DNA from: an uncultured virus (IMG/VR IMGVR_UViG_3300009502_000043)
Lineage: Duplodnaviria > Heunggongvirae > Uroviricota > Caudoviricetes
DNA length: 64,000 bases
Virus record (IMG/VR): IMGVR_UViG_3300009502_000043
Strand: one strand, 5' to 3'
In this document: positions 1 to 64,000 of the stretch, one piece after another
How the letters are laid out: each line of letters begins with the position of its first letter
Position numbering within the stretch: position 1 is the first letter of the stretch
Program-made: the position numbers and the translations under genes
Notes under the pieces: generated by a model
What the model saw: the letters and a program-made list of their open reading frames with translations, nothing else
The model's database searches: none
What the model was told of the DNA's origin: nothing

Positions 1-1
1 A

Positions 2-670
2 ACTAATGGTGTAACAACAAGTTATGGAAATCAAGTAACTTTCACATCAGGTCCAGTTGGTCCAACTGTTGGAACAACAGTAGCTGTAAATACAATAGGA
101 CAAACAACAGCAAGTTCTGGTGGTGCAATTACTTCTGATGGTGGATCATCAATTACAGCAAAAGGTGTGTGTTGGTCTACTTCGTCAGGTCCAACAATTG
201 CAAATTCAAAAACTTCAGATGGAACAGGAACAACATCATTTACAAGTAATTTAACAGGATTAACTGCTGGTACATTATATTATGTTCGTTGTTATGCAAC
301 TAATGGTGTAACTACAAATTATGGAACAGAAGTAAGTTTCACAACATCATCAGCTGCAATAACATTAAATATAGTTGCATCAATGGTTAATCAAACATCA
401 ACACAAACTATTATTAATTGGTTTGCAAATTTATCATCAGTTGCACCAGCAAATACAGTATTTAATCTTACAGTAACTAATGTATCTGGAAGTGGTACAC
501 ATTCAGTAGCAGTAAATATTTATGCTGGACAACAAACAAATATATCACTTGAAACTGATATGTATGCACGTTTAGTTGGTTCCAATTATACTGCAACTTG
601 TGTATTATCATCAACTCCATCAGGATATACTCCTGGAACAACTGGGGCATATATAATACCAAAACAATAA
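2..670 (+). CDS. 5'-truncated FN3-like repeat protein (tail fibre/surface adhesin candidate)
   Basis: Frame is open from the window start. It contains the repeat PTVGTT...SGGAITSDGGSSITAKGVCWSTSSGPT...LTGLTAGTLYYVRCYATN..T.YG..VSFTT plus the tail of a preceding copy (TNGVTTSYGNQVTFTS), resembling Bacteroidota FN3-like repeats. Confidence 0.7.
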   Translation, partial: TNGVTTSYGNQVTFTSGPVGPTVGTTVAVNTIGQTTASSGGAITSDGGSSITAKGVCWSTSSGPTIANSKTSDGTGTTSFTSNLTGLTAGTLYYVRCYATNGVTTNYGTEVSFTTSSAAITLNIVASMVNQTSTQTIINWFANLSSVAPANTVFNLTVTNVSGSGTHSVAVNIYAGQQTNISLETDMYARLVGSNYTATCVLSSTPSGYTPGTTGAYIIPKQ

Positions 671-685
671 TCAATAACTTACAGC

Positions 686-713
686 TCATTATTTATCATT
701 AATTTGGATAAAT
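686..713 (+). promoter_or_regulatory. Putative phage promoter motif, variant
   Basis: TCATTAT-N13-GGATAAAT upstream of ORF 786. Confidence 0.5.
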
Positions 714-785
714 AAATATGATAAAATACAAATAAATTTCGAATCATATATAATATTTTATAAAAACAATTTAAAAATTAAAATC

Positions 786-1064
786 ATGTTAAACTCATTA
801 TCAAAATTCAAAACAATTTCCTTAAATGGTGTTGTTGTTGTTTCAGAAAAAGAAACTCAAGTAACAATTACAGATGAAACAATCACATGTAGTAGTCCTG
901 TTGGTACTGAAGGAAATTCATCAATTACTGTTACAATTAACAGAGTAGCTAAAACATTTAACATTAATTACAATAATGTTAAAAATATGGATGCTGCAAA
1001 TGTAATGTGTGAAGCTATCATTGAAGAACTTGAATTAGTTGTATTGGAAATCGATAGTATTTAA
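786..1064 (+). CDS. hypothetical protein
   Basis: 92 aa ORF, ATG with A-rich leader, no recognised motif. Confidence 0.6.
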   Translation: MLNSLSKFKTISLNGVVVVSEKETQVTITDETITCSSPVGTEGNSSITVTINRVAKTFNINYNNVKNMDAANVMCEAIIEELELVVLEIDSI

Positions 1065-1092
1065 TAATTAATTTTTATAATAATTTCAAATA

Positions 1093-1569
1093 ATGGGAAC
1101 AATAAAAATAAAACGTAAACAAATTCAATATGTTATTGAGGGTTTATCTTTAGTTGTTGGAATGAAAGATTATCGTAAAGGTATTTCTTTGGGACGTGAT
1201 TCAAGAGTTTTAAAAGATGCTCAATCTGATATTGAAACAGCATTAAATAATTGTAAACCTGATAATTACGATGTTCTTTTGGAAGAATTTCAAGAATTAC
1301 AAAGAAAAAAAGCAAGTGAATACAATGTTAATGAAGGTGAAATAATAAATGAAAACGGAATTATTTCACATATTTTGCTTAGTTGGGATAAAGCAAAAGA
1401 ATGGTCTAAAGTTAATACTGAATATAATAAAGAAATTGATAGACTCAGAAATGAAGTTATCGATATTGATGTACATACAGAATTAACAATAGAAGATTTT
1501 CCAAAGTGTGCTGTTGATGTTAGAATTGCTGAAGCACTTACTTATTTTTTAATATCAACTTCAGATTAA
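1093..1569 (+). CDS. hypothetical protein
   Basis: 158 aa ORF; stop overlaps next start (TAATG). Confidence 0.6.
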   Translation: MGTIKIKRKQIQYVIEGLSLVVGMKDYRKGISLGRDSRVLKDAQSDIETALNNCKPDNYDVLLEEFQELQRKKASEYNVNEGEIINENGIISHILLSWDKAKEWSKVNTEYNKEIDRLRNEVIDIDVHTELTIEDFPKCAVDVRIAEALTYFLISTSD

Positions 1570-2321
1570 TGTTAATAAAATTACGATTAACAAATATTTG
1601 GTTAAAATATCGGTATTTGTTTTTTAAAAAATGGTTGAATAAAGTTGATTTCTTACAAAATAAGGAATTACTTTATTCAACACCTTTTGAATTTCTAACT
1701 GATTTCAATATATCCGATAATGTTTTTTATAATGATAATCCAGTTTGGCTTTCAAAAGATTGTGTTAAATTAACAGATCAAGGATTAGAAATTCTTTGTA
1801 AAAAAGATTCAGCTACTCATGTTGTGAATGGTGATGTAAGACATACAGATTGGACTTCAGGAATGATAAGTTCCGATTTTAAACTTACAAATGGAATTTG
1901 GGTTTTTGAAGCAAAAGTTTGTGATTCATGGCCAGCTATTTGGTTATTGAGAAAAGATCATAATACACCTGGTTTTACTCGTCATCAAATTACTCCTGAA
2001 GTTGATTTAATGGAAGTAATTGAAGGAAAATTGAAAACAACAATTCATTATGGTTATTCAGATACTGTTTATCGTACAAAAATGATTGGCACAAGTATTA
2101 TAAAACCAGATAATGAATTTCATCAATTTGCTGTTGAATTACTTTTAAATGGTTATAATTTTTATTTTGATGGTATTTTAGTATCAAAATATATTAATAA
2201 TGATCCTGAATTTGTTACTGATTCTCCATGTTATGTTGTTATTAATAATGCAGCAAATTCAACACATAATGGAGATAATTATAATTTGGTTGTTAAATCA
2301 ATGAAAGTTTATTCCAATTAA
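1569..2321 (+). CDS. Glycoside hydrolase family 16 protein
   Basis: WTSGMISS, WPAIWLL, catalytic ExDxxE (EVDLME), FHQFAVE, FYFDG. Confidence 0.8.
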   Translation: MLIKLRLTNIWLKYRYLFFKKWLNKVDFLQNKELLYSTPFEFLTDFNISDNVFYNDNPVWLSKDCVKLTDQGLEILCKKDSATHVVNGDVRHTDWTSGMISSDFKLTNGIWVFEAKVCDSWPAIWLLRKDHNTPGFTRHQITPEVDLMEVIEGKLKTTIHYGYSDTVYRTKMIGTSIIKPDNEFHQFAVELLLNGYNFYFDGILVSKYINNDPEFVTDSPCYVVINNAANSTHNGDNYNLVVKSMKVYSN

Positions 2322-2339
2322 TAAATTTTAAAAATCAGA

Positions 2340-2367
2340 TTATATTTTGATTTAAAATAGGATAAAT
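2340..2367 (+). promoter_or_regulatory. Putative phage promoter motif, variant
   Basis: TTATATT-N13-GGATAAAT upstream of the SSB-like gene. Confidence 0.55.
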
Positions 2368-2443
2368 AAATTCTAATAAAAATACTCTCAAGATTTTTTA
2401 TTTTTTCAAATTTTAATAAACATTTTTTTAAACAATTTTATTT

Positions 2444-3589
2444 ATGACACAAGTAAATCAAACGAATGACGCTTTAAGAAATGCGTTCCTTCAAAGTACG
2501 GTTACTGAAGACACATCATTTGCTGTAAAAGCAGAAGATTTATCGAATGGTAGTTCTATCGATTTTAAGAAACATTTTTTCGAGCCTCAAGTTGGTAAAA
2601 CTTACACAATTAAGTTTTTACCTAATCCTGGTGCTGATCCTATTATTCATCGGTCAGCTTACAAAGACCTTCCAGATCCTGAAAGAAAAGGTAAAACTTT
2701 TCATTATGTTTCATCTGGTAATGCAAAAACCTGTAAAGCTTTGGAGTTGTTTTTCGAATTAAATCAGCTGAAAACTGCTGGTGATGCTGTTGCTGAAAAG
2801 AAAATTGACAAATATTTGTCAAGAACAAATCAGGCAGCTTGTAAAATTGAAATTCTTTCATCTCCGGATATTGAAGAAATTGGAACCGTTCGTATTTTTT
2901 CTTTCTCAACTTTTGGTGTTAATGCATCTGTTGCAAATTTGGTTAACAAGAAATTGAATCCAACTGCTGAACAAGTAAAACAAGGATTTGAAAAAGAAGA
3001 TATTTTCGATATTTTCGAATCTTCAGTTATGAGTCTTGTTTGTACTGAAAATGAATATCCTGTTGCTGGCGGACCTGCTCGTAAAGGACGTGATTTTTCT
3101 AAATCTGATTGGTTACCTAAAAAACGTGGTGCTTACATCAAAATGTCTGATGGTACAGAACATACTTTTACGAAAGCTGATCTTGTTGGTGGTGCTATTG
3201 CTCCCGGAGCTGAAAAAGCATTCAATGAATTTGTTAGTCTTGTATTGAATGAAGATTATGACATCTACAACTATTTTGCTTACAAAACTGTTGATGATCC
3301 ACGTAATTCAAAAGACACAAATGATTATTTGAAATCAGTTTTTGCAAAAGTTGATGAAATTACGGAAGTTATTCGTACAAAATCTCTTGCTGAAATTGCC
3401 AATTATGGTAAAAAAGAAGCTAAACCTGCCGGTGAAGCTGATGCAAATGGTAAAGTGAATGGAGCTAAAAATATTTTGGCTGATTCAGTACCTACCGAAT
3501 TGCAAGATTCAGTTTTAAATGCCGGTGCAGAAACAGTTCAGACAAAATCTGATGCTTCTGATCTTGCTTCAAGTATTTTGAACGATTAA
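2444..3589 (+). CDS. T4 gp32-like single-stranded DNA-binding protein
   Basis: YTIKFLP (cf. gp32 IRFLP), DIFDIFE, DFSKSDW, low-complexity acidic tail, own terminator, next to a UvsW-like helicase. Confidence 0.65.
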   Translation: MTQVNQTNDALRNAFLQSTVTEDTSFAVKAEDLSNGSSIDFKKHFFEPQVGKTYTIKFLPNPGADPIIHRSAYKDLPDPERKGKTFHYVSSGNAKTCKALELFFELNQLKTAGDAVAEKKIDKYLSRTNQAACKIEILSSPDIEEIGTVRIFSFSTFGVNASVANLVNKKLNPTAEQVKQGFEKEDIFDIFESSVMSLVCTENEYPVAGGPARKGRDFSKSDWLPKKRGAYIKMSDGTEHTFTKADLVGGAIAPGAEKAFNEFVSLVLNEDYDIYNYFAYKTVDDPRNSKDTNDYLKSVFAKVDEITEVIRTKSLAEIANYGKKEAKPAGEADANGKVNGAKNILADSVPTELQDSVLNAGAETVQTKSDASDLASSILND

Positions 3590-3612
3590 TACCAAACTAT
3601 TGCTTCCTTAAT

Positions 3613-3654
3613 TAAAGGCGGATTGGATCACTTCCGATTCGCCTTTATTTGTTT
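3613..3654 (+). terminator. Intrinsic terminator
   Basis: TAAAGGCGGATTGGA-loop-TCCGATTCGCCTTTA followed by TTTGTTT. Confidence 0.75.
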
Positions 3655-3672
3655 CATTTTCAAATTTTAATC

Positions 3673-5208
3673 ATGAGATTAACTGTTGTACCAGGATCAA
3701 ATAACAAAACTTATGTAGCAATTCAAGATATTGTTACAAAGGAAGATATGGAATTACATGATGTAATTGGAAAAGTTTTGTCAAGAACTGAATTTAAACC
3801 ATTTCTTCAAGGTTTCAATAAAACAATATCATTTTCTTATCTTTTTAATGAAATATTTTTTCCTGTTCAATTCTGGGATGATGTTAAAAAACAATTAGAA
3901 AAAATATCTTCAACTCCGATAACATTGATCAATGAAGATATGATGTATAATAATGACATAACTCGTGATCATTTTGATGAATTTGTTGAATCATTACAAT
4001 TACCTGAAGATATTGATACTGTTTCTGAAGATTATGTGTTTCAACAAGATTCAGCATTTTTAGCAATTCAGAATAAAATTGCACGTATTGATGTATCTAT
4101 GGCTGGAGGTAAAACTTTCATTACCTATATGTATTGTCGTTATTTACATGAATATATAATTCCAAAAAATAAAAAAATATTAATTGTTGTTCCTTCCAAG
4201 TTACTTTGTCAACAATTACAAAAAGATTTTGGTCATTATGATAGTAAATATAAACAAAATCCAAAAGAAGAAGGTGAAAGAAGAAAATTAGTTGTCGAAA
4301 CAATATATTCAGGTGCAACCAAATATTTAGATTCAGATATAATTTGTGGAACTTATCAAAGTTTATGTAATTATGATATTGAATATTTCACAGATTTTAG
4401 TGTTGTAATATGTGATGAAGTTCAAGGTGCAAAAGCTTACAGTATTAAAAACGAAATATATACGAAAACTTTAAATGCAGAATACTTTTTTGGTATGTCT
4501 GGAACTCATCCAGATTATAAAACATTAGATTATTTACATATTGTGTCAATGTTTGGAAAAGTAGTCGTAACAAAAACTTCAGCTGAATTGATTGATGCTG
4601 GTATAATAACACCTGTTAAAATTTCAGCAATAAAAATTAATTATAAAGAAGCTGGTGGATTTGCTCAAGCATTAAAAGATCAAGGAATTTTAGGTACTGA
4701 AAAATATGCAATGGAAAAAGAATGGTTCCATTCAAATAAAGATAGGACAAAATTAATTGGTAAATTATTGAACGGAATTAAAGGAAATAGTTTGATAATT
4801 GTTGATACAGTAGAATATTGTTCACAATTAAAAGAATATTTGGTTGAATTTTGTCCAGGAATACGTTTTGAAATAATTCATGGAAAAGTCAATAATAGAA
4901 CCGATATTATTGAAGAAATGAGAATTTCTACTGAATTTGCACTTATTGGAACATATGGAACAATGTCTACAGGAGTTTCAATCAAAAATATTGCAAACAT
5001 ATATTTTCCTGATGGTGGAAAATCTGAAAGAAGAATAAGACAAACTTGTGGTAGAGGAATGAGATTATTTCCTGATAAGGAATTTTGTAACGTTTTTGAT
5101 TTTCAAGATATGATGCCATGTTGTGCATTTAAAAATCATGCTGCTGAAAGAAATAGAATTTATCGTAAAGAACAATTTCCGATAAAAATAATAAATGTGG
5201 AGTTATAA
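3673..5208 (+). CDS. uvsW: UvsW-like SF2 DNA helicase
   Basis: Walker A MAGGKT, LIVVP, TYQSL, DEVQ, GMSGT, STGVSI, QTCGRGMR. Start moved to ATG 3673 because the upstream TTG lies in the terminator. Confidence 0.8.
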   Translation: MRLTVVPGSNNKTYVAIQDIVTKEDMELHDVIGKVLSRTEFKPFLQGFNKTISFSYLFNEIFFPVQFWDDVKKQLEKISSTPITLINEDMMYNNDITRDHFDEFVESLQLPEDIDTVSEDYVFQQDSAFLAIQNKIARIDVSMAGGKTFITYMYCRYLHEYIIPKNKKILIVVPSKLLCQQLQKDFGHYDSKYKQNPKEEGERRKLVVETIYSGATKYLDSDIICGTYQSLCNYDIEYFTDFSVVICDEVQGAKAYSIKNEIYTKTLNAEYFFGMSGTHPDYKTLDYLHIVSMFGKVVVTKTSAELIDAGIITPVKISAIKINYKEAGGFAQALKDQGILGTEKYAMEKEWFHSNKDRTKLIGKLLNGIKGNSLIIVDTVEYCSQLKEYLVEFCPGIRFEIIHGKVNNRTDIIEEMRISTEFALIGTYGTMSTGVSIKNIANIYFPDGGKSERRIRQTCGRGMRLFPDKEFCNVFDFQDMMPCCAFKNHAAERNRIYRKEQFPIKIINVEL

Positions 5209-5282
5209 TGGAGAAATTTTCCAATTATTTATTTTAATATATAATATGTTATAAATTATTAATCCATTTAAACTAAAAACTC

Positions 5283-5933
5283 ATGAATAGTAATATTTTT
5301 ATTCAAATTTTAACTGAAAAATATTTAAAAGTTTCTGCAATCAAATTACAAGTAGATGACTTAATTGTTGGAGAATTGGAAGTATTTCTCGATAATAATA
5401 CAGGATTACTTGATACAGTAAGTCCTTCGCAAGTGGGTAAATTATTATTGGAAACTTCAATTAATTTAACCAATAACAGATTACCAATTCAGATCATTAA
5501 AAATGTTTATGATGCTGATGCTGTTAAATTTGCAATTTTAATCAGTAAAAAATCAATTGTATCTGTTCCAGCACTTTATAAAAAACTTTCAAAATTATTT
5601 TATGAAGTTATTGCAAATTCAAATCATTATGCACAATTAATTAAATCATCAAATTTAAAAGGTGCAAGAACGAGTGTTATAGCTCCAAAATTTCCTATTG
5701 AACTTTTCTGGCTCATACCACTTACAACAAATATTCCTGTCTTATTAAAAACTGACATTGATTCGATTGTTAAACAAAATTGTCAAATAGCTTGGAAACT
5801 TGATTCAACAGGTTTTCCATATACTCAAAAATATGATGATTTTAATAATAATATTGAACAGTTCAACAAAGAAAAATACAAACAATTTTTGATTGATTCT
5901 TATCAAAAGTTTAATAATCTAAATAATGTCTAA
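5283..5933 (+). CDS. hypothetical protein
   Basis: 216 aa ORF. Confidence 0.6.
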   Translation: MNSNIFIQILTEKYLKVSAIKLQVDDLIVGELEVFLDNNTGLLDTVSPSQVGKLLLETSINLTNNRLPIQIIKNVYDADAVKFAILISKKSIVSVPALYKKLSKLFYEVIANSNHYAQLIKSSNLKGARTSVIAPKFPIELFWLIPLTTNIPVLLKTDIDSIVKQNCQIAWKLDSTGFPYTQKYDDFNNNIEQFNKEKYKQFLIDSYQKFNNLNNV

Positions 5934-6414
5934 AGAAACAAGTAAAGAAAGTTATGTTGAAACAACTCAACTTTCTGGTAATGAAATGCAACATATTTAT
6001 GATCAATTATCAATAACTGATGATATGTTATTTGATGTTTCAGAAGAAAATAAATATATTCAAGATTGCATAGAAAATTGTTTTCCAAAAAATTTCTTAC
6101 AAATTTCTGCAGAAGTCTTACAATCAAATCAAAACTTATTGAATAATAATTTTGTTCAACTTATCAAATACTGCTTAAATAAATCAAAATTCAAAAAAAT
6201 CGGAATAATTTTTATAGGATTTTGTGATTATTTTAATCTTGATTATCACAAAACTTATTTAGAATTACATGAAAAATTACAAATGTTGATAACAAATAGT
6301 ACAATTTGTTTATGTGGTAAAGAAAAATTCGAACGTAAAAAAATGCAAAATCGCACAGCTACTGATAAATTAAATATTGTCACATTATTTGATTTGGTTA
6401 ATAATAAAAAGTAA
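5926..6414 (+). CDS. hypothetical protein (weak resemblance to gp33-like late transcription co-activators)
   Basis: 162 aa helical ORF; FIGFCDYFNLDY...L..KL only loosely recalls gp33. Confidence 0.4.
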   Translation: MSKETSKESYVETTQLSGNEMQHIYDQLSITDDMLFDVSEENKYIQDCIENCFPKNFLQISAEVLQSNQNLLNNNFVQLIKYCLNKSKFKKIGIIFIGFCDYFNLDYHKTYLELHEKLQMLITNSTICLCGKEKFERKKMQNRTATDKLNIVTLFDLVNNKK

Positions 6415-6417
6415 AAA

Positions 6418-7098
6418 ATGATCAATACAGCAATAAAGTATGATTTTAATCAAATAGAATTTGGTTTACTGGCATTCATTGGTAATTTGGAATTAAAATT
6501 ACAAAAAATAGTAAGCGAATTACCAACATTTGTATTACAAACAGGTGATACTGGATATTTGATTAATGAAAAATTTGTTTTAACTGAAAACAAAGAAATA
6601 TATGAAAAAATACCAAGATTTGTAATAAATTTTGATTCTATTCAATATCAATCTGATCAAAATACAAACCAATATAATAAATTTGTATATATGTATGAAG
6701 GTGTCAGATATTTGGCATCTGGTAGAAGATTAGCAATTCTAATACCTGTTAACACTGATTTCGTTTCTTCAAATTTTATAAAAGGATTAGAAAATTTTGA
6801 AGTTATGAGTACAATTATTGCAAAAGATAATGTATTTACTTATGATTTTCTTGGAAATACATTTGAGGCTGCATATGTTTTTCAAAATCCAGATATAGAA
6901 AAACCATCAATGGATTTTGGTGCTGGAACAAGAAATTTTTCAGTAAAAACATCATTCGATTTACAATTGCATCTTTTAGTTCCAAGAATTGAAAGTATTA
7001 AATTACTTTCTGAATCTGGATTTGAAGGAATGAAATATGAAGGTATAATTACCGGAGATAATGGACAAAATAAATTTTTAATGGATAATAATCAATAA
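6418..7098 (+). CDS. Putative tail terminator / sheath-completion protein (T4 gp15-like)
   Basis: IPRFVINFDSIQYQSD resembles the gp15 LPRM...I.YD motif; similar size. Confidence 0.5.
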   Translation: MINTAIKYDFNQIEFGLLAFIGNLELKLQKIVSELPTFVLQTGDTGYLINEKFVLTENKEIYEKIPRFVINFDSIQYQSDQNTNQYNKFVYMYEGVRYLASGRRLAILIPVNTDFVSSNFIKGLENFEVMSTIIAKDNVFTYDFLGNTFEAAYVFQNPDIEKPSMDFGAGTRNFSVKTSFDLQLHLLVPRIESIKLLSESGFEGMKYEGIITGDNGQNKFLMDNNQ

Positions 7099-7102
7099 TC
7101 AA

Positions 7103-7648
7103 ATGACAAAAACTTATTTATTTTTAGAAAAGTATTTTAACGGAAAAAATAGATTTTGGTATATATTATTTAGTCCGATATTTATGTTATTGGAATTTAT
7201 GACATATAGATATTTTTGGAAAAAAATAATTTTACCTGAATTGATAACAAAAGATGATATATTCAAATTTCTTGATAAAAATGAATTTGGATTTCATCGT
7301 GGAAGACTTATTAAAAAAGATATTCTTGATGATAATGAATTTTATGATTCATTAGATTTAGAACAGGCAAAAGAAGCTATAAAAAAAGAATTTGTTAGTG
7401 GTTTAACTGATTTAATAAATGCTCATTCAACATTTGATATTGAAGAATATTTAGTATTGATTGTTACTACTGAATTGAAATTAACTCATAATAAAGGTGA
7501 AGTTTATAGAAACAAACTTTATACAGTAACTATTCAATATTGTAGATATTATTATTTACAAAAATGTTCAAAATATTTCTTTTTTTGGACAATAAGTTTT
7601 CTTATTTTATGTTGTGGTATTTATTTTGGATTTAAATTCATTCAATAA
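7103..7648 (+). CDS. hypothetical membrane protein
   Basis: Hydrophobic segments near both termini. Confidence 0.6.
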   Translation: MTKTYLFLEKYFNGKNRFWYILFSPIFMLLEFMTYRYFWKKIILPELITKDDIFKFLDKNEFGFHRGRLIKKDILDDNEFYDSLDLEQAKEAIKKEFVSGLTDLINAHSTFDIEEYLVLIVTTELKLTHNKGEVYRNKLYTVTIQYCRYYYLQKCSKYFFFWTISFLILCCGIYFGFKFIQ

Positions 7649-7670
7649 TATCATATATTCAAGGATAAAT
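7643..7670 (+). promoter_or_regulatory. Putative phage promoter motif, variant
   Basis: CAATAAT-N13-GGATAAAT. Confidence 0.55.
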
Positions 7671-7703
7671 AAATCAATAAAATTATAAACAAATATAAAT
7701 CAA

Positions 7704-9344
7704 ATGAATAAAGAACAACAAATTGCTGAAACACAGGAGAAAATTGAAAACATTTTCAATAAACCAACAAATTTCTTCTACGATACTATTGTAAAATACT
7801 TATCACAAGACAAAGATCAATTATTATCAGATCTTAAAAATTCCAATAATTCAATGAAAAACAATATTTCATTGAGTCAAAAAGAATTTATTACACTTGG
7901 TAGTTTATGTTATATGGTTGGTATTGATTACACAAATCAACCATATCTTCAAGAAAATATTGCTAAAAAAGTTAATGAACGTTTTGCACAATTCGATTAT
8001 TCTTTTGAATTTATCAATGAATTTATCAATTGTTTAAAAGTTGTTAAGGAATCATTTTTACTTGAAGGAAAAGATTCATTAAGAGCACTTGTTACAAAAG
8101 AAGTAAAAGTTGTTACAAATTCAGATAAAGTGGAATCAATTCATGTAATTGAACATAATATGAATTTGTTACGTGCTGAAATTGTAAAGTTATTAAATGC
8201 TTGCACATATCGTGTTGGTGTTTCAATTGACATTGATGAATTGAAACAAAAATCAAAATTTACATATTTTGATTATTTGAAAGTTCAAAAAATATTACAG
8301 GAAGAAGTTAAAATTCCAGGATCAAAAATTAAAAATTTTATCAAAATACTTCAAAATCCATTATTTCAGATTTTCATTGAAACAGGAATGGATTATTTTG
8401 ATAAACAAAAATTTGCTGTTGTTTATATTGACAGTATTCTTTCATTAAAGGAATCAGAACAAAAACTACCATATAATGATTTGTTAAATATTCTTGCACC
8501 AACACTTTATAATGAAGATGGTGATTGTGTTATTGATTTTGACATAATCAAAGATTGTTATGATCAAAGAATACTGGAAAATTCTAAAAATTCAGATACA
8601 CCTGTTTCAGATAGTTCGGAATATGTTCCAACATATCCAAAAGATGAAGTAAATGCTTTTATGTCTGCTGATCCAGATAAATTTATTGCACTTTGTTTTC
8701 AGGATATTGTTATGCAAAATGTTTTGGATATTCCTAAAATAATGGAAGCAATTGAATGGATTATTAATGATTCAGATTATTCACAACATCTTTACACATA
8801 TCTTAAATCAGTAATTAAACAATCAGGAAGAACATATGCGAAATTTGTTGAAAATTATGTTATTGATATTGATATTGACAAAAATTGGGTTTATTTGAAT
8901 GAACTTATTTCATTACTTACTGAAAAAGAAGATTCTTTAAAAATTGAATACAAGGAAGTTGTTGAATTTACATGTAAGGAAATTCCAAAGAGTATTAAAT
9001 CGAAAATTATTGATTATATCAATAAAACAATTGAATCTGTTGTTCTTGAAAATGATGAACAAAAACAATTTCTTGTTTCTCAGTTGATGGAAAATTCAAT
9101 TTCAACTTATAATCATATTCAACAAATTGTAACATTAATTGAAACATGCAATATTAATGGTTCAGATGCTTTGAATTATGTTACGCTTTATAAATTCTTA
9201 CATGAAAATGAAGAAATTGTTGAAGCATTCGAAAAATCATCATCTGTTGCAACATTAGGTAATACAATATCAATTTATCAAATATTCCGTGAATGGTTTA
9301 CTGTTAATAAAGAAGATGGTGAACAAGTTGCTCCGGAAGCTTAA
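7704..9344 (+). CDS. hypothetical alpha-helical protein
   Basis: 546 aa ORF flanked by promoter motif and terminator. Confidence 0.7.
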   Translation: MNKEQQIAETQEKIENIFNKPTNFFYDTIVKYLSQDKDQLLSDLKNSNNSMKNNISLSQKEFITLGSLCYMVGIDYTNQPYLQENIAKKVNERFAQFDYSFEFINEFINCLKVVKESFLLEGKDSLRALVTKEVKVVTNSDKVESIHVIEHNMNLLRAEIVKLLNACTYRVGVSIDIDELKQKSKFTYFDYLKVQKILQEEVKIPGSKIKNFIKILQNPLFQIFIETGMDYFDKQKFAVVYIDSILSLKESEQKLPYNDLLNILAPTLYNEDGDCVIDFDIIKDCYDQRILENSKNSDTPVSDSSEYVPTYPKDEVNAFMSADPDKFIALCFQDIVMQNVLDIPKIMEAIEWIINDSDYSQHLYTYLKSVIKQSGRTYAKFVENYVIDIDIDKNWVYLNELISLLTEKEDSLKIEYKEVVEFTCKEIPKSIKSKIIDYINKTIESVVLENDEQKQFLVSQLMENSISTYNHIQQIVTLIETCNINGSDALNYVTLYKFLHENEEIVEAFEKSSSVATLGNTISIYQIFREWFTVNKEDGEQVAPEA

Positions 9345-9366
9345 TTTAAAAATATTATTAATTCCA

Positions 9367-9400
9367 AGAAAATCCCGGAAAATATTTTCGGGATTTTTTT
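9367..9400 (+). terminator. Intrinsic terminator
   Basis: AAAATCCCGGAAA-loop-TTTTCGGGATTTT plus T run. Confidence 0.75.
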
Positions 9401-9422
9401 ACTTAAATTTTAAAAACATTTT

Positions 9423-10193
9423 ATGAAAAATTCAATTGAAAGATTTAAAAGAATTATTAGATTTTTGGTAACAGTTTCAAGTTCGAGAGAATTTGGTTTT
9501 ATTTATTGTTTGACAGGTACAATTGGTCAAATTGCACACACATATTTTCTTACAGAATCAATATCATCATTAACAGGTACTTGGAAAGTTGTTCAAGCTG
9601 TTATATTATCATTTTTCATTAGTTCTTCGTTACTTTATTTTGTAACAATTGCTGATAATGAACAAACAAAAGAATCAAGAACAATACGTATAGCTGTAAA
9701 CGTATTTATGATTATCGAAATTTTAATAAATTTTTATTATTATTCGAGACATCTTTTAATAGATGCAAAAGAAGTTCAAATATTTGATTTCATTTTTGCT
9801 ACAGCTGTTTCATGTTTGATTCCAGTTACTATAAAACTTTATGCTTCATTAATTCGTGCTAAAGAATGGATGATTGAAATGGAAAATGAAGGAAAAGATC
9901 CAATAAATATAGAAACATCAATTGATAAAATACAACAATTAATTGATGAAAAATTTACTGAATTTGAATCAAATCAATCACCTGTTCAATTTGATGAAGA
10001 AGATATTAGTAATATAGTTTCAAATAAAATTGCTGAATTAAAAAGTTCAATATTATCGGATATTGATGCAGAAGTTGTTAATATTTTTGAGAAAAATCAA
10101 AATTTATTTTTGAATCAATTCGAAAATAAATGTAAATTGGTTTTAAAGCAACAATTATCAAATAAAGAACTTGTAGAAAAAACCGATCAATAA
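9423..10193 (+). CDS. Membrane protein, ~4 TM helices plus C-terminal coiled coil
   Basis: Four hydrophobic segments in the first 145 aa, charged helical tail. Confidence 0.65.
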   Translation: MKNSIERFKRIIRFLVTVSSSREFGFIYCLTGTIGQIAHTYFLTESISSLTGTWKVVQAVILSFFISSSLLYFVTIADNEQTKESRTIRIAVNVFMIIEILINFYYYSRHLLIDAKEVQIFDFIFATAVSCLIPVTIKLYASLIRAKEWMIEMENEGKDPINIETSIDKIQQLIDEKFTEFESNQSPVQFDEEDISNIVSNKIAELKSSILSDIDAEVVNIFEKNQNLFLNQFENKCKLVLKQQLSNKELVEKTDQ

Positions 10194-10215
10194 TATGTAA
10201 AATTTATGGATATAC
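10188..10215 (+). promoter_or_regulatory. Putative phage promoter motif, variant
   Basis: CAATAAT-N13-GGATATAC. Confidence 0.5.
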
Positions 10216-10240
10216 AAAATATTCCAAATATATAATAATT

Positions 10241-11188
10241 ATGAATAAAGAAACGACATTACTTGAAAAATACTTTCCTAAAGACTTTGATGGATTAAAA
10301 CTTCCAACAAGGATAAAACAAGTAATATTGGAAACTCAGAAAAAAGAAGGTTATAGATTACTTATGTATTCCAGCCCAGGAACTGGTAAAACCACAACCT
10401 CAAGACTATTAACAATTGGTCCCGAATATGAAACAATGTATTTGTCAGGATCAAATGATTTTAAAATTGATACTTTACGTTCAAAAGTAATGTCATTTGC
10501 TTCAGGATTTTCTGTTCTTGGTAAGAAAAAATGTGTTATTATTGATGAGTTTGATGGTGTTCGTAATGATCTTCAAATTGCATTTAAAATAATTCTTGAC
10601 CAATGTAAAAAGGTTAATTTTATTTTCATAACAAATGAAATTGAAAAAATAAATGAAGCTGTTAGATCACGTTGTACAAATTTAGAATATGATTTTTCTG
10701 GTAAAGATTTGGAAGAACAAAAATTAACATTTATTGATTTTGCAATAAATGTTTGTAAAACTGAAAAAATAGTTTTTGATAAAGAAGGAATGAAAGCATT
10801 GTTTCAATTAGATTTTCCTGATTTCAGACATTTATTGGTAAATTTACAACTTATTAAAGATGCTAATGAACAGATAACCGCTGCAAATATTAAGAAATTT
10901 GCAGAATGTGGAAGACAAAATATTGAACTTTATAATATAATTGAAACACCTGGTATTAATGGTAAAGATTTGTATGAAGAATTAACGAAATTCAAAGGAA
11001 AAGAACGTGAATGTTTTCTTTCACTTGGTGAACCATTCTTTAATTATTTGAATAATAAAAATTTATTCGATAAAACATTAGAATCAGCAATTATTGTTTC
11101 AAAATATTCTGATTCATTTGTTCAATCAATAAATAAATTCGTGACATTAATGTCTTGTGTTATTGAACTTAAAGCTTTATTTAGATAA
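10241..11188 (+). CDS. Sliding-clamp loader AAA+ subunit (T4 gp44 / RFC-small-like)
   Basis: LLEKYFP, SPGTGKTT, IIDEFD, FIFITN, arginine finger RSRC, FPDFR. Confidence 0.9.
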   Translation: MNKETTLLEKYFPKDFDGLKLPTRIKQVILETQKKEGYRLLMYSSPGTGKTTTSRLLTIGPEYETMYLSGSNDFKIDTLRSKVMSFASGFSVLGKKKCVIIDEFDGVRNDLQIAFKIILDQCKKVNFIFITNEIEKINEAVRSRCTNLEYDFSGKDLEEQKLTFIDFAINVCKTEKIVFDKEGMKALFQLDFPDFRHLLVNLQLIKDANEQITAANIKKFAECGRQNIELYNIIETPGINGKDLYEELTKFKGKERECFLSLGEPFFNYLNNKNLFDKTLESAIIVSKYSDSFVQSINKFVTLMSCVIELKALFR

Positions 11189-11190
11189 TC

Positions 11191-11634
11191 ATGGAAGAAT
11201 TAAAACAACCACCAATCGGATTAGTACCAAAAGAAATTTGGGCAAAAAATATAAGAATTGATAGACACAATTTAATAGTTTCAGCAATAAAACGTTATAA
11301 TCAAACTGATAAACAAATTCCATCTGAATGGCTTTCAGAATTAATTGAATTAGAAGAATATATAAGACAATTAACACCAAAAGGTTTTGTAGAAACAAAA
11401 AAATTTCATTATGAAACAAGAATAATGATAATTCCCAATCATATTTTTGCATTAGAATTACATGCTTTACATTCATTTATGGAAACTATTTTAAATTCTT
11501 GGGGTGAAAAAGGATTTTGTATTGTAAATTCAACTATCGGAGATACTAAGGAATTTTTTATAAAATATAGAGATTTATATTATCAAAATAAAGATGTTGT
11601 AGTTGAGTATTTTGGATATTTTGAAATGAAATAA
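11191..11634 (+). CDS. hypothetical protein
   Basis: 147 aa ORF, N-terminal PPIGLVP motif. Confidence 0.6.
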   Translation: MEELKQPPIGLVPKEIWAKNIRIDRHNLIVSAIKRYNQTDKQIPSEWLSELIELEEYIRQLTPKGFVETKKFHYETRIMIIPNHIFALELHALHSFMETILNSWGEKGFCIVNSTIGDTKEFFIKYRDLYYQNKDVVVEYFGYFEMK

Positions 11635-11636
11635 TT

Positions 11637-12188
11637 ATGGTTTATGTAATGTTGTCGAAAGTAGATTCAGTTATTCAAAAATTAATTATTCGATATGTTA
11701 AAGAAAAAATTAAATTTGAAAACATAGAATATAGATTTATCTATAATCCAAAACATATTTTTGAATCAACTCTTGTCAATATTAATAAAGATAAGGATAT
11801 TGTTTTATGGAATCCAAATGTTGCTGGAGATAATATTTCGGTTGTTAATGAATTTAAAAATAGTGTTGTTATTCTTGAAAAGCAAACATTATTTGTACAA
11901 AAAATAAGCGAATTGAATCCGATCAATGAAAACATGGCAATAAACAATGGTTTTTATTTGATTTATATCAATCCAGAAGAAACAGAAATAACAAATAATG
12001 AGTGGAAACTTGTTGTACAAGAAGATCAATATTTATTATCAATTCAAAACTTATTGGAATTAATTAGGTTAGATCAAAATAATCTTAAAAATGAACATAT
12101 TGATATTCCAATAATTTTTGATGATAAAATCAATTTAACAAAAAATCAAATAAATCTGTCAAATAATGACGAAATAGAAATGTTATAA
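11637..12188 (+). CDS. hypothetical protein
   Basis: 183 aa ORF in a tightly packed operon. Confidence 0.55.
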   Translation: MVYVMLSKVDSVIQKLIIRYVKEKIKFENIEYRFIYNPKHIFESTLVNINKDKDIVLWNPNVAGDNISVVNEFKNSVVILEKQTLFVQKISELNPINENMAINNGFYLIYINPEETEITNNEWKLVVQEDQYLLSIQNLLELIRLDQNNLKNEHIDIPIIFDDKINLTKNQINLSNNDEIEML

Positions 12189-12190
12189 TA

Positions 12191-12937
12191 ATGGAAAACA
12201 AACATAATTTTTTTATTTGGGGCCTATCAGGTTCTGGTAAAGACACAATCGCAAATCATTTACATGAAAGTTATAATTATTTGAAAATTCGTATTGCCGA
12301 TACAGTTAAACGAATTATTTGTGAAAAAGAAAATTTAACTTTTGATGAATTAGAGATTAAAAAACGAAATAATCCTGATTTAAGAAAAATGCATAATTTT
12401 ATTGGTAGATTTCTTGATGATACAAATGGTACAACAAATAGGATTAATCAATTAATTGATGGAACAGCACTTGATTATCAATTTTTTGAAAAAGAATATA
12501 TTCAAAATGTATCAAAAGTTGCATTTGATTGTAGATCAATTGAATGGTGTGAACAATTCATAAAAGCTGGTTGGACAGGTTTGTTTTTAACACGAACAAC
12601 ACAAGAATTTAAAGATTCCGGACATTTTACAGAAAACAATATTTTTGAAGGAACTTTTCAATTAATGATTGAAAAATATAAAAATAGATCACAATTTATT
12701 GTTATTCAGAATCATGATGCATTTAATACAAATCGAAAATTAATTGATTTATATGATAATGAATTTTGTAAATGTTATGCTTCTGATGGTACAGTTGAAA
12801 GTTTAACAGATATGATTGATTTGATAATTTTCAATCATGATTTATTCAAAAAAGAATGTAAAGTACCAACAGACCATTGTGAAAAATTTCTTAATCATGG
12901 TTTTGCTACTTGTAAATTATGTGAACATTATAAATAA
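12191..12937 (+). CDS. Deoxynucleoside monophosphate kinase-like P-loop protein
   Basis: GLSGSGKDT, IADTVK, R..H..IG, DCR, H..E pattern of phage dNMP kinases. Confidence 0.7.
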   Translation: MENKHNFFIWGLSGSGKDTIANHLHESYNYLKIRIADTVKRIICEKENLTFDELEIKKRNNPDLRKMHNFIGRFLDDTNGTTNRINQLIDGTALDYQFFEKEYIQNVSKVAFDCRSIEWCEQFIKAGWTGLFLTRTTQEFKDSGHFTENNIFEGTFQLMIEKYKNRSQFIVIQNHDAFNTNRKLIDLYDNEFCKCYASDGTVESLTDMIDLIIFNHDLFKKECKVPTDHCEKFLNHGFATCKLCEHYK

Positions 12938-12948
12938 TCTATAATAAT

Positions 12949-14190
12949 ATGAAAAGAATACTTTTAATTGACGGAAACTACTTGGGAATGCGTGTCTTAG
13001 GACAATTAAATATGGCAGATCAGGTGAATTACTTAGAAAGTTCAGCAGAACAACAATCATTCACAAATACATTAAATTCAAGTTTGATTAATTTATATCA
13101 AACTTTTAATAATCCTGTTGTTGGTAACTTAGTTGATCAGATTATTTTTTGTAGAGATGGATATTCATGGCGTAAACAAGTTCCACCTCACAGACCATAT
13201 TATATTAAAGAAACTGATCCAAGACCAATTGGTTATAAAGAAAATCGTGTTGAAACAAAAGAAAAATCAGCAGTAAATTATGATAATTTCAATATGTTGT
13301 ATAATCAATTTGTTGAATCTATCAAAGATAAAGTGATTGTTTTTGATCCTGCTTGTTTGGAAGGTGATGATTCATTAATGTTGATTGCAAATAAATTCAA
13401 TGGAAATCCCAATTATGAATTGATAGTTTTTTGTACTGATGGTGATTTAGTACAAATTGTCAAACCTAATTGTATGTTGATGCGAAATATTCGCAGTAAA
13501 GAATGTCCAAATGGTGAATTTGTTATTTCACTTAATAAATATGGTGAGGTATTTGAAAATCAACAAGATAAAAGATTAGCTTTTCTTGGAAACACAGTTG
13601 ATTTAACATATTACAAAAAATTATTTGGAGTTCGTATTGGAGATATGTATGGAAATGCAAAAGTTGAAAGAAAAATAAATCAAGGAATTGATATTGCAAC
13701 ACCATATAAAACAGCATTAATCAAAACTATTTGTGGTGATAAAAAAGACAATATTTTTTCAATTTTATCTTGGGAATCTTCTACAGGAAATATCAATTAT
13801 AAAATTACTGAAAAACATTTGAATACTGCCTTAAAAATTCATGGTTATTTATTAACAGAATCAAATTGTCAGAAAATACTTTCAGATAAAGATATGTTGA
13901 TGAAGTTAATGATTTCTTTGAAAAAAGTAACAAAACAAAATGATGTTCCATTAAAAACTATTGCTGAGCATCTCAGACATAATTTGAAATTGATTGTTCT
14001 TGCAAAAAGTAATATTCCTGTAGAATATTTGGAAAATTTTGAAAATATTTGGAAAGAAAAAGAAGATATGATTATGAATCAAAACTTTGATATTAATAAA
14101 TTCAAAGGTATTAAAACTGACAGAAAAGATTCAGCAACAGATGTCTTTCAAAAATCAATTCCTAATATTGAAGATATTTTAAACAGTTAA
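12949..14190 (+). CDS. rnh: 5'-3' exonuclease / T4 RNase H (FEN-like)
   Basis: LLIDGN, D..SWRK, YKENR, EGDD, DGDL.Q, GDKKDNI. Confidence 0.85.
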   Translation: MKRILLIDGNYLGMRVLGQLNMADQVNYLESSAEQQSFTNTLNSSLINLYQTFNNPVVGNLVDQIIFCRDGYSWRKQVPPHRPYYIKETDPRPIGYKENRVETKEKSAVNYDNFNMLYNQFVESIKDKVIVFDPACLEGDDSLMLIANKFNGNPNYELIVFCTDGDLVQIVKPNCMLMRNIRSKECPNGEFVISLNKYGEVFENQQDKRLAFLGNTVDLTYYKKLFGVRIGDMYGNAKVERKINQGIDIATPYKTALIKTICGDKKDNIFSILSWESSTGNINYKITEKHLNTALKIHGYLLTESNCQKILSDKDMLMKLMISLKKVTKQNDVPLKTIAEHLRHNLKLIVLAKSNIPVEYLENFENIWKEKEDMIMNQNFDINKFKGIKTDRKDSATDVFQKSIPNIEDILNS

Positions 14191-14215
14191 TAATTCTTAA
14201 TTAAAACAGATAAAT
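14188..14215 (+). promoter_or_regulatory. Putative phage promoter motif, weak variant
   Basis: TAATAAT-N13-AGATAAAT. Confidence 0.35.
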
Positions 14216-14229
14216 AAAATTAAAACAAC

Positions 14230-14739
14230 ATGAAAAATCTTGAAGCAAAAGAACACAAACCAGAATCTGATGAAGTTTTGATAAAAAATATATTGGATTA
14301 TCATGGTTTTAAGAAATTGAACATGTTCAATGATTTCAAAAAATATTTTGATATTGATAATCTTGATGCTGATAAAACACCAAAAATAATGACAGATAAA
14401 AATACAATTATTATATTTGATAATCATAAATATAATGAATGTTATTTATTAGATGTTATGAATAAATGGTTTGATCAACATCAATCACATCTTGATATTT
14501 TATTATCAACAAATTTATTATATGTTGATTCTCCAATGATGAGAAAAGCATTATTTTGTCCTGCTTTTACTCTTGATGATTATAGTACAATTGAAATACT
14601 TGAAAAAGATTTTCTTATGCCAACAATAATGATTATTAATCCTTTTGATAATCAATTTACATATTTTCAGGAAACAATAGTACCATTTGATGCACAACAA
14701 ATTGATAGTATTTTAACTTGGTTAAATATTGATAAATAA
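14230..14739 (+). CDS. hypothetical protein
   Basis: 169 aa ORF. Confidence 0.6.
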   Translation: MKNLEAKEHKPESDEVLIKNILDYHGFKKLNMFNDFKKYFDIDNLDADKTPKIMTDKNTIIIFDNHKYNECYLLDVMNKWFDQHQSHLDILLSTNLLYVDSPMMRKALFCPAFTLDDYSTIEILEKDFLMPTIMIINPFDNQFTYFQETIVPFDAQQIDSILTWLNIDK

Positions 14740-14741
14740 GT

Positions 14742-15248
14742 ATGTCTGAAAATTTTGAAGCATTAAATAACTTTCAAAATAGGTTTTTTACAAATATATT
14801 GGAATTTAATGAATATTCGAATTATGAATTTAAACAATTCGGATATAAATTATTGAATAACTTAGCTAAAGGCTATCCAAATCTTGCCAATATATTTCTT
14901 AATTTGAAAGGAATAAATTGGAATAGTGCTGAAAGTCCTGCTATTTTAAAAGCTCTTCAAAGAAAGTTTGTTAATGGATTTAATAAAGCAAGAATACCAC
15001 AATTTGTTTATTTTAAAAATCAAAAAGAAGAAAAAACAAAAACAAAAATAAAAGAATCCAAACATGGATTTATTTTTGATTCTGAAATAAAATCACAAAT
15101 TTGTAATATAATGTTTATTGATACAAAAACATATGATTATTTGCAATTTGGTGAAAAAATACAATATTTAGGACAACAACTAAATGGTGAATTTCAACAA
15201 GTTGAAAAAGCAAAAGTTTCTCGAAAAAAGAAACCAATAAATTTATAA
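14742..15248 (+). CDS. hypothetical protein (possibly clamp-loader A subunit, gp62-like)
   Basis: Size, context and a P.FVYFK..K basic patch; weak resemblance only. Confidence 0.35.
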   Translation: MSENFEALNNFQNRFFTNILEFNEYSNYEFKQFGYKLLNNLAKGYPNLANIFLNLKGINWNSAESPAILKALQRKFVNGFNKARIPQFVYFKNQKEEKTKTKIKESKHGFIFDSEIKSQICNIMFIDTKTYDYLQFGEKIQYLGQQLNGEFQQVEKAKVSRKKKPINL

Positions 15249-15267
15249 ATTACTGTTTTTCTGTTTC

Positions 15268-15316
15268 AAAAGGGAAAAATTTTCGATAAAATAAATCGAA
15301 ATTTTTTCCCTTTTTT
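15268..15316 (+). terminator. Intrinsic terminator
   Basis: AAAAGGGAAAAATTTTCGAT...ATCGAAATTTTTTCCCTTTT. Confidence 0.7.
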
Positions 15317-15353
15317 AGTTTCGTATATAAAATAACGTTTAAAAATAATCAAA

Positions 15354-15965
15354 ATGAATACAAAAATAATTATAGTGATTGTCATAGCTTTGTTACTTGG
15401 TTATTCAGTTTATATGACAAATGAATTAATAACTGTTAAAAAAGATCGTACAAGAATTGAAACTAATTTTTTCAATTCACAATTTCATTTAGATTCTATA
15501 AAAACAGCTAATGGAACATTGGATTACAGTGTTAAGACATTAGAATTGAAAAAAACTGAATTAGAAAGATTTGATGCTGATATGACAAAAACCATTGAAG
15601 ATCAAAAAATTAAAATAAAAAATCTTGAAAGTGCTAAGAAAATAGATATACGATATTTGGTTAAAACAGACTCAGTCCAATCAAAGAAAACTTCAGATTC
15701 AACATATATAACATCATTTAAAGATAATTGGGTAAATTATTCTCAAAAATTATTAATTAAATGTAAATTGAATAAAATAACTCAAGTTAAAGCTGATTCA
15801 TTAAAAATAAAAATAAGTGATGAATTATTAATTCTTGATGAAATAAATTATAAAGGTTGGTGGTTTTGGAGAAAAGCTGTTAATATTACAGTGCATATGA
15901 AATCATCAATTGATAATCCATATATGAAAATAGATCAAATACAATCATATAAACTTGTAAAATAA
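15354..15965 (+). CDS. N-terminally anchored coiled-coil membrane protein (spanin-like candidate)
   Basis: Single N-terminal TM, coiled coil, C-terminal WWFWRK and NPY. Confidence 0.5.
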   Translation: MNTKIIIVIVIALLLGYSVYMTNELITVKKDRTRIETNFFNSQFHLDSIKTANGTLDYSVKTLELKKTELERFDADMTKTIEDQKIKIKNLESAKKIDIRYLVKTDSVQSKKTSDSTYITSFKDNWVNYSQKLLIKCKLNKITQVKADSLKIKISDELLILDEINYKGWWFWRKAVNITVHMKSSIDNPYMKIDQIQSYKLVK

Positions 15966-15972
15966 TTAAATA

Positions 15973-16251
15973 ATGATTGATACTTCAAAAGAATATATAC
16001 TTTGTTCTGCTATTTCAGATCCAGATCAAGAAGATGTTGCTGGTGATTGTTTGATTTTTTGTGGATTAAGACATCATCATATTTTACATCAAGGAAAATT
16101 TGTTTCAAGACAACCTAATCATCAAGGATTTTTAACATCAAAAGGAAGATTTGTAAGTAGAACTGAAGCAAGAGAAATAGCAATTTCTTGTGGACAAGTT
16201 ACTGAAACAATAAGAACTAAAGAATTGGATAGTTCTGATTTATATAAATAA
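15973..16251 (+). CDS. Small phage protein
   Basis: CSAI...CGLRH...QGFLTSKGRFVSR.EA...A...GQ pattern. Confidence 0.6.
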   Translation: MIDTSKEYILCSAISDPDQEDVAGDCLIFCGLRHHHILHQGKFVSRQPNHQGFLTSKGRFVSRTEAREIAISCGQVTETIRTKELDSSDLYK

Positions 16252-16257
16252 TATAAT

Positions 16258-18168
16258 ATGACTGAAACAGCTGAAAAAATAAATAATTCAACAAATAATC
16301 TTAATCAAACACTTAGAGCTAAGGAAGTTTATGATCCTCGTATTTTCGATAATGAAAATACAAGTAAATCATTATGGACAAGCAAATCTGTTGAATTAGG
16401 TATAAAAGGTTTAGCTGAAGGATTCAAACTTCGTGAAAATCCATTTTTAAAATCACTAAAAGGAACACTTCTTCGTAAGTCAAATTTACCATTTGAATAT
16501 TCGGAAGAAGAACTCAAAATTCATGAAATTTGCATGAAAAATAAAGAGTTCTTTTGTGATAATTTTGGTAAATTAAAAGATGGTGAAAAAGGTTGGACAA
16601 ACATTGTTTTAAGACCATATCAAAGAAATTTATTAAAAAGATATACTGAAAATCTTCGTAATATAATAATGTTTCCAAGACAGTCTGGTAAGACAACCAC
16701 GACCGTTTTGGAAATTGTTCATTTTGCTATATATAACATTGATAAGGATATTGTTGTCATTGCTCAATCAGACAAAGTTGTAAAGGAAATTTTAGCTAAA
16801 ATTAAAGAAGCATTTGCAGGTTTACCATTTTTTATGCAACCTGGTTTCATAAGCTTTAATAAACAAGGATTTGCATTAGATAATGGTTGTCGTTTATCAA
16901 TAGGTATTGCTGCTGAGTCAGTTGTTCAGGGATTTGCATTAGATTTCCTTTATATTGATGAGTTTGCTTATATCAAAGCTTCAATGGTTGAAAAGTTTTG
17001 GACAAATATTTATCCAACACTTGTTAATAACCCTAAATCAAAATGTATAATAACTTCAACACCAAATGGTAGAAATAAATTCTATCAAATTTGGACAGCT
17101 GCAGAAGCTAAATTGAGTAGATTTGTTCCATATAGAATATATTGGCATGATGTTCCTGGACATGATGAAATATTCAAAGCAGAAACTATTGCTGAAATTG
17201 GTATTGAAGGTTGGGAAATGGGTTTTGAATGTTCTTTCGATACTCAATTACGTTCAATATTTGGTTCAAGTGTACAAAAAAGACTTAGAGTACAACAACT
17301 CAAACATGAACCACTTTGGTCAAGAAATAATCATTCAATTGGAAATGAATTTAATATCGAGTTCATTTCACAAAATGTTGTTAAATATGACTTGAAAAAT
17401 GATTATTTCTTGATTGGAGCTGACTTAGGTGAAGGATTAGAACAAGATAGCTCTGTTTTGAAAATAAAGAAAATTGATTGGTCAATTGAACATCAGAAAT
17501 TAACTTATACTTCAATAGGAATATTGAGAGATAATACAATAGCTGTTGATGATTTTGCCATAATGAATATGGATTTATCAAAACATTTTACACCAAGTCA
17601 TATTCAATTTGTTGTTGAAAATAATACTTATGGTGGTGAATATTTTTTACAAATTGATAGTTTAAAAATAAATAATCCAGAATATGCTTATTTTGAAAAT
17701 TCTGTTTTTGCTAAATTTCATAGAGAATCGAAAAAAGATTACGAAAGAGGTATAAGATGGAATGGACAAAATAAAAAGCTTGGAGTTAAATCATTTTCAA
17801 CATTAGTTAGTTCAGATACTCTTATTGAAACACATTCTTTAAGTATTGAAGAATATTTGAATTTCAGTAAACAAAAGAATGGTACATATTCTGCACAATA
17901 TGGTCATGATGACTTAGTAATGGCAGATGTTTCAATTTCACATTTTATAAAATGTAACAATTTATATTCTGTTGCATTTTTAAACGGAGTTAAAGAAGCT
18001 TTAAGATTACGTTATAATGATGAAGATATTGAAATTCGAAGACAAAAGGCAGAAAAATTAAGAAAAGAAAAATCAGTATATACTTACAATGGATTTTCAT
18101 TGAGAAATCATGATGATCATGTTGAAAAAGATTTTGACAATTTATATTTATTCGGAATGTTAGAATAA
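16258..18168 (+). CDS. terL: Terminase large subunit (T4 gp17-like)
   Basis: LRPYQ, PRQSGKTT, LYIDEFA, TSTPNG, nuclease motifs GADLGEG, VENN, HDDLVMA. Confidence 0.93.
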   Translation: MTETAEKINNSTNNLNQTLRAKEVYDPRIFDNENTSKSLWTSKSVELGIKGLAEGFKLRENPFLKSLKGTLLRKSNLPFEYSEEELKIHEICMKNKEFFCDNFGKLKDGEKGWTNIVLRPYQRNLLKRYTENLRNIIMFPRQSGKTTTTVLEIVHFAIYNIDKDIVVIAQSDKVVKEILAKIKEAFAGLPFFMQPGFISFNKQGFALDNGCRLSIGIAAESVVQGFALDFLYIDEFAYIKASMVEKFWTNIYPTLVNNPKSKCIITSTPNGRNKFYQIWTAAEAKLSRFVPYRIYWHDVPGHDEIFKAETIAEIGIEGWEMGFECSFDTQLRSIFGSSVQKRLRVQQLKHEPLWSRNNHSIGNEFNIEFISQNVVKYDLKNDYFLIGADLGEGLEQDSSVLKIKKIDWSIEHQKLTYTSIGILRDNTIAVDDFAIMNMDLSKHFTPSHIQFVVENNTYGGEYFLQIDSLKINNPEYAYFENSVFAKFHRESKKDYERGIRWNGQNKKLGVKSFSTLVSSDTLIETHSLSIEEYLNFSKQKNGTYSAQYGHDDLVMADVSISHFIKCNNLYSVAFLNGVKEALRLRYNDEDIEIRRQKAEKLRKEKSVYTYNGFSLRNHDDHVEKDFDNLYLFGMLE

Positions 18169-18180
18169 AAATTATTTAAT

Positions 18181-18819
18181 ATGAAGAGAATCATTATATT
18201 ATCGTTATTTCTTATATCGATTATTATTTGTCAAGCTCAAAGAGTTGATAAAATAATCAAAATGAAAAAATATACGAGTTATTTCAATTATGATTTAAGA
18301 GAACCATTATATGTAAAATATAAATTATATAAAGGTGGTGGTAGTAATATAAGAACAGATTATTTTTTCATAACTGGTGGAATATTTAATTCAGCAACAA
18401 GTTCAGATTATAAACTTGGAATTTATGATAAAGGACATTTAGCTAATGCTGAAGATTTTTCATATTCGCAAGAATTACTTTTACAGACATTTTATTATTT
18501 TAATTGTGTTCCACAAACACCAAAATTAAATCGTGGAATATGGAAAAAATTTGAATTTGATATTCGTAAACTTAGTCAATCAGATAGTTTATTTATTTTT
18601 GCTGGTTCAATTTTTGGAACTAAAAGATTGAACAATATTGCAATACCTGATAAATGTTGGAAAATAGTTTACTCATTATCGAAGAAAAAAATTATATATT
18701 GTTTAATTTTTAATAATGATAATAGTAATACATATGAAAATATTACATATGAAAATCTGAAAAAACAAATTAAATATAAAGTTGATTGGTCAACTTCTAA
18801 CCAAGGATTCTCGAAATAG
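18181..18819 (+). CDS. Secreted DNA/RNA non-specific endonuclease (NucA/EndA family)
   Basis: Signal peptide; YDKGHLA, N..PQ...LNRG.WK..E, IP...WKIV. Confidence 0.88.
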   Translation: MKRIIILSLFLISIIICQAQRVDKIIKMKKYTSYFNYDLREPLYVKYKLYKGGGSNIRTDYFFITGGIFNSATSSDYKLGIYDKGHLANAEDFSYSQELLLQTFYYFNCVPQTPKLNRGIWKKFEFDIRKLSQSDSLFIFAGSIFGTKRLNNIAIPDKCWKIVYSLSKKKIIYCLIFNNDNSNTYENITYENLKKQIKYKVDWSTSNQGFSK

Positions 18820-18916
18820 AAAACACATAAACAGTTATTAATCCGGTATCCACCGATTGTTTCTTGGAAGTGTATAAATTAAATGATTTAAACAATATAT
18901 ATTTTAGATAAGTGTT

Positions 18917-18994
18917 AAGCATATCCATATATGGTTGAAATTTTATAAAAGTTCTTGAAGGATAGCAAGCATATCCATATATGGTTGAAATTTT
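18917..18994. repeat. Two identical 28-bp direct repeats with 50-bp period and a palindromic core
   Basis: AAGCATATCCATATATGGTTGAAATTTT at 18917-18944 and 18967-18994; core CCATATATGG. Confidence 0.9.
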
Positions 18995-19037
18995 TAAAAA
19001 GTCTTTGGAAACATCAATAAATTTTTAATTTGCTAAT

Positions 19038-19065
19038 CCATATTATCAGAAAATAAAGGATAAAT
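19038..19065 (+). promoter_or_regulatory. Putative phage promoter motif, exact
   Basis: CCATATT-N13-GGATAAAT. Confidence 0.75.
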
Positions 19066-19092
19066 ATATTATTAATTAAAAAATTAAAAAAA

Positions 19093-19464
19093 ATGAAAAC
19101 ACAACAACAATTAGAAGATGAAAAAAATTTAGCTGTTAATGAAATGGTTATTATTGTTGCACATAAAAATATATTCACAGATTTAATGTGTACAAAAATT
19201 TTTTCATGTGATTATTTAGAAGAAAAATTGAATAATTTTATTTATTCGCTTTCATTAGAAAATTATTACATGGCAAATTATGAAATATATGTATTGGATA
19301 TTGAAAACAAAAAAATTGCTTGGTTAGATGGAGAAGATTTTAATGAAAATATGGTTGATAATTTATATTTAGAATCAGGAAATTATCAAAATATTGATGA
19401 TACTGAAAATATGAATGAATTTGTTAAAGAATTTATTGAAAATAAAGACTGGGATAATGCTTAA
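19093..19464 (+). CDS. hypothetical acidic protein
   Basis: 123 aa ORF downstream of promoter motif. Confidence 0.6.
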   Translation: MKTQQQLEDEKNLAVNEMVIIVAHKNIFTDLMCTKIFSCDYLEEKLNNFIYSLSLENYYMANYEIYVLDIENKKIAWLDGEDFNENMVDNLYLESGNYQNIDDTENMNEFVKEFIENKDWDNA

Positions 19465-20002
19465 TAATTTAGGATATACATTAACTGAAATTCTTGAAGC
19501 TAAAAAACTTTGGCTTCAAGAATTTAAAAAAGAAGAATTTATTTATCATGTTTCTCAACCAGAATATTTGAATGAAATTAAAGAAAAAGGTTTAGGATTA
19601 AAAAAAGATAAATTTGGACCAAAAAATTATTTTTCAATATATATTGAAAAAGAATATTCAGATGATGGTGAAGAAAATTTATTGGTATTTATTTTGGAAC
19701 CAAAAAAAATAAATTTAAGTTTAATTTATCCTGATCCTGAAGCATTTTTTTTGGAAGATGATTTAAAAAATGAATCAGAAGCAGTTAATATTGGATTATT
19801 TGGAGAATTTCATAAACCAATTAGTTATTGGCAAGAAAAAAATATGAATTTAGATTTACTTTATTTATTTGCATTAAAATATTCGGATATATATCATTTT
19901 ATGTATAATGAAATAATAAAATATAATGATTGTATTGTAAGAATTTATGAAAATGATGAAATTATTGCTGAAAGTAAATATGGTAAAAAAATAATATATT
20001 AA
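19457..20002 (+). CDS. hypothetical protein, possible ADP-ribosyltransferase-like fold
   Basis: IYHVS...L..I...GL followed by YFS resembles the ART/KptA-like N-terminal motif; start moved to ATG 19457. Confidence 0.45.
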   Translation: MLNNLGYTLTEILEAKKLWLQEFKKEEFIYHVSQPEYLNEIKEKGLGLKKDKFGPKNYFSIYIEKEYSDDGEENLLVFILEPKKINLSLIYPDPEAFFLEDDLKNESEAVNIGLFGEFHKPISYWQEKNMNLDLLYLFALKYSDIYHFMYNEIIKYNDCIVRIYENDEIIAESKYGKKIIY

Positions 20003-20021
20003 CTAAAAAAAATATTTAAAC

Positions 20022-22085
20022 ATGAAAGCATATTTAAGTCTGGTTTATAATAAAACCAATTATATTGCAAAAATTATTGATCTTGATACAGACATCAATG
20101 ATTATGCAAAAGATCTAATTACAAAATTAACAGCAACTCATGAAGAATTAAATTTTCTTCTTTTGATTCAACATGACAGTTGTTATTATTATAATATGTT
20201 GTCAGGTATTTCAATGCCATGTGAATTGAATAAATTGGAAAACATTGATGTTTCTCCAAATTTTACTCATTATTCAAGAAGTAATACTGCTAAAAGTAAT
20301 ACTTGGAATGATTTTTTAGAAATTGATGTTTTGAACGCTCATCCTGAATTATATCAAATTTTACCAATAAATTCAGAAGAAAAAATTCGTTTGTTTACTG
20401 ATTTTATTATCAAAACATTAAACATTAATTTTCATCCAGATGATGAATTTAGTGATTATCTTGATAATGATCAAAAAATAACAGATATTTCTGGAAGAGA
20501 AATAATTTTTAATTATATCGCATGTGATTTTATGAATCAACAAATTGAAAATTGTTTAACAGTTGGTGGTGATTATATGTATGAATATGGTACAAAAGTA
20601 CTTCAAGAATTTGGTGAACCATTAACATTTGAAGAACTTGTTGGAAAACATATTTCTATAATTCATGAAGGTGAAGAACCAATTAGTGCTCTTATCAATA
20701 GTATTGAATTTAAAGATTTTGATGATAAGAATGGTGGAAATTATGAAATGAATTTTGGTGATGAAGTATCACATGAAACAATTGATATTGATTCGGCATT
20801 ACTTCAAGAATTAATTGATGAAAAATCAATAATTTATAGTGACACAAATATTGGAGATGTTACAATTCAATTAAATGATGCACCTTGGTTAAATGATGGT
20901 GAAGAAGATGCAGATGAAGATGTTGATTATTCTTTTCATGCAATGTTTCCAGAAACAAATCCACTTAATAAAAAAAAAGTTGAGACCGGATTTGATGTAG
21001 AAGTTATAAAATACTTTCCAAATGCAGAAGAATTTGATAAATTGTTTGCTGATAAACTACCAGTTTTCAAAACATTAAATCTTGATGTAGATAGTCATCA
21101 ATATGATGATAATTATGAAATTGTTAAAAGTGTTGCTCAAGAATATTTGACAAAAAAATTCCCAAATGTTAAAGAAAGCAAAGCATCACAATATGATTTC
21201 ATAACAAAAACAGAAGCTGATATTTCAAGAGATTCAGAATGGGAAAATTTAATGACAGCATGTGGTGATTTAGCTAGTGAATTAGTTCAAAAATATTTAC
21301 AATATTTGCAACAGGCAAATTTTACTCTTGATCCTGAAATGATTGAAGAGTTATCAAAATTTGAAGGATCATGGCATTTTTTAAGTTCTTTTTGGGAAAA
21401 ACAATCAAATATATTAAACACAAATTATCCATTAAAACAAAGTTTTGATGAATATACAGTAAAAATAATAAATTGGGTTAATCAAATTACTTCCAATTAT
21501 TTTTATGAAGATAGAGAAGATATATTTGAAATTGAACCAGAAGATAAAAATATTCCAAACTTATTAAATATTCTAAAAGACAGTATGATTAATATTAATA
21601 ATCTTTGGAATCAAAAAGAATCAAGTACAACAACACCAATAGCTGATAAATTTAATGAATGGATGCAAATTCAATATCCATTTGAATTAAGTTTTGATGA
21701 TTTAACACATGATATGACAAAATGGATTGATAATTGTTTAAAATTAATCAGTCAAATAAAAGTAAATTCAAAATCAGTAAATCTTTTAAATTTGGATAGT
21801 GCTTCAAAAGATAAATCAACATTAATAAAAGAAATTAAAGAATTTATTGCTGTTGAATCATATTTTGAAGATGATAATGGTGATGAAGAAGATCAAGATG
21901 AAGATGATGAATTAGAATTTTCAACAAGAGAAAATGGTGATGTTGGTTCAGAAGAACCAGGATATGAAGATATTGTTGAATCAAAAAGACTTCGTAAAGA
22001 ACTTCTACAACATTTTCCAAATTATGTAACAACAAGAACAGATGTTGTTGATGAATGGGTTTATGTGTATGTAAAAATTGAATAA
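20022..22085 (+). CDS. Large acidic multidomain protein
   Basis: 687 aa; NFHPDDEFSDY module and two internal YP...SFD......W repeats. Confidence 0.7.
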   Translation: MKAYLSLVYNKTNYIAKIIDLDTDINDYAKDLITKLTATHEELNFLLLIQHDSCYYYNMLSGISMPCELNKLENIDVSPNFTHYSRSNTAKSNTWNDFLEIDVLNAHPELYQILPINSEEKIRLFTDFIIKTLNINFHPDDEFSDYLDNDQKITDISGREIIFNYIACDFMNQQIENCLTVGGDYMYEYGTKVLQEFGEPLTFEELVGKHISIIHEGEEPISALINSIEFKDFDDKNGGNYEMNFGDEVSHETIDIDSALLQELIDEKSIIYSDTNIGDVTIQLNDAPWLNDGEEDADEDVDYSFHAMFPETNPLNKKKVETGFDVEVIKYFPNAEEFDKLFADKLPVFKTLNLDVDSHQYDDNYEIVKSVAQEYLTKKFPNVKESKASQYDFITKTEADISRDSEWENLMTACGDLASELVQKYLQYLQQANFTLDPEMIEELSKFEGSWHFLSSFWEKQSNILNTNYPLKQSFDEYTVKIINWVNQITSNYFYEDREDIFEIEPEDKNIPNLLNILKDSMININNLWNQKESSTTTPIADKFNEWMQIQYPFELSFDDLTHDMTKWIDNCLKLISQIKVNSKSVNLLNLDSASKDKSTLIKEIKEFIAVESYFEDDNGDEEDQDEDDELEFSTRENGDVGSEEPGYEDIVESKRLRKELLQHFPNYVTTRTDVVDEWVYVYVKIE

Positions 22086-22146
22086 AAATAGTTTAAGTAT
22101 CATCGATAGTAATATGGATCGAAAAGAAAATATTTTTCTTTTCTTT

Positions 22147-22174
22147 CCATATTTCTTTTATATAAAGGATATAA
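22147..22174 (+). promoter_or_regulatory. Putative phage promoter motif, exact
   Basis: CCATATT-N13-GGATATAA; preceded by hairpin GAAAAGAAAA/TTTTCTTTTC (22121-22144). Confidence 0.75.
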
Positions 22175-22219
22175 ATATTTGCAAATAATAATTTTTCCAA
22201 ACACTTTTAATCATTTATA

Positions 22220-24172
22220 ATGGAAGATCAAATTATACAAAATTTTGATGAAAAATATCAAGTTAAATCTGAAATAGATCATGTACTGGATAGACCTGGA
22301 ACTTGGGTTGGTTCTATTCAATCAGAGTTAATTGATTATCTTTTGTTTCAACCTTCTACAAATAAGATAATACCAATAAAGAATGTTTCACATAATTCAG
22401 GTTTATTGAAACTTGTTGATGAAGTTCTTAGTAATGCTGTTGATGAACATCGTAGAAAAGATTCATTATTTAAAGTTACTGAAATTGATGTTCAAGTTTT
22501 CACAAGTGGTAGAATTATAATTAAAGATAATGGTGGTATTCCAGTACAAATTCATAAAGGAACCAAATTAATAATTCCTGAGATGATTTTTGGACATTTC
22601 AGAACATCATCAAATTATGATGATACACAAGAAAGAGATGTTGTTGGTACAAATGGTTTAGGAGCAAAATTAACCAATATATTTTCAAAATATTTTACAG
22701 TTCAAACATGTGATACAAAAAATTCAATATCTGTTGAATGGACAAATAACATGAAAGAATCAAATAAAGATTTGAAAAAATATCCTGGTATTGGATTTTT
22801 AATCAAAAAAGAAGATTCGAAAGATATTAATAATCATGGAACACGTATTGAATTTCAAATTGATTTAGATCGTTTTGATCTTGAACAATTAAATTTATCA
22901 ACAATTCGTATTATTCAAAAACGTTGTATTGATGCTGCAGCAACAAATCCAGGATTAAAAATCAGTTTTTCATCAGATATTGCTGAAGGAAAACTTAATT
23001 CAGAATGGATTTTTGATTCATTCAAAGATTATGTGAAATTATATTTAACTCCAGAACAAACTGAACAAATAAGACAATACAAAAATCGTAAAGACGATAT
23101 TATTTTACTTCCAAGTATTGGATTTAATTTTGGTTTTGTTAATGGTGGTATTTGTTCTGCAGGTACTCACATGAAAAAAATTGAAAAACAAATTGTCGAA
23201 AAAATATTGAAATTTTGTGCTGAAGCAGATATGGAATTAATTACTGAAAAAGATATTACAAATAGAATATCTATTTTTGCAAATACTTCCATTCCTAATC
23301 CATCATACAATTCACAAACAAAAGAAACATTAACAACAAAAATTGATAAGTATCTTTTAAACATATCTGAAGAATTTCTTAATGCTTTAAAAGATTCAGA
23401 AATATTTGAATCACTCAAAGATTACTATACAATCAAATATGCTGAGGAAAAGAAAAAAGAAACAAAGAAGTTAAATGCAACCATAAAAACAACAAAAATT
23501 AAAAAGTTGATTATGTCTGCAAATCCAAAAGCAATAAATTCAGAATTATGGCTTTTCGAAGGTGATTCAGCTGCAAATGGATTCAGAAAACATTCAGATA
23601 AAATGTATCAATCAGCATATCTTTTACGAGGAAAGATCAAAAATACATTTAATCTTAAAAAATCACAAGTACTTGAAAATCAAGAGCTCAGAGAAGTAAT
23701 AGCTGCACTTGGAATTTTATTTGATGAACCAAAGAAAAATTTATTGACTTGTAGATTTGCAAAAATCGTTATAGGTTCAGATATGGATCATGATGGTGAT
23801 CATATCTGTGGTTTATTGATTGCATTTTTTGCGAAACATTTTCCAGAACTTTTCAGAATAAATAAAATTTATAGATCATTAAGTCCTATTGTTGTAGTTT
23901 CCAAAAAAGGTCAGAAAAAAGAATATTTTTATACACTTGAAGATTTTGCCAACGAAGAACATAGATTCAAGACTGGTTGGGAAATAATTTATACAAAAGG
24001 ACTTGGTGGTCTTTGTGACGAAGATTACAGGCAAATGTTACATCAGAAAAAATTAATTCAATTTTCATATGATGAAGCAATGGATTTGGAATCTGTTGTC
24101 ACATGGTTTGCAAAATCAACAGATCAACGTAAAGCTTTAATTCTTGAAGATTCTGGAGAAGGAGATTCATAA
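22220..24172 (+). CDS. Type II DNA topoisomerase ATPase/TOPRIM subunit (T4 gp39+gp60-like)
   Basis: HVLDRP, EVLSNAVD, DNGGIP, GTNGLGAKL, EGDSA, LRGK, DMDHDG, KGLG. Confidence 0.93.
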   Translation: MEDQIIQNFDEKYQVKSEIDHVLDRPGTWVGSIQSELIDYLLFQPSTNKIIPIKNVSHNSGLLKLVDEVLSNAVDEHRRKDSLFKVTEIDVQVFTSGRIIIKDNGGIPVQIHKGTKLIIPEMIFGHFRTSSNYDDTQERDVVGTNGLGAKLTNIFSKYFTVQTCDTKNSISVEWTNNMKESNKDLKKYPGIGFLIKKEDSKDINNHGTRIEFQIDLDRFDLEQLNLSTIRIIQKRCIDAAATNPGLKISFSSDIAEGKLNSEWIFDSFKDYVKLYLTPEQTEQIRQYKNRKDDIILLPSIGFNFGFVNGGICSAGTHMKKIEKQIVEKILKFCAEADMELITEKDITNRISIFANTSIPNPSYNSQTKETLTTKIDKYLLNISEEFLNALKDSEIFESLKDYYTIKYAEEKKKETKKLNATIKTTKIKKLIMSANPKAINSELWLFEGDSAANGFRKHSDKMYQSAYLLRGKIKNTFNLKKSQVLENQELREVIAALGILFDEPKKNLLTCRFAKIVIGSDMDHDGDHICGLLIAFFAKHFPELFRINKIYRSLSPIVVVSKKGQKKEYFYTLEDFANEEHRFKTGWEIIYTKGLGGLCDEDYRQMLHQKKLIQFSYDEAMDLESVVTWFAKSTDQRKALILEDSGEGDS

Positions 24173-24726
24173 TGGAAAATATAATTATTTGTCGAACATG
24201 TAGAAAAGTGTCTACATGTAGAGCAGCATCAACAATGTCGGAATATAAGCATCCTGTTCCATGTGTTCATTTTGATAATGAAGAAATTATCAATGCTTTA
24301 AAAACATATAATTATATTGAATCAGCTAAAGATTGTTTTCAAATTTACAGTACTGGAATTATTAATAAATGTGAAACATATTTGATTAAGATTGAATGTT
24401 TACCAAAAGTTAATGATATTAGAATTGAATCTATTCAATTTGATAAAGAAACAGAAAAATTTGGTTTAAAACCACGTTTTAGTTCTGATAAGTATCAATT
24501 ATTTTCAATAAATTTTTCACCAATATTTTATTCATTATTTCAAACAGGAATAAGATATATTTCATTAGAAACTGAAAAATCCAACTATGGAAGAATGATG
24601 ACAATTATTTCAGATAGTATAAATAGAAATTTTAGTTATGAAGATATTTTTGATGGTTCACAACAACAAATAATACTTGAAGCATTATTAAATAAAAAAT
24701 TTGAAATAAAAACTTATGGAACTTGA
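24172..24726 (+). CDS. hypothetical protein with N-terminal Cys cluster
   Basis: CRTC...C...C. Confidence 0.55.
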   Translation: MENIIICRTCRKVSTCRAASTMSEYKHPVPCVHFDNEEIINALKTYNYIESAKDCFQIYSTGIINKCETYLIKIECLPKVNDIRIESIQFDKETEKFGLKPRFSSDKYQLFSINFSPIFYSLFQTGIRYISLETEKSNYGRMMTIISDSINRNFSYEDIFDGSQQQIILEALLNKKFEIKTYGT

Positions 24727-25036
24727 TATATTCAAAAAAATTAATGAAGGTAAATGTCAAGTAGTTCACTGTAAACGTGAAAAATATGATGTTTATATCG
24801 GAAGACCTTCAAAATGGGGAAATCCATTTTCACACATGCCAAATACAATTGCCAAATATAAAGTAAGAACAAGAAATGAAGCAATTGAAGCTTTTGAAAA
24901 ATGGATTACTGAAGGAGCTGGACAACATTTATTAAAGGATTTGTCTGAATTGAAAGGATTAACACTTGGTTGTTGGTGTAAGCCACAAAGATGTCATGGC
25001 GAAATACTTAAGAAATTAGTCGATAATTTAAAATAA
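24716..25036 (+). CDS. DUF4326-like protein
   Basis: VVHCK..YDVYIGRPSKWGNPF...L.G..LGCWC.P..CHG. Confidence 0.85.
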   Translation: MELDIFKKINEGKCQVVHCKREKYDVYIGRPSKWGNPFSHMPNTIAKYKVRTRNEAIEAFEKWITEGAGQHLLKDLSELKGLTLGCWCKPQRCHGEILKKLVDNLK

Positions 25037-25042
25037 TACATA

Positions 25043-25552
25043 ATGGATGCAACATTCGTAGTTGATAATAAAGTTGAATTTGTATTGGAAATAGATCCAG
25101 TTAGAAAATTATCAGATGATGAAATAATTGATATATTCAAAATTTTTAAAAATCTTGTTGAATCTATTAATGATATTAATCCATCACAAGTTCTTAGAAA
25201 TGTTAAATTTGAAACTGAACTGAAATTTCGTAAAAACGAATATTTTCATATGTTCAAAGAAAAACTTACAAATCAAGATTTAGAACAACTTGACAAAGCT
25301 GAAGGAAAAACATCAACAGCAACAATATCAACACCAACATCATTTGTAAATACAAGTCAAAAACAAGATAAAATACTTGATGATACATTTGTGATGCCAT
25401 TTGGTAAACATAAAACAAAAACAATTAAACAAATAATAGCTGAAGAAGCGTCATATGTTAAATGGTTAATAGAAGCTGAAGTTTTAAGTAATGGAACATT
25501 TGCCGATTATGTACAAGTAGATGTTTATGAAGCTTGTGAACAACAAAAATAA
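25043..25552 (+). CDS. Protein with C-terminal DUF3820/ExoX-C-like domain
   Basis: MPFGKHK...I..I......Y..WL. Confidence 0.6.
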   Translation: MDATFVVDNKVEFVLEIDPVRKLSDDEIIDIFKIFKNLVESINDINPSQVLRNVKFETELKFRKNEYFHMFKEKLTNQDLEQLDKAEGKTSTATISTPTSFVNTSQKQDKILDDTFVMPFGKHKTKTIKQIIAEEASYVKWLIEAEVLSNGTFADYVQVDVYEACEQQK

Positions 25553-25557
25553 TAGTT

Positions 25558-25848
25558 ATGAAAATAAGCAATCAAGAACTATCAGATTTAGAATTTACAT
25601 ATTTTGTTGAATTATGTAAAGATCCAAAATCTTTACAACATTTAATAGAAAAATATAACATAAATGTAAGGGACGAAGTTTACAAATTTTTAGTTGAAAC
25701 AAAAGATATTGTTAAACCAAAATTTGTTGAAACAAAATTCTTTATTGATCCTGAAGATAATTCCGAAGAAATATTTGAAGATATGTATATGTTGATTGAT
25801 CAAATTAATAGCGATCTTAAAGAATTAGAAAATTCAAAAAATTCATAA
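25558..25848 (+). CDS. hypothetical protein
   Basis: 96 aa ORF. Confidence 0.55.
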   Translation: MKISNQELSDLEFTYFVELCKDPKSLQHLIEKYNINVRDEVYKFLVETKDIVKPKFVETKFFIDPEDNSEEIFEDMYMLIDQINSDLKELENSKNS

Positions 25849-25849
25849 A

Positions 25850-26413
25850 ATGGCATTACAATTATATCATGGTTCAAAATACAATTTTGATAAATTTTCA
25901 TTTAAAAATTATGGAAAATCAAATGGTTTAGATGCTGGATTTGGTCTGTACTTTTCAGATTCAAAAATAGATGCTTTAACATATGGTGGAATAGTTTATA
26001 CTTGTATGGTTCAACTTAAAAACAATATTTCAAATGATGTTGTTACTTTTGATAAAAAAATATTAAAAGTTATTTTGGAAAAGCTTATTGAAAAAATTGG
26101 AGTAAAAAAATTAAACCTTAATGTTGATGAAAAACAATTGGATAATATACTTGATAATAAAGTTATTGATCTTTTAAAACTTGAATCAGATACAACTATA
26201 ATATCAAATATAATAGGCGAATTATGCAAAGTTATTGACGGAATTGGAAATATTGTTTTTGGAATATTAGATAAATATGGTTATAATCATACGATTGATC
26301 ATAATTCACCTGATTTTGCATATATAACACATTACATTATTTACAACATTGATCAAATTCAAATCACAAATAAAGAAATTTTGGATGATAAAAATCATTT
26401 CGAAAAAATATAA
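25850..26413 (+). CDS. ADP-ribosyltransferase-like domain protein (ART-PolyVal-type)
   Basis: LYHGS...FDKF...G.GLYFSDS...A..YG...Y, with C-terminal YIIY...QI. Confidence 0.65.
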   Translation: MALQLYHGSKYNFDKFSFKNYGKSNGLDAGFGLYFSDSKIDALTYGGIVYTCMVQLKNNISNDVVTFDKKILKVILEKLIEKIGVKKLNLNVDEKQLDNILDNKVIDLLKLESDTTIISNIIGELCKVIDGIGNIVFGILDKYGYNHTIDHNSPDFAYITHYIIYNIDQIQITNKEILDDKNHFEKI

Positions 26414-26435
26414 TTTTCACTAAATAATTATAATC

Positions 26436-26909
26436 ATGAATATTTTTGTATTGGATTTAAATCCTGAAAAAGCTGCACAATATCATTGTGATAAACATGT
26501 TGTTAAAATGATTTTGGAAACAGCACAAATAATGTCAACAGTTATTCAAAAACAATTTGATACAGAAGATTTTTTGTATAAGTCAACACATCAAAGTCAT
26601 CCTTGTGTTTTATGGGCAGAAAAATCATATGAAAATCTTATGTGGCTTTATAATTTAGGTATTTCATTATGTAATGAATACACTTATCGTTATGACAAAG
26701 TACATAAAACACGAATTATAATTGAACGTTGTTACGATTATATTCAAGATATTTTTTATAATGAAATAGGATTGACAGAATTTTATCAAGCAATGCCTGA
26801 TGAATATAAAAATTCAGATGTTACAATTGCATATCAAAATTATTATTTGGGAGAAAAAAATTCATTCTTGAATTATACAAAACGAGAAAAACCAAATTGG
26901 ATAAAATAA
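26436..26909 (+). CDS. Pyrimidine-dimer DNA glycosylase/endonuclease V-family protein
   Basis: MNIFVLD..P..AAQ.HCDKHVVKMILETAQ, YK.TH..HPC..W, EY..RY.K.H, QAMPD.YK. Confidence 0.85.
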   Translation: MNIFVLDLNPEKAAQYHCDKHVVKMILETAQIMSTVIQKQFDTEDFLYKSTHQSHPCVLWAEKSYENLMWLYNLGISLCNEYTYRYDKVHKTRIIIERCYDYIQDIFYNEIGLTEFYQAMPDEYKNSDVTIAYQNYYLGEKNSFLNYTKREKPNWIK

Positions 26910-26925
26910 ATAAAACATAATAATC

Positions 26926-27462
26926 ATGGAAACAAATAAACAAGAATTATTCGATTCAGTTCAAGAATTAGCAAAAGCTTTTGCTAAATTCAATGAACTT
27001 TATCAAAATGCATCTGAACAAGATCAAACATTTATTACTAATGAATGGCCATTTGTTGAAGGTCTAGAAGTAGAAACTATTGCAAAAGAAGTTAATATTT
27101 GGGCTGAATATCATGATGAATATTTTCATAAGGCAAATGGTATTGAAAAACCAGTATTTTCAGAAGCAGAAAAATCTTGTGAAACTTTCTTTAATATTAA
27201 GAAGCATAAATTAATATATGATTCAAATCCAAATTATAAATCAGTTATTGATGAACAATCATATGCAGTTGGTAGAAAATTATATCTTGAAGTAACAGTT
27301 GTTGATGGTCAAATGTCAACATATTTGAATAGATGGTTATATGGTAATACTGTACCAGATAAACATATTCCATTTGGTTGTGAATTAAATACAATTCATT
27401 TTAATATTCCTGGATCAGATGATTTGAAAAAGAAATTACTTGATTTTTTAAATGAACAATAA
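26926..27462 (+). CDS. hypothetical protein
   Basis: 178 aa; N-terminal module resembles the repeats in ORF 20022. Confidence 0.6.
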   Translation: METNKQELFDSVQELAKAFAKFNELYQNASEQDQTFITNEWPFVEGLEVETIAKEVNIWAEYHDEYFHKANGIEKPVFSEAEKSCETFFNIKKHKLIYDSNPNYKSVIDEQSYAVGRKLYLEVTVVDGQMSTYLNRWLYGNTVPDKHIPFGCELNTIHFNIPGSDDLKKKLLDFLNEQ

Positions 27463-27512
27463 TTTGTAAATAATCAGTTGATAAATACATTAAATTTAAA
27501 AACTTTACAATT

Positions 27513-27836
27513 ATGTCAACACTTAAAACAATTTTCAATCAATTACATATTTTGGATGATATGTATTTGAATCTTAATAAAAATAAATTTGGTTATTTAT
27601 CAGAAATTTTTGAAAAAGAAATGTCAGCCGAAGATACTTTCGAAGAATTTTTGAAAAATTTACTTGATTATTTTGATGATCTTTGTGATGCAAAAATTTT
27701 AGTTTATTCAAAAGAAGATAAAAATAAATTATCAATAGCACTTGGTGATGAATATTCTGATGAATACAAGGCAATTTTTAATGCTTTGAATACTCCGGAA
27801 AACAAACAAAAATTTGAAAACTGGATAAATTCTTAA
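27513..27836 (+). CDS. hypothetical acidic protein
   Basis: 107 aa ORF. Confidence 0.55.
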   Translation: MSTLKTIFNQLHILDDMYLNLNKNKFGYLSEIFEKEMSAEDTFEEFLKNLLDYFDDLCDAKILVYSKEDKNKLSIALGDEYSDEYKAIFNALNTPENKQKFENWINS

Positions 27837-27841
27837 ATATA

Positions 27842-28513
27842 ATGACTGAAAACGAATTTCACAAAAAATGGAATAATAAACTTATCAAGATAGGTTTTAT
27901 TAAACCACGAATATATCCTGAAAAAGGTGCAAATTTTATTTTTCAAGGAATAATTCCAAAAGATGCAAGACTTTGGTTTTTATCAGAAATTAATTATCAA
28001 TATCAACAAAAAATTGTTGTTGATGGTGGTAATAATATTAAAATGACTCTTAATGATCATGATTTTTCAGTATATTTTGAAATTACTGGACAATTAGCTA
28101 CTTCACTTGGACAAGGAAATACTGAAATTTGTGAAAGACAAATAAACAAAAATTTCAAAGAATGTCGTGTAGCTTTATTAAATAAAATGTATAACGATGT
28201 TATTCTGATTGAAGATATTTCAGAAGAAGAAAGTTATAATAAAAGAATTGAAACTTATTCAACAGAACTTATTGGTAAAGAAATTTCATTGACAAGAGAT
28301 GGAGAATTTGAAAATAATTTTTTGATAAAATCACTCGAAATGGATGAGGAAGATTTTATCTGTGTTTATCTTGAAAATGAAGAAGAAACAAACTTTGATG
28401 ATTTTTCAATTTCAGAAGAAGATTTAGAATTATTTATTGAAAATAAAGAAGTTGAATTTCAATATAAGAAGAAAGATGATAAGATTGAAATTTCATTTTA
28501 TGAAGAAGATTAA
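27842..28513 (+). CDS. hypothetical protein
   Basis: 223 aa; acidic C-terminal module resembles part of ORF 20022. Confidence 0.6.
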   Translation: MTENEFHKKWNNKLIKIGFIKPRIYPEKGANFIFQGIIPKDARLWFLSEINYQYQQKIVVDGGNNIKMTLNDHDFSVYFEITGQLATSLGQGNTEICERQINKNFKECRVALLNKMYNDVILIEDISEEESYNKRIETYSTELIGKEISLTRDGEFENNFLIKSLEMDEEDFICVYLENEEETNFDDFSISEEDLELFIENKEVEFQYKKKDDKIEISFYEED

Positions 28514-28542
28514 AACAATATTTTTTTGATAATTATGTCTGT

Positions 28543-28570
28543 CCATATTTTCCTATAAAATAGGATATAA
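28543..28570 (+). promoter_or_regulatory. Putative phage promoter motif, exact; overlapped by inverted repeat 28561-28605
   Basis: CCATATT-N13-GGATATAA. Confidence 0.75.
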
Positions 28571-28642
28571 TTAATAAGATGAAAGTCTTGTTATATTATA
28601 TCCTGTTTTTATTTAATTCGAAATTTTTAAAACAAAAATACA

Positions 28643-30055
28643 ATGGCAGATAATAAATATGCTGAAGATTCTATTGAAATTCATAAACGAAAAGTAAAAT
28701 CTTTCCTTGATACTGAAGTTCTTGGTTTTGCTAAATATGTTATTGAAACACGTGCAATGCCAAATATAATGGATGGTTTACGAGTTGGTGCACGTAAAAT
28801 TTTATTTGCAGCAATAACCGGTGATTTATCAAAAAAGAATTTAATAAAAATGCCTTCATTGATTGGTGATGCAATGAAAATGCATTATAATCATGGTGAT
28901 TCATCATTGTTAAATACAATTGTTCAACTGTGTTCAACACATATTTACAAATATGCTCCGTTAGAAGCTATTGGGCAAATTGGTTCTTTGAGAGTACCAA
29001 AATGTAATACTGCTCCACGTTATTTACATATCAAAACTCGTAAGAGTATGGATTTCTTCAAATTTGATATGGAATTATTAGAACGTTTAACAGATGATGG
29101 TGATTTAGTTGAACCAAAATATTTTTTGCCAATTATTCCAATTGCACTTTTAATTAGAACAAATTCACCTGGCTTTGGATTTTCATTCAGAGCATTTTCA
29201 TATGATTTTGATTCAATTGTTGATAATTGTGTTAAAGCAATAACAACAGGAAGTTGCAATGTTGATTCAGATATAATTCCATTAGTACCATGTGTTGAAG
29301 GTATTAAACCAGAAAATATGATTTATAATGGAAATAAAAATTCCTGGTATAATGTTGGAGAATATCGTATTGACGTTGAAAATGATTCTTTGATAATAAA
29401 TGATTTTCCATATAATATTGCTTTTGACAAATATGAAGAACATTTACAAGAACTTCTTGAAAAGAATTTTATAACTGGATTTTCAAATCTTAGTCAAGAT
29501 TTGAAAATCACCTATATTGTAAAGTTTGCTCGTGGTAGATTAAAAACATTAACACAAGATCAATGGAAGTTTTTTCAAACAATGAAATTGTATTCAAAAA
29601 TTCCAAATAATACATTAAGTTGTATTGATCAAGATGGAAAATCAATTTTATTTTTCGATAATCCTTATGAATTGGTTGATTGTTTCGTACGTAAAAGATT
29701 AGTGTTTTATCAAGAAAGAAAAACAAAAACTGTCTTTTCAACTAAGAAAGAAATTTTATCTTTGGAAAATAAAATCAAATTTATTGAATTAGTTACAAAT
29801 GATATATTAATTATTAATAAGCGACCAATATTAGATATTAAAAAAGAATTGGATAATTATCAATTACCATATGAAGTTTTAAAACTGAATATTGAAAAAT
29901 TAACTCAGGATGAAATTGTTAATATGAAGAACGAAATCATCGAGAAAAAAGTTTATCTTGAATATCTTGAATCAACAACTATTCAGGAAATGTATGTTAG
30001 GGATTTAATTGATTTAAAACTCAAATTTTCAACAATACAAAAACCAATCATTTAA
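28643..30055 (+). CDS. Type II DNA topoisomerase breakage-reunion subunit (T4 gp52/GyrA-like)
   Basis: RAMP..MDGL....RKIL, Y.HGD.S, catalytic APRY, EP.YFLP. Confidence 0.92.
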   Translation: MADNKYAEDSIEIHKRKVKSFLDTEVLGFAKYVIETRAMPNIMDGLRVGARKILFAAITGDLSKKNLIKMPSLIGDAMKMHYNHGDSSLLNTIVQLCSTHIYKYAPLEAIGQIGSLRVPKCNTAPRYLHIKTRKSMDFFKFDMELLERLTDDGDLVEPKYFLPIIPIALLIRTNSPGFGFSFRAFSYDFDSIVDNCVKAITTGSCNVDSDIIPLVPCVEGIKPENMIYNGNKNSWYNVGEYRIDVENDSLIINDFPYNIAFDKYEEHLQELLEKNFITGFSNLSQDLKITYIVKFARGRLKTLTQDQWKFFQTMKLYSKIPNNTLSCIDQDGKSILFFDNPYELVDCFVRKRLVFYQERKTKTVFSTKKEILSLENKIKFIELVTNDILIINKRPILDIKKELDNYQLPYEVLKLNIEKLTQDEIVNMKNEIIEKKVYLEYLESTTIQEMYVRDLIDLKLKFSTIQKPII

Positions 30056-31354
30056 ATGAAAAAGAATGTTTATCGAATATATGACAATACATTGTTACGT
30101 TTTATTGATGATAATCAAGTAGATGCATTTTGTAATGTAAAAGATGAAATTCAACTTGATTCTATTCAATATCTTGAAAATTTTCTTGCAGTAATTAATT
30201 CTACTGTTTGGAACTCAGGTATAAATAAAGATAAAATAAATAAGACTTGGAATACATTAGCTTTATTTAGACCTGAAATTGAAATAATAAAAAATTGTTT
30301 GAATGTTTCATTAATGTTGAAACAAGGATATTCAAATAAAAATTTATTTGGTATTTTGGTTGTAATTAAATCATCAAAAACAAATGATGTTCTTATTTCA
30401 AAAATATTTGAACAAAATGAATTTCATATTACAAATAATAAGGAATTAATTGATGGTAGTTTTTGGTTAGAAGAAGCAACTTTTAAAATACCAAAAATAA
30501 ATGATATAATGGTTGTTGATATTGTGAATATATTATATTCTGATATTGATGCAAACACCGGATATATTTCAAATTATCCAACTGAATTTATTCCATTAAT
30601 TGATGAAAAACCAGTACCAGATTATATTCAAACAAAAATTGCTTTTGATATTAATCATTTTTTGAAAATAAATTTAACAACAACCGAAAATAAAACAGTT
30701 AAACAATCAATACTTGACTATTTCGAATTAGAAATGGCAAATATTGAAGTTAAACATATTATCAATTATGGTACGGAATTATTGGGATTCAAATCAATTT
30801 CAGTAATAAATAATGACGACATTTTTGGACCAATCAATATTGGTTTGAATTTACTTGAATTTTCAACAGAAACAAATGATATTGTTAATATTTTCGTAAG
30901 TACTGAAATTCTTGTTGATGAAAAATTGATTGTTAGACAAGCTTCATTAAACACAACATTATTAGAAACAATTAATCCATTGGTTCAAAATATGTTGAGA
31001 TTTCCTGAAACTGTTTATCCTGTTAATGTTAGTATTGAAAATGTTGTACAAAATACAGTTATTGAAGCTCGTGAATCAGTAAAATTTGTTCCAATTATCC
31101 AACCAGTATTTGCTGAATTAATAACTGATGATATTAATTTTAATAATCAAAATATTAAATTCGATAATGTTGTTGCTGATTGTTATTTGTCTATTGGTGA
31201 TCCAATACAACAAGTAATAGAATCACATAAAACATCTGATAATATATATTATTTTGATTTATCTGAATTAACAAAACCAATAAAAAACACAACATATGAA
31301 TTACGATATTATGTTGGTAAAATTTTAATTGGTAAAGGAAATTTCTTAATTTAA
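30056..31354 (+). CDS. hypothetical protein
   Basis: 432 aa Ile/Asn-rich ORF. Confidence 0.65.
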   Translation: MKKNVYRIYDNTLLRFIDDNQVDAFCNVKDEIQLDSIQYLENFLAVINSTVWNSGINKDKINKTWNTLALFRPEIEIIKNCLNVSLMLKQGYSNKNLFGILVVIKSSKTNDVLISKIFEQNEFHITNNKELIDGSFWLEEATFKIPKINDIMVVDIVNILYSDIDANTGYISNYPTEFIPLIDEKPVPDYIQTKIAFDINHFLKINLTTTENKTVKQSILDYFELEMANIEVKHIINYGTELLGFKSISVINNDDIFGPINIGLNLLEFSTETNDIVNIFVSTEILVDEKLIVRQASLNTTLLETINPLVQNMLRFPETVYPVNVSIENVVQNTVIEARESVKFVPIIQPVFAELITDDINFNNQNIKFDNVVADCYLSIGDPIQQVIESHKTSDNIYYFDLSELTKPIKNTTYELRYYVGKILIGKGNFLI

Positions 31355-31384
31355 AAGTAATTTTATTTCGAGTATTTTTTCAAT

Positions 31385-31432
31385 TCATATTACAAAAAAT
31401 CCGTGGATATATTAAATTATCCACGGATTTTT
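31385..31432 (+). promoter_or_regulatory. Promoter motif variant overlapping a terminator-like hairpin
   Basis: TCATATT-N13-GGATATAT; hairpin AAAAAATCCGTGGATA...TATCCACGGATTTTTT at 31394-31432. Confidence 0.7.
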
Positions 31433-31448
31433 TATTTAATTTTTTGCT

Positions 31449-34400
31449 ATGTCTAATAACAAAATACTAACAGCTCAGGATATTGACGGTAATAGAAAAT
31501 CAATCGAAACACAAATTGAAAAAAATATTATCGAGTTCAATAAATTACGAATTAAAAAGAAAATCAAAGAAATTAAAGACATTAGAAAACATGAACAAAA
31601 ATTAGAATCAGAAACAATAACAGAGTTACTTACAAAAGAAGATATAATCAATTTACGAAATAAGTATTTTACCGATAATGAAACAGCATCATTTAGAGAA
31701 CAACAAAAAGAACAACTTCAATTAAAAAAGGAAAATTATTTTATAATGCGTCAAACAATTCAGGATTTGAATGAATTGAATGAATTTTCAGCAGAAATAG
31801 AAAGAAATAATATTCAAACAATTGATAACTTTTTACCTTTCAATGAAGTTATACAAAAATCAGTAGCAACATCAGGAACATTTCAAAAAATTGAACAAAT
31901 ACGTAAGGACAATATTAATGAATATATTCAATTATACTCTGATAAAAGTTTATCATTCAAGAGTGATCCTATTCAAATTTTGTTGAATATGCGTGAGTTA
32001 TATTCAATTGATAAAACAATTGATGATATTGATTTATATGAAAAATTTGAAATGGAATCAAACATTGATATGTCAAATAAATTGGCAGATATTTGTTTTC
32101 AAAAATATTCTAATAATGAAAAATCAGATAATATTATAAATGAATTTTCAAAAAATATAAATAATCCATTAGAAAAATTCGTTTCAAATCAAATTATTAA
32201 TAATAAAATGCTTGGTTTACTGTTGTTATCAAGTATGAATAATTCCAGAACATCTTTTATAACCAATAATTCTGTTACATGTTTAAAAACCATGTATTCA
32301 ACAACAGCAAATAATCAATATATTTACAATACACGTACACTTGGAGAATTATTGTACGAAATAACTAATGATGAAAATCGAGACATTGATAAACAATATA
32401 AACAACAAATATATTTAACCTATGATGGAAGTAGACCTTCATCTGAAGAATATTACAAATGGAATGGTTTACAAGTATTTGATATTGACTTGAAATATTG
32501 GAATGGAAATTTCGATTTATTAAAAAAGAAAATGTTTGAATATTTACATGATTTCCATTGGTTTCTTTGGATATGTAAATCTGCATCTGGAAAAGGTATT
32601 CATATTTATACAAAAGTATCACCACCACATCATGTTTATGTTGATTCAAAAGAAAATGAATATATAAGTAAATATTGGTTCAATGTTAATTATGCACATA
32701 AATCATCTGTAATTTATGATATACTTTATCGTTTGAATAAAGATAGATCAAGTAATATAAATTTTCCAAATAATTATTTCAATGAAGATTCAAATTTCTT
32801 TGAATTGACAAATAAAGTAATAATTGATGGTGATACAAAACTTATAGGTGTTGATAATACTGTTGCAAGAATAACATCAGGTATTCGTTTAACTTATGAT
32901 GAAAAACCAATTGTTAATCCAAATTTTTTAGATTTACATGTTGGATTAGGTTTAACACAAACATTAGATGGTCACAATTATCAAAAAACAATTAAAGAAG
33001 TTTTATTAAGAGAATCAACATATCATAGCAAATTAATATTGAAAATCAATGTTGATTTGATGGTTGTTAACATAAATGATATAAAAGACAATAAACCGTC
33101 AGATATTGATTTAAGTAAATTTATTACTTTAGGTGGTGATATATCAAATTTGTTACCTATTGCTCGTTCAGCTATTAATTACAATATGCGATATAATGTC
33201 TGTAATACATTAGCAGCATTATTTGGTAAAGATGGTTTACCAATAGCACATACTTTACTTGATTCCTATGGTTGTAAAAATGTTGGTGAAATAAATTCAT
33301 TCTATTCTTGTGCAATTAGTAATGGTAAAAAACCTTCTAAATTTGGATTAGATATTCTCAAAAAGAATGGAATAATAAAAACTATCGAACCTGAAGTAAA
33401 AGAAATAATAACAAATAACTTTAAAAATACTATTCGCAAAGCAATTGAAAATGCTTTAGATAATAAATTGAATCATCAAAATATTGAATTAGGTGATTAT
33501 GAATTTCTATCAGATAAAAAAGATATTCTTTTAAATCCTGCTAAAGGCGGAATAACTGGTTCCAAAATAAATATTATATTCTCTCCTCCTGGAACTGGAA
33601 AATGTCTTGGAAAAAACACACCAGTTTTAATGTTTGATTGTACAACAAAAATGATACAAGATATTAAAGTTGGTGATAAATTAATGGGATTAAATTCCAC
33701 ACCAAGAACAGTATTATCAACTTGTATTGGACAAGAAGAAATGTTTAGAATTATTCCTGAAAAAGGAGAACCATGGGAATGCAATAAATCACATATTCTT
33801 AGTGTTGTTGAATCAGGAATATATAATAGTGATTTTGGTAAAATACCAAACAACTATGATATACAAGATATTAACATATCTAAAATGTTAACATATTCAA
33901 AAAATCATAGAAAAAAATTATTTAGAGTTCCATTAAATTTTGAACATAATGATGTATTAATATCACCATATTTTTTAGGTTTATGGTTAGGTGATGGACA
34001 TTCTTCAAGAACTTCAGTTGCTGTTGGAGATATAGACAAAGATATAACAGTACCATTTTTAAATGCTTATGCTAAAAAATTAGATTGTAAATTAACAAGA
34101 TATGAAGATTTTAGGGATGGTCATAATGTATCCGAATATTCTATTGTTAGAGATGATAACGTATCAAATAAGTTATTAGATTTAATGAAATATTATGATA
34201 TTTTAAATAACAAACACATACCAAAAGATTATTTAATTAATGATCGTAAAACCAGATTAATGGTTTTTGCTGGATTAATTGATTCTGATGGTGGAGGAGC
34301 TGATGGAACTTATGATTATGTGACAAAATTACCACAGTTAAGAGATGATATAATATTTTTATGTCGTTCACTTGGTTATAATGTTAATTCAAAAGAAAAA

Positions 34401-36662
34401 ATAGTTGATGAAAAAATTTACCATAGAATTTTAATTAGCGGTAATTTTGAAGATGTTCCAGTAAGATTAATAAGGAAAAAATTCAAAAGAAATATAAATA
34501 AAAATCCATTAGTTACAGGATTTAAAATTGAATCAATAGGTATTGGTGATTATTATGGATTTGAAATTGATGGTGATAAACGTTTTATGCTTGGTGATTT
34601 TACAGTCACACATAATACAGAATTTATTAAAACACTTGCAAGAGACGGAAAACGTATCTTGTTGGTATTGCCATATATATCTGTCATCAAAAATAAAATT
34701 GAAACTGACGAAACTATTATGACAATGTTTGATTGTTATTATGGAACAAAAGATATAAAACAAATAGAATATGGAATTAATGCAGTAACAACTTTCGATA
34801 AATTCGCAAGATCAAATTATGATAAATTATCAAAAATGTTTGATTTTATATTCATAGATGAATCGCATTTATTGTTTACATCAGCATATCGTATTGAAGC
34901 AACAAGTAATGTTATTAAGAAAATCAAAGAATTATTTTTCATATCATCAAATGATCCATTCGCAGCTAAATTGTGTTTATTGACAGGAACTGAAACTGGT
35001 GAAAGTTATTTTTTCAGTTCAGTTGCAAATATAATCAGAGTAAATAAGAAATCATTAAATAAAACAATGGAATTTCTTATATGTGATGATTTATTGGATT
35101 CAGTAACACGTTTAGCAAGTGAATCATATAATTTACTTTCCGAAGGTTATAGATTATTAATTCCAACCAATAAAGGTGAAATATATTCTGAAAAACTTAT
35201 CGGAATGATTGAATATTTATTAGGAAGACCATTAAGATATGGTTATTATAAACGTTCAAATACCGAACAAGAAATATGTAAATTAATAAATGATCACAAT
35301 ACTGTTGGTGATTATGAAGTAATTTTTTGTTCAAATTATCTTTCTGTTGGTGTTGATATAAATGACAGAGTTAAATTCGCATCAATATATCTTGGTCCAT
35401 TTTCAGGTTATGAAATAGAACAATTCAATGCAAGAATTAGAAAATCCGGTATAAAATCAGTATGTTGTATACAAACTCAAAAAGCAGATGGAACAACAAA
35501 TGATTTATTATTGGAAGAACCAAATTTGTTATTAAGAATTACAGAAGAAGATCGTGACAATTTCATTGATGATAAGGCAATAGCATCTGCCAAACAAGAT
35601 TTCATTGCACAATATGATCCAGTTTTACATAAAATTGTTACTCCTGGATTTAGTTATTTTAATGGCAAAATTCGTTTTAATCTTGAAGAATATGAATTGA
35701 TGTCTTTTGAAAATAAGTACAATGAATGTATGCAACACCCAGTTAAAGTTGCAAGAGAACTTAACAAATATGGTTATAAAATTCATGTAAGTACTGAATT
35801 TGAAGGATTAGATTTAGTTAAACAAGAAGAATTAAAACAAATTGGTATAAAATCAGCCAAAGATGAAAAATTAAGAAAACATACATTATTGGTTGGAACT
35901 TACATAGATTTGGTTCAAAAAAATACTTACATAAATTCAAGTGGACTTGAGTTTAACGATATTATTGGTTGGATTGGAAAACATCCAGATTCTGTTATTG
36001 AAGATAGAAGTATTGAAAATTTCGTAAACATAAGATTTGATGTTTTCGCAAGTCCAATAGAAGTTACAGTTAAATCCAAAGAAGCATTAGATTTAATGTA
36101 CAGACCAGCCAAATATTTAATATCAAAATACTCAGTTACAAAAGCTGTTGATATTATAAATCAATATATTGATGATAACGGAATATTAAAACAAAAATTA
36201 TTCAAAAGAGCAATAAACTTATTGAAATTAGTTGATTCTTCTGATGCAAATGAATTAACTGAACCAATGACAAATATGTTGGAAAAAATGTATGATTTTG
36301 TTGATGATTTCGAACTTAAAAAGGATCATAAAATCAGTTATAATACGTATAATTCAAAAATTGATGAATGGTCAAATAGTTACATAGATCAATTGGGAAT
36401 CAAAATAAATACAACTTACGGATTTGATAAAATAAAAGATTCCTTATTAGAAATGTTAGCAGATATTGCAACAAAAACAACATCAAAAAACGGTATTAGA
36501 TTTTCATACAATAAATTGCCTGATCAAGATAGTTCAACAGTTTTAAATCGTAAAAGTGTTGATTCTATGATACAAAGAATGTTTCAAATTACATCTGAAG
36601 TAATTCAATCAGATAAAAATGTAAGACAAAAACATATCATATTAGTTGCACAAGACTTTTAA
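31449..36662 (+). CDS. Primase (AEP, BT4734/VirE-N-like) fused to an SF2 helicase; contains an intein
   Basis: WNGLQVFDID, SASGKGIHIY; helicase motifs SPPGTGK|T, LVLPY, FIDESH, LTGT, SVGVDI, EQFNARIR. Confidence 0.8.
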   Translation: MSNNKILTAQDIDGNRKSIETQIEKNIIEFNKLRIKKKIKEIKDIRKHEQKLESETITELLTKEDIINLRNKYFTDNETASFREQQKEQLQLKKENYFIMRQTIQDLNELNEFSAEIERNNIQTIDNFLPFNEVIQKSVATSGTFQKIEQIRKDNINEYIQLYSDKSLSFKSDPIQILLNMRELYSIDKTIDDIDLYEKFEMESNIDMSNKLADICFQKYSNNEKSDNIINEFSKNINNPLEKFVSNQIINNKMLGLLLLSSMNNSRTSFITNNSVTCLKTMYSTTANNQYIYNTRTLGELLYEITNDENRDIDKQYKQQIYLTYDGSRPSSEEYYKWNGLQVFDIDLKYWNGNFDLLKKKMFEYLHDFHWFLWICKSASGKGIHIYTKVSPPHHVYVDSKENEYISKYWFNVNYAHKSSVIYDILYRLNKDRSSNINFPNNYFNEDSNFFELTNKVIIDGDTKLIGVDNTVARITSGIRLTYDEKPIVNPNFLDLHVGLGLTQTLDGHNYQKTIKEVLLRESTYHSKLILKINVDLMVVNINDIKDNKPSDIDLSKFITLGGDISNLLPIARSAINYNMRYNVCNTLAALFGKDGLPIAHTLLDSYGCKNVGEINSFYSCAISNGKKPSKFGLDILKKNGIIKTIEPEVKEIITNNFKNTIRKAIENALDNKLNHQNIELGDYEFLSDKKDILLNPAKGGITGSKINIIFSPPGTGKCLGKNTPVLMFDCTTKMIQDIKVGDKLMGLNSTPRTVLSTCIGQEEMFRIIPEKGEPWECNKSHILSVVESGIYNSDFGKIPNNYDIQDINISKMLTYSKNHRKKLFRVPLNFEHNDVLISPYFLGLWLGDGHSSRTSVAVGDIDKDITVPFLNAYAKKLDCKLTRYEDFRDGHNVSEYSIVRDDNVSNKLLDLMKYYDILNNKHIPKDYLINDRKTRLMVFAGLIDSDGGGADGTYDYVTKLPQLRDDIIFLCRSLGYNVNSKEKIVDEKIYHRILISGNFEDVPVRLIRKKFKRNINKNPLVTGFKIESIGIGDYYGFEIDGDKRFMLGDFTVTHNTEFIKTLARDGKRILLVLPYISVIKNKIETDETIMTMFDCYYGTKDIKQIEYGINAVTTFDKFARSNYDKLSKMFDFIFIDESHLLFTSAYRIEATSNVIKKIKELFFISSNDPFAAKLCLLTGTETGESYFFSSVANIIRVNKKSLNKTMEFLICDDLLDSVTRLASESYNLLSEGYRLLIPTNKGEIYSEKLIGMIEYLLGRPLRYGYYKRSNTEQEICKLINDHNTVGDYEVIFCSNYLSVGVDINDRVKFASIYLGPFSGYEIEQFNARIRKSGIKSVCCIQTQKADGTTNDLLLEEPNLLLRITEEDRDNFIDDKAIASAKQDFIAQYDPVLHKIVTPGFSYFNGKIRFNLEEYELMSFENKYNECMQHPVKVARELNKYGYKIHVSTEFEGLDLVKQEELKQIGIKSAKDEKLRKHTLLVGTYIDLVQKNTYINSSGLEFNDIIGWIGKHPDSVIEDRSIENFVNIRFDVFASPIEVTVKSKEALDLMYRPAKYLISKYSVTKAVDIINQYIDDNGILKQKLFKRAINLLKLVDSSDANELTEPMTNMLEKMYDFVDDFELKKDHKISYNTYNSKIDEWSNSYIDQLGIKINTTYGFDKIKDSLLEMLADIATKTTSKNGIRFSYNKLPDQDSSTVLNRKSVDSMIQRMFQITSEVIQSDKNVRQKHIILVAQDF
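33603..34616 (+). mobile_element. Intein (338 aa) with LAGLIDADG homing endonuclease
   Basis: Begins CLGKNTPV, block B CNKSHIL, LGLWLGDG and FAGLIDSDG, ends YYGFEIDGDKRFMLGDFTVTHN then T; inserted in the Walker A motif GK|T. Confidence 0.95.
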
Positions 36663-36673
36663 AAAATAATATT

Positions 36674-36871
36674 ATGAAATCATTAGCTGATGATTATGAA
36701 GTTCCAGCAAGATGTTATTATTATCTACTTGATTGGAATGAACAAAATAGACATGCTTATATGTTTTTAACTTTTAATAAATCAAGACTTTGTGATTTGA
36801 TAAATTCAGAATTTTGGCAACTATATGAATTTGCAACAAAAGATGATATGACTAATTTCAAAATTTCATGA
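36674..36871 (+). CDS. small hypothetical protein
   Basis: 65 aa ORF. Confidence 0.45.
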   Translation: MKSLADDYEVPARCYYYLLDWNEQNRHAYMFLTFNKSRLCDLINSEFWQLYEFATKDDMTNFKIS

Positions 36872-36884
36872 TTTTATTTTCAAC

Positions 36885-36912
36885 CCATAAAAATTGAAGA
36901 AAATAGATATAT
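36885..36912 (+). promoter_or_regulatory. Putative phage promoter motif, variant
   Basis: CCATAAA-N13-AGATATAT. Confidence 0.5.
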
Positions 36913-36937
36913 TAATTTTGTAATTAAATTGATTCCA

Positions 36938-38587
36938 ATGACATTTTTCGAAGAAGCACAAACAAATTCTGATCTTACTGATAAAGAAAAAGTAATTGTC
37001 ATGCGCAATACTTTTTTACAACAAAAAACACCTGAAAATATAATTACTAATGTTGGTGATTATTTAGCTGAAAATTTTGGTAAAATTGATGGGTTTGAAT
37101 ATAAATGGAATTCTTTAATCACAAGTAATCCACTTTTATTCGAAGATGTTGATTATGTCAGAGTTAGAGCTTTTGTTGATAATTCAATAACTCCGGAAGA
37201 AATACAAGCTTATAAAGATGGTAAATTACATGAATTATATGCAACATTAGAAAACATGTTGATTTGTAATTTACAATATTACGATCGTATAATGGCTTTT
37301 TGTACTATGGTGTTTTTACATTATGTACGTTTGTCCGATAATGAATTAACATCAGAAGATTTAGATACAATTCCATTTATTATGGAAATGACACCAACTC
37401 AAATATGGTGTTGTGCTATGTCAAATCAAAATAGTACAGAATGGGAATTAAATTATGCTTGGAGTATTAATAATACAAATATAATAAAAGTTGTTGAAGA
37501 TAATAAATCAATTCTTCAAAGCAATTGGATGCTTTTATACAAAAATCCTATATTTGCCAAATTTATTTCGTATTGTTCAATCAGAACAGAAGTTGAAACA
37601 TATCGGGCAGCATTTAATTGTGATAAAACATCAAATAAAAAATTAGGTCAAGTATGTTCAAAATTCACAAGAACATCAATTGCAATATCTGATGATCAAT
37701 TATCAACATTAATTGATTACGTTCATGAAATCGACAATGTAAATCAAAAATTATACAATTCATTGTTTGGTTGTTTGAAAAATCTATTTAATGGTGATCA
37801 TTCACAATTTGCCATTTATATTTTTAATCGTGAATTTTATATTCATAGCTCTAAATTTTCAATGAAAGTAAGTAAAAATGAAAATGGAGTGATAAGTAAA
37901 GATTATTTGGCAAATTCATATGAATGTTTTGTTGCTGAAGAATTTTTAGCTGAAAGTATAAAATCCCAATTAGAATGGGCTCGTTATAAATTACCAATCA
38001 ACTTTGAATATGAAAAACAAATTTTGGTAAGTTTACTAAACGAAATGGTTAAACAAAACTATCGAAATATTTTGTGTATAAAACGAATGAATGAATATGG
38101 GATTATATCAAAATTAACTTTTTCAGGTGTATTTAACAACATTTTTATTAATGAAGAATTAATGTTTGATAATCGTTGTATTAAATCAAATAAAGTTTGT
38201 TTATCAAAATCAAATGCTGTAAAATATATTGTTGATCGTGGTTATTATCTTTTTGGAACTGAAAAAGATGTTTATGATATAGCTTTAGCTGAAACAATAA
38301 ATCGTAAACTTTTAACAGCACATTACATAAACTATTGTGTACCAATTTTACAACATATGTTTGAAGTTATTGCACTTCACAACTTATCAAAAAATGATAT
38401 TATTGATGTTGTTTGTTCTGGAATACTTAATCCAAATAAATTGAACAATCAAAATATAAAATATACAACAATTCGTGGTGGAAATGTTGATTCCAAAAAA
38501 TTAATGGCAGTTGGACTTGACAAGCAAAACAAAAAGAATGATTTTTCAAAGAAAAGTTATTGGAGAGTAATAGAAAATCAAAATTAA
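36938..38587 (+). CDS. hypothetical protein
   Basis: ~549 aa ORF (ATG 36938; in-frame TTG at 36929), no recognised motif. Confidence 0.7.
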   Translation: MTFFEEAQTNSDLTDKEKVIVMRNTFLQQKTPENIITNVGDYLAENFGKIDGFEYKWNSLITSNPLLFEDVDYVRVRAFVDNSITPEEIQAYKDGKLHELYATLENMLICNLQYYDRIMAFCTMVFLHYVRLSDNELTSEDLDTIPFIMEMTPTQIWCCAMSNQNSTEWELNYAWSINNTNIIKVVEDNKSILQSNWMLLYKNPIFAKFISYCSIRTEVETYRAAFNCDKTSNKKLGQVCSKFTRTSIAISDDQLSTLIDYVHEIDNVNQKLYNSLFGCLKNLFNGDHSQFAIYIFNREFYIHSSKFSMKVSKNENGVISKDYLANSYECFVAEEFLAESIKSQLEWARYKLPINFEYEKQILVSLLNEMVKQNYRNILCIKRMNEYGIISKLTFSGVFNNIFINEELMFDNRCIKSNKVCLSKSNAVKYIVDRGYYLFGTEKDVYDIALAETINRKLLTAHYINYCVPILQHMFEVIALHNLSKNDIIDVVCSGILNPNKLNNQNIKYTTIRGGNVDSKKLMAVGLDKQNKKNDFSKKSYWRVIENQN

Positions 38588-38593
38588 AATTTT

Positions 38594-39493
38594 ATGAGTT
38601 ATTTAAATTTCGAATATCAATATCTTGAAAGTTTAAAACATATTCTTGCTAATGGTGAAATATCTGATAATCGCACAGGTATTGATACAATATCTGTGCA
38701 ACATCAATATTTTTACATAAAAGATGTTTATAAGAATTTTCCTATTCTTAAAGGTAAGAAACTTTTTCCTTATATGTCCGTAACTGAAACATTATGGTTT
38801 TTACAAGGAAGAACAGATGTTAAATTCCTTAATGATCATGGTGTTTCATACTGGAATAAATGGGTTAATAAAGAAGGAACAATTGGTAAATCATATGGCT
38901 ATCAATTTCGTAATGGTAGTGATCAATTAACAACTTTATTGAATAATATTATTAAATCACCAAATTCAAGAAGATTAATTTTAAATCTTTGGAATGTTGA
39001 AGATTTAAAAGATATGACACTTGAACCATGTGTTTATGATTTTCATTTTCATTGTTCTAAAATTAAGAATTTTCAGTGTTTTATTGATATGCATGTTAAG
39101 CAACGTTCAGCTGATATGTTTTTAGGTTTTCCATATGATGCAATGAATGCTGGAATACTTTTATCAATTATTTGTGATTATTTATCATTAATAACAAATA
39201 CAACATATAAACCAAGAGATATACATTATACAACAGATGATACACATATTTATAAAAATCATTATACACAAGTATATCAATACATAAATAATGTTGAAGA
39301 AAATAAATTTAATGTTATCAATCAAGAAACAAAATTAAAATTCAATACATTTAATGATCATATGTTTAACACAATTGATGATTATGTGAAATTTTATCTT
39401 GATTCTTTTGATGATAAAAAATATGGTGCCATTGAATTTGATAGAAAATGGAATCATATATATCAAACAATACCAGCTGAAGTTGCAGTATAA
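38594..39493 (+). CDS. thyA: Thymidylate synthase-family enzyme, Asn-to-Asp variant (possible dCMP methylase/hydroxymethylase)
   Basis: DNRTG, ETLWF, YGYQ.R, SRR...WN, LEPC, QRSADMFLGFPYD, DTHIY..H, C-terminal VAV. Confidence 0.85.
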   Translation: MSYLNFEYQYLESLKHILANGEISDNRTGIDTISVQHQYFYIKDVYKNFPILKGKKLFPYMSVTETLWFLQGRTDVKFLNDHGVSYWNKWVNKEGTIGKSYGYQFRNGSDQLTTLLNNIIKSPNSRRLILNLWNVEDLKDMTLEPCVYDFHFHCSKIKNFQCFIDMHVKQRSADMFLGFPYDAMNAGILLSIICDYLSLITNTTYKPRDIHYTTDDTHIYKNHYTQVYQYINNVEENKFNVINQETKLKFNTFNDHMFNTIDDYVKFYLDSFDDKKYGAIEFDRKWNHIYQTIPAEVAV

Positions 39494-39520
39494 TTAATTT
39501 AAAAATAAAAACGATAAAAC

Positions 39521-39745
39521 ATGACACATTATAGAATAATACAAATTGATAAAAATAAGTTCAGAGTTGATATAAAAAGTTATAAATTTTTCAATTTAAT
39601 TCCGTATTGGAAAACACAAATTGCATATGATTTAGCATTAGGTGTTAAACACTATATTAATTCAAATGTATTGGGTTGTTTAAAATACATAAAAGAAATC
39701 AATAGAGAAGTACATCATAAAATAACAATAATATATAATTTTTAA
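39521..39745 (+). CDS. small hypothetical protein
   Basis: 74 aa ORF. Confidence 0.5.
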   Translation: MTHYRIIQIDKNKFRVDIKSYKFFNLIPYWKTQIAYDLALGVKHYINSNVLGCLKYIKEINREVHHKITIIYNF

Positions 39746-39750
39746 CTATT

Positions 39751-42700
39751 ATGAAAATAATTCATTACGCTGACATTCAGGTTAAAAATCGAAACGAAAA
39801 TTTATTTATATCAACAAATAAAGCTTTAAGACAAATTGAAACAATTATCGAAGAAGAACAAGCAGAAATACTTATTATTGCTGGTGATTTATTCGAATAT
39901 GCAACACCTAATGAGTCTGAACGAAAATTAATATATAATCATCTTTCAAGATTATTAAATATTAAGACTGTTAAAGAGCTTGTTGTTTTTGCAGGAAATC
40001 ATGATCTTATCAAAGAAAAGAAACAAATTGATTCCAATATAGGATATAATGCTATTTCTGTATTCTCCGATATGATTGAAGAATTAGATGTCACATTATC
40101 ATCAAAATTATCATATTTTTCTGAATCTGGAATATATGAATCAAAAGTTACCAAAAACATAAATTACGTTGTTTATTCATTAGAAGACAATGGAACACCT
40201 GACATAAGATTAGTTGATCCAGGTAAATTAAATATTTGTCTTTTTCATGCAATGTTGAAGGAATATGTTGATTCTGTAAAATTACCATTAAGAAAAGATG
40301 TAATAGATTCACTTGTATCTATTGAATCATTTCCATTTGGTAGTTTAATAACAGCTGGTGATATTCATAAAAATCTTACTTTTGAAGGTTTGAATGATCA
40401 AGTTTTTATTTATCCAGGTTCACCAATTCAACACACACATTCAGAAGGTAATTATATAACTTTTGGTAATGAAGTTGAACTTAAACAAGCTGAATTTAAA
40501 GTTCTAAAGCAATATGTTTTCGATGATATGAAGGAAATTACCTTATTATCTGATATAAAAGTTGAAGAACTTCTGATAGACGAATTTATCGTTTATAATA
40601 CAATTACACTTGATCCAAAAATTCCTTATGAAATAATAAAACATCATTTAGAAAATACTAATCAAATAGCTTTTGGTATTGAACAAACATTCATTAAAGT
40701 AAAATCAGCAACAGTATTCATTTCAAATGAAATGGAATTATTCAATTTACTTAATGATTGTGCTAAACGTCGTTCAGCTAAACGTTGTAGGATTGAATTT
40801 GAATATGATAAGTTTCAACAAAATGATACTTCATCTTCTGATAATAAAATAATTCAAGAAATTATTGAAGAAAAATCACTTGAATTAAAACAAAACAACA
40901 AAGAAAGTAATGAAGATCAAATTTTATCATCTGAAAATATTGATGATTTAATTCTGAATACAGAACAACTCAATAAATTATTTTCCTCAACATTAGATAA
41001 TTTATTGGAAAATACTAAAAATGTTTTTGATTCAGATGTTACTGAAGATTCTGTGAAAGAAAGAATCATGTCATTATTTGCAGAAGAACTTCAAAACACA
41101 ACAGAAAAATCATCCAAAAGATATTACATAACATTGGAAGGAATTGAAACCAATGGATTTATGACTTTGGCAGCAAATAGAATTGATTTAGCTATTCCAG
41201 GAATGATACGTATTTTAGGTACTAATGGAATTGGAAAAACAACTCTTTACAATATGATTCGTTGGAATATACTTGGTGAAGTATTTTCCGGTATGTCTAA
41301 AACACAAGTAGTTAAGAACAATTTGATTGTTTTCAATAAAAATCAAATTGAAAACGATTGTGTATTGACAAGATTAAATTGTAATATCAATGAATTAAAA
41401 ATTATCGTAACTCGTAGCGTTGTTCGTAAATGGAAAAACAATACAACAAATGAACAAAAAGCTTCACTTGGTTGGAAAGAATATGTTTCAGGAATAGATC
41501 GTGATTTTAAAATTCAAGTTTTCAAGAAAGATGGAAAAGAACAAGTATTAACCGGTGAACAAGCAGAAAAGAGTATTCAAATATGGTTTGGTAAATCAAT
41601 TGAAAACCTATTATTTTTGAATGCTGCTAAAATTGAAAACATTTTACGTTTACCATCTGAAAAATTAAATGAATTAATTCTTAATTTCATTGGAGTTGAT
41701 TATCTTCAAAAATTAGAGTTAAATCTTGATCAAGTTAAACAAGATTTAGCATTAACAAAACCAAAAAAGAATAAAGAAACAATTCAAACAGAATTAATTG
41801 ATTTAAACATCTTTATTGATAAGGAATTAAAAACTTCTGATGAAACAAAAATTCAATTAAAGTTAGCTGAAGCATCACATGAATTAACAACAAAAAATTG
41901 TGATGATTTTAATAACAAGTTATTGGAAATTGGAAATATTCCTGAACAAATAAAAAATACTAAACAAGAATTAGCTGATGTTGAAATATTTTTCGATACT
42001 TTTATAGAAAAAACTGTTAAAGAATCAATCATATTTAACGAAGTAAAACCTATTTTAAATCAGCATTTGATTGATCTTGGCAATTCAATGATTGAAAAAT
42101 ATAAGGATAAAATATCGGATTTTGAAAAACAAAAACGTAAACTTTTACCTGAAATTCAAGAATTTATTATTTCTGATTTAGCACCATATTTGAATAATAT
42201 TAATAATAACATTGATGGTAAAATTTCATTCATAAATTCAAATATAGAAGCTGCTAAGAAAGTTATTTCTTCAGAATATCTTAAAGTTCTTGAATCGATT
42301 GAATTAACATTGGATGCATTAAAACAAAGAAAAAATGATAAGGAATATGAATTTCTTAATTGGAAATCACAAAAACGAGAATTTTTAGAAAAAATAATCG
42401 AAGCACAACAAGAAATTGAATCAGGTGTTTGTGAAAAATGTAAAAGAAAATTTGATGAAAATTTCGATGTTCATAAAGATCAATTACTTGTAAATATTGA
42501 ATTATATAAATCAAAAATTGAAGAATTAAATCCACTTATTGCACCTGAAGCTGATTTTAAAATAAAGGTTGATCAAGCAATTAAAGATTATGAAAATAAT
42601 AAAACTTTGACAATACAAGAAAATGAATTAATTTTTCAGAAATTACCAAACAAATATGAATCTGAAAGAAATTCAATTGAAATTTGTCAAAGTAATATTC

Positions 42701-43791
42701 GTGAATTTTTGAAAAATATTGAATTTTATAAAATTGAAAGAGAAAAATTCAATAAAGCTGAAAAGATTCAATATGGAGATTATTCTGTACTTGATAAAAT
42801 TCCTGATAATTCCGATTTGAATTTATTAGTCAATAAACATAAGACATTGATTATAAAATCAGAAAGTTATTCACAATCAATTATTGATAATAATAAATTT
42901 ATTGAAACTGAAAAAGAATTGATTCAAACTGAATCAACAACTTATAATACTTCAATAACAAAATATCAAGAACTTCTCGATATTAATATTTTAGAAAATA
43001 AGAAAATTGCTGATTATAATCTTACTGTTGATGAACATAACAAATCCAAACTTATCAAAGAAAATGATAAATTAAGACTTGAAATTTCATTACATAATCT
43101 TGACAAATTATTGATTGAATATGAAAAGTTCAAACAATTATATCTTATGTCAAAATTAAGATTGGATGAAATATCGAAAGATGTTAAAGAATTAAATTCA
43201 GAAATAAATACTTGCGAGTTGAAAATATTGAATTTTTCAAATCAACGAAAAATAATTGAAAAAGAATATACTGATCTACTTTTGTATTTGAAAAATAATA
43301 TTGTTTGGACAATTTATTCGAAACTTATCAAAAATAATTTCAAAGAGATTGTATTTGAATATTATCGCAATTATCTTAATAATACTCTCAATTATCTTTT
43401 GTCAGATGTTAATTTTAAACTTTTTTGGAATAAAGATTCAGAACTTTATCATATTGAAATCAAAAATGGTTCAGTAAGTTATCAACCTGTTCAACAAAGT
43501 TCTGGAATGGAAACATGTTTTCTTGGATTAAGTCTTATTTATACTATGTGTTTATTGAATGTTAAAAATTCTGTGTCACATATATTTATTGATGAAATTT
43601 CAGGAACACTCAACAAAGGAAAAGAACTCACATATAATGCAGCAAATTATCAGGAACTTCTTGTCTTGATTTTGTCAAAATTCAAATCAAAATCAGTATT
43701 CATAATAGACCATAATATTGAAAATATGTTTGAAACTTTATCTTATGAAGTTCAACCAGGTATTGATGGTTCAAAATATGTGATAATTTAA
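39751..43791 (+). CDS. Fused Mre11/SbcD nuclease - Rad50/SbcC ATPase (gp47-gp46-like)
   Basis: HYADIQ, AGDLF, GNHD, GDIH, YPGS; then GTNGIGKTT, coiled coil with CEKC zinc hook, SSGME, FIDE, IDH, all in one 1346 aa frame. Confidence 0.9.
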   Translation: MKIIHYADIQVKNRNENLFISTNKALRQIETIIEEEQAEILIIAGDLFEYATPNESERKLIYNHLSRLLNIKTVKELVVFAGNHDLIKEKKQIDSNIGYNAISVFSDMIEELDVTLSSKLSYFSESGIYESKVTKNINYVVYSLEDNGTPDIRLVDPGKLNICLFHAMLKEYVDSVKLPLRKDVIDSLVSIESFPFGSLITAGDIHKNLTFEGLNDQVFIYPGSPIQHTHSEGNYITFGNEVELKQAEFKVLKQYVFDDMKEITLLSDIKVEELLIDEFIVYNTITLDPKIPYEIIKHHLENTNQIAFGIEQTFIKVKSATVFISNEMELFNLLNDCAKRRSAKRCRIEFEYDKFQQNDTSSSDNKIIQEIIEEKSLELKQNNKESNEDQILSSENIDDLILNTEQLNKLFSSTLDNLLENTKNVFDSDVTEDSVKERIMSLFAEELQNTTEKSSKRYYITLEGIETNGFMTLAANRIDLAIPGMIRILGTNGIGKTTLYNMIRWNILGEVFSGMSKTQVVKNNLIVFNKNQIENDCVLTRLNCNINELKIIVTRSVVRKWKNNTTNEQKASLGWKEYVSGIDRDFKIQVFKKDGKEQVLTGEQAEKSIQIWFGKSIENLLFLNAAKIENILRLPSEKLNELILNFIGVDYLQKLELNLDQVKQDLALTKPKKNKETIQTELIDLNIFIDKELKTSDETKIQLKLAEASHELTTKNCDDFNNKLLEIGNIPEQIKNTKQELADVEIFFDTFIEKTVKESIIFNEVKPILNQHLIDLGNSMIEKYKDKISDFEKQKRKLLPEIQEFIISDLAPYLNNINNNIDGKISFINSNIEAAKKVISSEYLKVLESIELTLDALKQRKNDKEYEFLNWKSQKREFLEKIIEAQQEIESGVCEKCKRKFDENFDVHKDQLLVNIELYKSKIEELNPLIAPEADFKIKVDQAIKDYENNKTLTIQENELIFQKLPNKYESERNSIEICQSNIREFLKNIEFYKIEREKFNKAEKIQYGDYSVLDKIPDNSDLNLLVNKHKTLIIKSESYSQSIIDNNKFIETEKELIQTESTTYNTSITKYQELLDINILENKKIADYNLTVDEHNKSKLIKENDKLRLEISLHNLDKLLIEYEKFKQLYLMSKLRLDEISKDVKELNSEINTCELKILNFSNQRKIIEKEYTDLLLYLKNNIVWTIYSKLIKNNFKEIVFEYYRNYLNNTLNYLLSDVNFKLFWNKDSELYHIEIKNGSVSYQPVQQSSGMETCFLGLSLIYTMCLLNVKNSVSHIFIDEISGTLNKGKELTYNAANYQELLVLILSKFKSKSVFIIDHNIENMFETLSYEVQPGIDGSKYVII

Positions 43792-43796
43792 TATTA

Positions 43797-43831
43797 AAAA
43801 ATACCGAGTCTTATTAACTCGGTATTTTTTT
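43797..43831 (+). terminator. Intrinsic terminator
   Basis: AAAAATACCGAGT-loop-ACTCGGTATTTTTTT. Confidence 0.8.
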
Positions 43832-43835
43832 CATT

Positions 43836-43863
43836 CCATATTTTACAATAAAAAAGGATAAAC
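43836..43863 (+). promoter_or_regulatory. Putative phage promoter motif, exact
   Basis: CCATATT-N13-GGATAAAC. Confidence 0.75.
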
Positions 43864-43897
43864 ATTTTATCATTAATTTAATTATTTCGAAATTTTT

Positions 43898-44107
43898 ATG
43901 GAAATTTTATCAAAAATATTCAGACCAATATTTGATTCAATAATTTATATTTTTGCAATGACTATAGCAATAATTTTCATTATTGGAAGAATGATTAAAT
44001 TACTGAGACATCATATACTATTTGGAATAATAATTTATTTGTTATGGTACTTTAAAATTTATTTGATAATTTATTTGATAATATCATTAACATTAAGAAT
44101 ATACTAA
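43898..44107 (+). CDS. Small hydrophobic membrane protein
   Basis: 69 aa, almost entirely hydrophobic, directly after promoter motif. Confidence 0.55.
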   Translation: MEILSKIFRPIFDSIIYIFAMTIAIIFIIGRMIKLLRHHILFGIIIYLLWYFKIYLIIYLIISLTLRIY

Positions 44108-44136
44108 ACAATTTACTTTTAACCAAAATTATTAAA

Positions 44137-46791
44137 ATGGCTGAGCAGAAATTTAATGATGAACTTTTAAAGTTCTTTAAAGGTGATGAATTAGCGGCAT
44201 TTATCTGGGAAGATAAATATATGTTGGGAGATGAGAAAAGTCCTTTGGATATGTTCAAACGACATGCAAAAGAAATTGCAGATACAGAACATAAAAGATT
44301 AACTTCAATTCTTGCAAATAATGAAGATACTCATGGAAAGATAAAACTTTTATCAGATTATGGTTATAAAAGATATGGTAATTTATTATCTGAATGGTCT
44401 GATGATGAAATGCATGAAGATTTAAGAGAATTTTTTGAAAAACTTTGTAATTTTGATAATATTTGTCTTGGTGGTTCAATGCAACAAGGTATTGGAAATC
44501 ATGAATTTTTCTCATCATTATCAAATTGTTTTGTACTTGGACAACCCTGGGATTCTTATTCAGGCATAAATAAGAAAGCAGATGAAGGAACACAATTAAT
44601 GAAACGTCGTGGTGGTATTGGAATTGATTTAAGTTCAATACGACCATTTGGTGCTCCAGTTCACAACCAATCAGGATGGTCATCTGGTCCAGTTTTATTT
44701 GCTGATCGTTATTCAGATATTACAAAAGAAGTTGCACAATATGGAAGACGTGGTGCACTCATGTTATCAATGCATGTTAATCATCCAAATTCAATTGATT
44801 TTGCTCGTAGAAAACAAGATTTGACAAAACTAACTGGAGCAAACATTTCAATAAATTTTTCTGATGAATTTATGAGAGCTGTTGATAATGACACTGAATA
44901 TATTCAAAGTTTTCCATGTGATTGGAGACCAACAGATGTTGATTTGGAAGGATTTACATTGGAATTAAATAAACTTGTTAGAATTGGTGACAAGCATTTT
45001 GTTCAAAGAATTAATGCAAAAGAATATTGGACAGAAATTAGTTTAATGGCTTGGACAACAGCCGAACCTGGTTTATTGTTTGAAGGAAATTGGTATCGTG
45101 GTGGTACTGATGGTTGTTATCCACAATATAAACCAGTAACAACAAATCCATGCAGTGAAATTCCAATGCAACCTTATGATGCTTGTCGTTTAGTTGCAGG
45201 AAATATATATAATTTGATTGACAATCCATTTACACCAAAAGCTAAATTAAATACGAATAGAGCATATCGTTTATTTTATGAACAAATGACAACCGGAGAT
45301 ATTTTGGTTGATTTGGAATTTGAATATATTGATAGAATTATTGGAAAAATAAATTTTGATGATGATCCACAAGATTTGAAAGATTCTGAAATTGGTCTTT
45401 GGAATAAAATAAAAGAAACAGCACAAAAAGGAAGACGTTGTGGTTGTGGTTTCACTGGACTTGGAGATATGTTGGCTTCATTAGGATTGGCATATTATTC
45501 GCCTAAAGTTATTGAAAATTTATTTCAATTGAAACTCGAAGCTGAATTAGATGCCACCACAGATATGGCAATTCTTTATGGTGCATTTGATGGTTTTTCA
45601 TCAGTTATCGAAAATAATGCAACTGACATTGATTTCTTCAATATTATTAAACAATTTTATCCTGAAAAATGGAATAAAATGATGAAATATGGTCGTAGGA
45701 ATGTATCTTGGTCAACTGCAGCTCCTAATGGAACAGGTGGAATAATGTGTCAAGTTACTTCCGGTATCGAACCAATGTTTTTACCATATTACAAAAGAAG
45801 AAAGAAATGTATTTCGGATAATGAAAGAGTAGATCATATTGATCCATCTGATGGTCAAAAATTTACCGAATATATGGTAATGCATCCAAAATTCATTGAA
45901 TGGTTTCAGATAACTGGTGATCCAAGAATGCAATATGGTGGTGCAAAACAATTACTTGAAAATTCTACTGAAGATGAAATAAGAAGAGTATATGAAAAAT
46001 CTCCTTGGTTTGGCAGTATTGCTAATGATTTAAATTGGCATCAAAGAGTTGAAATTCAATCAATTGTACAAAAGTATACAACACATGCAATTTCATCAAC
46101 AATAAATTTACCAAAAGATTGTGAAAAAGATTTGATTGGTAAAATTTATATGCAAAGTTGGAAAGTCGGATTAAAAGGAAACACAGTATATCGTGATGGT
46201 TCTCGTGCTGGTATTTTGACTTCAAATGAACAAAATATTGTTAAAGAATCAGATTCATTGGTATTTAAACGTCCAAAAAGAATACCAGCTCATTATCATA
46301 CAATTAAATATAAGAATAAAACTTATTCAGTAATAATTGGATTTGATACACGAGTATTTGATTTGAAAATTGGTTTTACAAAACCTTATGAAATTTTTAT
46401 TGTTTCAGAAGTACCTAATTTACCTGAAAATCTTGATGATATGTCAGATAAAATTATTGGTGAACTTGTCAAGGAAGATAAAAACTGGTATAATTTTGAA
46501 TCTGAAACATTTATTCTTAAAGAAGTTTCTGACTGTGAACATGATGAAAAAATGATTTCAATAATGTTGTCAGGATTATTCAGAAACAATACTCCACTAC
46601 CTTCTGCAATTAAAATTCTTGAAAAAACAAAACCAATTGCAGGTACTTTCACTCATCGTTTGATTAAAATATTAACCAAATATGTTTCAAATGGTGAAGA
46701 ATCTGGTGATCTTTGTCCAAATTGTGGAACAAAATTACGTTATGAGAACGGGTGCTCCATCTGTTTAACTTGCGGAAATACTAAATGTTAG
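44137..46791 (+). CDS. nrdJ: Class II (B12-dependent) ribonucleotide reductase
   Basis: LSNCFV, RRGALM, GANIS, TNPCSEI, APNG, SGIEP, AISSTINLP, YRDGSR, C-terminal CPNC...C..C; no ATP cone and no NrdB nearby. Confidence 0.88.
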   Translation: MAEQKFNDELLKFFKGDELAAFIWEDKYMLGDEKSPLDMFKRHAKEIADTEHKRLTSILANNEDTHGKIKLLSDYGYKRYGNLLSEWSDDEMHEDLREFFEKLCNFDNICLGGSMQQGIGNHEFFSSLSNCFVLGQPWDSYSGINKKADEGTQLMKRRGGIGIDLSSIRPFGAPVHNQSGWSSGPVLFADRYSDITKEVAQYGRRGALMLSMHVNHPNSIDFARRKQDLTKLTGANISINFSDEFMRAVDNDTEYIQSFPCDWRPTDVDLEGFTLELNKLVRIGDKHFVQRINAKEYWTEISLMAWTTAEPGLLFEGNWYRGGTDGCYPQYKPVTTNPCSEIPMQPYDACRLVAGNIYNLIDNPFTPKAKLNTNRAYRLFYEQMTTGDILVDLEFEYIDRIIGKINFDDDPQDLKDSEIGLWNKIKETAQKGRRCGCGFTGLGDMLASLGLAYYSPKVIENLFQLKLEAELDATTDMAILYGAFDGFSSVIENNATDIDFFNIIKQFYPEKWNKMMKYGRRNVSWSTAAPNGTGGIMCQVTSGIEPMFLPYYKRRKKCISDNERVDHIDPSDGQKFTEYMVMHPKFIEWFQITGDPRMQYGGAKQLLENSTEDEIRRVYEKSPWFGSIANDLNWHQRVEIQSIVQKYTTHAISSTINLPKDCEKDLIGKIYMQSWKVGLKGNTVYRDGSRAGILTSNEQNIVKESDSLVFKRPKRIPAHYHTIKYKNKTYSVIIGFDTRVFDLKIGFTKPYEIFIVSEVPNLPENLDDMSDKIIGELVKEDKNWYNFESETFILKEVSDCEHDEKMISIMLSGLFRNNTPLPSAIKILEKTKPIAGTFTHRLIKILTKYVSNGEESGDLCPNCGTKLRYENGCSICLTCGNTKC

Positions 46792-46816
46792 CGAATTTGG
46801 TATAAACTAAAAATTA

Positions 46817-47338
46817 ATGCTTATGAGAAAATTAATTTGGTTTGGAATATTTTTTACCATAATTTTTTTACCTATTAGAACATTGAATTTACTTGGACTT
46901 GTAAATAAACAATTATATATACAAGTTCATAAAACAGACTGGGATTATTTAACAGAATCAATAATTCAAGTTGAAAGTGAAGGAAAAGATAATGCAATAA
47001 ATAGTAAAAATCATCAATATGTTGGGTGTTTACAAATATCACCTATTTTCGTAAGAGAAGCAAATAGACTTTCAGAAAATAAAGTTTATTTTTTACGAGA
47101 TAGATTTGATAGAATAAAATCACTGGAAATGTTCAACATAGTTCAAGATTATTATAATCCTGAGAAAAATCTTTCAAAAGCAATTAAAATTCACAATCCA
47201 ACAGCATCTAAAAATTATGGTAAAAAAATAATGGTTAAGTTTAATGAATTAAAAATGAGTATTGATTCATTAGTTGTAAAAGTAATAATTTACAAAATGA
47301 GGATGGGGGGACGTATTGGAAGATACGTCCCCCCATAA
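46817..47338 (+). CDS. Lytic transglycosylase (SLT-like) with N-terminal membrane anchor
   Basis: IIQVES.G...A, G.LQI, S.EMF, HNP; hydrophobic N-terminus. Confidence 0.7.
   Translation: MLMRKLIWFGIFFTIIFLPIRTLNLLGLVNKQLYIQVHKTDWDYLTESIIQVESEGKDNAINSKNHQYVGCLQISPIFVREANRLSENKVYFLRDRFDRIKSLEMFNIVQDYYNPEKNLSKAIKIHNPTASKNYGKKIMVKFNELKMSIDSLVVKVIIYKMRMGGRIGRYVPP
47303..47336 (+). terminator. GC-rich hairpin at the end of the SLT gene
   Basis: ATGGGGGGACGTAT-loop-ATACGTCCCCCCAT; weak T tract. Confidence 0.55.
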
Positions 47339-47361
47339 TTGTTATATGGAAGTGGATATAA
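47333..47361 (+). promoter_or_regulatory. Putative phage promoter motif, variant with 14-nt spacer
   Basis: CCATAAT-N14-GGATATAA. Confidence 0.5.
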
Positions 47362-47400
47362 ATTAAATAAAGTATAATTTCAATAATAATCATATGTAAC

Positions 47401-48867
47401 ATGGCAAAAAATTTTTTACAAACAGAAGAACAATTCATAAAACTTGTGAAAGGAATTGCACTTAAATCTTCAGCAAATAAAAGACAAGTTGGTGCTTTAA
47501 TTCACACAAAACAAAACTCATTAATTGAAGGATATAATCGAAATCCATCAAATGATAAGTTTTTTACTAATGAAATTTGTGAAAATTCAAAAGGTGAAAC
47601 TTTCGATACAGTTATTCATGCTGAAGAAGATGCAATTTTCACAGCATTTTTACAACATGAAAATTTACTTGATGCAACTCTGTATTGTACATTTACCCCT
47701 TGTATTAATTGTTCTCGTATGATTGTTCGTTCAGGTATTAGTAGATTAGTTTACATTAATGAACATAAAACAAATTTTAAAACACCTGGAGTTGAAGAAG
47801 GAGTTTCACCACAAGAATATTTGGAATCATATGGTATTGAAGTTATCAAATATATTGAACCAAAAAAACACAGAATAGCATTGATTTATCATTCAGCTGA
47901 TCCTGATGGTTTAATGTCAGCTTATCTTTTAGCAGCAATTTATCAACCATTAGCATCTGAAACACATATTATTCCATCATTAATTCCATCCAATTATCGT
48001 GATAATGAAGATTGGTTATTTGAAGAATATGATGAATATGTTTTTGGTGATATTACACCACCACTTTCCTGGATTAAAGAAAATTATCATAAAATATATA
48101 ATGAACATCTTCCAGTTAAAATTTATGATCATCATGAAAATCGTTGTACTGAGATGTTTAAAGTTTATCCCGAATTATTTAAATTGAAAAGTTTTCAATA
48201 TACATATGATAATACTTGTTCAGGAGCAAAAATCATTCACAATAATTTATCAAAAGATTTTATTTTTTTAAATGATAATGCTTTAAGTATGATGATTAAT
48301 TTAATTTCAGATTATGATTTATGGAAATTTGATCAAAAAAATTATGAAATAAATCAAAAAGAAATTGTTCTTGCTTTTAATGAATTTTTATTTCATAATT
48401 TAAATTTTGATGATTTTTTCAAAATAATTTCAGATATTTTAAATTTTGATGTAAATATTTACGGTCATGGATCAAATTATCAAAATGCACTTTTAAAAGG
48501 ACAACAATATATTGAAAATACAAAATCAGAAAATAAACGCATTATATCAATGGGTAAATTTGTTGGAAGAAATTTTATTTTTAATGGTTATCCGAATTAT
48601 TGGATTACTGAACAAATAAAAGAAATTTATCCTGATTTTAATATTAATAATTTAGGATATTTGGTTGGTTTTAATATCAACATATCAAAAGATACTGTTT
48701 CATTTTCAATACGATCATATAAAAATAAATTAAATTGTGTAATTGTTGCACAAAAATTTGGTGGAAATGGTCATAAAGATGCTGCTGGTTTTAAATCAAC
48801 ATTTATCGATGCTGCTGAAATTCTTCAAAATCCTGAAAAATTATTTGATACACTTATAGTATCATAA
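47401..48867 (+). CDS. dCMP deaminase fused to a DHH/DHHA1 phosphoesterase
   Basis: RQVGA, GYN, HAEEDA, PCINC; then YHSADPDG, GD, YDHH, SGA, DYDLW, SIRS, FGGNGH..AAG. Confidence 0.88.
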   Translation: MAKNFLQTEEQFIKLVKGIALKSSANKRQVGALIHTKQNSLIEGYNRNPSNDKFFTNEICENSKGETFDTVIHAEEDAIFTAFLQHENLLDATLYCTFTPCINCSRMIVRSGISRLVYINEHKTNFKTPGVEEGVSPQEYLESYGIEVIKYIEPKKHRIALIYHSADPDGLMSAYLLAAIYQPLASETHIIPSLIPSNYRDNEDWLFEEYDEYVFGDITPPLSWIKENYHKIYNEHLPVKIYDHHENRCTEMFKVYPELFKLKSFQYTYDNTCSGAKIIHNNLSKDFIFLNDNALSMMINLISDYDLWKFDQKNYEINQKEIVLAFNEFLFHNLNFDDFFKIISDILNFDVNIYGHGSNYQNALLKGQQYIENTKSENKRIISMGKFVGRNFIFNGYPNYWITEQIKEIYPDFNINNLGYLVGFNINISKDTVSFSIRSYKNKLNCVIVAQKFGGNGHKDAAGFKSTFIDAAEILQNPEKLFDTLIVS

Positions 48868-48887
48868 AAATTATTTTATCTGTCAAT

Positions 48888-48915
48888 CCATATTATATTG
48901 TATTTTTGGATATAT
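48888..48915 (+). promoter_or_regulatory. Putative phage promoter motif, exact
   Basis: CCATATT-N13-GGATATAT. Confidence 0.75.
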
Positions 48916-48963
48916 AGATTATAATTAATCACTAATATTCCAATTAATTTAAAAATTATTCTT

Positions 48964-49809
48964 ATGTCGTTACCAGAACAAAAAACATCAGTTGTTAAAA
49001 AACCTATAAAGGTTGTTAAAAGATCTGAAATCAATGAGAATGAGCAAAAGCTTAAAAGATTTGATCATGATTTCAGTAAATTTCCTGAACAAAAGAAGAT
49101 TTGGGATCCAAATCCAAAATTAACCGAAAAAGCTTACAAAATTATTTGTCAGGCTTGGTTAAAAGATGATAAATCACGAAATTTTGTGAAACATCTTATT
49201 GCTGCTTTTTTCCCAATAAATTCATTTGATAAAATTCTTAATGCTGGTGATGAAGAATTAAAATGTGCTATTTTGGGTATTAAACTTACAGGTATTGGAA
49301 ATATTAGTACTGGAATTACTGAGTTCAACATGGCAAAAATGATGGCAGATGCTCATGCAACAATAGAAGAACGTAAACAATATACTGAAGAAGAAGTCCA
49401 AAAGCTTGAAACAATTCGTGATTCATTACCTATTGAAATTCGCGAAGGACGATTTGCATGGTGTTCCGATAGATCAGATAAATTATTATCGAATGAAGCT
49501 CTCACAGCTTTTCGTATTTTTGTTGAAACAGTTGCTTTTATTCCAGAATTTGAAAAAGAATTTACCTTTCTTATTAAGAAAATGCAAATCAATTCATTCC
49601 AGGAAAACACAAATTTTATCAACAATAAACTTGATAAGACTGAAATTAATAAAGTTGCAAAAGCAACAACATTCGGTATTAAAGCAGTTGCTAAAATTGG
49701 TGACAATATTGATCCTAAAACTCTGTCAGCACTTGAAAAATTAAAACTTCAAATGGAAGAACAAGATGAGACTGAATATCAACAAATAGTTGCAGATCAT
49801 CAGGATTAA
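48964..49809 (+). CDS. hypothetical protein
   Basis: 281 aa ORF. Confidence 0.65.
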   Translation: MSLPEQKTSVVKKPIKVVKRSEINENEQKLKRFDHDFSKFPEQKKIWDPNPKLTEKAYKIICQAWLKDDKSRNFVKHLIAAFFPINSFDKILNAGDEELKCAILGIKLTGIGNISTGITEFNMAKMMADAHATIEERKQYTEEEVQKLETIRDSLPIEIREGRFAWCSDRSDKLLSNEALTAFRIFVETVAFIPEFEKEFTFLIKKMQINSFQENTNFINNKLDKTEINKVAKATTFGIKAVAKIGDNIDPKTLSALEKLKLQMEEQDETEYQQIVADHQD

Positions 49810-49819
49810 TAATAAATAA

Positions 49820-51649
49820 ATGACAATTGACGAAATAAAATTACAGTTAACCACTGATCAAACATTGATGTTAGATCAGTGGTTTCTTGCATCAAAAATG
49901 TATTATACTGAAGAACCTATTTTACCTGATTCAGTTTTTGATGAGCTTGAAGAAGAACTCGTGAATTTAAATATTCCAGAATTGACAAATTTCATTAAAA
50001 CAACAATTTTCAATAAAACTGAAATGGTTGTTATTGATGAATATACACAGGAAATGATCAGTCTTAAAAAGGAAAAATATAAAGACAGATCATCTGTTGT
50101 TGAAATTAAAAAACCATTTATTGGAATTAAAAAACAATTAATGTATGCCCCTAAATTTGATGGAGCATCATTGAAAATAACGTTTGATTCACAACATGAA
50201 TACGAAGTAAAACAAATTCTTACTCGTGGTGGACTTGATATTACAAATCAATTCAAAAATCATAAGGATATACAGGAACAAAGAAAATTCAAATTACATA
50301 TTATTTGTGGTGAATTACTTTGTCCTAAAACTGTATTTAATACCAAATATTCTGATGAAGGTGATGGCGAATATAAAAATGCAAGAAATTTTGTTGGTGG
50401 ACTTGTTAAAACACAAAATATTCCTGAATCAATTAAAAATGATTTAAGATTTGAAGCCTGTACAGATGGTATAAATCCATTATTTGCAGGAAATTATAAT
50501 CCATCAGAAAGTTGGTGGACACCAATGAGATCAGAAGATTTCTATCATTTAGATGAAATCATGAAAAAATATAAAAGTGATGATTTCGCATATTTATGTG
50601 ATGGAATTGTTATTGCATATGAAGAGGAAGGTGATCGAAGAGTAAAAGATAATTATCCTCTCAATATGCTTGCAGTTAAATTTCCAGCTCCTCGTGCAAA
50701 AGCAAAAGTTATTGGATTTTCATGGAGTCAAAAGAAAGCCGGTAAACTTACACCAAAAGTTCTTATTGAAGATACTTATCTTGAAGGAAGTACATGTACA
50801 TGTGCGAATGGATATAATTACGAATATCTTTTAGATCATCATATTGGTATTGGTTCAATTGTTGAAATTGAAAAATCAGGTGATATTATTCCAATTGTTG
50901 TTAAAACATTATCTAATTCAAATGTTATAACAATGCCTGATTGTGAATATGAACGAAAAGGTAAACATTTAATTGCACTTGATTTAGAATTAACAAGACA
51001 ATATAAATTCATTTTAGGTTTGAGATCATTAAATATTGATGGTATTGGAGAAACACTTGGTGAACAAATTGGAGATGTTGTTAATTTTAGTATTTTTGAT
51101 TTATTTAATCCTGTTTATAAACCGGCAATTTGTCAAGTTCTTGGTGGTGGTAAAAATTGGCAGAAATTCCAAGAATTTTATACTATTAAAAAATTACCTT
51201 TAGATCATTTGATTATTTTACATCAATTTAATGGAGTTGGTCTTGTTATTGCTAAAAAAATCGCATTGTTATTGTTGAAAAAATCACATGATACAAGCAA
51301 TATTTCAGGTGATGTAATGTCAAATGTTTGTTCTGGTGAAGGTTTTAAAAGAATCAATGAATCAATACAATTTTTAAAAGTTCATGGTATTAATATTGTT
51401 GCACCAAGTGAAATCTCTGATGAAACAATCACTTTTGAAATGACTGGTGATCCTCCAGGAATGTCAAAAGCTCAATTTATTTTAAAATTTAAGGAAATGT
51501 ATCCAAATTCAGAACATATTGGATTAACAAAAACAACAAAATTTTTGTTTTGTGAAGATATTAATGGACAAGGTGGAAAATGTAACAAAGCAAGAAAATA
51601 TAATATCAAAAGAGTTTCATACAAAGATGCATTGAATAATAATTTATAA
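49820..51649 (+). CDS. ligA: NAD-dependent DNA ligase
   Basis: YY..EPILPD..FD, MISL.K, PKFDG, LTRG, GE, NARN, DGIV, AVKF, SGDIIP, HhH GIG motifs, BRCT-like tail. Confidence 0.9.
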   Translation: MTIDEIKLQLTTDQTLMLDQWFLASKMYYTEEPILPDSVFDELEEELVNLNIPELTNFIKTTIFNKTEMVVIDEYTQEMISLKKEKYKDRSSVVEIKKPFIGIKKQLMYAPKFDGASLKITFDSQHEYEVKQILTRGGLDITNQFKNHKDIQEQRKFKLHIICGELLCPKTVFNTKYSDEGDGEYKNARNFVGGLVKTQNIPESIKNDLRFEACTDGINPLFAGNYNPSESWWTPMRSEDFYHLDEIMKKYKSDDFAYLCDGIVIAYEEEGDRRVKDNYPLNMLAVKFPAPRAKAKVIGFSWSQKKAGKLTPKVLIEDTYLEGSTCTCANGYNYEYLLDHHIGIGSIVEIEKSGDIIPIVVKTLSNSNVITMPDCEYERKGKHLIALDLELTRQYKFILGLRSLNIDGIGETLGEQIGDVVNFSIFDLFNPVYKPAICQVLGGGKNWQKFQEFYTIKKLPLDHLIILHQFNGVGLVIAKKIALLLLKKSHDTSNISGDVMSNVCSGEGFKRINESIQFLKVHGINIVAPSEISDETITFEMTGDPPGMSKAQFILKFKEMYPNSEHIGLTKTTKFLFCEDINGQGGKCNKARKYNIKRVSYKDALNNNL

Positions 51650-51655
51650 AAAACC

Positions 51656-52027
51656 ATGGAAGAACTTATTAAAAAATTTATATTTGAACCAAATGTTTGG
51701 ATTAAATTCGAATCAAATGGTATAACTTGTGTTGGAAGAACAATTGCGTTTGAAGATAAACAAATTGTTTCATTTACTTCAAGTATTGGTGTATCATCTA
51801 TAATTGATTTTCATGAAATTCAAAATCCTACCAAATTAACATTTGTTAAAGATACTGATATGGATGTAAAAATTTGGGGCAAAGTTAAAGGAAATTTACG
51901 TTTTTATAAACATGAAATCCCAGTAAACCAGGAAAATTTATTTCCAATTGAAGAAATTTTCGATGAAAAAATAGATAAATTTTCAGCTAATCCATTATTT
52001 ATAATTAAACCAAAAGCGGAATGTTAA
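51656..52027 (+). CDS. hypothetical protein
   Basis: 123 aa ORF. Confidence 0.55.
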   Translation: MEELIKKFIFEPNVWIKFESNGITCVGRTIAFEDKQIVSFTSSIGVSSIIDFHEIQNPTKLTFVKDTDMDVKIWGKVKGNLRFYKHEIPVNQENLFPIEEIFDEKIDKFSANPLFIIKPKAEC

Positions 52028-52038
52028 TAAAATTCCAT

Positions 52039-52075
52039 AAAAAATGGCCGAAATTAAGTTTTCAGGCCATTTTTT
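52039..52075 (+). terminator. Intrinsic terminator
   Basis: AAAAATGGCCGAAA...TTTCAGGCCATTTTTT. Confidence 0.75.
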
Positions 52076-52109
52076 ATTTATTTTATTTTGTCGAATTACA
52101 CACGTTTGT

Positions 52110-52137
52110 CTATATTATTTAATATAAATGGATAAAT
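52110..52137 (+). promoter_or_regulatory. Putative phage promoter motif, variant
   Basis: CTATATT-N13-GGATAAAT. Confidence 0.65.
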
Positions 52138-52213
52138 ATATTAATTCAAATTTTAACCTTTTTTGAATTAAGTATAAAAAATACCTTAATCTACTTAAAA
52201 ATTTTAAACCATT

Positions 52214-53164
52214 ATGCAAATAGAAAATTTTTCTTCAATCGAAAGTCAGTTGTTGTCAGCATTTAATCAGGGTAATAAAACTTTCGATGGCTTATTGGGT
52301 ACAGTTCCTTTTGGTGAAAAAACATTAACAATCACTTTGGAAGGACTTTTATCCAAAAACGTACTTAAATTTGATAAGAAAACATCAAAATATGAGTATG
52401 ATTCGCCTATTTCTGATGAAATGATAATACTTGATGGAAACATCTTATTACCAACAACAGTAATCAGAATACCCAACAAGGGAATTATGTATGTTTCTCG
52501 TGGTTCATGGTATCAATTTCCAATTGATTTTGATATTAGAAGAATTATTTGGAATGTCAAATTGCAATCTAAAACAAATTCTACTCTCGTTGAATTGATT
52601 AAAACATCAATTCTTAAAGAACGTAAATCCAAAATTATCCAGTTACCTGAATATGAAAGTTTACGAAATAAAATTGTTCCTTATTCGCCAACAATTGGTT
52701 TAATGATCAATACAGTTGGAGAAGAATTTACAGATATTTCGATCCAATTCAAAATTAAACTGGTTAATGAAGATATTTCTCCAGAACATCGTGGATTTTC
52801 TGTTCGTACTGAAATTTCAACAACAGAACTGTTACAACAATTAAAAACACCTGTTGCACAAAGAAATTATATTGAATGTATTAAAATAAATCAAATCTTT
52901 AATTTTAGTGATTTCATATTTTCAAAAAATGAAATTCCTGTAAGTATTAAAAATTCAGAATTAACTTATGTTAAAATCACTGGTGTTAAAAAACAGTTTG
53001 AATTGACATATTTTAAACTTGGATTAAATGGAATGTCAACAAAATTAGATGTTGAAAATTATGATGATTCAAATGAAGCAATTGAAAAACTTCGTGATAT
53101 TTTCAGAGGAATGCCAAATTTGATTTTATCAGAAAATAATTTTATGTGCGAACTTACAGAGTAA
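52214..53164 (+). CDS. hypothetical protein, possible N-terminal winged helix
   Basis: 316 aa; first ~62 aa show a helix-helix-helix-hairpin pattern. Confidence 0.55.
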   Translation: MQIENFSSIESQLLSAFNQGNKTFDGLLGTVPFGEKTLTITLEGLLSKNVLKFDKKTSKYEYDSPISDEMIILDGNILLPTTVIRIPNKGIMYVSRGSWYQFPIDFDIRRIIWNVKLQSKTNSTLVELIKTSILKERKSKIIQLPEYESLRNKIVPYSPTIGLMINTVGEEFTDISIQFKIKLVNEDISPEHRGFSVRTEISTTELLQQLKTPVAQRNYIECIKINQIFNFSDFIFSKNEIPVSIKNSELTYVKITGVKKQFELTYFKLGLNGMSTKLDVENYDDSNEAIEKLRDIFRGMPNLILSENNFMCELTE

Positions 53165-53183
53165 TAATCATTAAACTAAAGAA

Positions 53184-53921
53184 ATGACAGCTGGAGGATT
53201 AACAACAATCTTAAAATTAGATGTTGATATTAATGATCAAAACATAAGAGCATGTTCACCATTATCTGCATTTAACAATTTTATTCAGGAAATATCACGA
53301 ATGTGTGATGAAGTTTTTTATCCTGATTACAGAGGTAATGTGAATCAAATGTTAATGCGAAATGAAATATTTTTCGAAGATTATTCAATTTTATTTTTCA
53401 ACTTTATAAAGTTATCATATGTTGATCATGGAATAAAAATAAATTTCATTGGAGACATTGATATGGATAAATTATCATATGTTGAAAAATTTATTGTCGA
53501 AAAAGAAAAAATTATCTTTTTGTTTCAAAAGTATTTGTATATAATTTCAGAAGTATCTGAAAATTATGATCATACAATTGCTCAGAAATATGTTGATGAT
53601 ATTTTCAAAAAAGTAAAATCTACCAAAACTGAAACAGAAATGTTTCTCGTACCTCACAAAAATAAAATTAATCATTTATTTGATAATAATGATCATACAT
53701 TAGAAAAGTTATACAACAAATTTTCATATGTTATTACTTTCATCAATAATAAGCATACCTTTACTTATAAATTAATGAGAGTATTATCATCTGATTTAGA
53801 TGAATCAAAATCATTGGAAAATATCAGATTTTTAGAAAAAGAAACTATCAAATTTGATACAATTAATATTTTTGAGTTAAGTAACTTTTTATGCAAATTG
53901 TATTATTACGGAGAAATTTAA
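53184..53921 (+). CDS. hypothetical protein
   Basis: 245 aa ORF. Confidence 0.6.
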   Translation: MTAGGLTTILKLDVDINDQNIRACSPLSAFNNFIQEISRMCDEVFYPDYRGNVNQMLMRNEIFFEDYSILFFNFIKLSYVDHGIKINFIGDIDMDKLSYVEKFIVEKEKIIFLFQKYLYIISEVSENYDHTIAQKYVDDIFKKVKSTKTETEMFLVPHKNKINHLFDNNDHTLEKLYNKFSYVITFINNKHTFTYKLMRVLSSDLDESKSLENIRFLEKETIKFDTINIFELSNFLCKLYYYGEI

Positions 53922-53935
53922 AAAATTATTATCAA

Positions 53936-55864
53936 ATGATAGACGAAAGTGTTTTAGATCAAGATATGCTCGATACGGGAATACTTGATTATGTTGAACC
54001 TGAAAAAGATTTACATTATAACATCAGAAATGTTGAACAAAAAGATATTATTGAAGCAGTAAAAGCATGTTTGAAAGTATCAGATTTAATACAACCAAAT
54101 AAGTCTTTAGTAAATTCAGTTTTTGCAATTTTGACAACATTATATCTTGAAGACAAAAAATATGCAATAATTGAAGCACCTACAGGTAGTGGAAAAACAA
54201 TCATTGGATTTATGGTATATTTTTGTACACAATATCTTCATTATAGATGTGAACAAAAAGATCAATTAAATTCAATTGCAAAACCTGGTGAACCATTGAA
54301 AAATGTTGCATATTTTTTAACATCAGCAAAAATGTTACAAGAGCAAATTGATAAAGATTTAGATCGATTTACTTTTCGCGATTATATTTCAATGGTTAAA
54401 GGTGTTGATAATTATGAATGTATTGATGCAACTAAAAAAGCCAAACATATGTTGGCTCCAGGTGAAAAAATAAAATATTCAGAAAGAAGTTGTATTGGAA
54501 TGGTTAAGAAAGATAGACAAATAATATATTCACATTGTGATAATATTTGTTCATATCAACTCGCAAGACTTGAAGCTTCTGAAAAATCATGTACAGTATT
54601 AAATTACGCTTATTTCTTAAATGTCCTGAAAGGTGAATTTAATCCATTTTTCGCAAAACGTTTTTTAACAATTGCTGATGAAGCTCATTTAATTCCCGAT
54701 ATTGTTTGTAATATCTTCAATTATGAATTTACTCAGTATATTATTAACAGAGCTTTCAAAATATTGAATGAAATCGAATTTACATATGGTGATAAAGATA
54801 TGCTTGATATGAAATCTTCGTTAATGATTTGTTTTAAAGTATTCAATGAACCATTGAACAGATTATCTGAAGTAATGGATTATTTGAATAATTTGAAAAT
54901 ATTTTACGATAAATTCATTGAACTTGAAAAAGTAAAACCAGAAGTATTAAATACACATAAAATTACCATTTATAAGTTGATTGAATCTTTAAAATCAATA
55001 CTTGAAAGTATTGAATCTATAAATGATTTAATAATAAATCGTCCAGAAGATATTTATTTTGAATCTGAAGAAGTTGCATTTGAAAAAATAACAGGTGCTA
55101 AAGTTTACAAGCATATTGTTAAAGATTTATCTGAAGCTGAAATGGTTCGTAAATATTTCCTAACCAAAGTAAATAAGTGTGTTTTTATGTCTGCAACTCT
55201 TGGAGATGTTGATGAATATGCAAAAATGATGGGAATGGCTGAAAATGAATATGGTGGATTAAGATTACCATCATCATTCAATTTTGAAACTTCACCAGTT
55301 TATCTTTGTAGATCAGGATGGTTAAATTATGCTAATTTTGAAAATAATATTGACAAAATTCTTATGGATACTTTGAAAATTTGTGAAAGTTATCATCCAA
55401 ATGAAAAAGGTATTGTACATACTTCAACATTCAAAATTTGCCAATTATTACAAACAAAAGTCAATAATAAATTGGTTAAAAGTCCAGATCGTTATCTTTT
55501 TTACAAAACTGCTGAAGAAAAGGAAAATTGCGTAAAGTTAATGATGAATAGTCAAATTCCTTATGTAATTATTGGTCCTTCACTTTATGAAGGATTAGAT
55601 TTGAAAGATGATGCTGGAAGATTCAATATTCTTATGAAAGTACCATATTCTGGCTTAAGTGATTATGTCAAGAAAAAAATGGAAAGATTTCCTTTTTGGT
55701 ACAGACGTAATGTGTTGGAAAAAATTACACAAGCTGTTGGACGTACAAATCGTCATGTTAACGATTATTCAACAACATATTTGCTTGATTCATCATTTGA
55801 TAAAATCATTTATGATACAAATCAAATAATAGTTGATAGATTACAATTCAAAACAATAAGGTGA
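53936..55864 (+). CDS. DinG/YoaA (XPD-like) helicase
   Basis: EAPTGSGKT, LQEQ, KG..NY.C and further Cys, NYAY, DEAH, SATL, EGLDL, KVPY, QAVGR..R...D, LLD. Confidence 0.9.
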   Translation: MIDESVLDQDMLDTGILDYVEPEKDLHYNIRNVEQKDIIEAVKACLKVSDLIQPNKSLVNSVFAILTTLYLEDKKYAIIEAPTGSGKTIIGFMVYFCTQYLHYRCEQKDQLNSIAKPGEPLKNVAYFLTSAKMLQEQIDKDLDRFTFRDYISMVKGVDNYECIDATKKAKHMLAPGEKIKYSERSCIGMVKKDRQIIYSHCDNICSYQLARLEASEKSCTVLNYAYFLNVLKGEFNPFFAKRFLTIADEAHLIPDIVCNIFNYEFTQYIINRAFKILNEIEFTYGDKDMLDMKSSLMICFKVFNEPLNRLSEVMDYLNNLKIFYDKFIELEKVKPEVLNTHKITIYKLIESLKSILESIESINDLIINRPEDIYFESEEVAFEKITGAKVYKHIVKDLSEAEMVRKYFLTKVNKCVFMSATLGDVDEYAKMMGMAENEYGGLRLPSSFNFETSPVYLCRSGWLNYANFENNIDKILMDTLKICESYHPNEKGIVHTSTFKICQLLQTKVNNKLVKSPDRYLFYKTAEEKENCVKLMMNSQIPYVIIGPSLYEGLDLKDDAGRFNILMKVPYSGLSDYVKKKMERFPFWYRRNVLEKITQAVGRTNRHVNDYSTTYLLDSSFDKIIYDTNQIIVDRLQFKTIR

Positions 55865-55874
55865 TTAATAACTT

Positions 55875-55905
55875 AAGGGGGTCTGATTAAATTCAGAGCC
55901 CCTTT
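55875..55905 (+). terminator. Intrinsic terminator
   Basis: AAGGGGGTCTGA...TCAGAGCCCCTTT. Confidence 0.65.
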
Positions 55906-55936
55906 CGTTGATAAAAAACGTTTATAGTTAAACGTC

Positions 55937-55964
55937 CCATAATAAAAAAAATACATGGATATAT
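55937..55964 (+). promoter_or_regulatory. Putative phage promoter motif, variant
   Basis: CCATAAT-N13-GGATATAT. Confidence 0.7.
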
Positions 55965-56005
55965 GATTTATAATCAAGAAATAATGTAAAATAATTCAAA
56001 CGAAA

Positions 56006-56605
56006 ATGAAAAACAAGAACACTCGTAATTTCCTTGAAGTTATGATGAAATTACGTCGCATTTCGATGAATTTGGAAATTGAAAAAGTAACTAAAAGCTT
56101 AGAAATTATTCTTGGTCCACAAGACACAATTAGCTTTGATGTTACAAAGAAATGTTTCATTATTAATTCGATAACTTGCGGATTACATTTTCCAAATTGG
56201 CACCCTAAACCATCTGATATTGATTTCATATTGGGCAATTTTTCAGATGATCAAATATTTTTAGCAACTGAAAAAATAAATATCGAAATATTCAATATTT
56301 ATAAAGACATGGATGCTATATTGTTATATGGTAGTTTATATTCCATATTAATGTTGATGAAACTTCCTGAAAATCAATTGACACCAAGAATTACATTAAA
56401 TTTTGGAAAATATTCAATCATTTATAATGATTTTGTAAATAAATTTATGATTGCCGATATTGAACAAGATTCGGAATTTTTTCATGAATTTAATCCAAAT
56501 ATATTATTTCCAGAATTGTTGAAACATCAAAAATATTCTGATGTTTTTAAAGCTTTGGATGAAACTTTTAATAAATTGGTATTTAAATCTAATTTACTAC
56601 GTTAA
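56006..56605 (+). CDS. hypothetical protein
   Basis: 199 aa ORF. Confidence 0.6.
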   Translation: MKNKNTRNFLEVMMKLRRISMNLEIEKVTKSLEIILGPQDTISFDVTKKCFIINSITCGLHFPNWHPKPSDIDFILGNFSDDQIFLATEKINIEIFNIYKDMDAILLYGSLYSILMLMKLPENQLTPRITLNFGKYSIIYNDFVNKFMIADIEQDSEFFHEFNPNILFPELLKHQKYSDVFKALDETFNKLVFKSNLLR

Positions 56606-57402
56606 TGTCTGAAATTATTGATGCGAAAATAATAACACCGAAACCAGTTGTATCTTGGTGGAAAAGTGGTGACCCATGCTTGTATATATCTAAATGGAGA
56701 AATAAATTGACAGAAATAAATGTTATCGAAACAAAACATTTATCTGATGAATTTATTCAAATTTGTATTGAAGAAAAACATTCCATATTTCTCCATGTAA
56801 ATATTACAGGTATGGGTAAAACTATTTTTGAACCAAAAATTCCAACCGTAAAGGAAACGTTTTTCCAAATAAAAAAATTAATTGATTTAGGATTTCCACA
56901 AAAACAAATACTTGTTTGTGTTGATCCAATATTACCAAATGATAATGGATTGAATGCTCTTAAACTTTTACTCAAAGTATTTACAGAATATAGAGTATTA
57001 AGATTAAGAAATGTTAGATTTAATGTTCTCCATTATAAAGAAATCGAAAGTACATCAAATAAAAAATATACAATTGCAAATCAGAACATAACTTCCAGAC
57101 AATCAACAAAAGGAATTATGCAATATTTAACATCTTCACCAACTTTTTTTAAAGATTATTATAAATTGATTGATCAGTATAAAACAATTATTTCTGTTGA
57201 TCATTCAATTGAAGCAAAAGTTGGAATACGTGAACTTATTGTATTTGGTTATAAAAATGAATGGATTAATACTGATGGAAGTCGAGAAAAAATTATCGAA
57301 TATGAAAAAGGTAATAAATTCAAACCTTTATTAAATGTTATATCTGATAAAAATCCAATTCGTTGTCAAAATCGATGTTTGCTTTGTGCACATAAATATT
57401 GA
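56605..57402 (+). CDS. DUF1848-like (radical SAM/spore photoproduct lyase-related) protein
   Basis: ETK, H.NITG.G....EP.IP, DPI.P, C-terminal CxxxCxxC (CQNRCLLC). Confidence 0.6.
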   Translation: MSEIIDAKIITPKPVVSWWKSGDPCLYISKWRNKLTEINVIETKHLSDEFIQICIEEKHSIFLHVNITGMGKTIFEPKIPTVKETFFQIKKLIDLGFPQKQILVCVDPILPNDNGLNALKLLLKVFTEYRVLRLRNVRFNVLHYKEIESTSNKKYTIANQNITSRQSTKGIMQYLTSSPTFFKDYYKLIDQYKTIISVDHSIEAKVGIRELIVFGYKNEWINTDGSREKIIEYEKGNKFKPLLNVISDKNPIRCQNRCLLCAHKY

Positions 57403-57458
57403 AAGTTATTCAGAATTAATCCAAAAATAAATTATTTTTAAAATTTTCATATTTTTGT

Positions 57459-57486
57459 CCATATTCAGAAATTAAATAGGATATAT
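57459..57486 (+). promoter_or_regulatory. Putative phage promoter motif, exact
   Basis: CCATATT-N13-GGATATAT. Confidence 0.75.
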
Positions 57487-57531
57487 AAATTAATAAAGAA
57501 ACACATACTTATAATTTATTAATAAACTGAT

Positions 57532-57837
57532 ATGGACAACGATAAAAACAATAATATTTCTGAAATAGATTTGACGAAGATAGATTGGAATAAATTGTCT
57601 GTAGAAGAATTTAATCAATTAGAATTAGAATTAAATCAAAAAGAAAGAAAAGCAAGAATTGCTGCTCAAGTTGGTGCCAAAAGAATAACAGGGAATACAA
57701 CGATTGTAATCAAAGGTGCCATGTATAATATTAAAACAGTAGATTACAATCGTTTAAAAGCTATGAAATCTCCAAAAGCAAAAGAAAAATTAATCAAAGA
57801 GATATTAGCAACAAATCAGAAAATTGAGAGTATTTAA
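57532..57837 (+). CDS. Small protein with basic C-terminal half
   Basis: 101 aa; C-terminal segment similar to that of ORF 57876. Confidence 0.65.
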   Translation: MDNDKNNNISEIDLTKIDWNKLSVEEFNQLELELNQKERKARIAAQVGAKRITGNTTIVIKGAMYNIKTVDYNRLKAMKSPKAKEKLIKEILATNQKIESI

Positions 57838-57875
57838 ACATACATTTATTAATAATTATTAAAAATCATTTCAAG

Positions 57876-58439
57876 ATGACACAAGAAAATCAGAATGCTG
57901 ACGTTTTGTCAGAAGGTTTGGAAGTTGGTGAAGTTGTAGCACCAGAAACAGGCGAAAAAGCTCCTAAAGTAAAAAAAGATCAAACACCGGAAGAAGCCGC
58001 ACAAATTGAAGCAGGTATTGCAAAAATCAAACAATTTGGTGTAGGTACAAAGTTTGCCTTGGTTATGGACAACCTGGCAGTTGCCTGGAACAGTGGTGAC
58101 AAAGATGTTTTGACTGCTAACAAAGAAGCTCTTATGAAAGAGTTTGGTGGTTCTGAAAACCTTAAAGATTATATCGATGGTGATTTCCAGGCTGAACTTA
58201 CCGAAATTCAGGGAACTGCAAAAGTTTGTTCTATCCTGAATAACGTAAAATCATTTTACGCTCGCCGGGCAACAACAACCAAAGCAAAAACTGTTCAGGT
58301 TAATATCGGTGGTACATTGTACAATGTTGATGCAGCTTACTATGCTGAAATTGCAAACGAAACTCGCGAAACAAAACGTGAACTTTTACTTGCACATGCC
58401 GGTACCCAGGTTGCTACATCAGTACCAGAAGTACTGTAG
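57876..58439 (+). CDS. hypothetical protein, probably highly expressed
   Basis: 187 aa; visibly more C/G-ending codons (AAC, ATC, GCC, CAG) than neighbours; own terminator. Confidence 0.75.
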   Translation: MTQENQNADVLSEGLEVGEVVAPETGEKAPKVKKDQTPEEAAQIEAGIAKIKQFGVGTKFALVMDNLAVAWNSGDKDVLTANKEALMKEFGGSENLKDYIDGDFQAELTEIQGTAKVCSILNNVKSFYARRATTTKAKTVQVNIGGTLYNVDAAYYAEIANETRETKRELLLAHAGTQVATSVPEVL

Positions 58440-58470
58440 TCAGTAAAAAAGCTCAATACAGATTAGATTT

Positions 58471-58513
58471 AAAACCCTGGGGACTAACAATAACAATACC
58501 CAGGGTTTTTTTT
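58471..58513 (+). terminator. Intrinsic terminator
   Basis: AAAACCCTGGGG...CCCAGGGTTTT followed by further Ts. Confidence 0.8.
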
Positions 58514-58540
58514 TCCTAAAGTTATTAAAAACATCAAAAC

Positions 58541-58950
58541 GGGGAATCTTGGTTTTGACAGCATAGAGACAGGTAATCATTCAACACGAATATGATAAAA
58601 TTTCGGTAAAAAGTTATCAAAAACAATAACAGGCAAAGGAAAAATCGTGAATTTCTTAGACAAGGTCTTTGGAAATTCAAACGAAGAAGTATCAATGCAA
58701 ATTGCTGCTTAATTTCATAACTTATTATTTTTTAATGAAAAGAGTTTGGGATTTACAGAGTTAATGAAAATTCCTGGTGGAAACTGGTGGAGTGTATCAA
58801 AACCAGTCAGCCCAAATTTTGGTTGTTTTATTAAAAGGTTTTGTCCTGAAAAACAACATACTGATGTGATTGTGAAAGAATCACAAGAAGTTGTAGCAAG
58901 ATGATTATTGGTCCTTTGTTTGGACACCGGTTCGAGTCCGGTATTCTCCA
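58541..58950 (+). ncRNA. ssrA: tmRNA
   Basis: 5' GGGGAAT pairs with 3' ATTCTCC-A, giving the G3:U Ala identity pair; GGTTTTGAC D-loop; T-arm ACCGG-TTCGAGT-CCGGT; GTAATCAT/ATGATTAT helix; tag frame 58632-58712 ending IAA-stop; CCA not encoded. Confidence 0.93.
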
Positions 58951-58989
58951 CTAATAATGATTTGAATAAAAATCAGATCAAACAATATT

Positions 58990-59532
58990 TAAAACATTCC
59001 GCCAATGTAGGCACCGAAATGACGGTTATATGCCATCTCCGTCATAGCCTTCCGGAATCCGCCGGGAAATTTGGATAAAGAAGTTTGGATTAAATTCCGA
59101 TATGTAACTTCATCCTACTCCCATCATGAAGTGTTTGAAAAAAGTAGAATATCAAACACAAAACGATATGGTTCTGCTCATAATATGAATGAAGATCATA
59201 TTCGCCTCGCTAAGGTACCCAGGAAGTATTTGAATAATCGAATATTACTGTAAAGTGCAAAAAAATGTTGGAATGATTCTTATGTGCACGTATTGCTTGA
59301 ATTTCAACAGTAAACCAATTAGATTTTTCGGTTATATTCCGCCAGTAGAATATCGGTTAGTCGTGAATTGCTTCCGATATATCTTATATCGCGGTCAAAG
59401 ATTGTCCGGTCAAGATTCGCGTATTCGCTTACAGTACCGACCGATCAAGTTTCGGAAATCATTTGGTTGAAAATTTTGAGTATCTTTAATATTTGAAAGT
59501 CTTACGACAGTAGAATATGCTCAAAATTTTTT
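58990..59532 (+). ncRNA. Candidate large structured non-coding RNA (unassigned)
   Basis: GC-elevated, no credible ORF, at least 10 local and long-range helices with G-U pairs favouring the + strand, repeated AGTAGAATAT hairpin module; lies between tmRNA and tRNA. Confidence 0.6.
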
Positions 59533-59768
59533 ATTTGGTAATTTATTAAAAGTTAGTGTGACGTTTGTTAAGTAATTTCGAGTTGCCGAATATTTTTGAT
59601 TTAGTCAAGAATTTCGTTCAAACAAACATTAGTTTTTGATTCTTTATAGGTGAGAGTCGAAAATGTGGACTGGTTCCGAGCCTCTCAGGAAAAAATCGGA
59701 AAATAATAAAATGTTTTCTGTTTCCATGGAAAAGAATACCAGCAATCAAGAAATTTCTTTTCCAAAAC

Positions 59769-59841
59769 TGTCTTGTGGTGTAATTGGCAACACGTCTGGT
59801 TTTGGTCCAGAAGAGTTCAGGTTCGAGACCTGATGAGACAA
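59769..59841 (+). tRNA. tRNA-Gln (anticodon TTG)
   Basis: Acceptor TGTCTTG/TGAGACA-A, D-arm GTGT-AATTGGCA-ACAC, anticodon arm TCTGG-TTTTGGT-CCAGA, T-arm TCAGG-TTCGAGA-CCTGA; CCA not encoded. Confidence 0.93.
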
Positions 59842-59911
59842 CGATTTTAGTGAATATAAGGTTAAAGGTTTAAAGGTTTAGTGATTATTTGGCTCATAAG
59901 AGCTTTGATTA

Positions 59912-59944
59912 AGAGGGAAGCAAAGCAATTTGTTTCCCTTTTTT
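59912..59944 (+). terminator. Intrinsic terminator closing the RNA cluster
   Basis: GAGGGAAGCAAA-GCAA-TTTGTTTCCCTT plus T run. Confidence 0.8.
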
Positions 59945-59959
59945 ATTTTATTCGTCAAT

Positions 59960-59987
59960 CCATATTGCCATAAAATACTGGATAAAT
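59960..59987 (+). promoter_or_regulatory. Putative phage promoter motif, exact
   Basis: CCATATT-N13-GGATAAAT. Confidence 0.75.
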
Positions 59988-60020
59988 ATATTAGTAACAA
60001 ATCACTAAAATCATATATAA

Positions 60021-60446
60021 ATGGAAGATAACGATTATATAATTCAAACACCAAAAGATTTCATTCTTGGTGGGAAAGCAAATTTCACTGTTGAAAATTC
60101 AATTACAAAAAACAGATTTACATATACAATCAATCAAAATAAGAAAGATAATAAAATGTATTTTGTTAAAGTAAGTTATGCTTATGGTGAATATATGTAC
60201 ATTGGAGCATTAATTAATACTTCTTATGGATTTAAATTTAAAATATCTGCGAAACTTATTGAAAGTGAAACACCACCATCTGTAAAAGTAATTGAATATA
60301 TTATCAAATGGTATCTGAACTTAGATCATCCTCATCAAAATATGATATTTTATCATCATGGACATTGTTGTAGATGTGGTAGAGTACTTACTACTCCAGA
60401 AAGTGTTATTAAAGGAATTGGACCATTTTGTGAAGGATTAGACTAA
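60021..60446 (+). CDS. DUF6011-like zinc-finger protein
   Basis: FILGG.A.FT..N..T..RFTY; C-terminal CCRCGRVLTTPES...GIGPFC. Confidence 0.75.
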   Translation: MEDNDYIIQTPKDFILGGKANFTVENSITKNRFTYTINQNKKDNKMYFVKVSYAYGEYMYIGALINTSYGFKFKISAKLIESETPPSVKVIEYIIKWYLNLDHPHQNMIFYHHGHCCRCGRVLTTPESVIKGIGPFCEGLD

Positions 60447-60458
60447 AAACATAAAATC

Positions 60459-60686
60459 ATGACAAATATAGAATTATACAAGATTCTTCTGAAAAGAATG
60501 ATTAAGAAATTATTTTTCGAAACATTATTAATTTTTAAAACATTATTTGTTGTTTTTTGGTTATATCTAACAGCTTATGCAATAATGCAATCAATTGAAA
60601 CACAAAAATCAAACTTATTGGGAATCATAATTTTAATTGATTTAATTGTTGCAATTTATTTTTTATTTATTAAAAAATCAAAATAA
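60459..60686 (+). CDS. small membrane protein
   Basis: 75 aa, two hydrophobic segments. Confidence 0.55.
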   Translation: MTNIELYKILLKRMIKKLFFETLLIFKTLFVVFWLYLTAYAIMQSIETQKSNLLGIIILIDLIVAIYFLFIKKSK

Positions 60687-60880
60687 TGATGACAAAAACA
60701 CAATTGAAAAAATTTCTTAATGAAGTTGCAGAAGAAATCAGAGTATTTGAAAGACCACATGCTGATAATAGTCAAATGATGTTTGATTTACTTTTAGATC
60801 TTCTTTTGAATAATAAAATTGAACTTGATCCTGAACCAGAAACAAATAATATTATAAATAATGGAAAACCTTTGCATTGA
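60686..60880 (+). CDS. small hypothetical protein
   Basis: 64 aa, overlaps neighbouring stop and start. Confidence 0.5.
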   Translation: MMTKTQLKKFLNEVAEEIRVFERPHADNSQMMFDLLLDLLLNNKIELDPEPETNNIINNGKPLH

Positions 60881-61466
60881 AGATCAATCAGCAAATTTAT
60901 GTGTTGAAGATCAATCACAAAATGAAGATATTTATATCAGTTGGAAAGATAAAAATAATATACAACAATTTGGAATTATTAAAGTTCCTGTTGATTGTGA
61001 TCATAATTTATTAGCACAACAAGTACGTCAATCTATAAATGATGAAAAATTTACTGAAAGAGGTATTACAATAATAAATTCGGCAGATATTGGTGAAAAT
61101 ACTTTGGAACATTTTCAAAGACAAATTGAACAACATAAATTAGGTAAAGTTGGAATAATTGGTGGTGGTTTAGGTCATTTAGGTATTGGTCATAGATATG
61201 CGGCAGAATCGCAACAAAATATTGATACTGTTGAATTAGTTCATGCTCCAGATGCTGCAAATGATTTAAAATCAACTTACATGCGAAATCCAGCATTTGA
61301 AAATCCACCAATATTAATAAGAAATTATCGTGAAGATTGGGGTGAAGATAATATTTTAGCTCAACCTTGGGCTGAAAAAATATTAGTTTCAAAACATATG
61401 TGTGATAGAAAACAAAAACCAAGATCACCAAAGAAAAAATACGCTAAAAATAAAAAACGCAAATAA
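60861..61466 (+). CDS. hypothetical protein
   Basis: 201 aa; N-terminal tandem NLC(I/V)EDQS, Gly-rich middle, basic tail. Confidence 0.6.
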   Translation: MENLCIEDQSANLCVEDQSQNEDIYISWKDKNNIQQFGIIKVPVDCDHNLLAQQVRQSINDEKFTERGITIINSADIGENTLEHFQRQIEQHKLGKVGIIGGGLGHLGIGHRYAAESQQNIDTVELVHAPDAANDLKSTYMRNPAFENPPILIRNYREDWGEDNILAQPWAEKILVSKHMCDRKQKPRSPKKKYAKNKKRK

Positions 61467-61467
61467 A

Positions 61468-61758
61468 ATGGAAGAAGCCAAATTATTATTCGAAAATCCA
61501 ACCAGTATGTCTGAATTAACATTAATGGTTGAAAAATTGTTATCATTTTATAGTTACAAAATATTATCAATAGAAGATATTCATTGTATTGGAAATGAAA
61601 TTCTTTTCAATATTCAGGTAGATTATAGCTTTCCACCAATTGATGTAATATTTGATGTATCTACCGGAATAATCAAAATACAAATGTATAATGATACTAT
61701 CAGTAGTGTAAACGATAATCAATTGTGTAGTGATTTCCTAAATGCTTATAACAAATAA
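61468..61758 (+). CDS. hypothetical protein
   Basis: Start moved to ATG 61468, just after the upstream stop. Confidence 0.55.
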   Translation: MEEAKLLFENPTSMSELTLMVEKLLSFYSYKILSIEDIHCIGNEILFNIQVDYSFPPIDVIFDVSTGIIKIQMYNDTISSVNDNQLCSDFLNAYNK

Positions 61759-61954
61759 TATGTTGTCACAAGATAAATACATTGATTTTGAAGAATATGA
61801 AATTCCAAAAGACAATTATTTCGACAGACATCGTTTGCCATTTGTAAATCATAATAAAATCAGACGAAATGTCTTATGTTCTTGTGGATCAGGATTAAAG
61901 TGGAAAAAATGTTGTTTTCTAAAACAAAATAATAATGGAAAAATTACTTCTTAA
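61742..61954 (+). CDS. SEC-C motif protein
   Basis: KIRRNVLCSCGSGLKWKKCC. Confidence 0.75.
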   Translation: MLITNNMLSQDKYIDFEEYEIPKDNYFDRHRLPFVNHNKIRRNVLCSCGSGLKWKKCCFLKQNNNGKITS

Positions 61955-62417
61955 TAATGAAGAATATCTTTGTATTGAAATACCTGAAAATGCTTATGAT
62001 TTCGAATCAAGAAGAAATAATGAAATCATATATGGATTGAAAGATTGTATTAATCCTTTAACTGGTAGTGAAAAGTCAGTTATTGTTAATTTACCAGATA
62101 TGAAATGGGGATTAATTATCAGAGAACATGAGATAATTGGAACTGTTAAAAATATTCTTATTAATCCTGAATTACAAAAGAAACTTAAAATCAATTCTTC
62201 AAATGAATTGATTAAAGCTTTGAATCTTCAAAAAATCATTTGTAAAACAATATATAGTAAACCAATAGTAAAAGATATTGGTCAAATGATTGGAAAATAC
62301 GCTCCAAGAAAAAAATTATTTTTTCAAAAATTTAATTTTTGGGTTGATCAACAAAGAAAATATCAACAAGCACCATACGATTTGTTTTTAGTTCGAATTA
62401 ATAAAATGAGATCATAA
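61935..62417 (+). CDS. hypothetical protein
   Basis: 160 aa ORF. Confidence 0.55.
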   Translation: MEKLLLNNEEYLCIEIPENAYDFESRRNNEIIYGLKDCINPLTGSEKSVIVNLPDMKWGLIIREHEIIGTVKNILINPELQKKLKINSSNELIKALNLQKIICKTIYSKPIVKDIGQMIGKYAPRKKLFFQKFNFWVDQQRKYQQAPYDLFLVRINKMRS

Positions 62418-62638
62418 TGTCAAAAAATAGTGGTAAATATGTCGAATATGAATTTGAAGGAAAAATTCAAAAAGGTTTAGTTGTTAATTCTGATCAAAGA
62501 GAAGAACAATTATCAAAAGGTAAAGTTTTCGTAACATTATTGAATGATGATTTTACCAATAAACTTGATATTAACGAGAAAAAAATAGTCATAATAAAAT
62601 CAGCTATTAATCTTAAAGTAATAGGATTCAGCGATTAA
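62417..62638 (+). CDS. small beta-rich hypothetical protein
   Basis: 73 aa, TAATG coupling to upstream gene. Confidence 0.55.
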   Translation: MSKNSGKYVEYEFEGKIQKGLVVNSDQREEQLSKGKVFVTLLNDDFTNKLDINEKKIVIIKSAINLKVIGFSD

Positions 62639-62651
62639 TATTTACATACTT

Positions 62652-63218
62652 ATGAAAAAGAAAAACGATTTTGTATTTATTTGGAAAAAGTTCTTTTGGG
62701 AAAGACTTGTATGGAAAAAACAATTTGAAAAAGTTTCATGTCAAATTAATAGTGGTAGATGTTTAAATTGTGATGGTGGAGAATTTCCAAAAGTTGAATG
62801 TGTTGTTTATGGTTGTCCATGTACTGAAGAACAATATCTGAAACGTATTAGTACGTCAAAATTAAAATTTAAGAAATTTGATGATCCAGAAATATTAAAA
62901 TCATCTGTAAAAAAATCAAAATACATTCGTTGTACTGTTTGTGATACTTTAATTAAAGAACATTTACCTTGTCAGAAATGTGAAAATTTATTAAATATTG
63001 CTATTGATAATATTATGATTGAAGCAGATTTACCACACAAAAAGAAATATATCAAAACAAAAAATATTGCTTTGATTTTGCTATTGATATGTTTTTTATC
63101 AACATCATCATGTAACAGAAAAATTTATGCAACTTCTGGAAAACATTCTTTTAAAGCATTAACAAACGATTCAGTAAATTATCAGTTAAGAAATAGAAAT
63201 AATTATTGGGGAAAATGA
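62652..63218 (+). CDS. Cys-rich hypothetical protein with C-terminal hydrophobic segment
   Basis: Several CxxC pairs; TM-like IALILLLICFL. Confidence 0.55.
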   Translation: MKKKNDFVFIWKKFFWERLVWKKQFEKVSCQINSGRCLNCDGGEFPKVECVVYGCPCTEEQYLKRISTSKLKFKKFDDPEILKSSVKKSKYIRCTVCDTLIKEHLPCQKCENLLNIAIDNIMIEADLPHKKKYIKTKNIALILLLICFLSTSSCNRKIYATSGKHSFKALTNDSVNYQLRNRNNYWGK

Positions 63219-63370
63219 AAACAAACTTTAAACAAATAAAATTTCGCAATTATAGTGCTGGAACTTATTTAATTTTTTTACTATCAATATTGTTTGGTTA
63301 TTATTTAATAGTCAAATTTCAGATCAATGTTTCAGAAGTAGTTGAAAAGTTTTTTGACGCATTTAATTAG
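63215..63370 (+). CDS. small single-TM protein (not in the ORF track)
   Basis: 51 aa MKTNFKQIKFRNYSAGTYLIFLLSILFGYYLIVKF...; ATGA overlap with upstream stop. Confidence 0.45.
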   Translation: MKTNFKQIKFRNYSAGTYLIFLLSILFGYYLIVKFQINVSEVVEKFFDAFN

Positions 63371-63375
63371 TTTAC

Positions 63376-63403
63376 CCATATTATTATATTTCCAAGGATA
63401 TAT
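63376..63403 (+). promoter_or_regulatory. Putative phage promoter motif, exact
   Basis: CCATATT-N13-GGATATAT. Confidence 0.75.
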
Positions 63404-63447
63404 GTATTATAATCATTGTTTAAACATTATACCTTAAAATATTTGAT

Positions 63448-64000
63448 ATGAGAAACAGAGTTATTTCGGTTGATGAAATGAATCAACATGTATTTAGTTT
63501 TAAATTATTAATTGAAACTTTATGCAAAGATGCTTCGAAAGGATTTCAATCTGTAAAGGAAAAATCATTAGCATCTTACTTTGAAACTGCGAAAGTTAAT
63601 CTTAATTATCGTGGACCTTTGATGGATTTTCTTAAAACTCAAAATTTTTTGATCACACAAAACGAAAAAGTTAATTTACGATATAAATTCGTTGAACCTG
63701 ATGTTAAAATTGATTCAGAAGTAATAGCAAAACGTGCTTGGAATATAATTTATCAAACAGTCAATCCAAGAGTACAAAGACAAAAAACAGTTAAACTTCA
63801 TAAAGAAGAAGAGTTCAAAGGAATTACTGAACAAGCAATTGCTAAAAATTATTACTTATCTGATGAAGTTTTCTTTTTGTATGAATCTGAAATTGCTTCA
63901 GGTCAGATTTTTGGAATGAGTTTTGCTTCAAATGGAGTTGAAATTAATACAGAAATAATGACATTTCAAATTGCAATTCCATCTATTGTTAAAGTTGATG
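63448..64000 (+). CDS. hypothetical protein, 3'-truncated
   Basis: MRNRVISVDEMNQH... open to the window end, downstream of promoter motif. Confidence 0.65.
   Translation, partial: MRNRVISVDEMNQHVFSFKLLIETLCKDASKGFQSVKEKSLASYFETAKVNLNYRGPLMDFLKTQNFLITQNEKVNLRYKFVEPDVKIDSEVIAKRAWNIIYQTVNPRVQRQKTVKLHKEEEFKGITEQAIAKNYYLSDEVFFLYESEIASGQIFGMSFASNGVEINTEIMTFQIAIPSIVKVD

What the first reader, a model, noticed from the sequence alone, without database searches (positions are those of the whole stretch)
58990..59532. Unassigned ~550-nt highly structured RNA between phage tmRNA and tRNA-Gln
Seen: a GC-elevated stretch in an otherwise wall-to-wall coding, AT-rich genome, packed with helices. Examples: ATGACGG/CCGTCAT (59019-25/59039-45) nested in AGGC/GCCT; TTCCGG/CCGGGA (59050-67); ACTTCAT/ATGAAGT (59107-32); GTGTTTGA/TCAAACAC (59131-59); AATATGA/TCATATT (59182-202); AGTATTTGA/TCGAATATT (59225-46); TTACTG/CAGTAA (59245-50/59308-13) enclosing GTGCA/TGCAC; closing helix AACCAA..GATTT/AAATC..TTGGTT (59313-26/59456-68); possible long-range ACCGAAA/TTTCGGT (59013-19/59326-32); and a 14-bp stem 59470-83/59517-30. 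Some helices overlap, so not all can form at once. G-U pairs favour the + strand. Known: large phage ncRNAs such as GOLLD and ROOL occur beside tRNA genes. Inference: a large functional RNA co-transcribed with tmRNA and tRNA. I cannot match it by eye to RNase P, group I/II introns or 6S RNA.
Basis: partly seen in the sequence, partly recalled or inferred. Interest (0 to 1): 0.85.

Follow-up and report, generated by a model that had tools for sequence, protein, structure and literature searches.

The report
Phage RNA with conserved pseudoknot core
Right behind its ribosome-rescue RNA gene, a large lake phage seems to encode an unclassified RNA of about 580 bases whose sequence changes almost beyond recognition between related phages while a knotted core fold is kept, and whose job is unknown.

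Summary
The listed helices exist, but 'highly structured' does not hold up thermodynamically: z -2.35 is matched by 11 of 27 control windows. Comparison supports a real RNA. Of 10 syntenic phage loci, 5 carry a 540-660-nt spacer here with no significant sequence likeness to the window. Pairs change on both sides in 19 of 22 columns. A descriptor drawn from the relatives fits 3 of 5000 shuffles. A covariance model built without the window finds the site only weakly (E 1.4). All five spacers and the window end in a terminator-like hairpin. Rfam, ROOL, GOLLD and RNase P tests were negative. Best reading: an unclassified large phage RNA released from the tmRNA transcript, acting as a scaffold or decoy. 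Expression is untested. The scan has no earlier record of this sequence; it noted RNase P RNAs in other phages.

The parts
57876..58439 (+). 187-aa gene of unknown function, the upstream synteny anchor; also present in relatives that lack the RNA, so not an obligate partner
   Evidence: no Pfam, PHROG or Atlas match
58471..58514 (+). Terminator-like hairpin with U tract after the 187-aa gene
   Evidence: read from the sequence; similar hairpins in L003, L009, L010, L011
58541..58953 (+). tmRNA; its 3' end probably sets the 5' end of the candidate RNA (inferred)
   Evidence: ARAGORN; Rfam RF00023 55.4 bits
58954..59537 (+). Candidate large non-coding RNA, about 580 nt (ends inferred, not measured)
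   Evidence: synteny, shared core, 3' terminator-like hairpin
58954..59130 (+). Variable 5' arm with several hairpins; no counterpart detected in relatives
   Evidence: local z down to -2.5
59131..59159 (+). Hairpin PA: 8-bp stem and 13-nt loop (four A, six variable bases, AUA)
   Evidence: 7 of 7 scored columns change on both sides across window, L002, L009, L011
59143..59178 (+). H-type pseudoknot helix PK: loop bases 59143-50 pair with 59171-78 (8 bp)
   Evidence: 8/8, 8/8, 6/8 and 7/8 pairs in window, L011, L009, L002; swapped partners average 4.4
59182..59202 (+). Hairpin PB: 7-bp stem with a T-loop-like loop (7 nt here; 6 nt, U-R-A-A-A-C, in the relatives); the T-loop label is recalled
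   Evidence: 7/7 pairs in the 5 sequences scored, 6 of 7 columns change on both sides; the only such hairpin of 7 bp or more in each of five relatives' loci
59204..59262 (+). Small hairpin, longer hairpin (59220-50) and an A-rich motif ending in CAAAA; same order in relatives, pairing register not resolved
   Evidence: alignments A7 and A8; constrained folds
59263..59468 (+). Variable 3' arm, CG-rich; holds a second copy of the pseudoknot's loop strand (59344) and short repeats of the 5' arm
59469..59537 (+). Terminator-like hairpin and U-rich tail; holds a third copy of the pseudoknot's loop strand (59509)
   Evidence: not listed by the simple terminator scan
59646..59765 (+). Separate conserved structured leader in front of the tRNA (see Noticed in passing)
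59769..59842 (+). tRNA-Gln(UUG)

Best explanation
The stretch encodes a trans-acting RNA of about 580 nt, specific to one clade of AT-rich T4-like large phages. Shown: the position, a 3' terminator-like hairpin and a core fold (H-type pseudoknot, then a T-loop-like hairpin and two more hairpins) are kept between phages whose spacer sequences are not recognisably alike. Inferred: it is transcribed with tmRNA, freed when host nucleases mature the tmRNA 3' end, and ended by the hairpin at 59469-59537. The pseudoknot and T-loop dock into a compact, nuclease-resistant core. That core binds a partner by shape rather than by sequence, as a scaffold or decoy in the phage's translation-support island, most plausibly for a host RNA-binding protein or anti-phage nuclease. 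The arms are exchangeable. I put a real conserved RNA at about 0.8, and this whole account including the binding role at 0.45.
For: Synteny: 5 of 10 independent relatives have a 540-660-nt spacer here, four behind tmRNA and one (L002) without it. Core: 92 of 95 scored cells pair and 19 of 22 columns change on both sides. A descriptor made only from what L002, L009 and L011 share matches the window's spacer with an 8-bp pseudoknot; 3 of 5000 shuffles match, 1 with 7 bp or more. In 665 kb of further phage DNA its only hit with a pseudoknot is L002's own element. L002's spacer folds at z -7.6. There are 8 G-U against 1 A-C cell on the + strand. The spacer diverges far faster than tmRNA (L003-L009: 0.56 against 0.81), which fits selection on shape. 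No coding similarity between spacers (tblastx empty).
Against: No expression data. The window's folding energy is ordinary for this genome. The core was first spotted by eye, so the full descriptor and the helix choice behind the covariation and G-U counts are post hoc, and they rest on only 4-5 sequences. A covariance model built without the window and L002 finds both at the predicted places but not significantly: 15.4 bits, E 1.4, rank 9 in 64 kb, and 17.3 bits, E 2.2. That model's alignment was out of register for L011 and L003/L010. L003 and L010 fit PB but have only a 3-bp PA stem and an imperfect pseudoknot; L010 folds no better than shuffles. Four relatives (L001, L016, L020, L021) show no such element. 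Nothing here identifies a partner.
Confidence: 0.45

Rival explanations
1. Only the ~130-nt core (59131-59262) is a functional small RNA or processing signal; the arms are loosely structured spacer trimmed away or tolerated, so there is no large RNA.
For: Arms share no sequence with relatives and vary from about 65 to 290 nt on either side. L003 and L010 align only from just upstream of the core to the terminator; their first 150-240 nt are unrelated.
Against: Total length is held at about 460-590 nt up to the terminator in all six. L002's arms fold very stably, and L003/L010 stay closely alike for about 150 nt past the core.
Confidence: 0.2
2. A circularly permuted, P1-less derivative of RNase P RNA: PA = P2, PA loop = conserved region V, PK = P4, PB = type-B P5.1. 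It would trim phage tRNA and tmRNA 5' ends.
For: The PK is 8 bp like P4 and has an A-rich lead-in. Type-B RNase P loci fetched here have a 6-nt U-R-A-R-A-Y hairpin just after P4, like PB in the relatives. The best P11/region-II matrix hit falls where predicted in the window and L009, and the best region-I hit in L003. L002 and L019 have insertions where P3 and a P1 remnant would sit (by eye). Unchecked scan notes report RNase P RNAs in other phages' tRNA arrays.
Against: No RF00010 or RF00011 match at the element. HMMs from 58 type-A and 6 type-B genes give no hit on 7 spacers. Matrix scores are low (best 10.7 of 25.4 bits) and region V never scores at the PA loop. The P4 sequence and bulged U described as conserved in PMC11143913 (passage) are missing in 4 of 5 independent sequences. 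There is no room for P5 or P7. Normal-order topology scores no better than shuffles.
Confidence: 0.08
3. An RNA decoy for a host type III toxin-antitoxin nuclease, working like pseudo-ToxI: the A-flanked H-type pseudoknot plugs the toxin.
For: ToxI monomers are classic H-type pseudoknots with single-stranded tails, and a phage escaped ToxIN with a pseudo-ToxI (PMC5086642, passages). The fast sequence turnover fits an arms race.
Against: Antitoxins and their mimic are tandem arrays of 34-36-nt repeats (PMC5086642). No tandem array lies in the element, the pseudoknot is single-copy and 48 nt, and no Rfam family matched.
Confidence: 0.1
4. A replication origin or primer-RNA region, where a structured RNA or single-stranded DNA precedes an AT-rich unwinding element.
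For: It is the only long non-coding gap, it evolves fast, and an AT-rich stretch follows. ColE1 RNA II has a similar length (recalled).
Against: A terminator-like hairpin closes the element before the AT-rich part. In record G004 the locus is not at a GC-skew turn (one record, a remote variant). Four relatives lack the element.
Confidence: 0.1
5. Ordinary intergenic DNA; the shared fold is a chance pattern picked by eye in AT-rich sequence.
For: Unremarkable folding energy, no sequence similarity, non-significant model score, and one coding-region match to the leave-out descriptor at 11719.
Against: The descriptor matches at most 3 of 5000 shuffles. The full module occurs only in the four syntenic spacers within 629 kb scanned, duplicates of L002 aside.
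Confidence: 0.07

Closest known systems
ROOL RNA (Rfam RF03087) and GOLLD RNA (RF02032)
   Same: Large non-coding RNAs of phages, often near tRNA islands, with pseudoknots and variable linkers, function unknown (PMC12286853, passages and Discussion). Similar size to ROOL.
   Different: No match to either model. Here only a ~130-nt core is shared, with no detectable sequence likeness between most members. Cage formation is untested.
Bacterial RNase P RNA, type B (RF00011) and type A (RF00010)
   Same: An 8-bp pseudoknot helix with A-rich flanks, a following hairpin with a 6-nt loop like L5.1, and a tRNA/tmRNA context.
   Different: The two helix strands come in the reverse order, the conserved P4 sequence and bulged U are mostly absent, P1, P5 and P7 are not found, and no model or HMM hits.
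Type III antitoxin RNAs and phage pseudo-ToxI
   Same: Classic H-type pseudoknot with A-rich single strands; a phage RNA decoy is on record (PMC5086642, passages; PMC3475682, listing only).
   Different: No tandem repeats, a larger single pseudoknot inside a long RNA, and no toxin gene downstream.

Membership tests
ROOL (RF03087) | Score at the Rfam cut-off (99.1 bits) | tested here: not met
   No hit at E <= 10 in the window region, at E <= 5 in 5 relatives' loci, or in 3 of 3 records searched. No positive control rang.
GOLLD (RF02032) | Score at the Rfam cut-off (150 bits), conserved 3' region | tested here: not met
   0 of 3 records. No known GOLLD was run as a control.
ROOL/GOLLD | Encoded in a phage beside tRNA genes, several hundred nt long | tested here: met
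   context as described in PMC12286853.
ROOL/GOLLD | Homo-oligomeric RNA cage | not testable with these tools
   Needs mass photometry or cryo-EM.
RNase P RNA | Match to RF00010/RF00011 or to profiles of real genes | tested here: not met
   controls over the cut-off in 8 of 14; 2 of 14; one 10.4-bit hit elsewhere in G004.
RNase P RNA | Conserved P4 sequence with bulged U | tested here: not met
   The 8-bp helix has no bulged U in the window, L011, L009 and L002; a bulged-U register is possible only in L003/L010.
RNase P RNA | P1-P2-P4 topology in normal order | tested here: not met
   Best scores 42-53 against shuffles 37-59; 8 of 12 real genes recovered the true P4 at 47-65.
RNase P RNA | Permuted arrangement of conserved regions | tested here: inconclusive
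   Some matrix top hits fall at predicted places but with low scores; region V does not.
RNase P RNA | Pre-tRNA cleavage | not testable with these tools
   Bench assay.
Type III antitoxin / pseudo-ToxI | Tandem array of 34-36-nt repeats | tested here: not met
   definition from PMC5086642.
Type III antitoxin / pseudo-ToxI | H-type pseudoknot with single-stranded tails | tested here: met
   Predicted from covariation, not probed.
Group I/II introns, 6S, OLE and other Rfam families | Rfam model match | tested here: not met
   within the element only weak hits (13-21 bits) to unrelated small families, far below their cut-offs.

The most novel reading that the evidence does not exclude
The RNA is a naturally circularly permuted, P1-less descendant of RNase P RNA (or an independent ribozyme built on the same pseudoknot and T-loop geometry) that the phage uses to mature its own tmRNA and tRNAs, and whose sequence has drifted beyond all profile searches.
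Probability: 0.08. Interest if true: 0.92.

Novelty: new member of a known kind. Interest (0 to 1): 0.6.

Why it matters
Large phage RNAs beside tRNA genes (ROOL, GOLLD) are a small class with striking structures and no known function. This would add a family that similarity-based RNA discovery would tend to miss, because most members share no detectable sequence and are linked only by synteny and fold. It gives a compact core with natural compensatory variants, ready for probing, cryo-EM and partner pull-down, and suggests that synteny-guided searches of jumbo-phage tmRNA islands will find more.

Tried and rejected
No whole genome is held for the window. blastn of the spacer against cultured phages gave three chance-level hits, and the two flanking proteins have no match there. 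The GTDB scan with the 187-aa alignment found nothing. Sequencing runs: no RNA holder listed. Contigs of 4 DNA runs from one study showed no variant in the spacer, so no population covariation. A pattern for the tRNA leader returned two known contigs and five loci that read as chance matches in coding DNA, with no tRNA; a second pattern returned only known contigs. MAFFT of whole spacers was uninformative, and MAFFT of the core was out of register, so pairs were counted on hand-set coordinates; one L002 coordinate was off by one and corrected. Many by-eye motif echoes of RNase P were dropped. Short ORFs in the spacer (56-71 aa) have no counterpart in relatives. Model R1 found no second copy with E below 0.07 in 5 records. 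Literature: 8 searches showed no paper on this RNA. The catalogue of PMC10690425 covers IMG/VR RNAs of 29-151 nt; 3 of its 6 listed supplements could not be searched and 3 further files were too large, so a piece of the core or the leader may be listed there.

Full report
Setting. The window is a 26% GC segment of a T4-like large phage: terminase, topoisomerase, ribonucleotide reductase, thymidylate synthase, ligase and helicases. The best helicase matches are phages PAU and PTm1 at about 29% identity, which hints at a Bacteroidota host (inference). Its DNA occurs in freshwater runs. The only long non-coding gap, 58440-60020, holds tmRNA (58541-58953), the finding, and tRNA-Gln (59769-59842).

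Observation check. All 11 helices checked pair fully. The region is GC- and CG-rich. Its folding energy is not unusual: z -2.35, against 11 of 27 control windows at or below -2.3; tmRNA scores -2.9. Rfam gives nothing meaningful in the stretch. On the window alone the claim would be weak.

Relatives. Flanking proteins gave 10 independent syntenic loci: L001, L002, L003, L009, L010, L011, L016, L019, L020 and L021 (duplicates set aside). L003, L009, L010 and L011 have tmRNA, then a 540-640-nt spacer, then a leader motif and tRNA-Glu. L002 has a 660-nt spacer and tRNA-Gln without tmRNA, and L019 a 415-nt spacer in a tRNA cluster. L001, L016, L020 and L021 show no such element. No spacer resembles the window's in sequence (best z 1.9); only L003 and L010 resemble each other. 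Spacer identity is 0.51-0.56 where tmRNA identity is 0.59-0.81. Folding z ranges from -7.6 in L002 to +0.45 in L010 (12 shuffles).

The shared core. By eye I found a hairpin PA whose 13-nt loop (four A, six variable bases, AUA) pairs with the strand just before a 7-bp hairpin PB with a T-loop-like loop. This is a classic H-type pseudoknot. A descriptor for it hits only the spacers of the window, L002, L009 and L011 in 629 kb, and 0-1 of 3000 shuffles each (post hoc). Counted on fixed coordinates, 92 of 95 cells pair. Both partners change in 7 of 7 PA, 6 of 8 PK and 6 of 7 PB columns, and swapped strands pair only 2.8, 4.4 and 4.1 times on average. As a less circular test, a descriptor limited to what the three relatives share matches the window's spacer with an 8-bp pseudoknot and 3 of 5000 shuffles. 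It has one other hit in the window, in coding DNA with 5 bp, and two in 665 kb more phage DNA: L002's element and a 3-bp non-knot. A covariance model built without the window and L002 aligned end to end to 59127-59269, but at 15.4 bits, E 1.4, rank 9, and to L002's core at E 2.2. That is meaningful only given the syntenic prior. L003 and L010 have PB exactly but a shorter PA and an imperfect knot; L019 has a PA and 6-bp knot with an insertion and no clear PB. All five spacers and the window end in a hairpin with a U-rich tail. The arms around the core vary from about 65 to 290 nt.

What it is not. ROOL and GOLLD models do not match (no true positive was run). I pursued RNase P hard, because the pseudoknot has P4's length, PB resembles type-B P5.1, and unchecked scan notes report phage RNase P RNAs elsewhere. 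The models fail, HMMs from 64 real genes fail, conserved-region scores are low, normal-order topology is no better than shuffles, and the conserved P4 sequence with its bulged U (PMC11143913, passage) is mostly missing. A permuted remnant stays possible at about 8%. There is no antitoxin-type repeat array.

How it most likely works. Shown: conserved position, 3' hairpin and core fold. Inferred: transcription with tmRNA, release by tmRNA 3' maturation, termination near 59537, and a compact core that binds a partner by shape. A fold kept while the sequence turns over faster than tmRNA's fits a scaffold or decoy better than a catalyst or an antisense RNA. The island around it (tmRNA, tRNA-Gln, tRNA-Glu, tRNA-like RNAs in relatives) points to translation support or counter-defence. 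No partner, transcript or activity was observed. The tRNA-Gln probably belongs to a second unit with its own conserved leader.

Papers seen: PMC12286853 (passages and Discussion), PMC7162821 (passages: tmRNA in huge phages, no mention of RNase P), PMC10690425 (passages, supplement list, partial supplement search), PMC11143913 and PMC5086642 (passages), PMC3475682 (listing only). Eight searches showed no description of this RNA. The labels T-loop, P5.1 and the ColE1 comparison are recalled.

Verdict. Probably a real, unclassified phage RNA family with a covarying pseudoknot core. The support rests on 4-6 sequences and no expression data. Interest 0.6.

Noticed in passing
window 59646-59765; L002 15726-15800, L001 18691-18770, L003 16995-17090, L010 9914-10010, L009 9968-10062, L011 9347-9443 and 9565-9610, L019 6220-6292: A separate conserved ~80-120-nt structured motif, in most copies just 5' of a tRNA or tRNA-like RNA: a stem enclosing an A-rich strand and a small hairpin, an optional hairpin, and a last hairpin whose loop can pair with the motif's 5' end. 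The window and L002 share 26 identical bases. No Rfam match. It could be a small ribozyme or processing signal and deserves its own study.
   Followed up: partly
L003 17170-17380, L009 10140-10330, L010 10090-10310, L011 9860-10020: Another conserved non-coding element after tRNA-Glu (long interrupted hairpin plus a second domain), absent from the window, with no Rfam match.
   Followed up: no
L003 17410-17505, L009 10370-10475, L010 10350-10450, L011 10020-10110, L001 18775-18830, L019 5550-5611: tRNA-like RNAs with an acceptor stem and T arm but a long or odd anticodon arm; mostly missed by ARAGORN.
   Followed up: no
L003 17685-17790, L009 10635-10745, L010 10540-10655, L011 10275-10380: A third conserved ~110-nt non-coding element before tRNA-Asn/Met, absent from the window.
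   Followed up: no
window 59143, 59344, 59509: The pseudoknot's 8-nt loop strand occurs three times in the candidate RNA and once elsewhere in the window; other short repeats link the 5' and 3' arms. This could be an old duplication or alternative pairing.
   Followed up: partly
window about 59979-59992: A GGATA(T)AAATA-like motif just before the next gene recurs in L001, L003, L010, L011 and L019; it resembles a T4 late promoter (recalled).
   Followed up: no
window 31449-36662: A 1737-aa ORF with Hint and homing-endonuclease domains, probably intein-containing.
   Followed up: no
L021 5530-5925: A different structured non-coding stretch ending in a T-arm-like hairpin at the same syntenic place.
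   Followed up: no

Follow-up and report, generated by a model that had tools for sequence, protein, structure and literature searches.

Downstream of the tmRNA gene of an uncultured tailed phage lies a candidate large non-coding RNA (58990..59535, + strand, ends inferred), whose core is kept structurally in related phages. The best reading of the analysis is that it would be an uncatalogued RNA of the ROOL/GOLLD kind, acting through its fold. Positions throughout refer to the window, by which we mean the whole stretch of 64,000 nucleotides that was analysed, and L-numbers denote related loci. Probably the RNA is some 400–550 nt long, has a core locked by two pseudoknots, is processed and stable, and has a role based on its shape, and copies 2 and 3 of a word that recurs within it are specific to this lineage.

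Few large structured phage RNAs comparable to ROOL and GOLLD are known, and what they do has yet to be explained. Another class, not related to these, that is small, has a core defined by two pseudoknots and offers natural compensatory variants would lend itself to direct testing. The phage clade also carries a tmRNA and a second uncatalogued RNA motif ahead of its tRNAs. The repeated words are of lesser weight, being genuine yet, as it looks, private to one genome.

Genomic setting

The window belongs to a large phage with an AT-rich genome, which carries genes for terminase, topoisomerase II, clamp loader, ribonucleotide reductase and NAD ligase. DNA matching it was found in five DNA runs from two studies, all of them freshwater. 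Between 57400 and 60600, four lake runs from one study are letter-identical to it wherever their contigs cover it, with the exception of the tRNA.

The RNA cluster begins after a gene for a 187-residue protein (57876..58439, +), which is constantly upstream of it and served as the marker for relatives; the protein has no Pfam, PHROG, PADLOC or fold match. It is followed by a tmRNA (58541..58953, +; Rfam RF00023 at 55.4 bits, and ARAGORN), by 815 nt without a credible gene (58954-59768), by tRNA-Gln(TTG) (59769..59842, +; Rfam and ARAGORN), and by an intrinsic-terminator-like hairpin (59911..59942, +; terminator scan), which closes the cluster. The 815-nt interval folds more stably than all 20 of its shuffles (z -4.4). 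This folding, together with the homologous core in relatives, bears out the original prediction of a structured non-coding RNA at this place.

The surroundings yielded several minor observations. The tag encoded by the tmRNA starts with glycine, as in Bacteroidota, which is a hint at the host; L015:2942-3350 is a permuted tmRNA. The gene at 57532-57837 forms an adjacent pair with the marker gene in every locus that reaches that far, and the C-terminal parts of the two products are similar by eye, so that they are perhaps paralogues. A conserved 265-residue protein (56605-57402) weakly matches a DUF1848-type PADLOC model (E 4e-7), and its relatives are named DNA repair photolyase by two sources. 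Finally, the word GGATA-A-ATA stands upstream of genes at window positions 19057, 22166, 52129 and 59979, and also ahead of the first gene past the RNA cluster in relatives; it is likely to be the phage promoter.

Relatives and tracing of the core

Alignment of the 187-residue protein led to 33 related loci, and the 265-residue protein to 2 more. Duplicates (L008, L009, L012, L016, L022 and refetched records) and three loci that extend no further than the gene (L028, L029, L033) were excluded, leaving 27. As far as the RNA cluster, the relatives share the same order of genes. The core was traced by structure in nine of the 27 loci, and no trace of it was found in the other 18, some of which are cut short.

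Plain sequence alignment of the interval with its relatives is close to noise, with pairwise z values of at most 4.8, and -0.6 for L010, which is the window's sister on the marker tree. MAFFT misaligned the window and L010, and RNAalifold predicted zero pairs on the raw alignment A5, in which registers slip by at least one column. In a multiple alignment, the first copy of the repeated word falls on a hairpin loop common to L003, L011, L017, L021 and L023. A covariance model built from the window alone, with no pseudoknot (R1), was run on 89 kb and ranked L017 (E 0.0016) and L002 (E 0.0024) on top and L014 eighth (E 0.74), while being blind to the cores of L003, L010, L011, L021 and L023. Model R2 placed L004 first in 99 kb, at an E of only 0.12; it missed L010 and returned nothing under E 1.4 in nine further loci. 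The core of L010 was spotted by eye and then checked computationally, and has hairpins B, C and D and pseudoknot 2 (described below). Loose structure descriptors gave many false matches and were used as leads only.

Mapped on the marker tree, the core requires five changes among the loci scored (L010 excluded), which fits an old element that was lost or diverged several times. Further afield, blastn against named phages returned short pieces only, those listed being tRNA, and neither tblastn of the 265-residue marker against named phages nor a GTDB scan with the same marker gave a match. Pattern scans of IMG/VR DNA found known clade members and chance matches only (chance matches being 2 of 3 and 4 of 6). 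The core pattern was present in at least 116 stretches, of which 116 were scored by script and 64 by R1, and only L002 was recovered. The RNA has so far been seen only in one phage clade.

Fold of the core

The core begins with hairpin A (59131..59159, +), in which the stem 59131-38/59152-59 closes a 13-nt loop that contains the first copy of the repeated word AGTAGAATAT (59143-52); it has equivalents in relatives. Within this loop, the eight nucleotides 59143-50 pair at 8 of 8 positions with the strand 59171..59178 (+), forming pseudoknot 1. Next comes hairpin B (59182..59202, +), which has a purine-rich loop and follows the pseudoknot strand in all nine sequences examined and in L010. The loop of hairpin C (59204..59216, +), at 59208-11, pairs with 59254..59257 (+) to give pseudoknot 2. 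Between the two strands of this helix is hairpin D (59220..59250, +), whose place is conserved and whose letters are variable.

Pseudoknot 1 is shown by covariation across relatives. Its strands are AGUAGAAU/GUUCUGCU in the window, UGAAGAAU/GUUCUUCA in L002, UUCAGAAU/GUUCUGAA in L014 and GAGCAAAU/GCUUGCUC in L004, and 45 of 48 pairs are retained across six non-redundant sequences with differing letters. When the strands were permuted between sequences, none of the 720 assignments but the cognate one attained this number, even with the 3' strand re-chosen for each pairing (mean 37.5, next best 43). Registers were partly picked by eye, and the best one for L017 overlaps hairpin B. With the alignment columns left unedited, 75% of the helix is paired, and both sides have changed at six of the eight pairs. 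L010 has 8 of 8 pairs with one bulged C; in this locus the pseudoknot strand faces competition from a local hairpin.

For pseudoknot 2 the score is 75, with 56.9 as the mean over permutations (11 of 5040) and with the reservation that its windows were picked by eye. L010, which is outside the permutation set, has 4 of 4 pairs.

Other elements flank the core. On its 5' side is a C-rich hairpin region (58996..59125, +), which opens with the first copy of ATTCCGCCA, the GCC of which pairs with 59010-12; sequence conservation of this region was looked for in the relatives and none was found. A possible extra H-type pseudoknot at 59064-59115 (59064-71 with 59092-98, and 59073-85 with 59105-15) was read from the sequence and the ensemble. 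On the 3' side, a segment TTTCGG...CCGC (59326..59342, +), with a putative CGG/CCG pairing, is common to the window and L010 and contains most of the second copy of ATTCCGCCA. The segment after it (59343..59404, +) is 55 nt longer than in L010 (62 vs 7 nt), and opens with the second copy of AGTAGAATAT, which is predicted to be mostly paired to 59374-84 with probabilities of 0.8-0.9. It is followed by hairpin F (CGGT/ACCG; 59405..59440, +) and by a terminal hairpin (59469..59532, +; z -3.7) with a 15-bp outer stem, a T6 run at its end and the third copy of AGTAGAATAT in a loop-E-like internal loop. The terminator scan made no call at the terminal hairpin, and such a loop is found in none of nine relatives.

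Repeated words within the RNA

The original prediction had centred on short words that recur within the RNA, and every one of them is at the position given for it. The word AGTAGAATAT occurs at 59143-52, 59344-53 and 59509-18 (copies 1, 2 and 3), ATTCCGCCA at 58996 and 59336, and ATTCGC at 59200, 59415 and 59423, the last two being inside the variable loop of hairpin F. A fourth AGTAGAATAT is found at 4809, within a helicase gene. In addition, RTRTTTGAA occurs three times.

Some of this recurrence is above chance in this genome, as the prediction had proposed to check. Of 5000 dinucleotide shuffles of 58954-59768, 81 contain some 10-mer three times, as do 3 of 71 further 815-nt blocks taken from the window. 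One in 2000 shuffles and one in 71 blocks has a single hexamer that could close four 6-bp stems; the shuffle figure is biased toward the observation because shuffles lack real stems. Two loop-E-compatible hairpins (copies 1 and 3) compare with a null mean of 0.05 (P 0.003, 300 shuffles). The C-rich motifs were correctly located, and their recurrence is weaker: any 9-mer occurs twice in 4805 of 5000 shuffles and any 6-mer three times in all 5000, and for GC-rich words the figures are 265 of 3000 (9-mer twice) and 34 of 3000 (6-mer three times). The two copies of ATTCCGCCA and the three of ATTCGC are close to chance, with the three of TCCGCC at about 1%.

Copies 1 and 2 of AGTAGAATAT have 11 nt in common, and copies 2 and 3 agree at 15 of 17. 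The repeat families are confined to 11–17 nt, at spacings of 201 and 165. Internal duplication is the simplest source of these repeats, and the four-stem recurrence could reflect recent selection for repeated sites.

The copies had been proposed to form equivalent hairpin modules, each with its GAATAT paired to an upstream strand. The ensemble pair probabilities of these stems are 0.00 for copy 1, 0.01-0.02 for copy 2, 0.23-0.57 for copy 3 and 0.92-0.96 for the fourth GTATTT/GAATAT stem (59226-45), which is hairpin D. In this ensemble the stem is unformed at copies 1 and 2. At copy 1 the stem of hairpin A is preferred, at -6.3 vs 0.0 kcal/mol for the proposed stem (non-canonical pairs left uncounted). 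The probability of being unpaired in the nested ensemble is 0.83 for copy 1, 0.005 for copy 2 and 0.019 for copy 3. Rather than equivalent modules, the copies occupy three different structural settings, with copy 1 a pseudoknot strand by covariation.

Copy 3 had also been likened to a loop-E/sarcin-ricin motif. The arrangement of GAA opposite AGTA is indeed present on paper, and copy 1 has it as well, which had been overlooked. When GAA opposite AGUA is required to lie between two helices, copy 3 would fit on paper, in a computation with canonical pairs, and copy 1 has only the outer helix. In this model copy 3 is the one plausible loop E, and we infer that the look of copy 1 is a by-product of the last GA of its stem, an A-rich loop and the pseudoknot strand.

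Conservation of the modules in homologues, the lack of which the original prediction had named as grounds for its refutation, was not found. An exact repeat of a relative's own loop 10-mer occurs in none of six relatives, although L017 and L023 have a copy with one mismatch, and L010 has AGTAGA once only. Loop-E-like hairpins, TCCGCC and ATTCGC are each absent from all nine relatives. Copies 2 and 3 are situated in a 55-nt insertion and in a terminal hairpin that only this phage has. They are best explained as duplications within this lineage or as drift in variable segments, and not as conserved binding sites.

It had been suggested that the RNA is a protein sponge with a logic like that of CsrB. 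The sponges CsrB and RsmZ carry many GGA motifs in hairpin loops. They share with the present RNA the repetition of short words in a non-coding RNA, but here ANGGA occurs once and GGA 11 times in 815 nt, as in relatives (counted regardless of loop position). Since the repeats are not conserved, the copies are in unlike structures and ANGGA is found once, the suggestion lacks support. A version confined to this lineage is that one protein would bind at each of several RURUUUGAA...GAAUAU hairpins, which an older pseudoknot core acquired recently, as in a sponge or a pseudo-ToxI. Here the hexamer that closes four stems, the two loop-E-compatible hairpins and the threefold RTRTTTGAA speak in its favour, and the expansion of repeats by phages against ToxN offers a precedent (PMC3475682). 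Against this, the feature is absent from nine of nine relatives, the stem is unformed at copies 1 and 2 and at copy 1 would disrupt the conserved pseudoknot, and ANGGA occurs once. Moreover, the copies are 165–201 nt apart and not in tandem, and R2 found no further core at copy 2 or copy 3. We consider this version unlikely.

The suggestion that ATTCCGCCA is antisense to the D arm of tRNA-Leu fares worse, and has very little probability indeed. An exact complement of the word does exist in a tRNA-Leu of a related phage (L042:8785). However, a pair of GC-rich 9-mers turns up in 265 of 3000 shuffles, TCCGCC is found in none of nine relatives, and both copies of ATTCCGCCA are predicted to be paired (probability unpaired 0.003-0.004).

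Comparison with known RNAs

Rfam gave no match to ROOL, GOLLD, OLE or raiA at the gathering score, nor at E values up to 10 (E 3 in one search), and no relevant Rfam family matched at relaxed thresholds in the window, L002, L010 or ten other loci. ROOL RNAs are described as large and pseudoknotted, with few conserved nucleotides, carried by phages near tRNA islands, and of unknown function (PMC5737381, PMC12286853). The present RNA resembles them in its setting in a phage tRNA island and in its low sequence conservation, and differs in its smaller core, its lack of an Rfam match even at E 10 and its restriction to a single phage clade. GOLLD has a lake and phage origin, is beside tRNA genes, and consists of a conserved domain with variable linkers (PMC12286853). 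All of these features recur here, but the RNA does not reach the length of many GOLLD RNAs (800 nt or more), it has no Rfam match, and the conserved 3' domain of GOLLD was not detected. The presence of several pseudoknots backed by covariation, as in both families, extends here to two helices, in a small sample and with registers partly set by eye.

ToxI and phage pseudo-ToxI are pseudoknot RNAs (PMC3475682). The present RNA is likewise a phage pseudoknot RNA that could be a decoy; in contrast, it has no tandem array of 36-nt units, holds two unlike knots in one scaffold and does not match ToxI in Rfam.

Several other identities were tried and rejected. The RNA is not a duplicate of the adjoining tmRNA (similarity z -1.2 to 1.2 in six of six loci), nor an rRNA mimic (z <1 against E. 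coli 16S, 23S and 5S). The three copies of AGTAGAATAT are in one reading frame (spacings 201 and 165), but stops interrupt this frame, and Pfam gives no match for it. Read as a promoter region, the RNA has 8 sites, against 10.3 in shuffles.

In the literature, where most subscription journals are outside the scope of the search, no description of this RNA was found. Three short motifs and three record ids were absent from six supplementary files of PMC10690425, whose IMG/VR candidates are 29–151 nt long.

Possible roles

We hypothesise that the RNA would be transcribed together with the tmRNA and tRNA-Gln, that processing would free it from the transcript, and that the stable product would build up in infection. 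It would then work by its three-dimensional shape, as is supposed for ROOL and GOLLD. The most likely job, which we put forward tentatively, is that of a single-site decoy or scaffold that engages a host protein of translation or of RNA-cutting defence.

It is also conceivable, if doubtful, that the covarying helices of loop and strand join separate molecules into an oligomer or cage, in which copies 2 and 3 are extra partners for 59171-78. A covarying contact in ROOL that was first taken as tertiary turned out to be intermolecular (PMC12286853). The duplex of pseudoknot 1 is worth -7.3 kcal/mol, and copies 2 and 3 could be opened for 2.5-3.3 kcal/mol. On the other hand, loops of 5, 1 and 11 nt around two 8-bp stems would suit an intramolecular H-type knot, three donors would have to share a single acceptor strand, and the two additional donors lack conservation. 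A bolder form of the idea, to which we give a similarly low weight, is that this large phage RNA represents a new class of its own, with no relationship to ROOL or GOLLD, and would form a protein-free oligomer through these helices. The extra copies would then add intermolecular contacts or allow partner switching, and the neighbouring pseudoknot ahead of the tRNA would be another new class, with a part in tRNA maturation.

The RNA sits within a tRNA/tmRNA cluster and ahead of a motif adjoining tRNAs, a position that would also suit a processing or protective element, the folds of which merely set ends and shield the tmRNA–tRNA precursor from nucleases. A multi-domain core with two pseudoknots and a terminal hairpin of its own is more than a spacer needs, which counts against this proposal, and the core persists without a tmRNA in L002, L004 and L014. 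The proposal is somewhat less likely again.

An RNA among tRNA and tmRNA genes could also be a circularly permuted, minimal RNase-P-like ribozyme that matures phage tRNAs, with pseudoknot 1 presumably corresponding to P4. The two share pseudoknots and tRNA gene neighbours, and scattered motif likenesses can be seen by eye in single homologues. However, the conserved regions I-V of RNase P RNA were not recovered, by sequence or in normal or permuted order, and the ordered-block score of 23.4 compares with 19.0 +/- 4.3 for shuffles and 85–95 for controls. L003 (33.3) is above its 25 shuffles, but so is L025, in which no core was found, and the blocks are off their proposed places. RF00010 and RF00011 gave no match at the RNA in four phage records, nor did profiles from 71 type A and 16 type B genes. 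We regard a ribozyme of this type as very improbable.

Other structured elements in the island

Between the RNA and tRNA-Gln there is a separate conserved pseudoknot motif of about 75 nt (59648..59725, +), which usually precedes a tRNA. Its helix P1 pairs 59652-56 with approximately 59682-86, and 59649-51 pair with 59695-97. The motif is also found in L001, L002, L003, L004, L007, L010, L014, L015, L017, L020, L021 and L023. P1 is paired in 12 of 12, with compensatory changes, and the 5' strand is paired with the 3' hairpin loop in 10 of 12 by script. It has no Rfam match. It could guide tRNA processing.

The islands of the relatives hold further structured elements. By eye, L010:3055-3165 resembles part of domain I of 23S rRNA; its z of 3.1 against E. 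coli 23S equals the best of 40 shuffles, and blastn gave no match. Ends resembling those of tRNA, which have an acceptor stem and T arm but lack a normal anticodon arm, are found at L003:8140-8235, L011:8080-8175, L017:8085-8185, L001:6950-7000 and L007:6880-6920. They were missed by ARAGORN, and that of L017 scores 25.6 bits as a tRNA. At L021:1865-1939 and L023:921-995, directly after the marker gene, there is a low-scoring tRNA called as Phe with an AAA anticodon. More structured non-coding blocks are present at L003:7890-8540, L017:7848-8468, L023:3860-4368, L013:2950-3120 and L015:1910-2355, and in L025, L027 and L018. Their folding z values range from -1.8 to -13.5 (8 shuffles), and one block is common to L003 and L017 (z 33).
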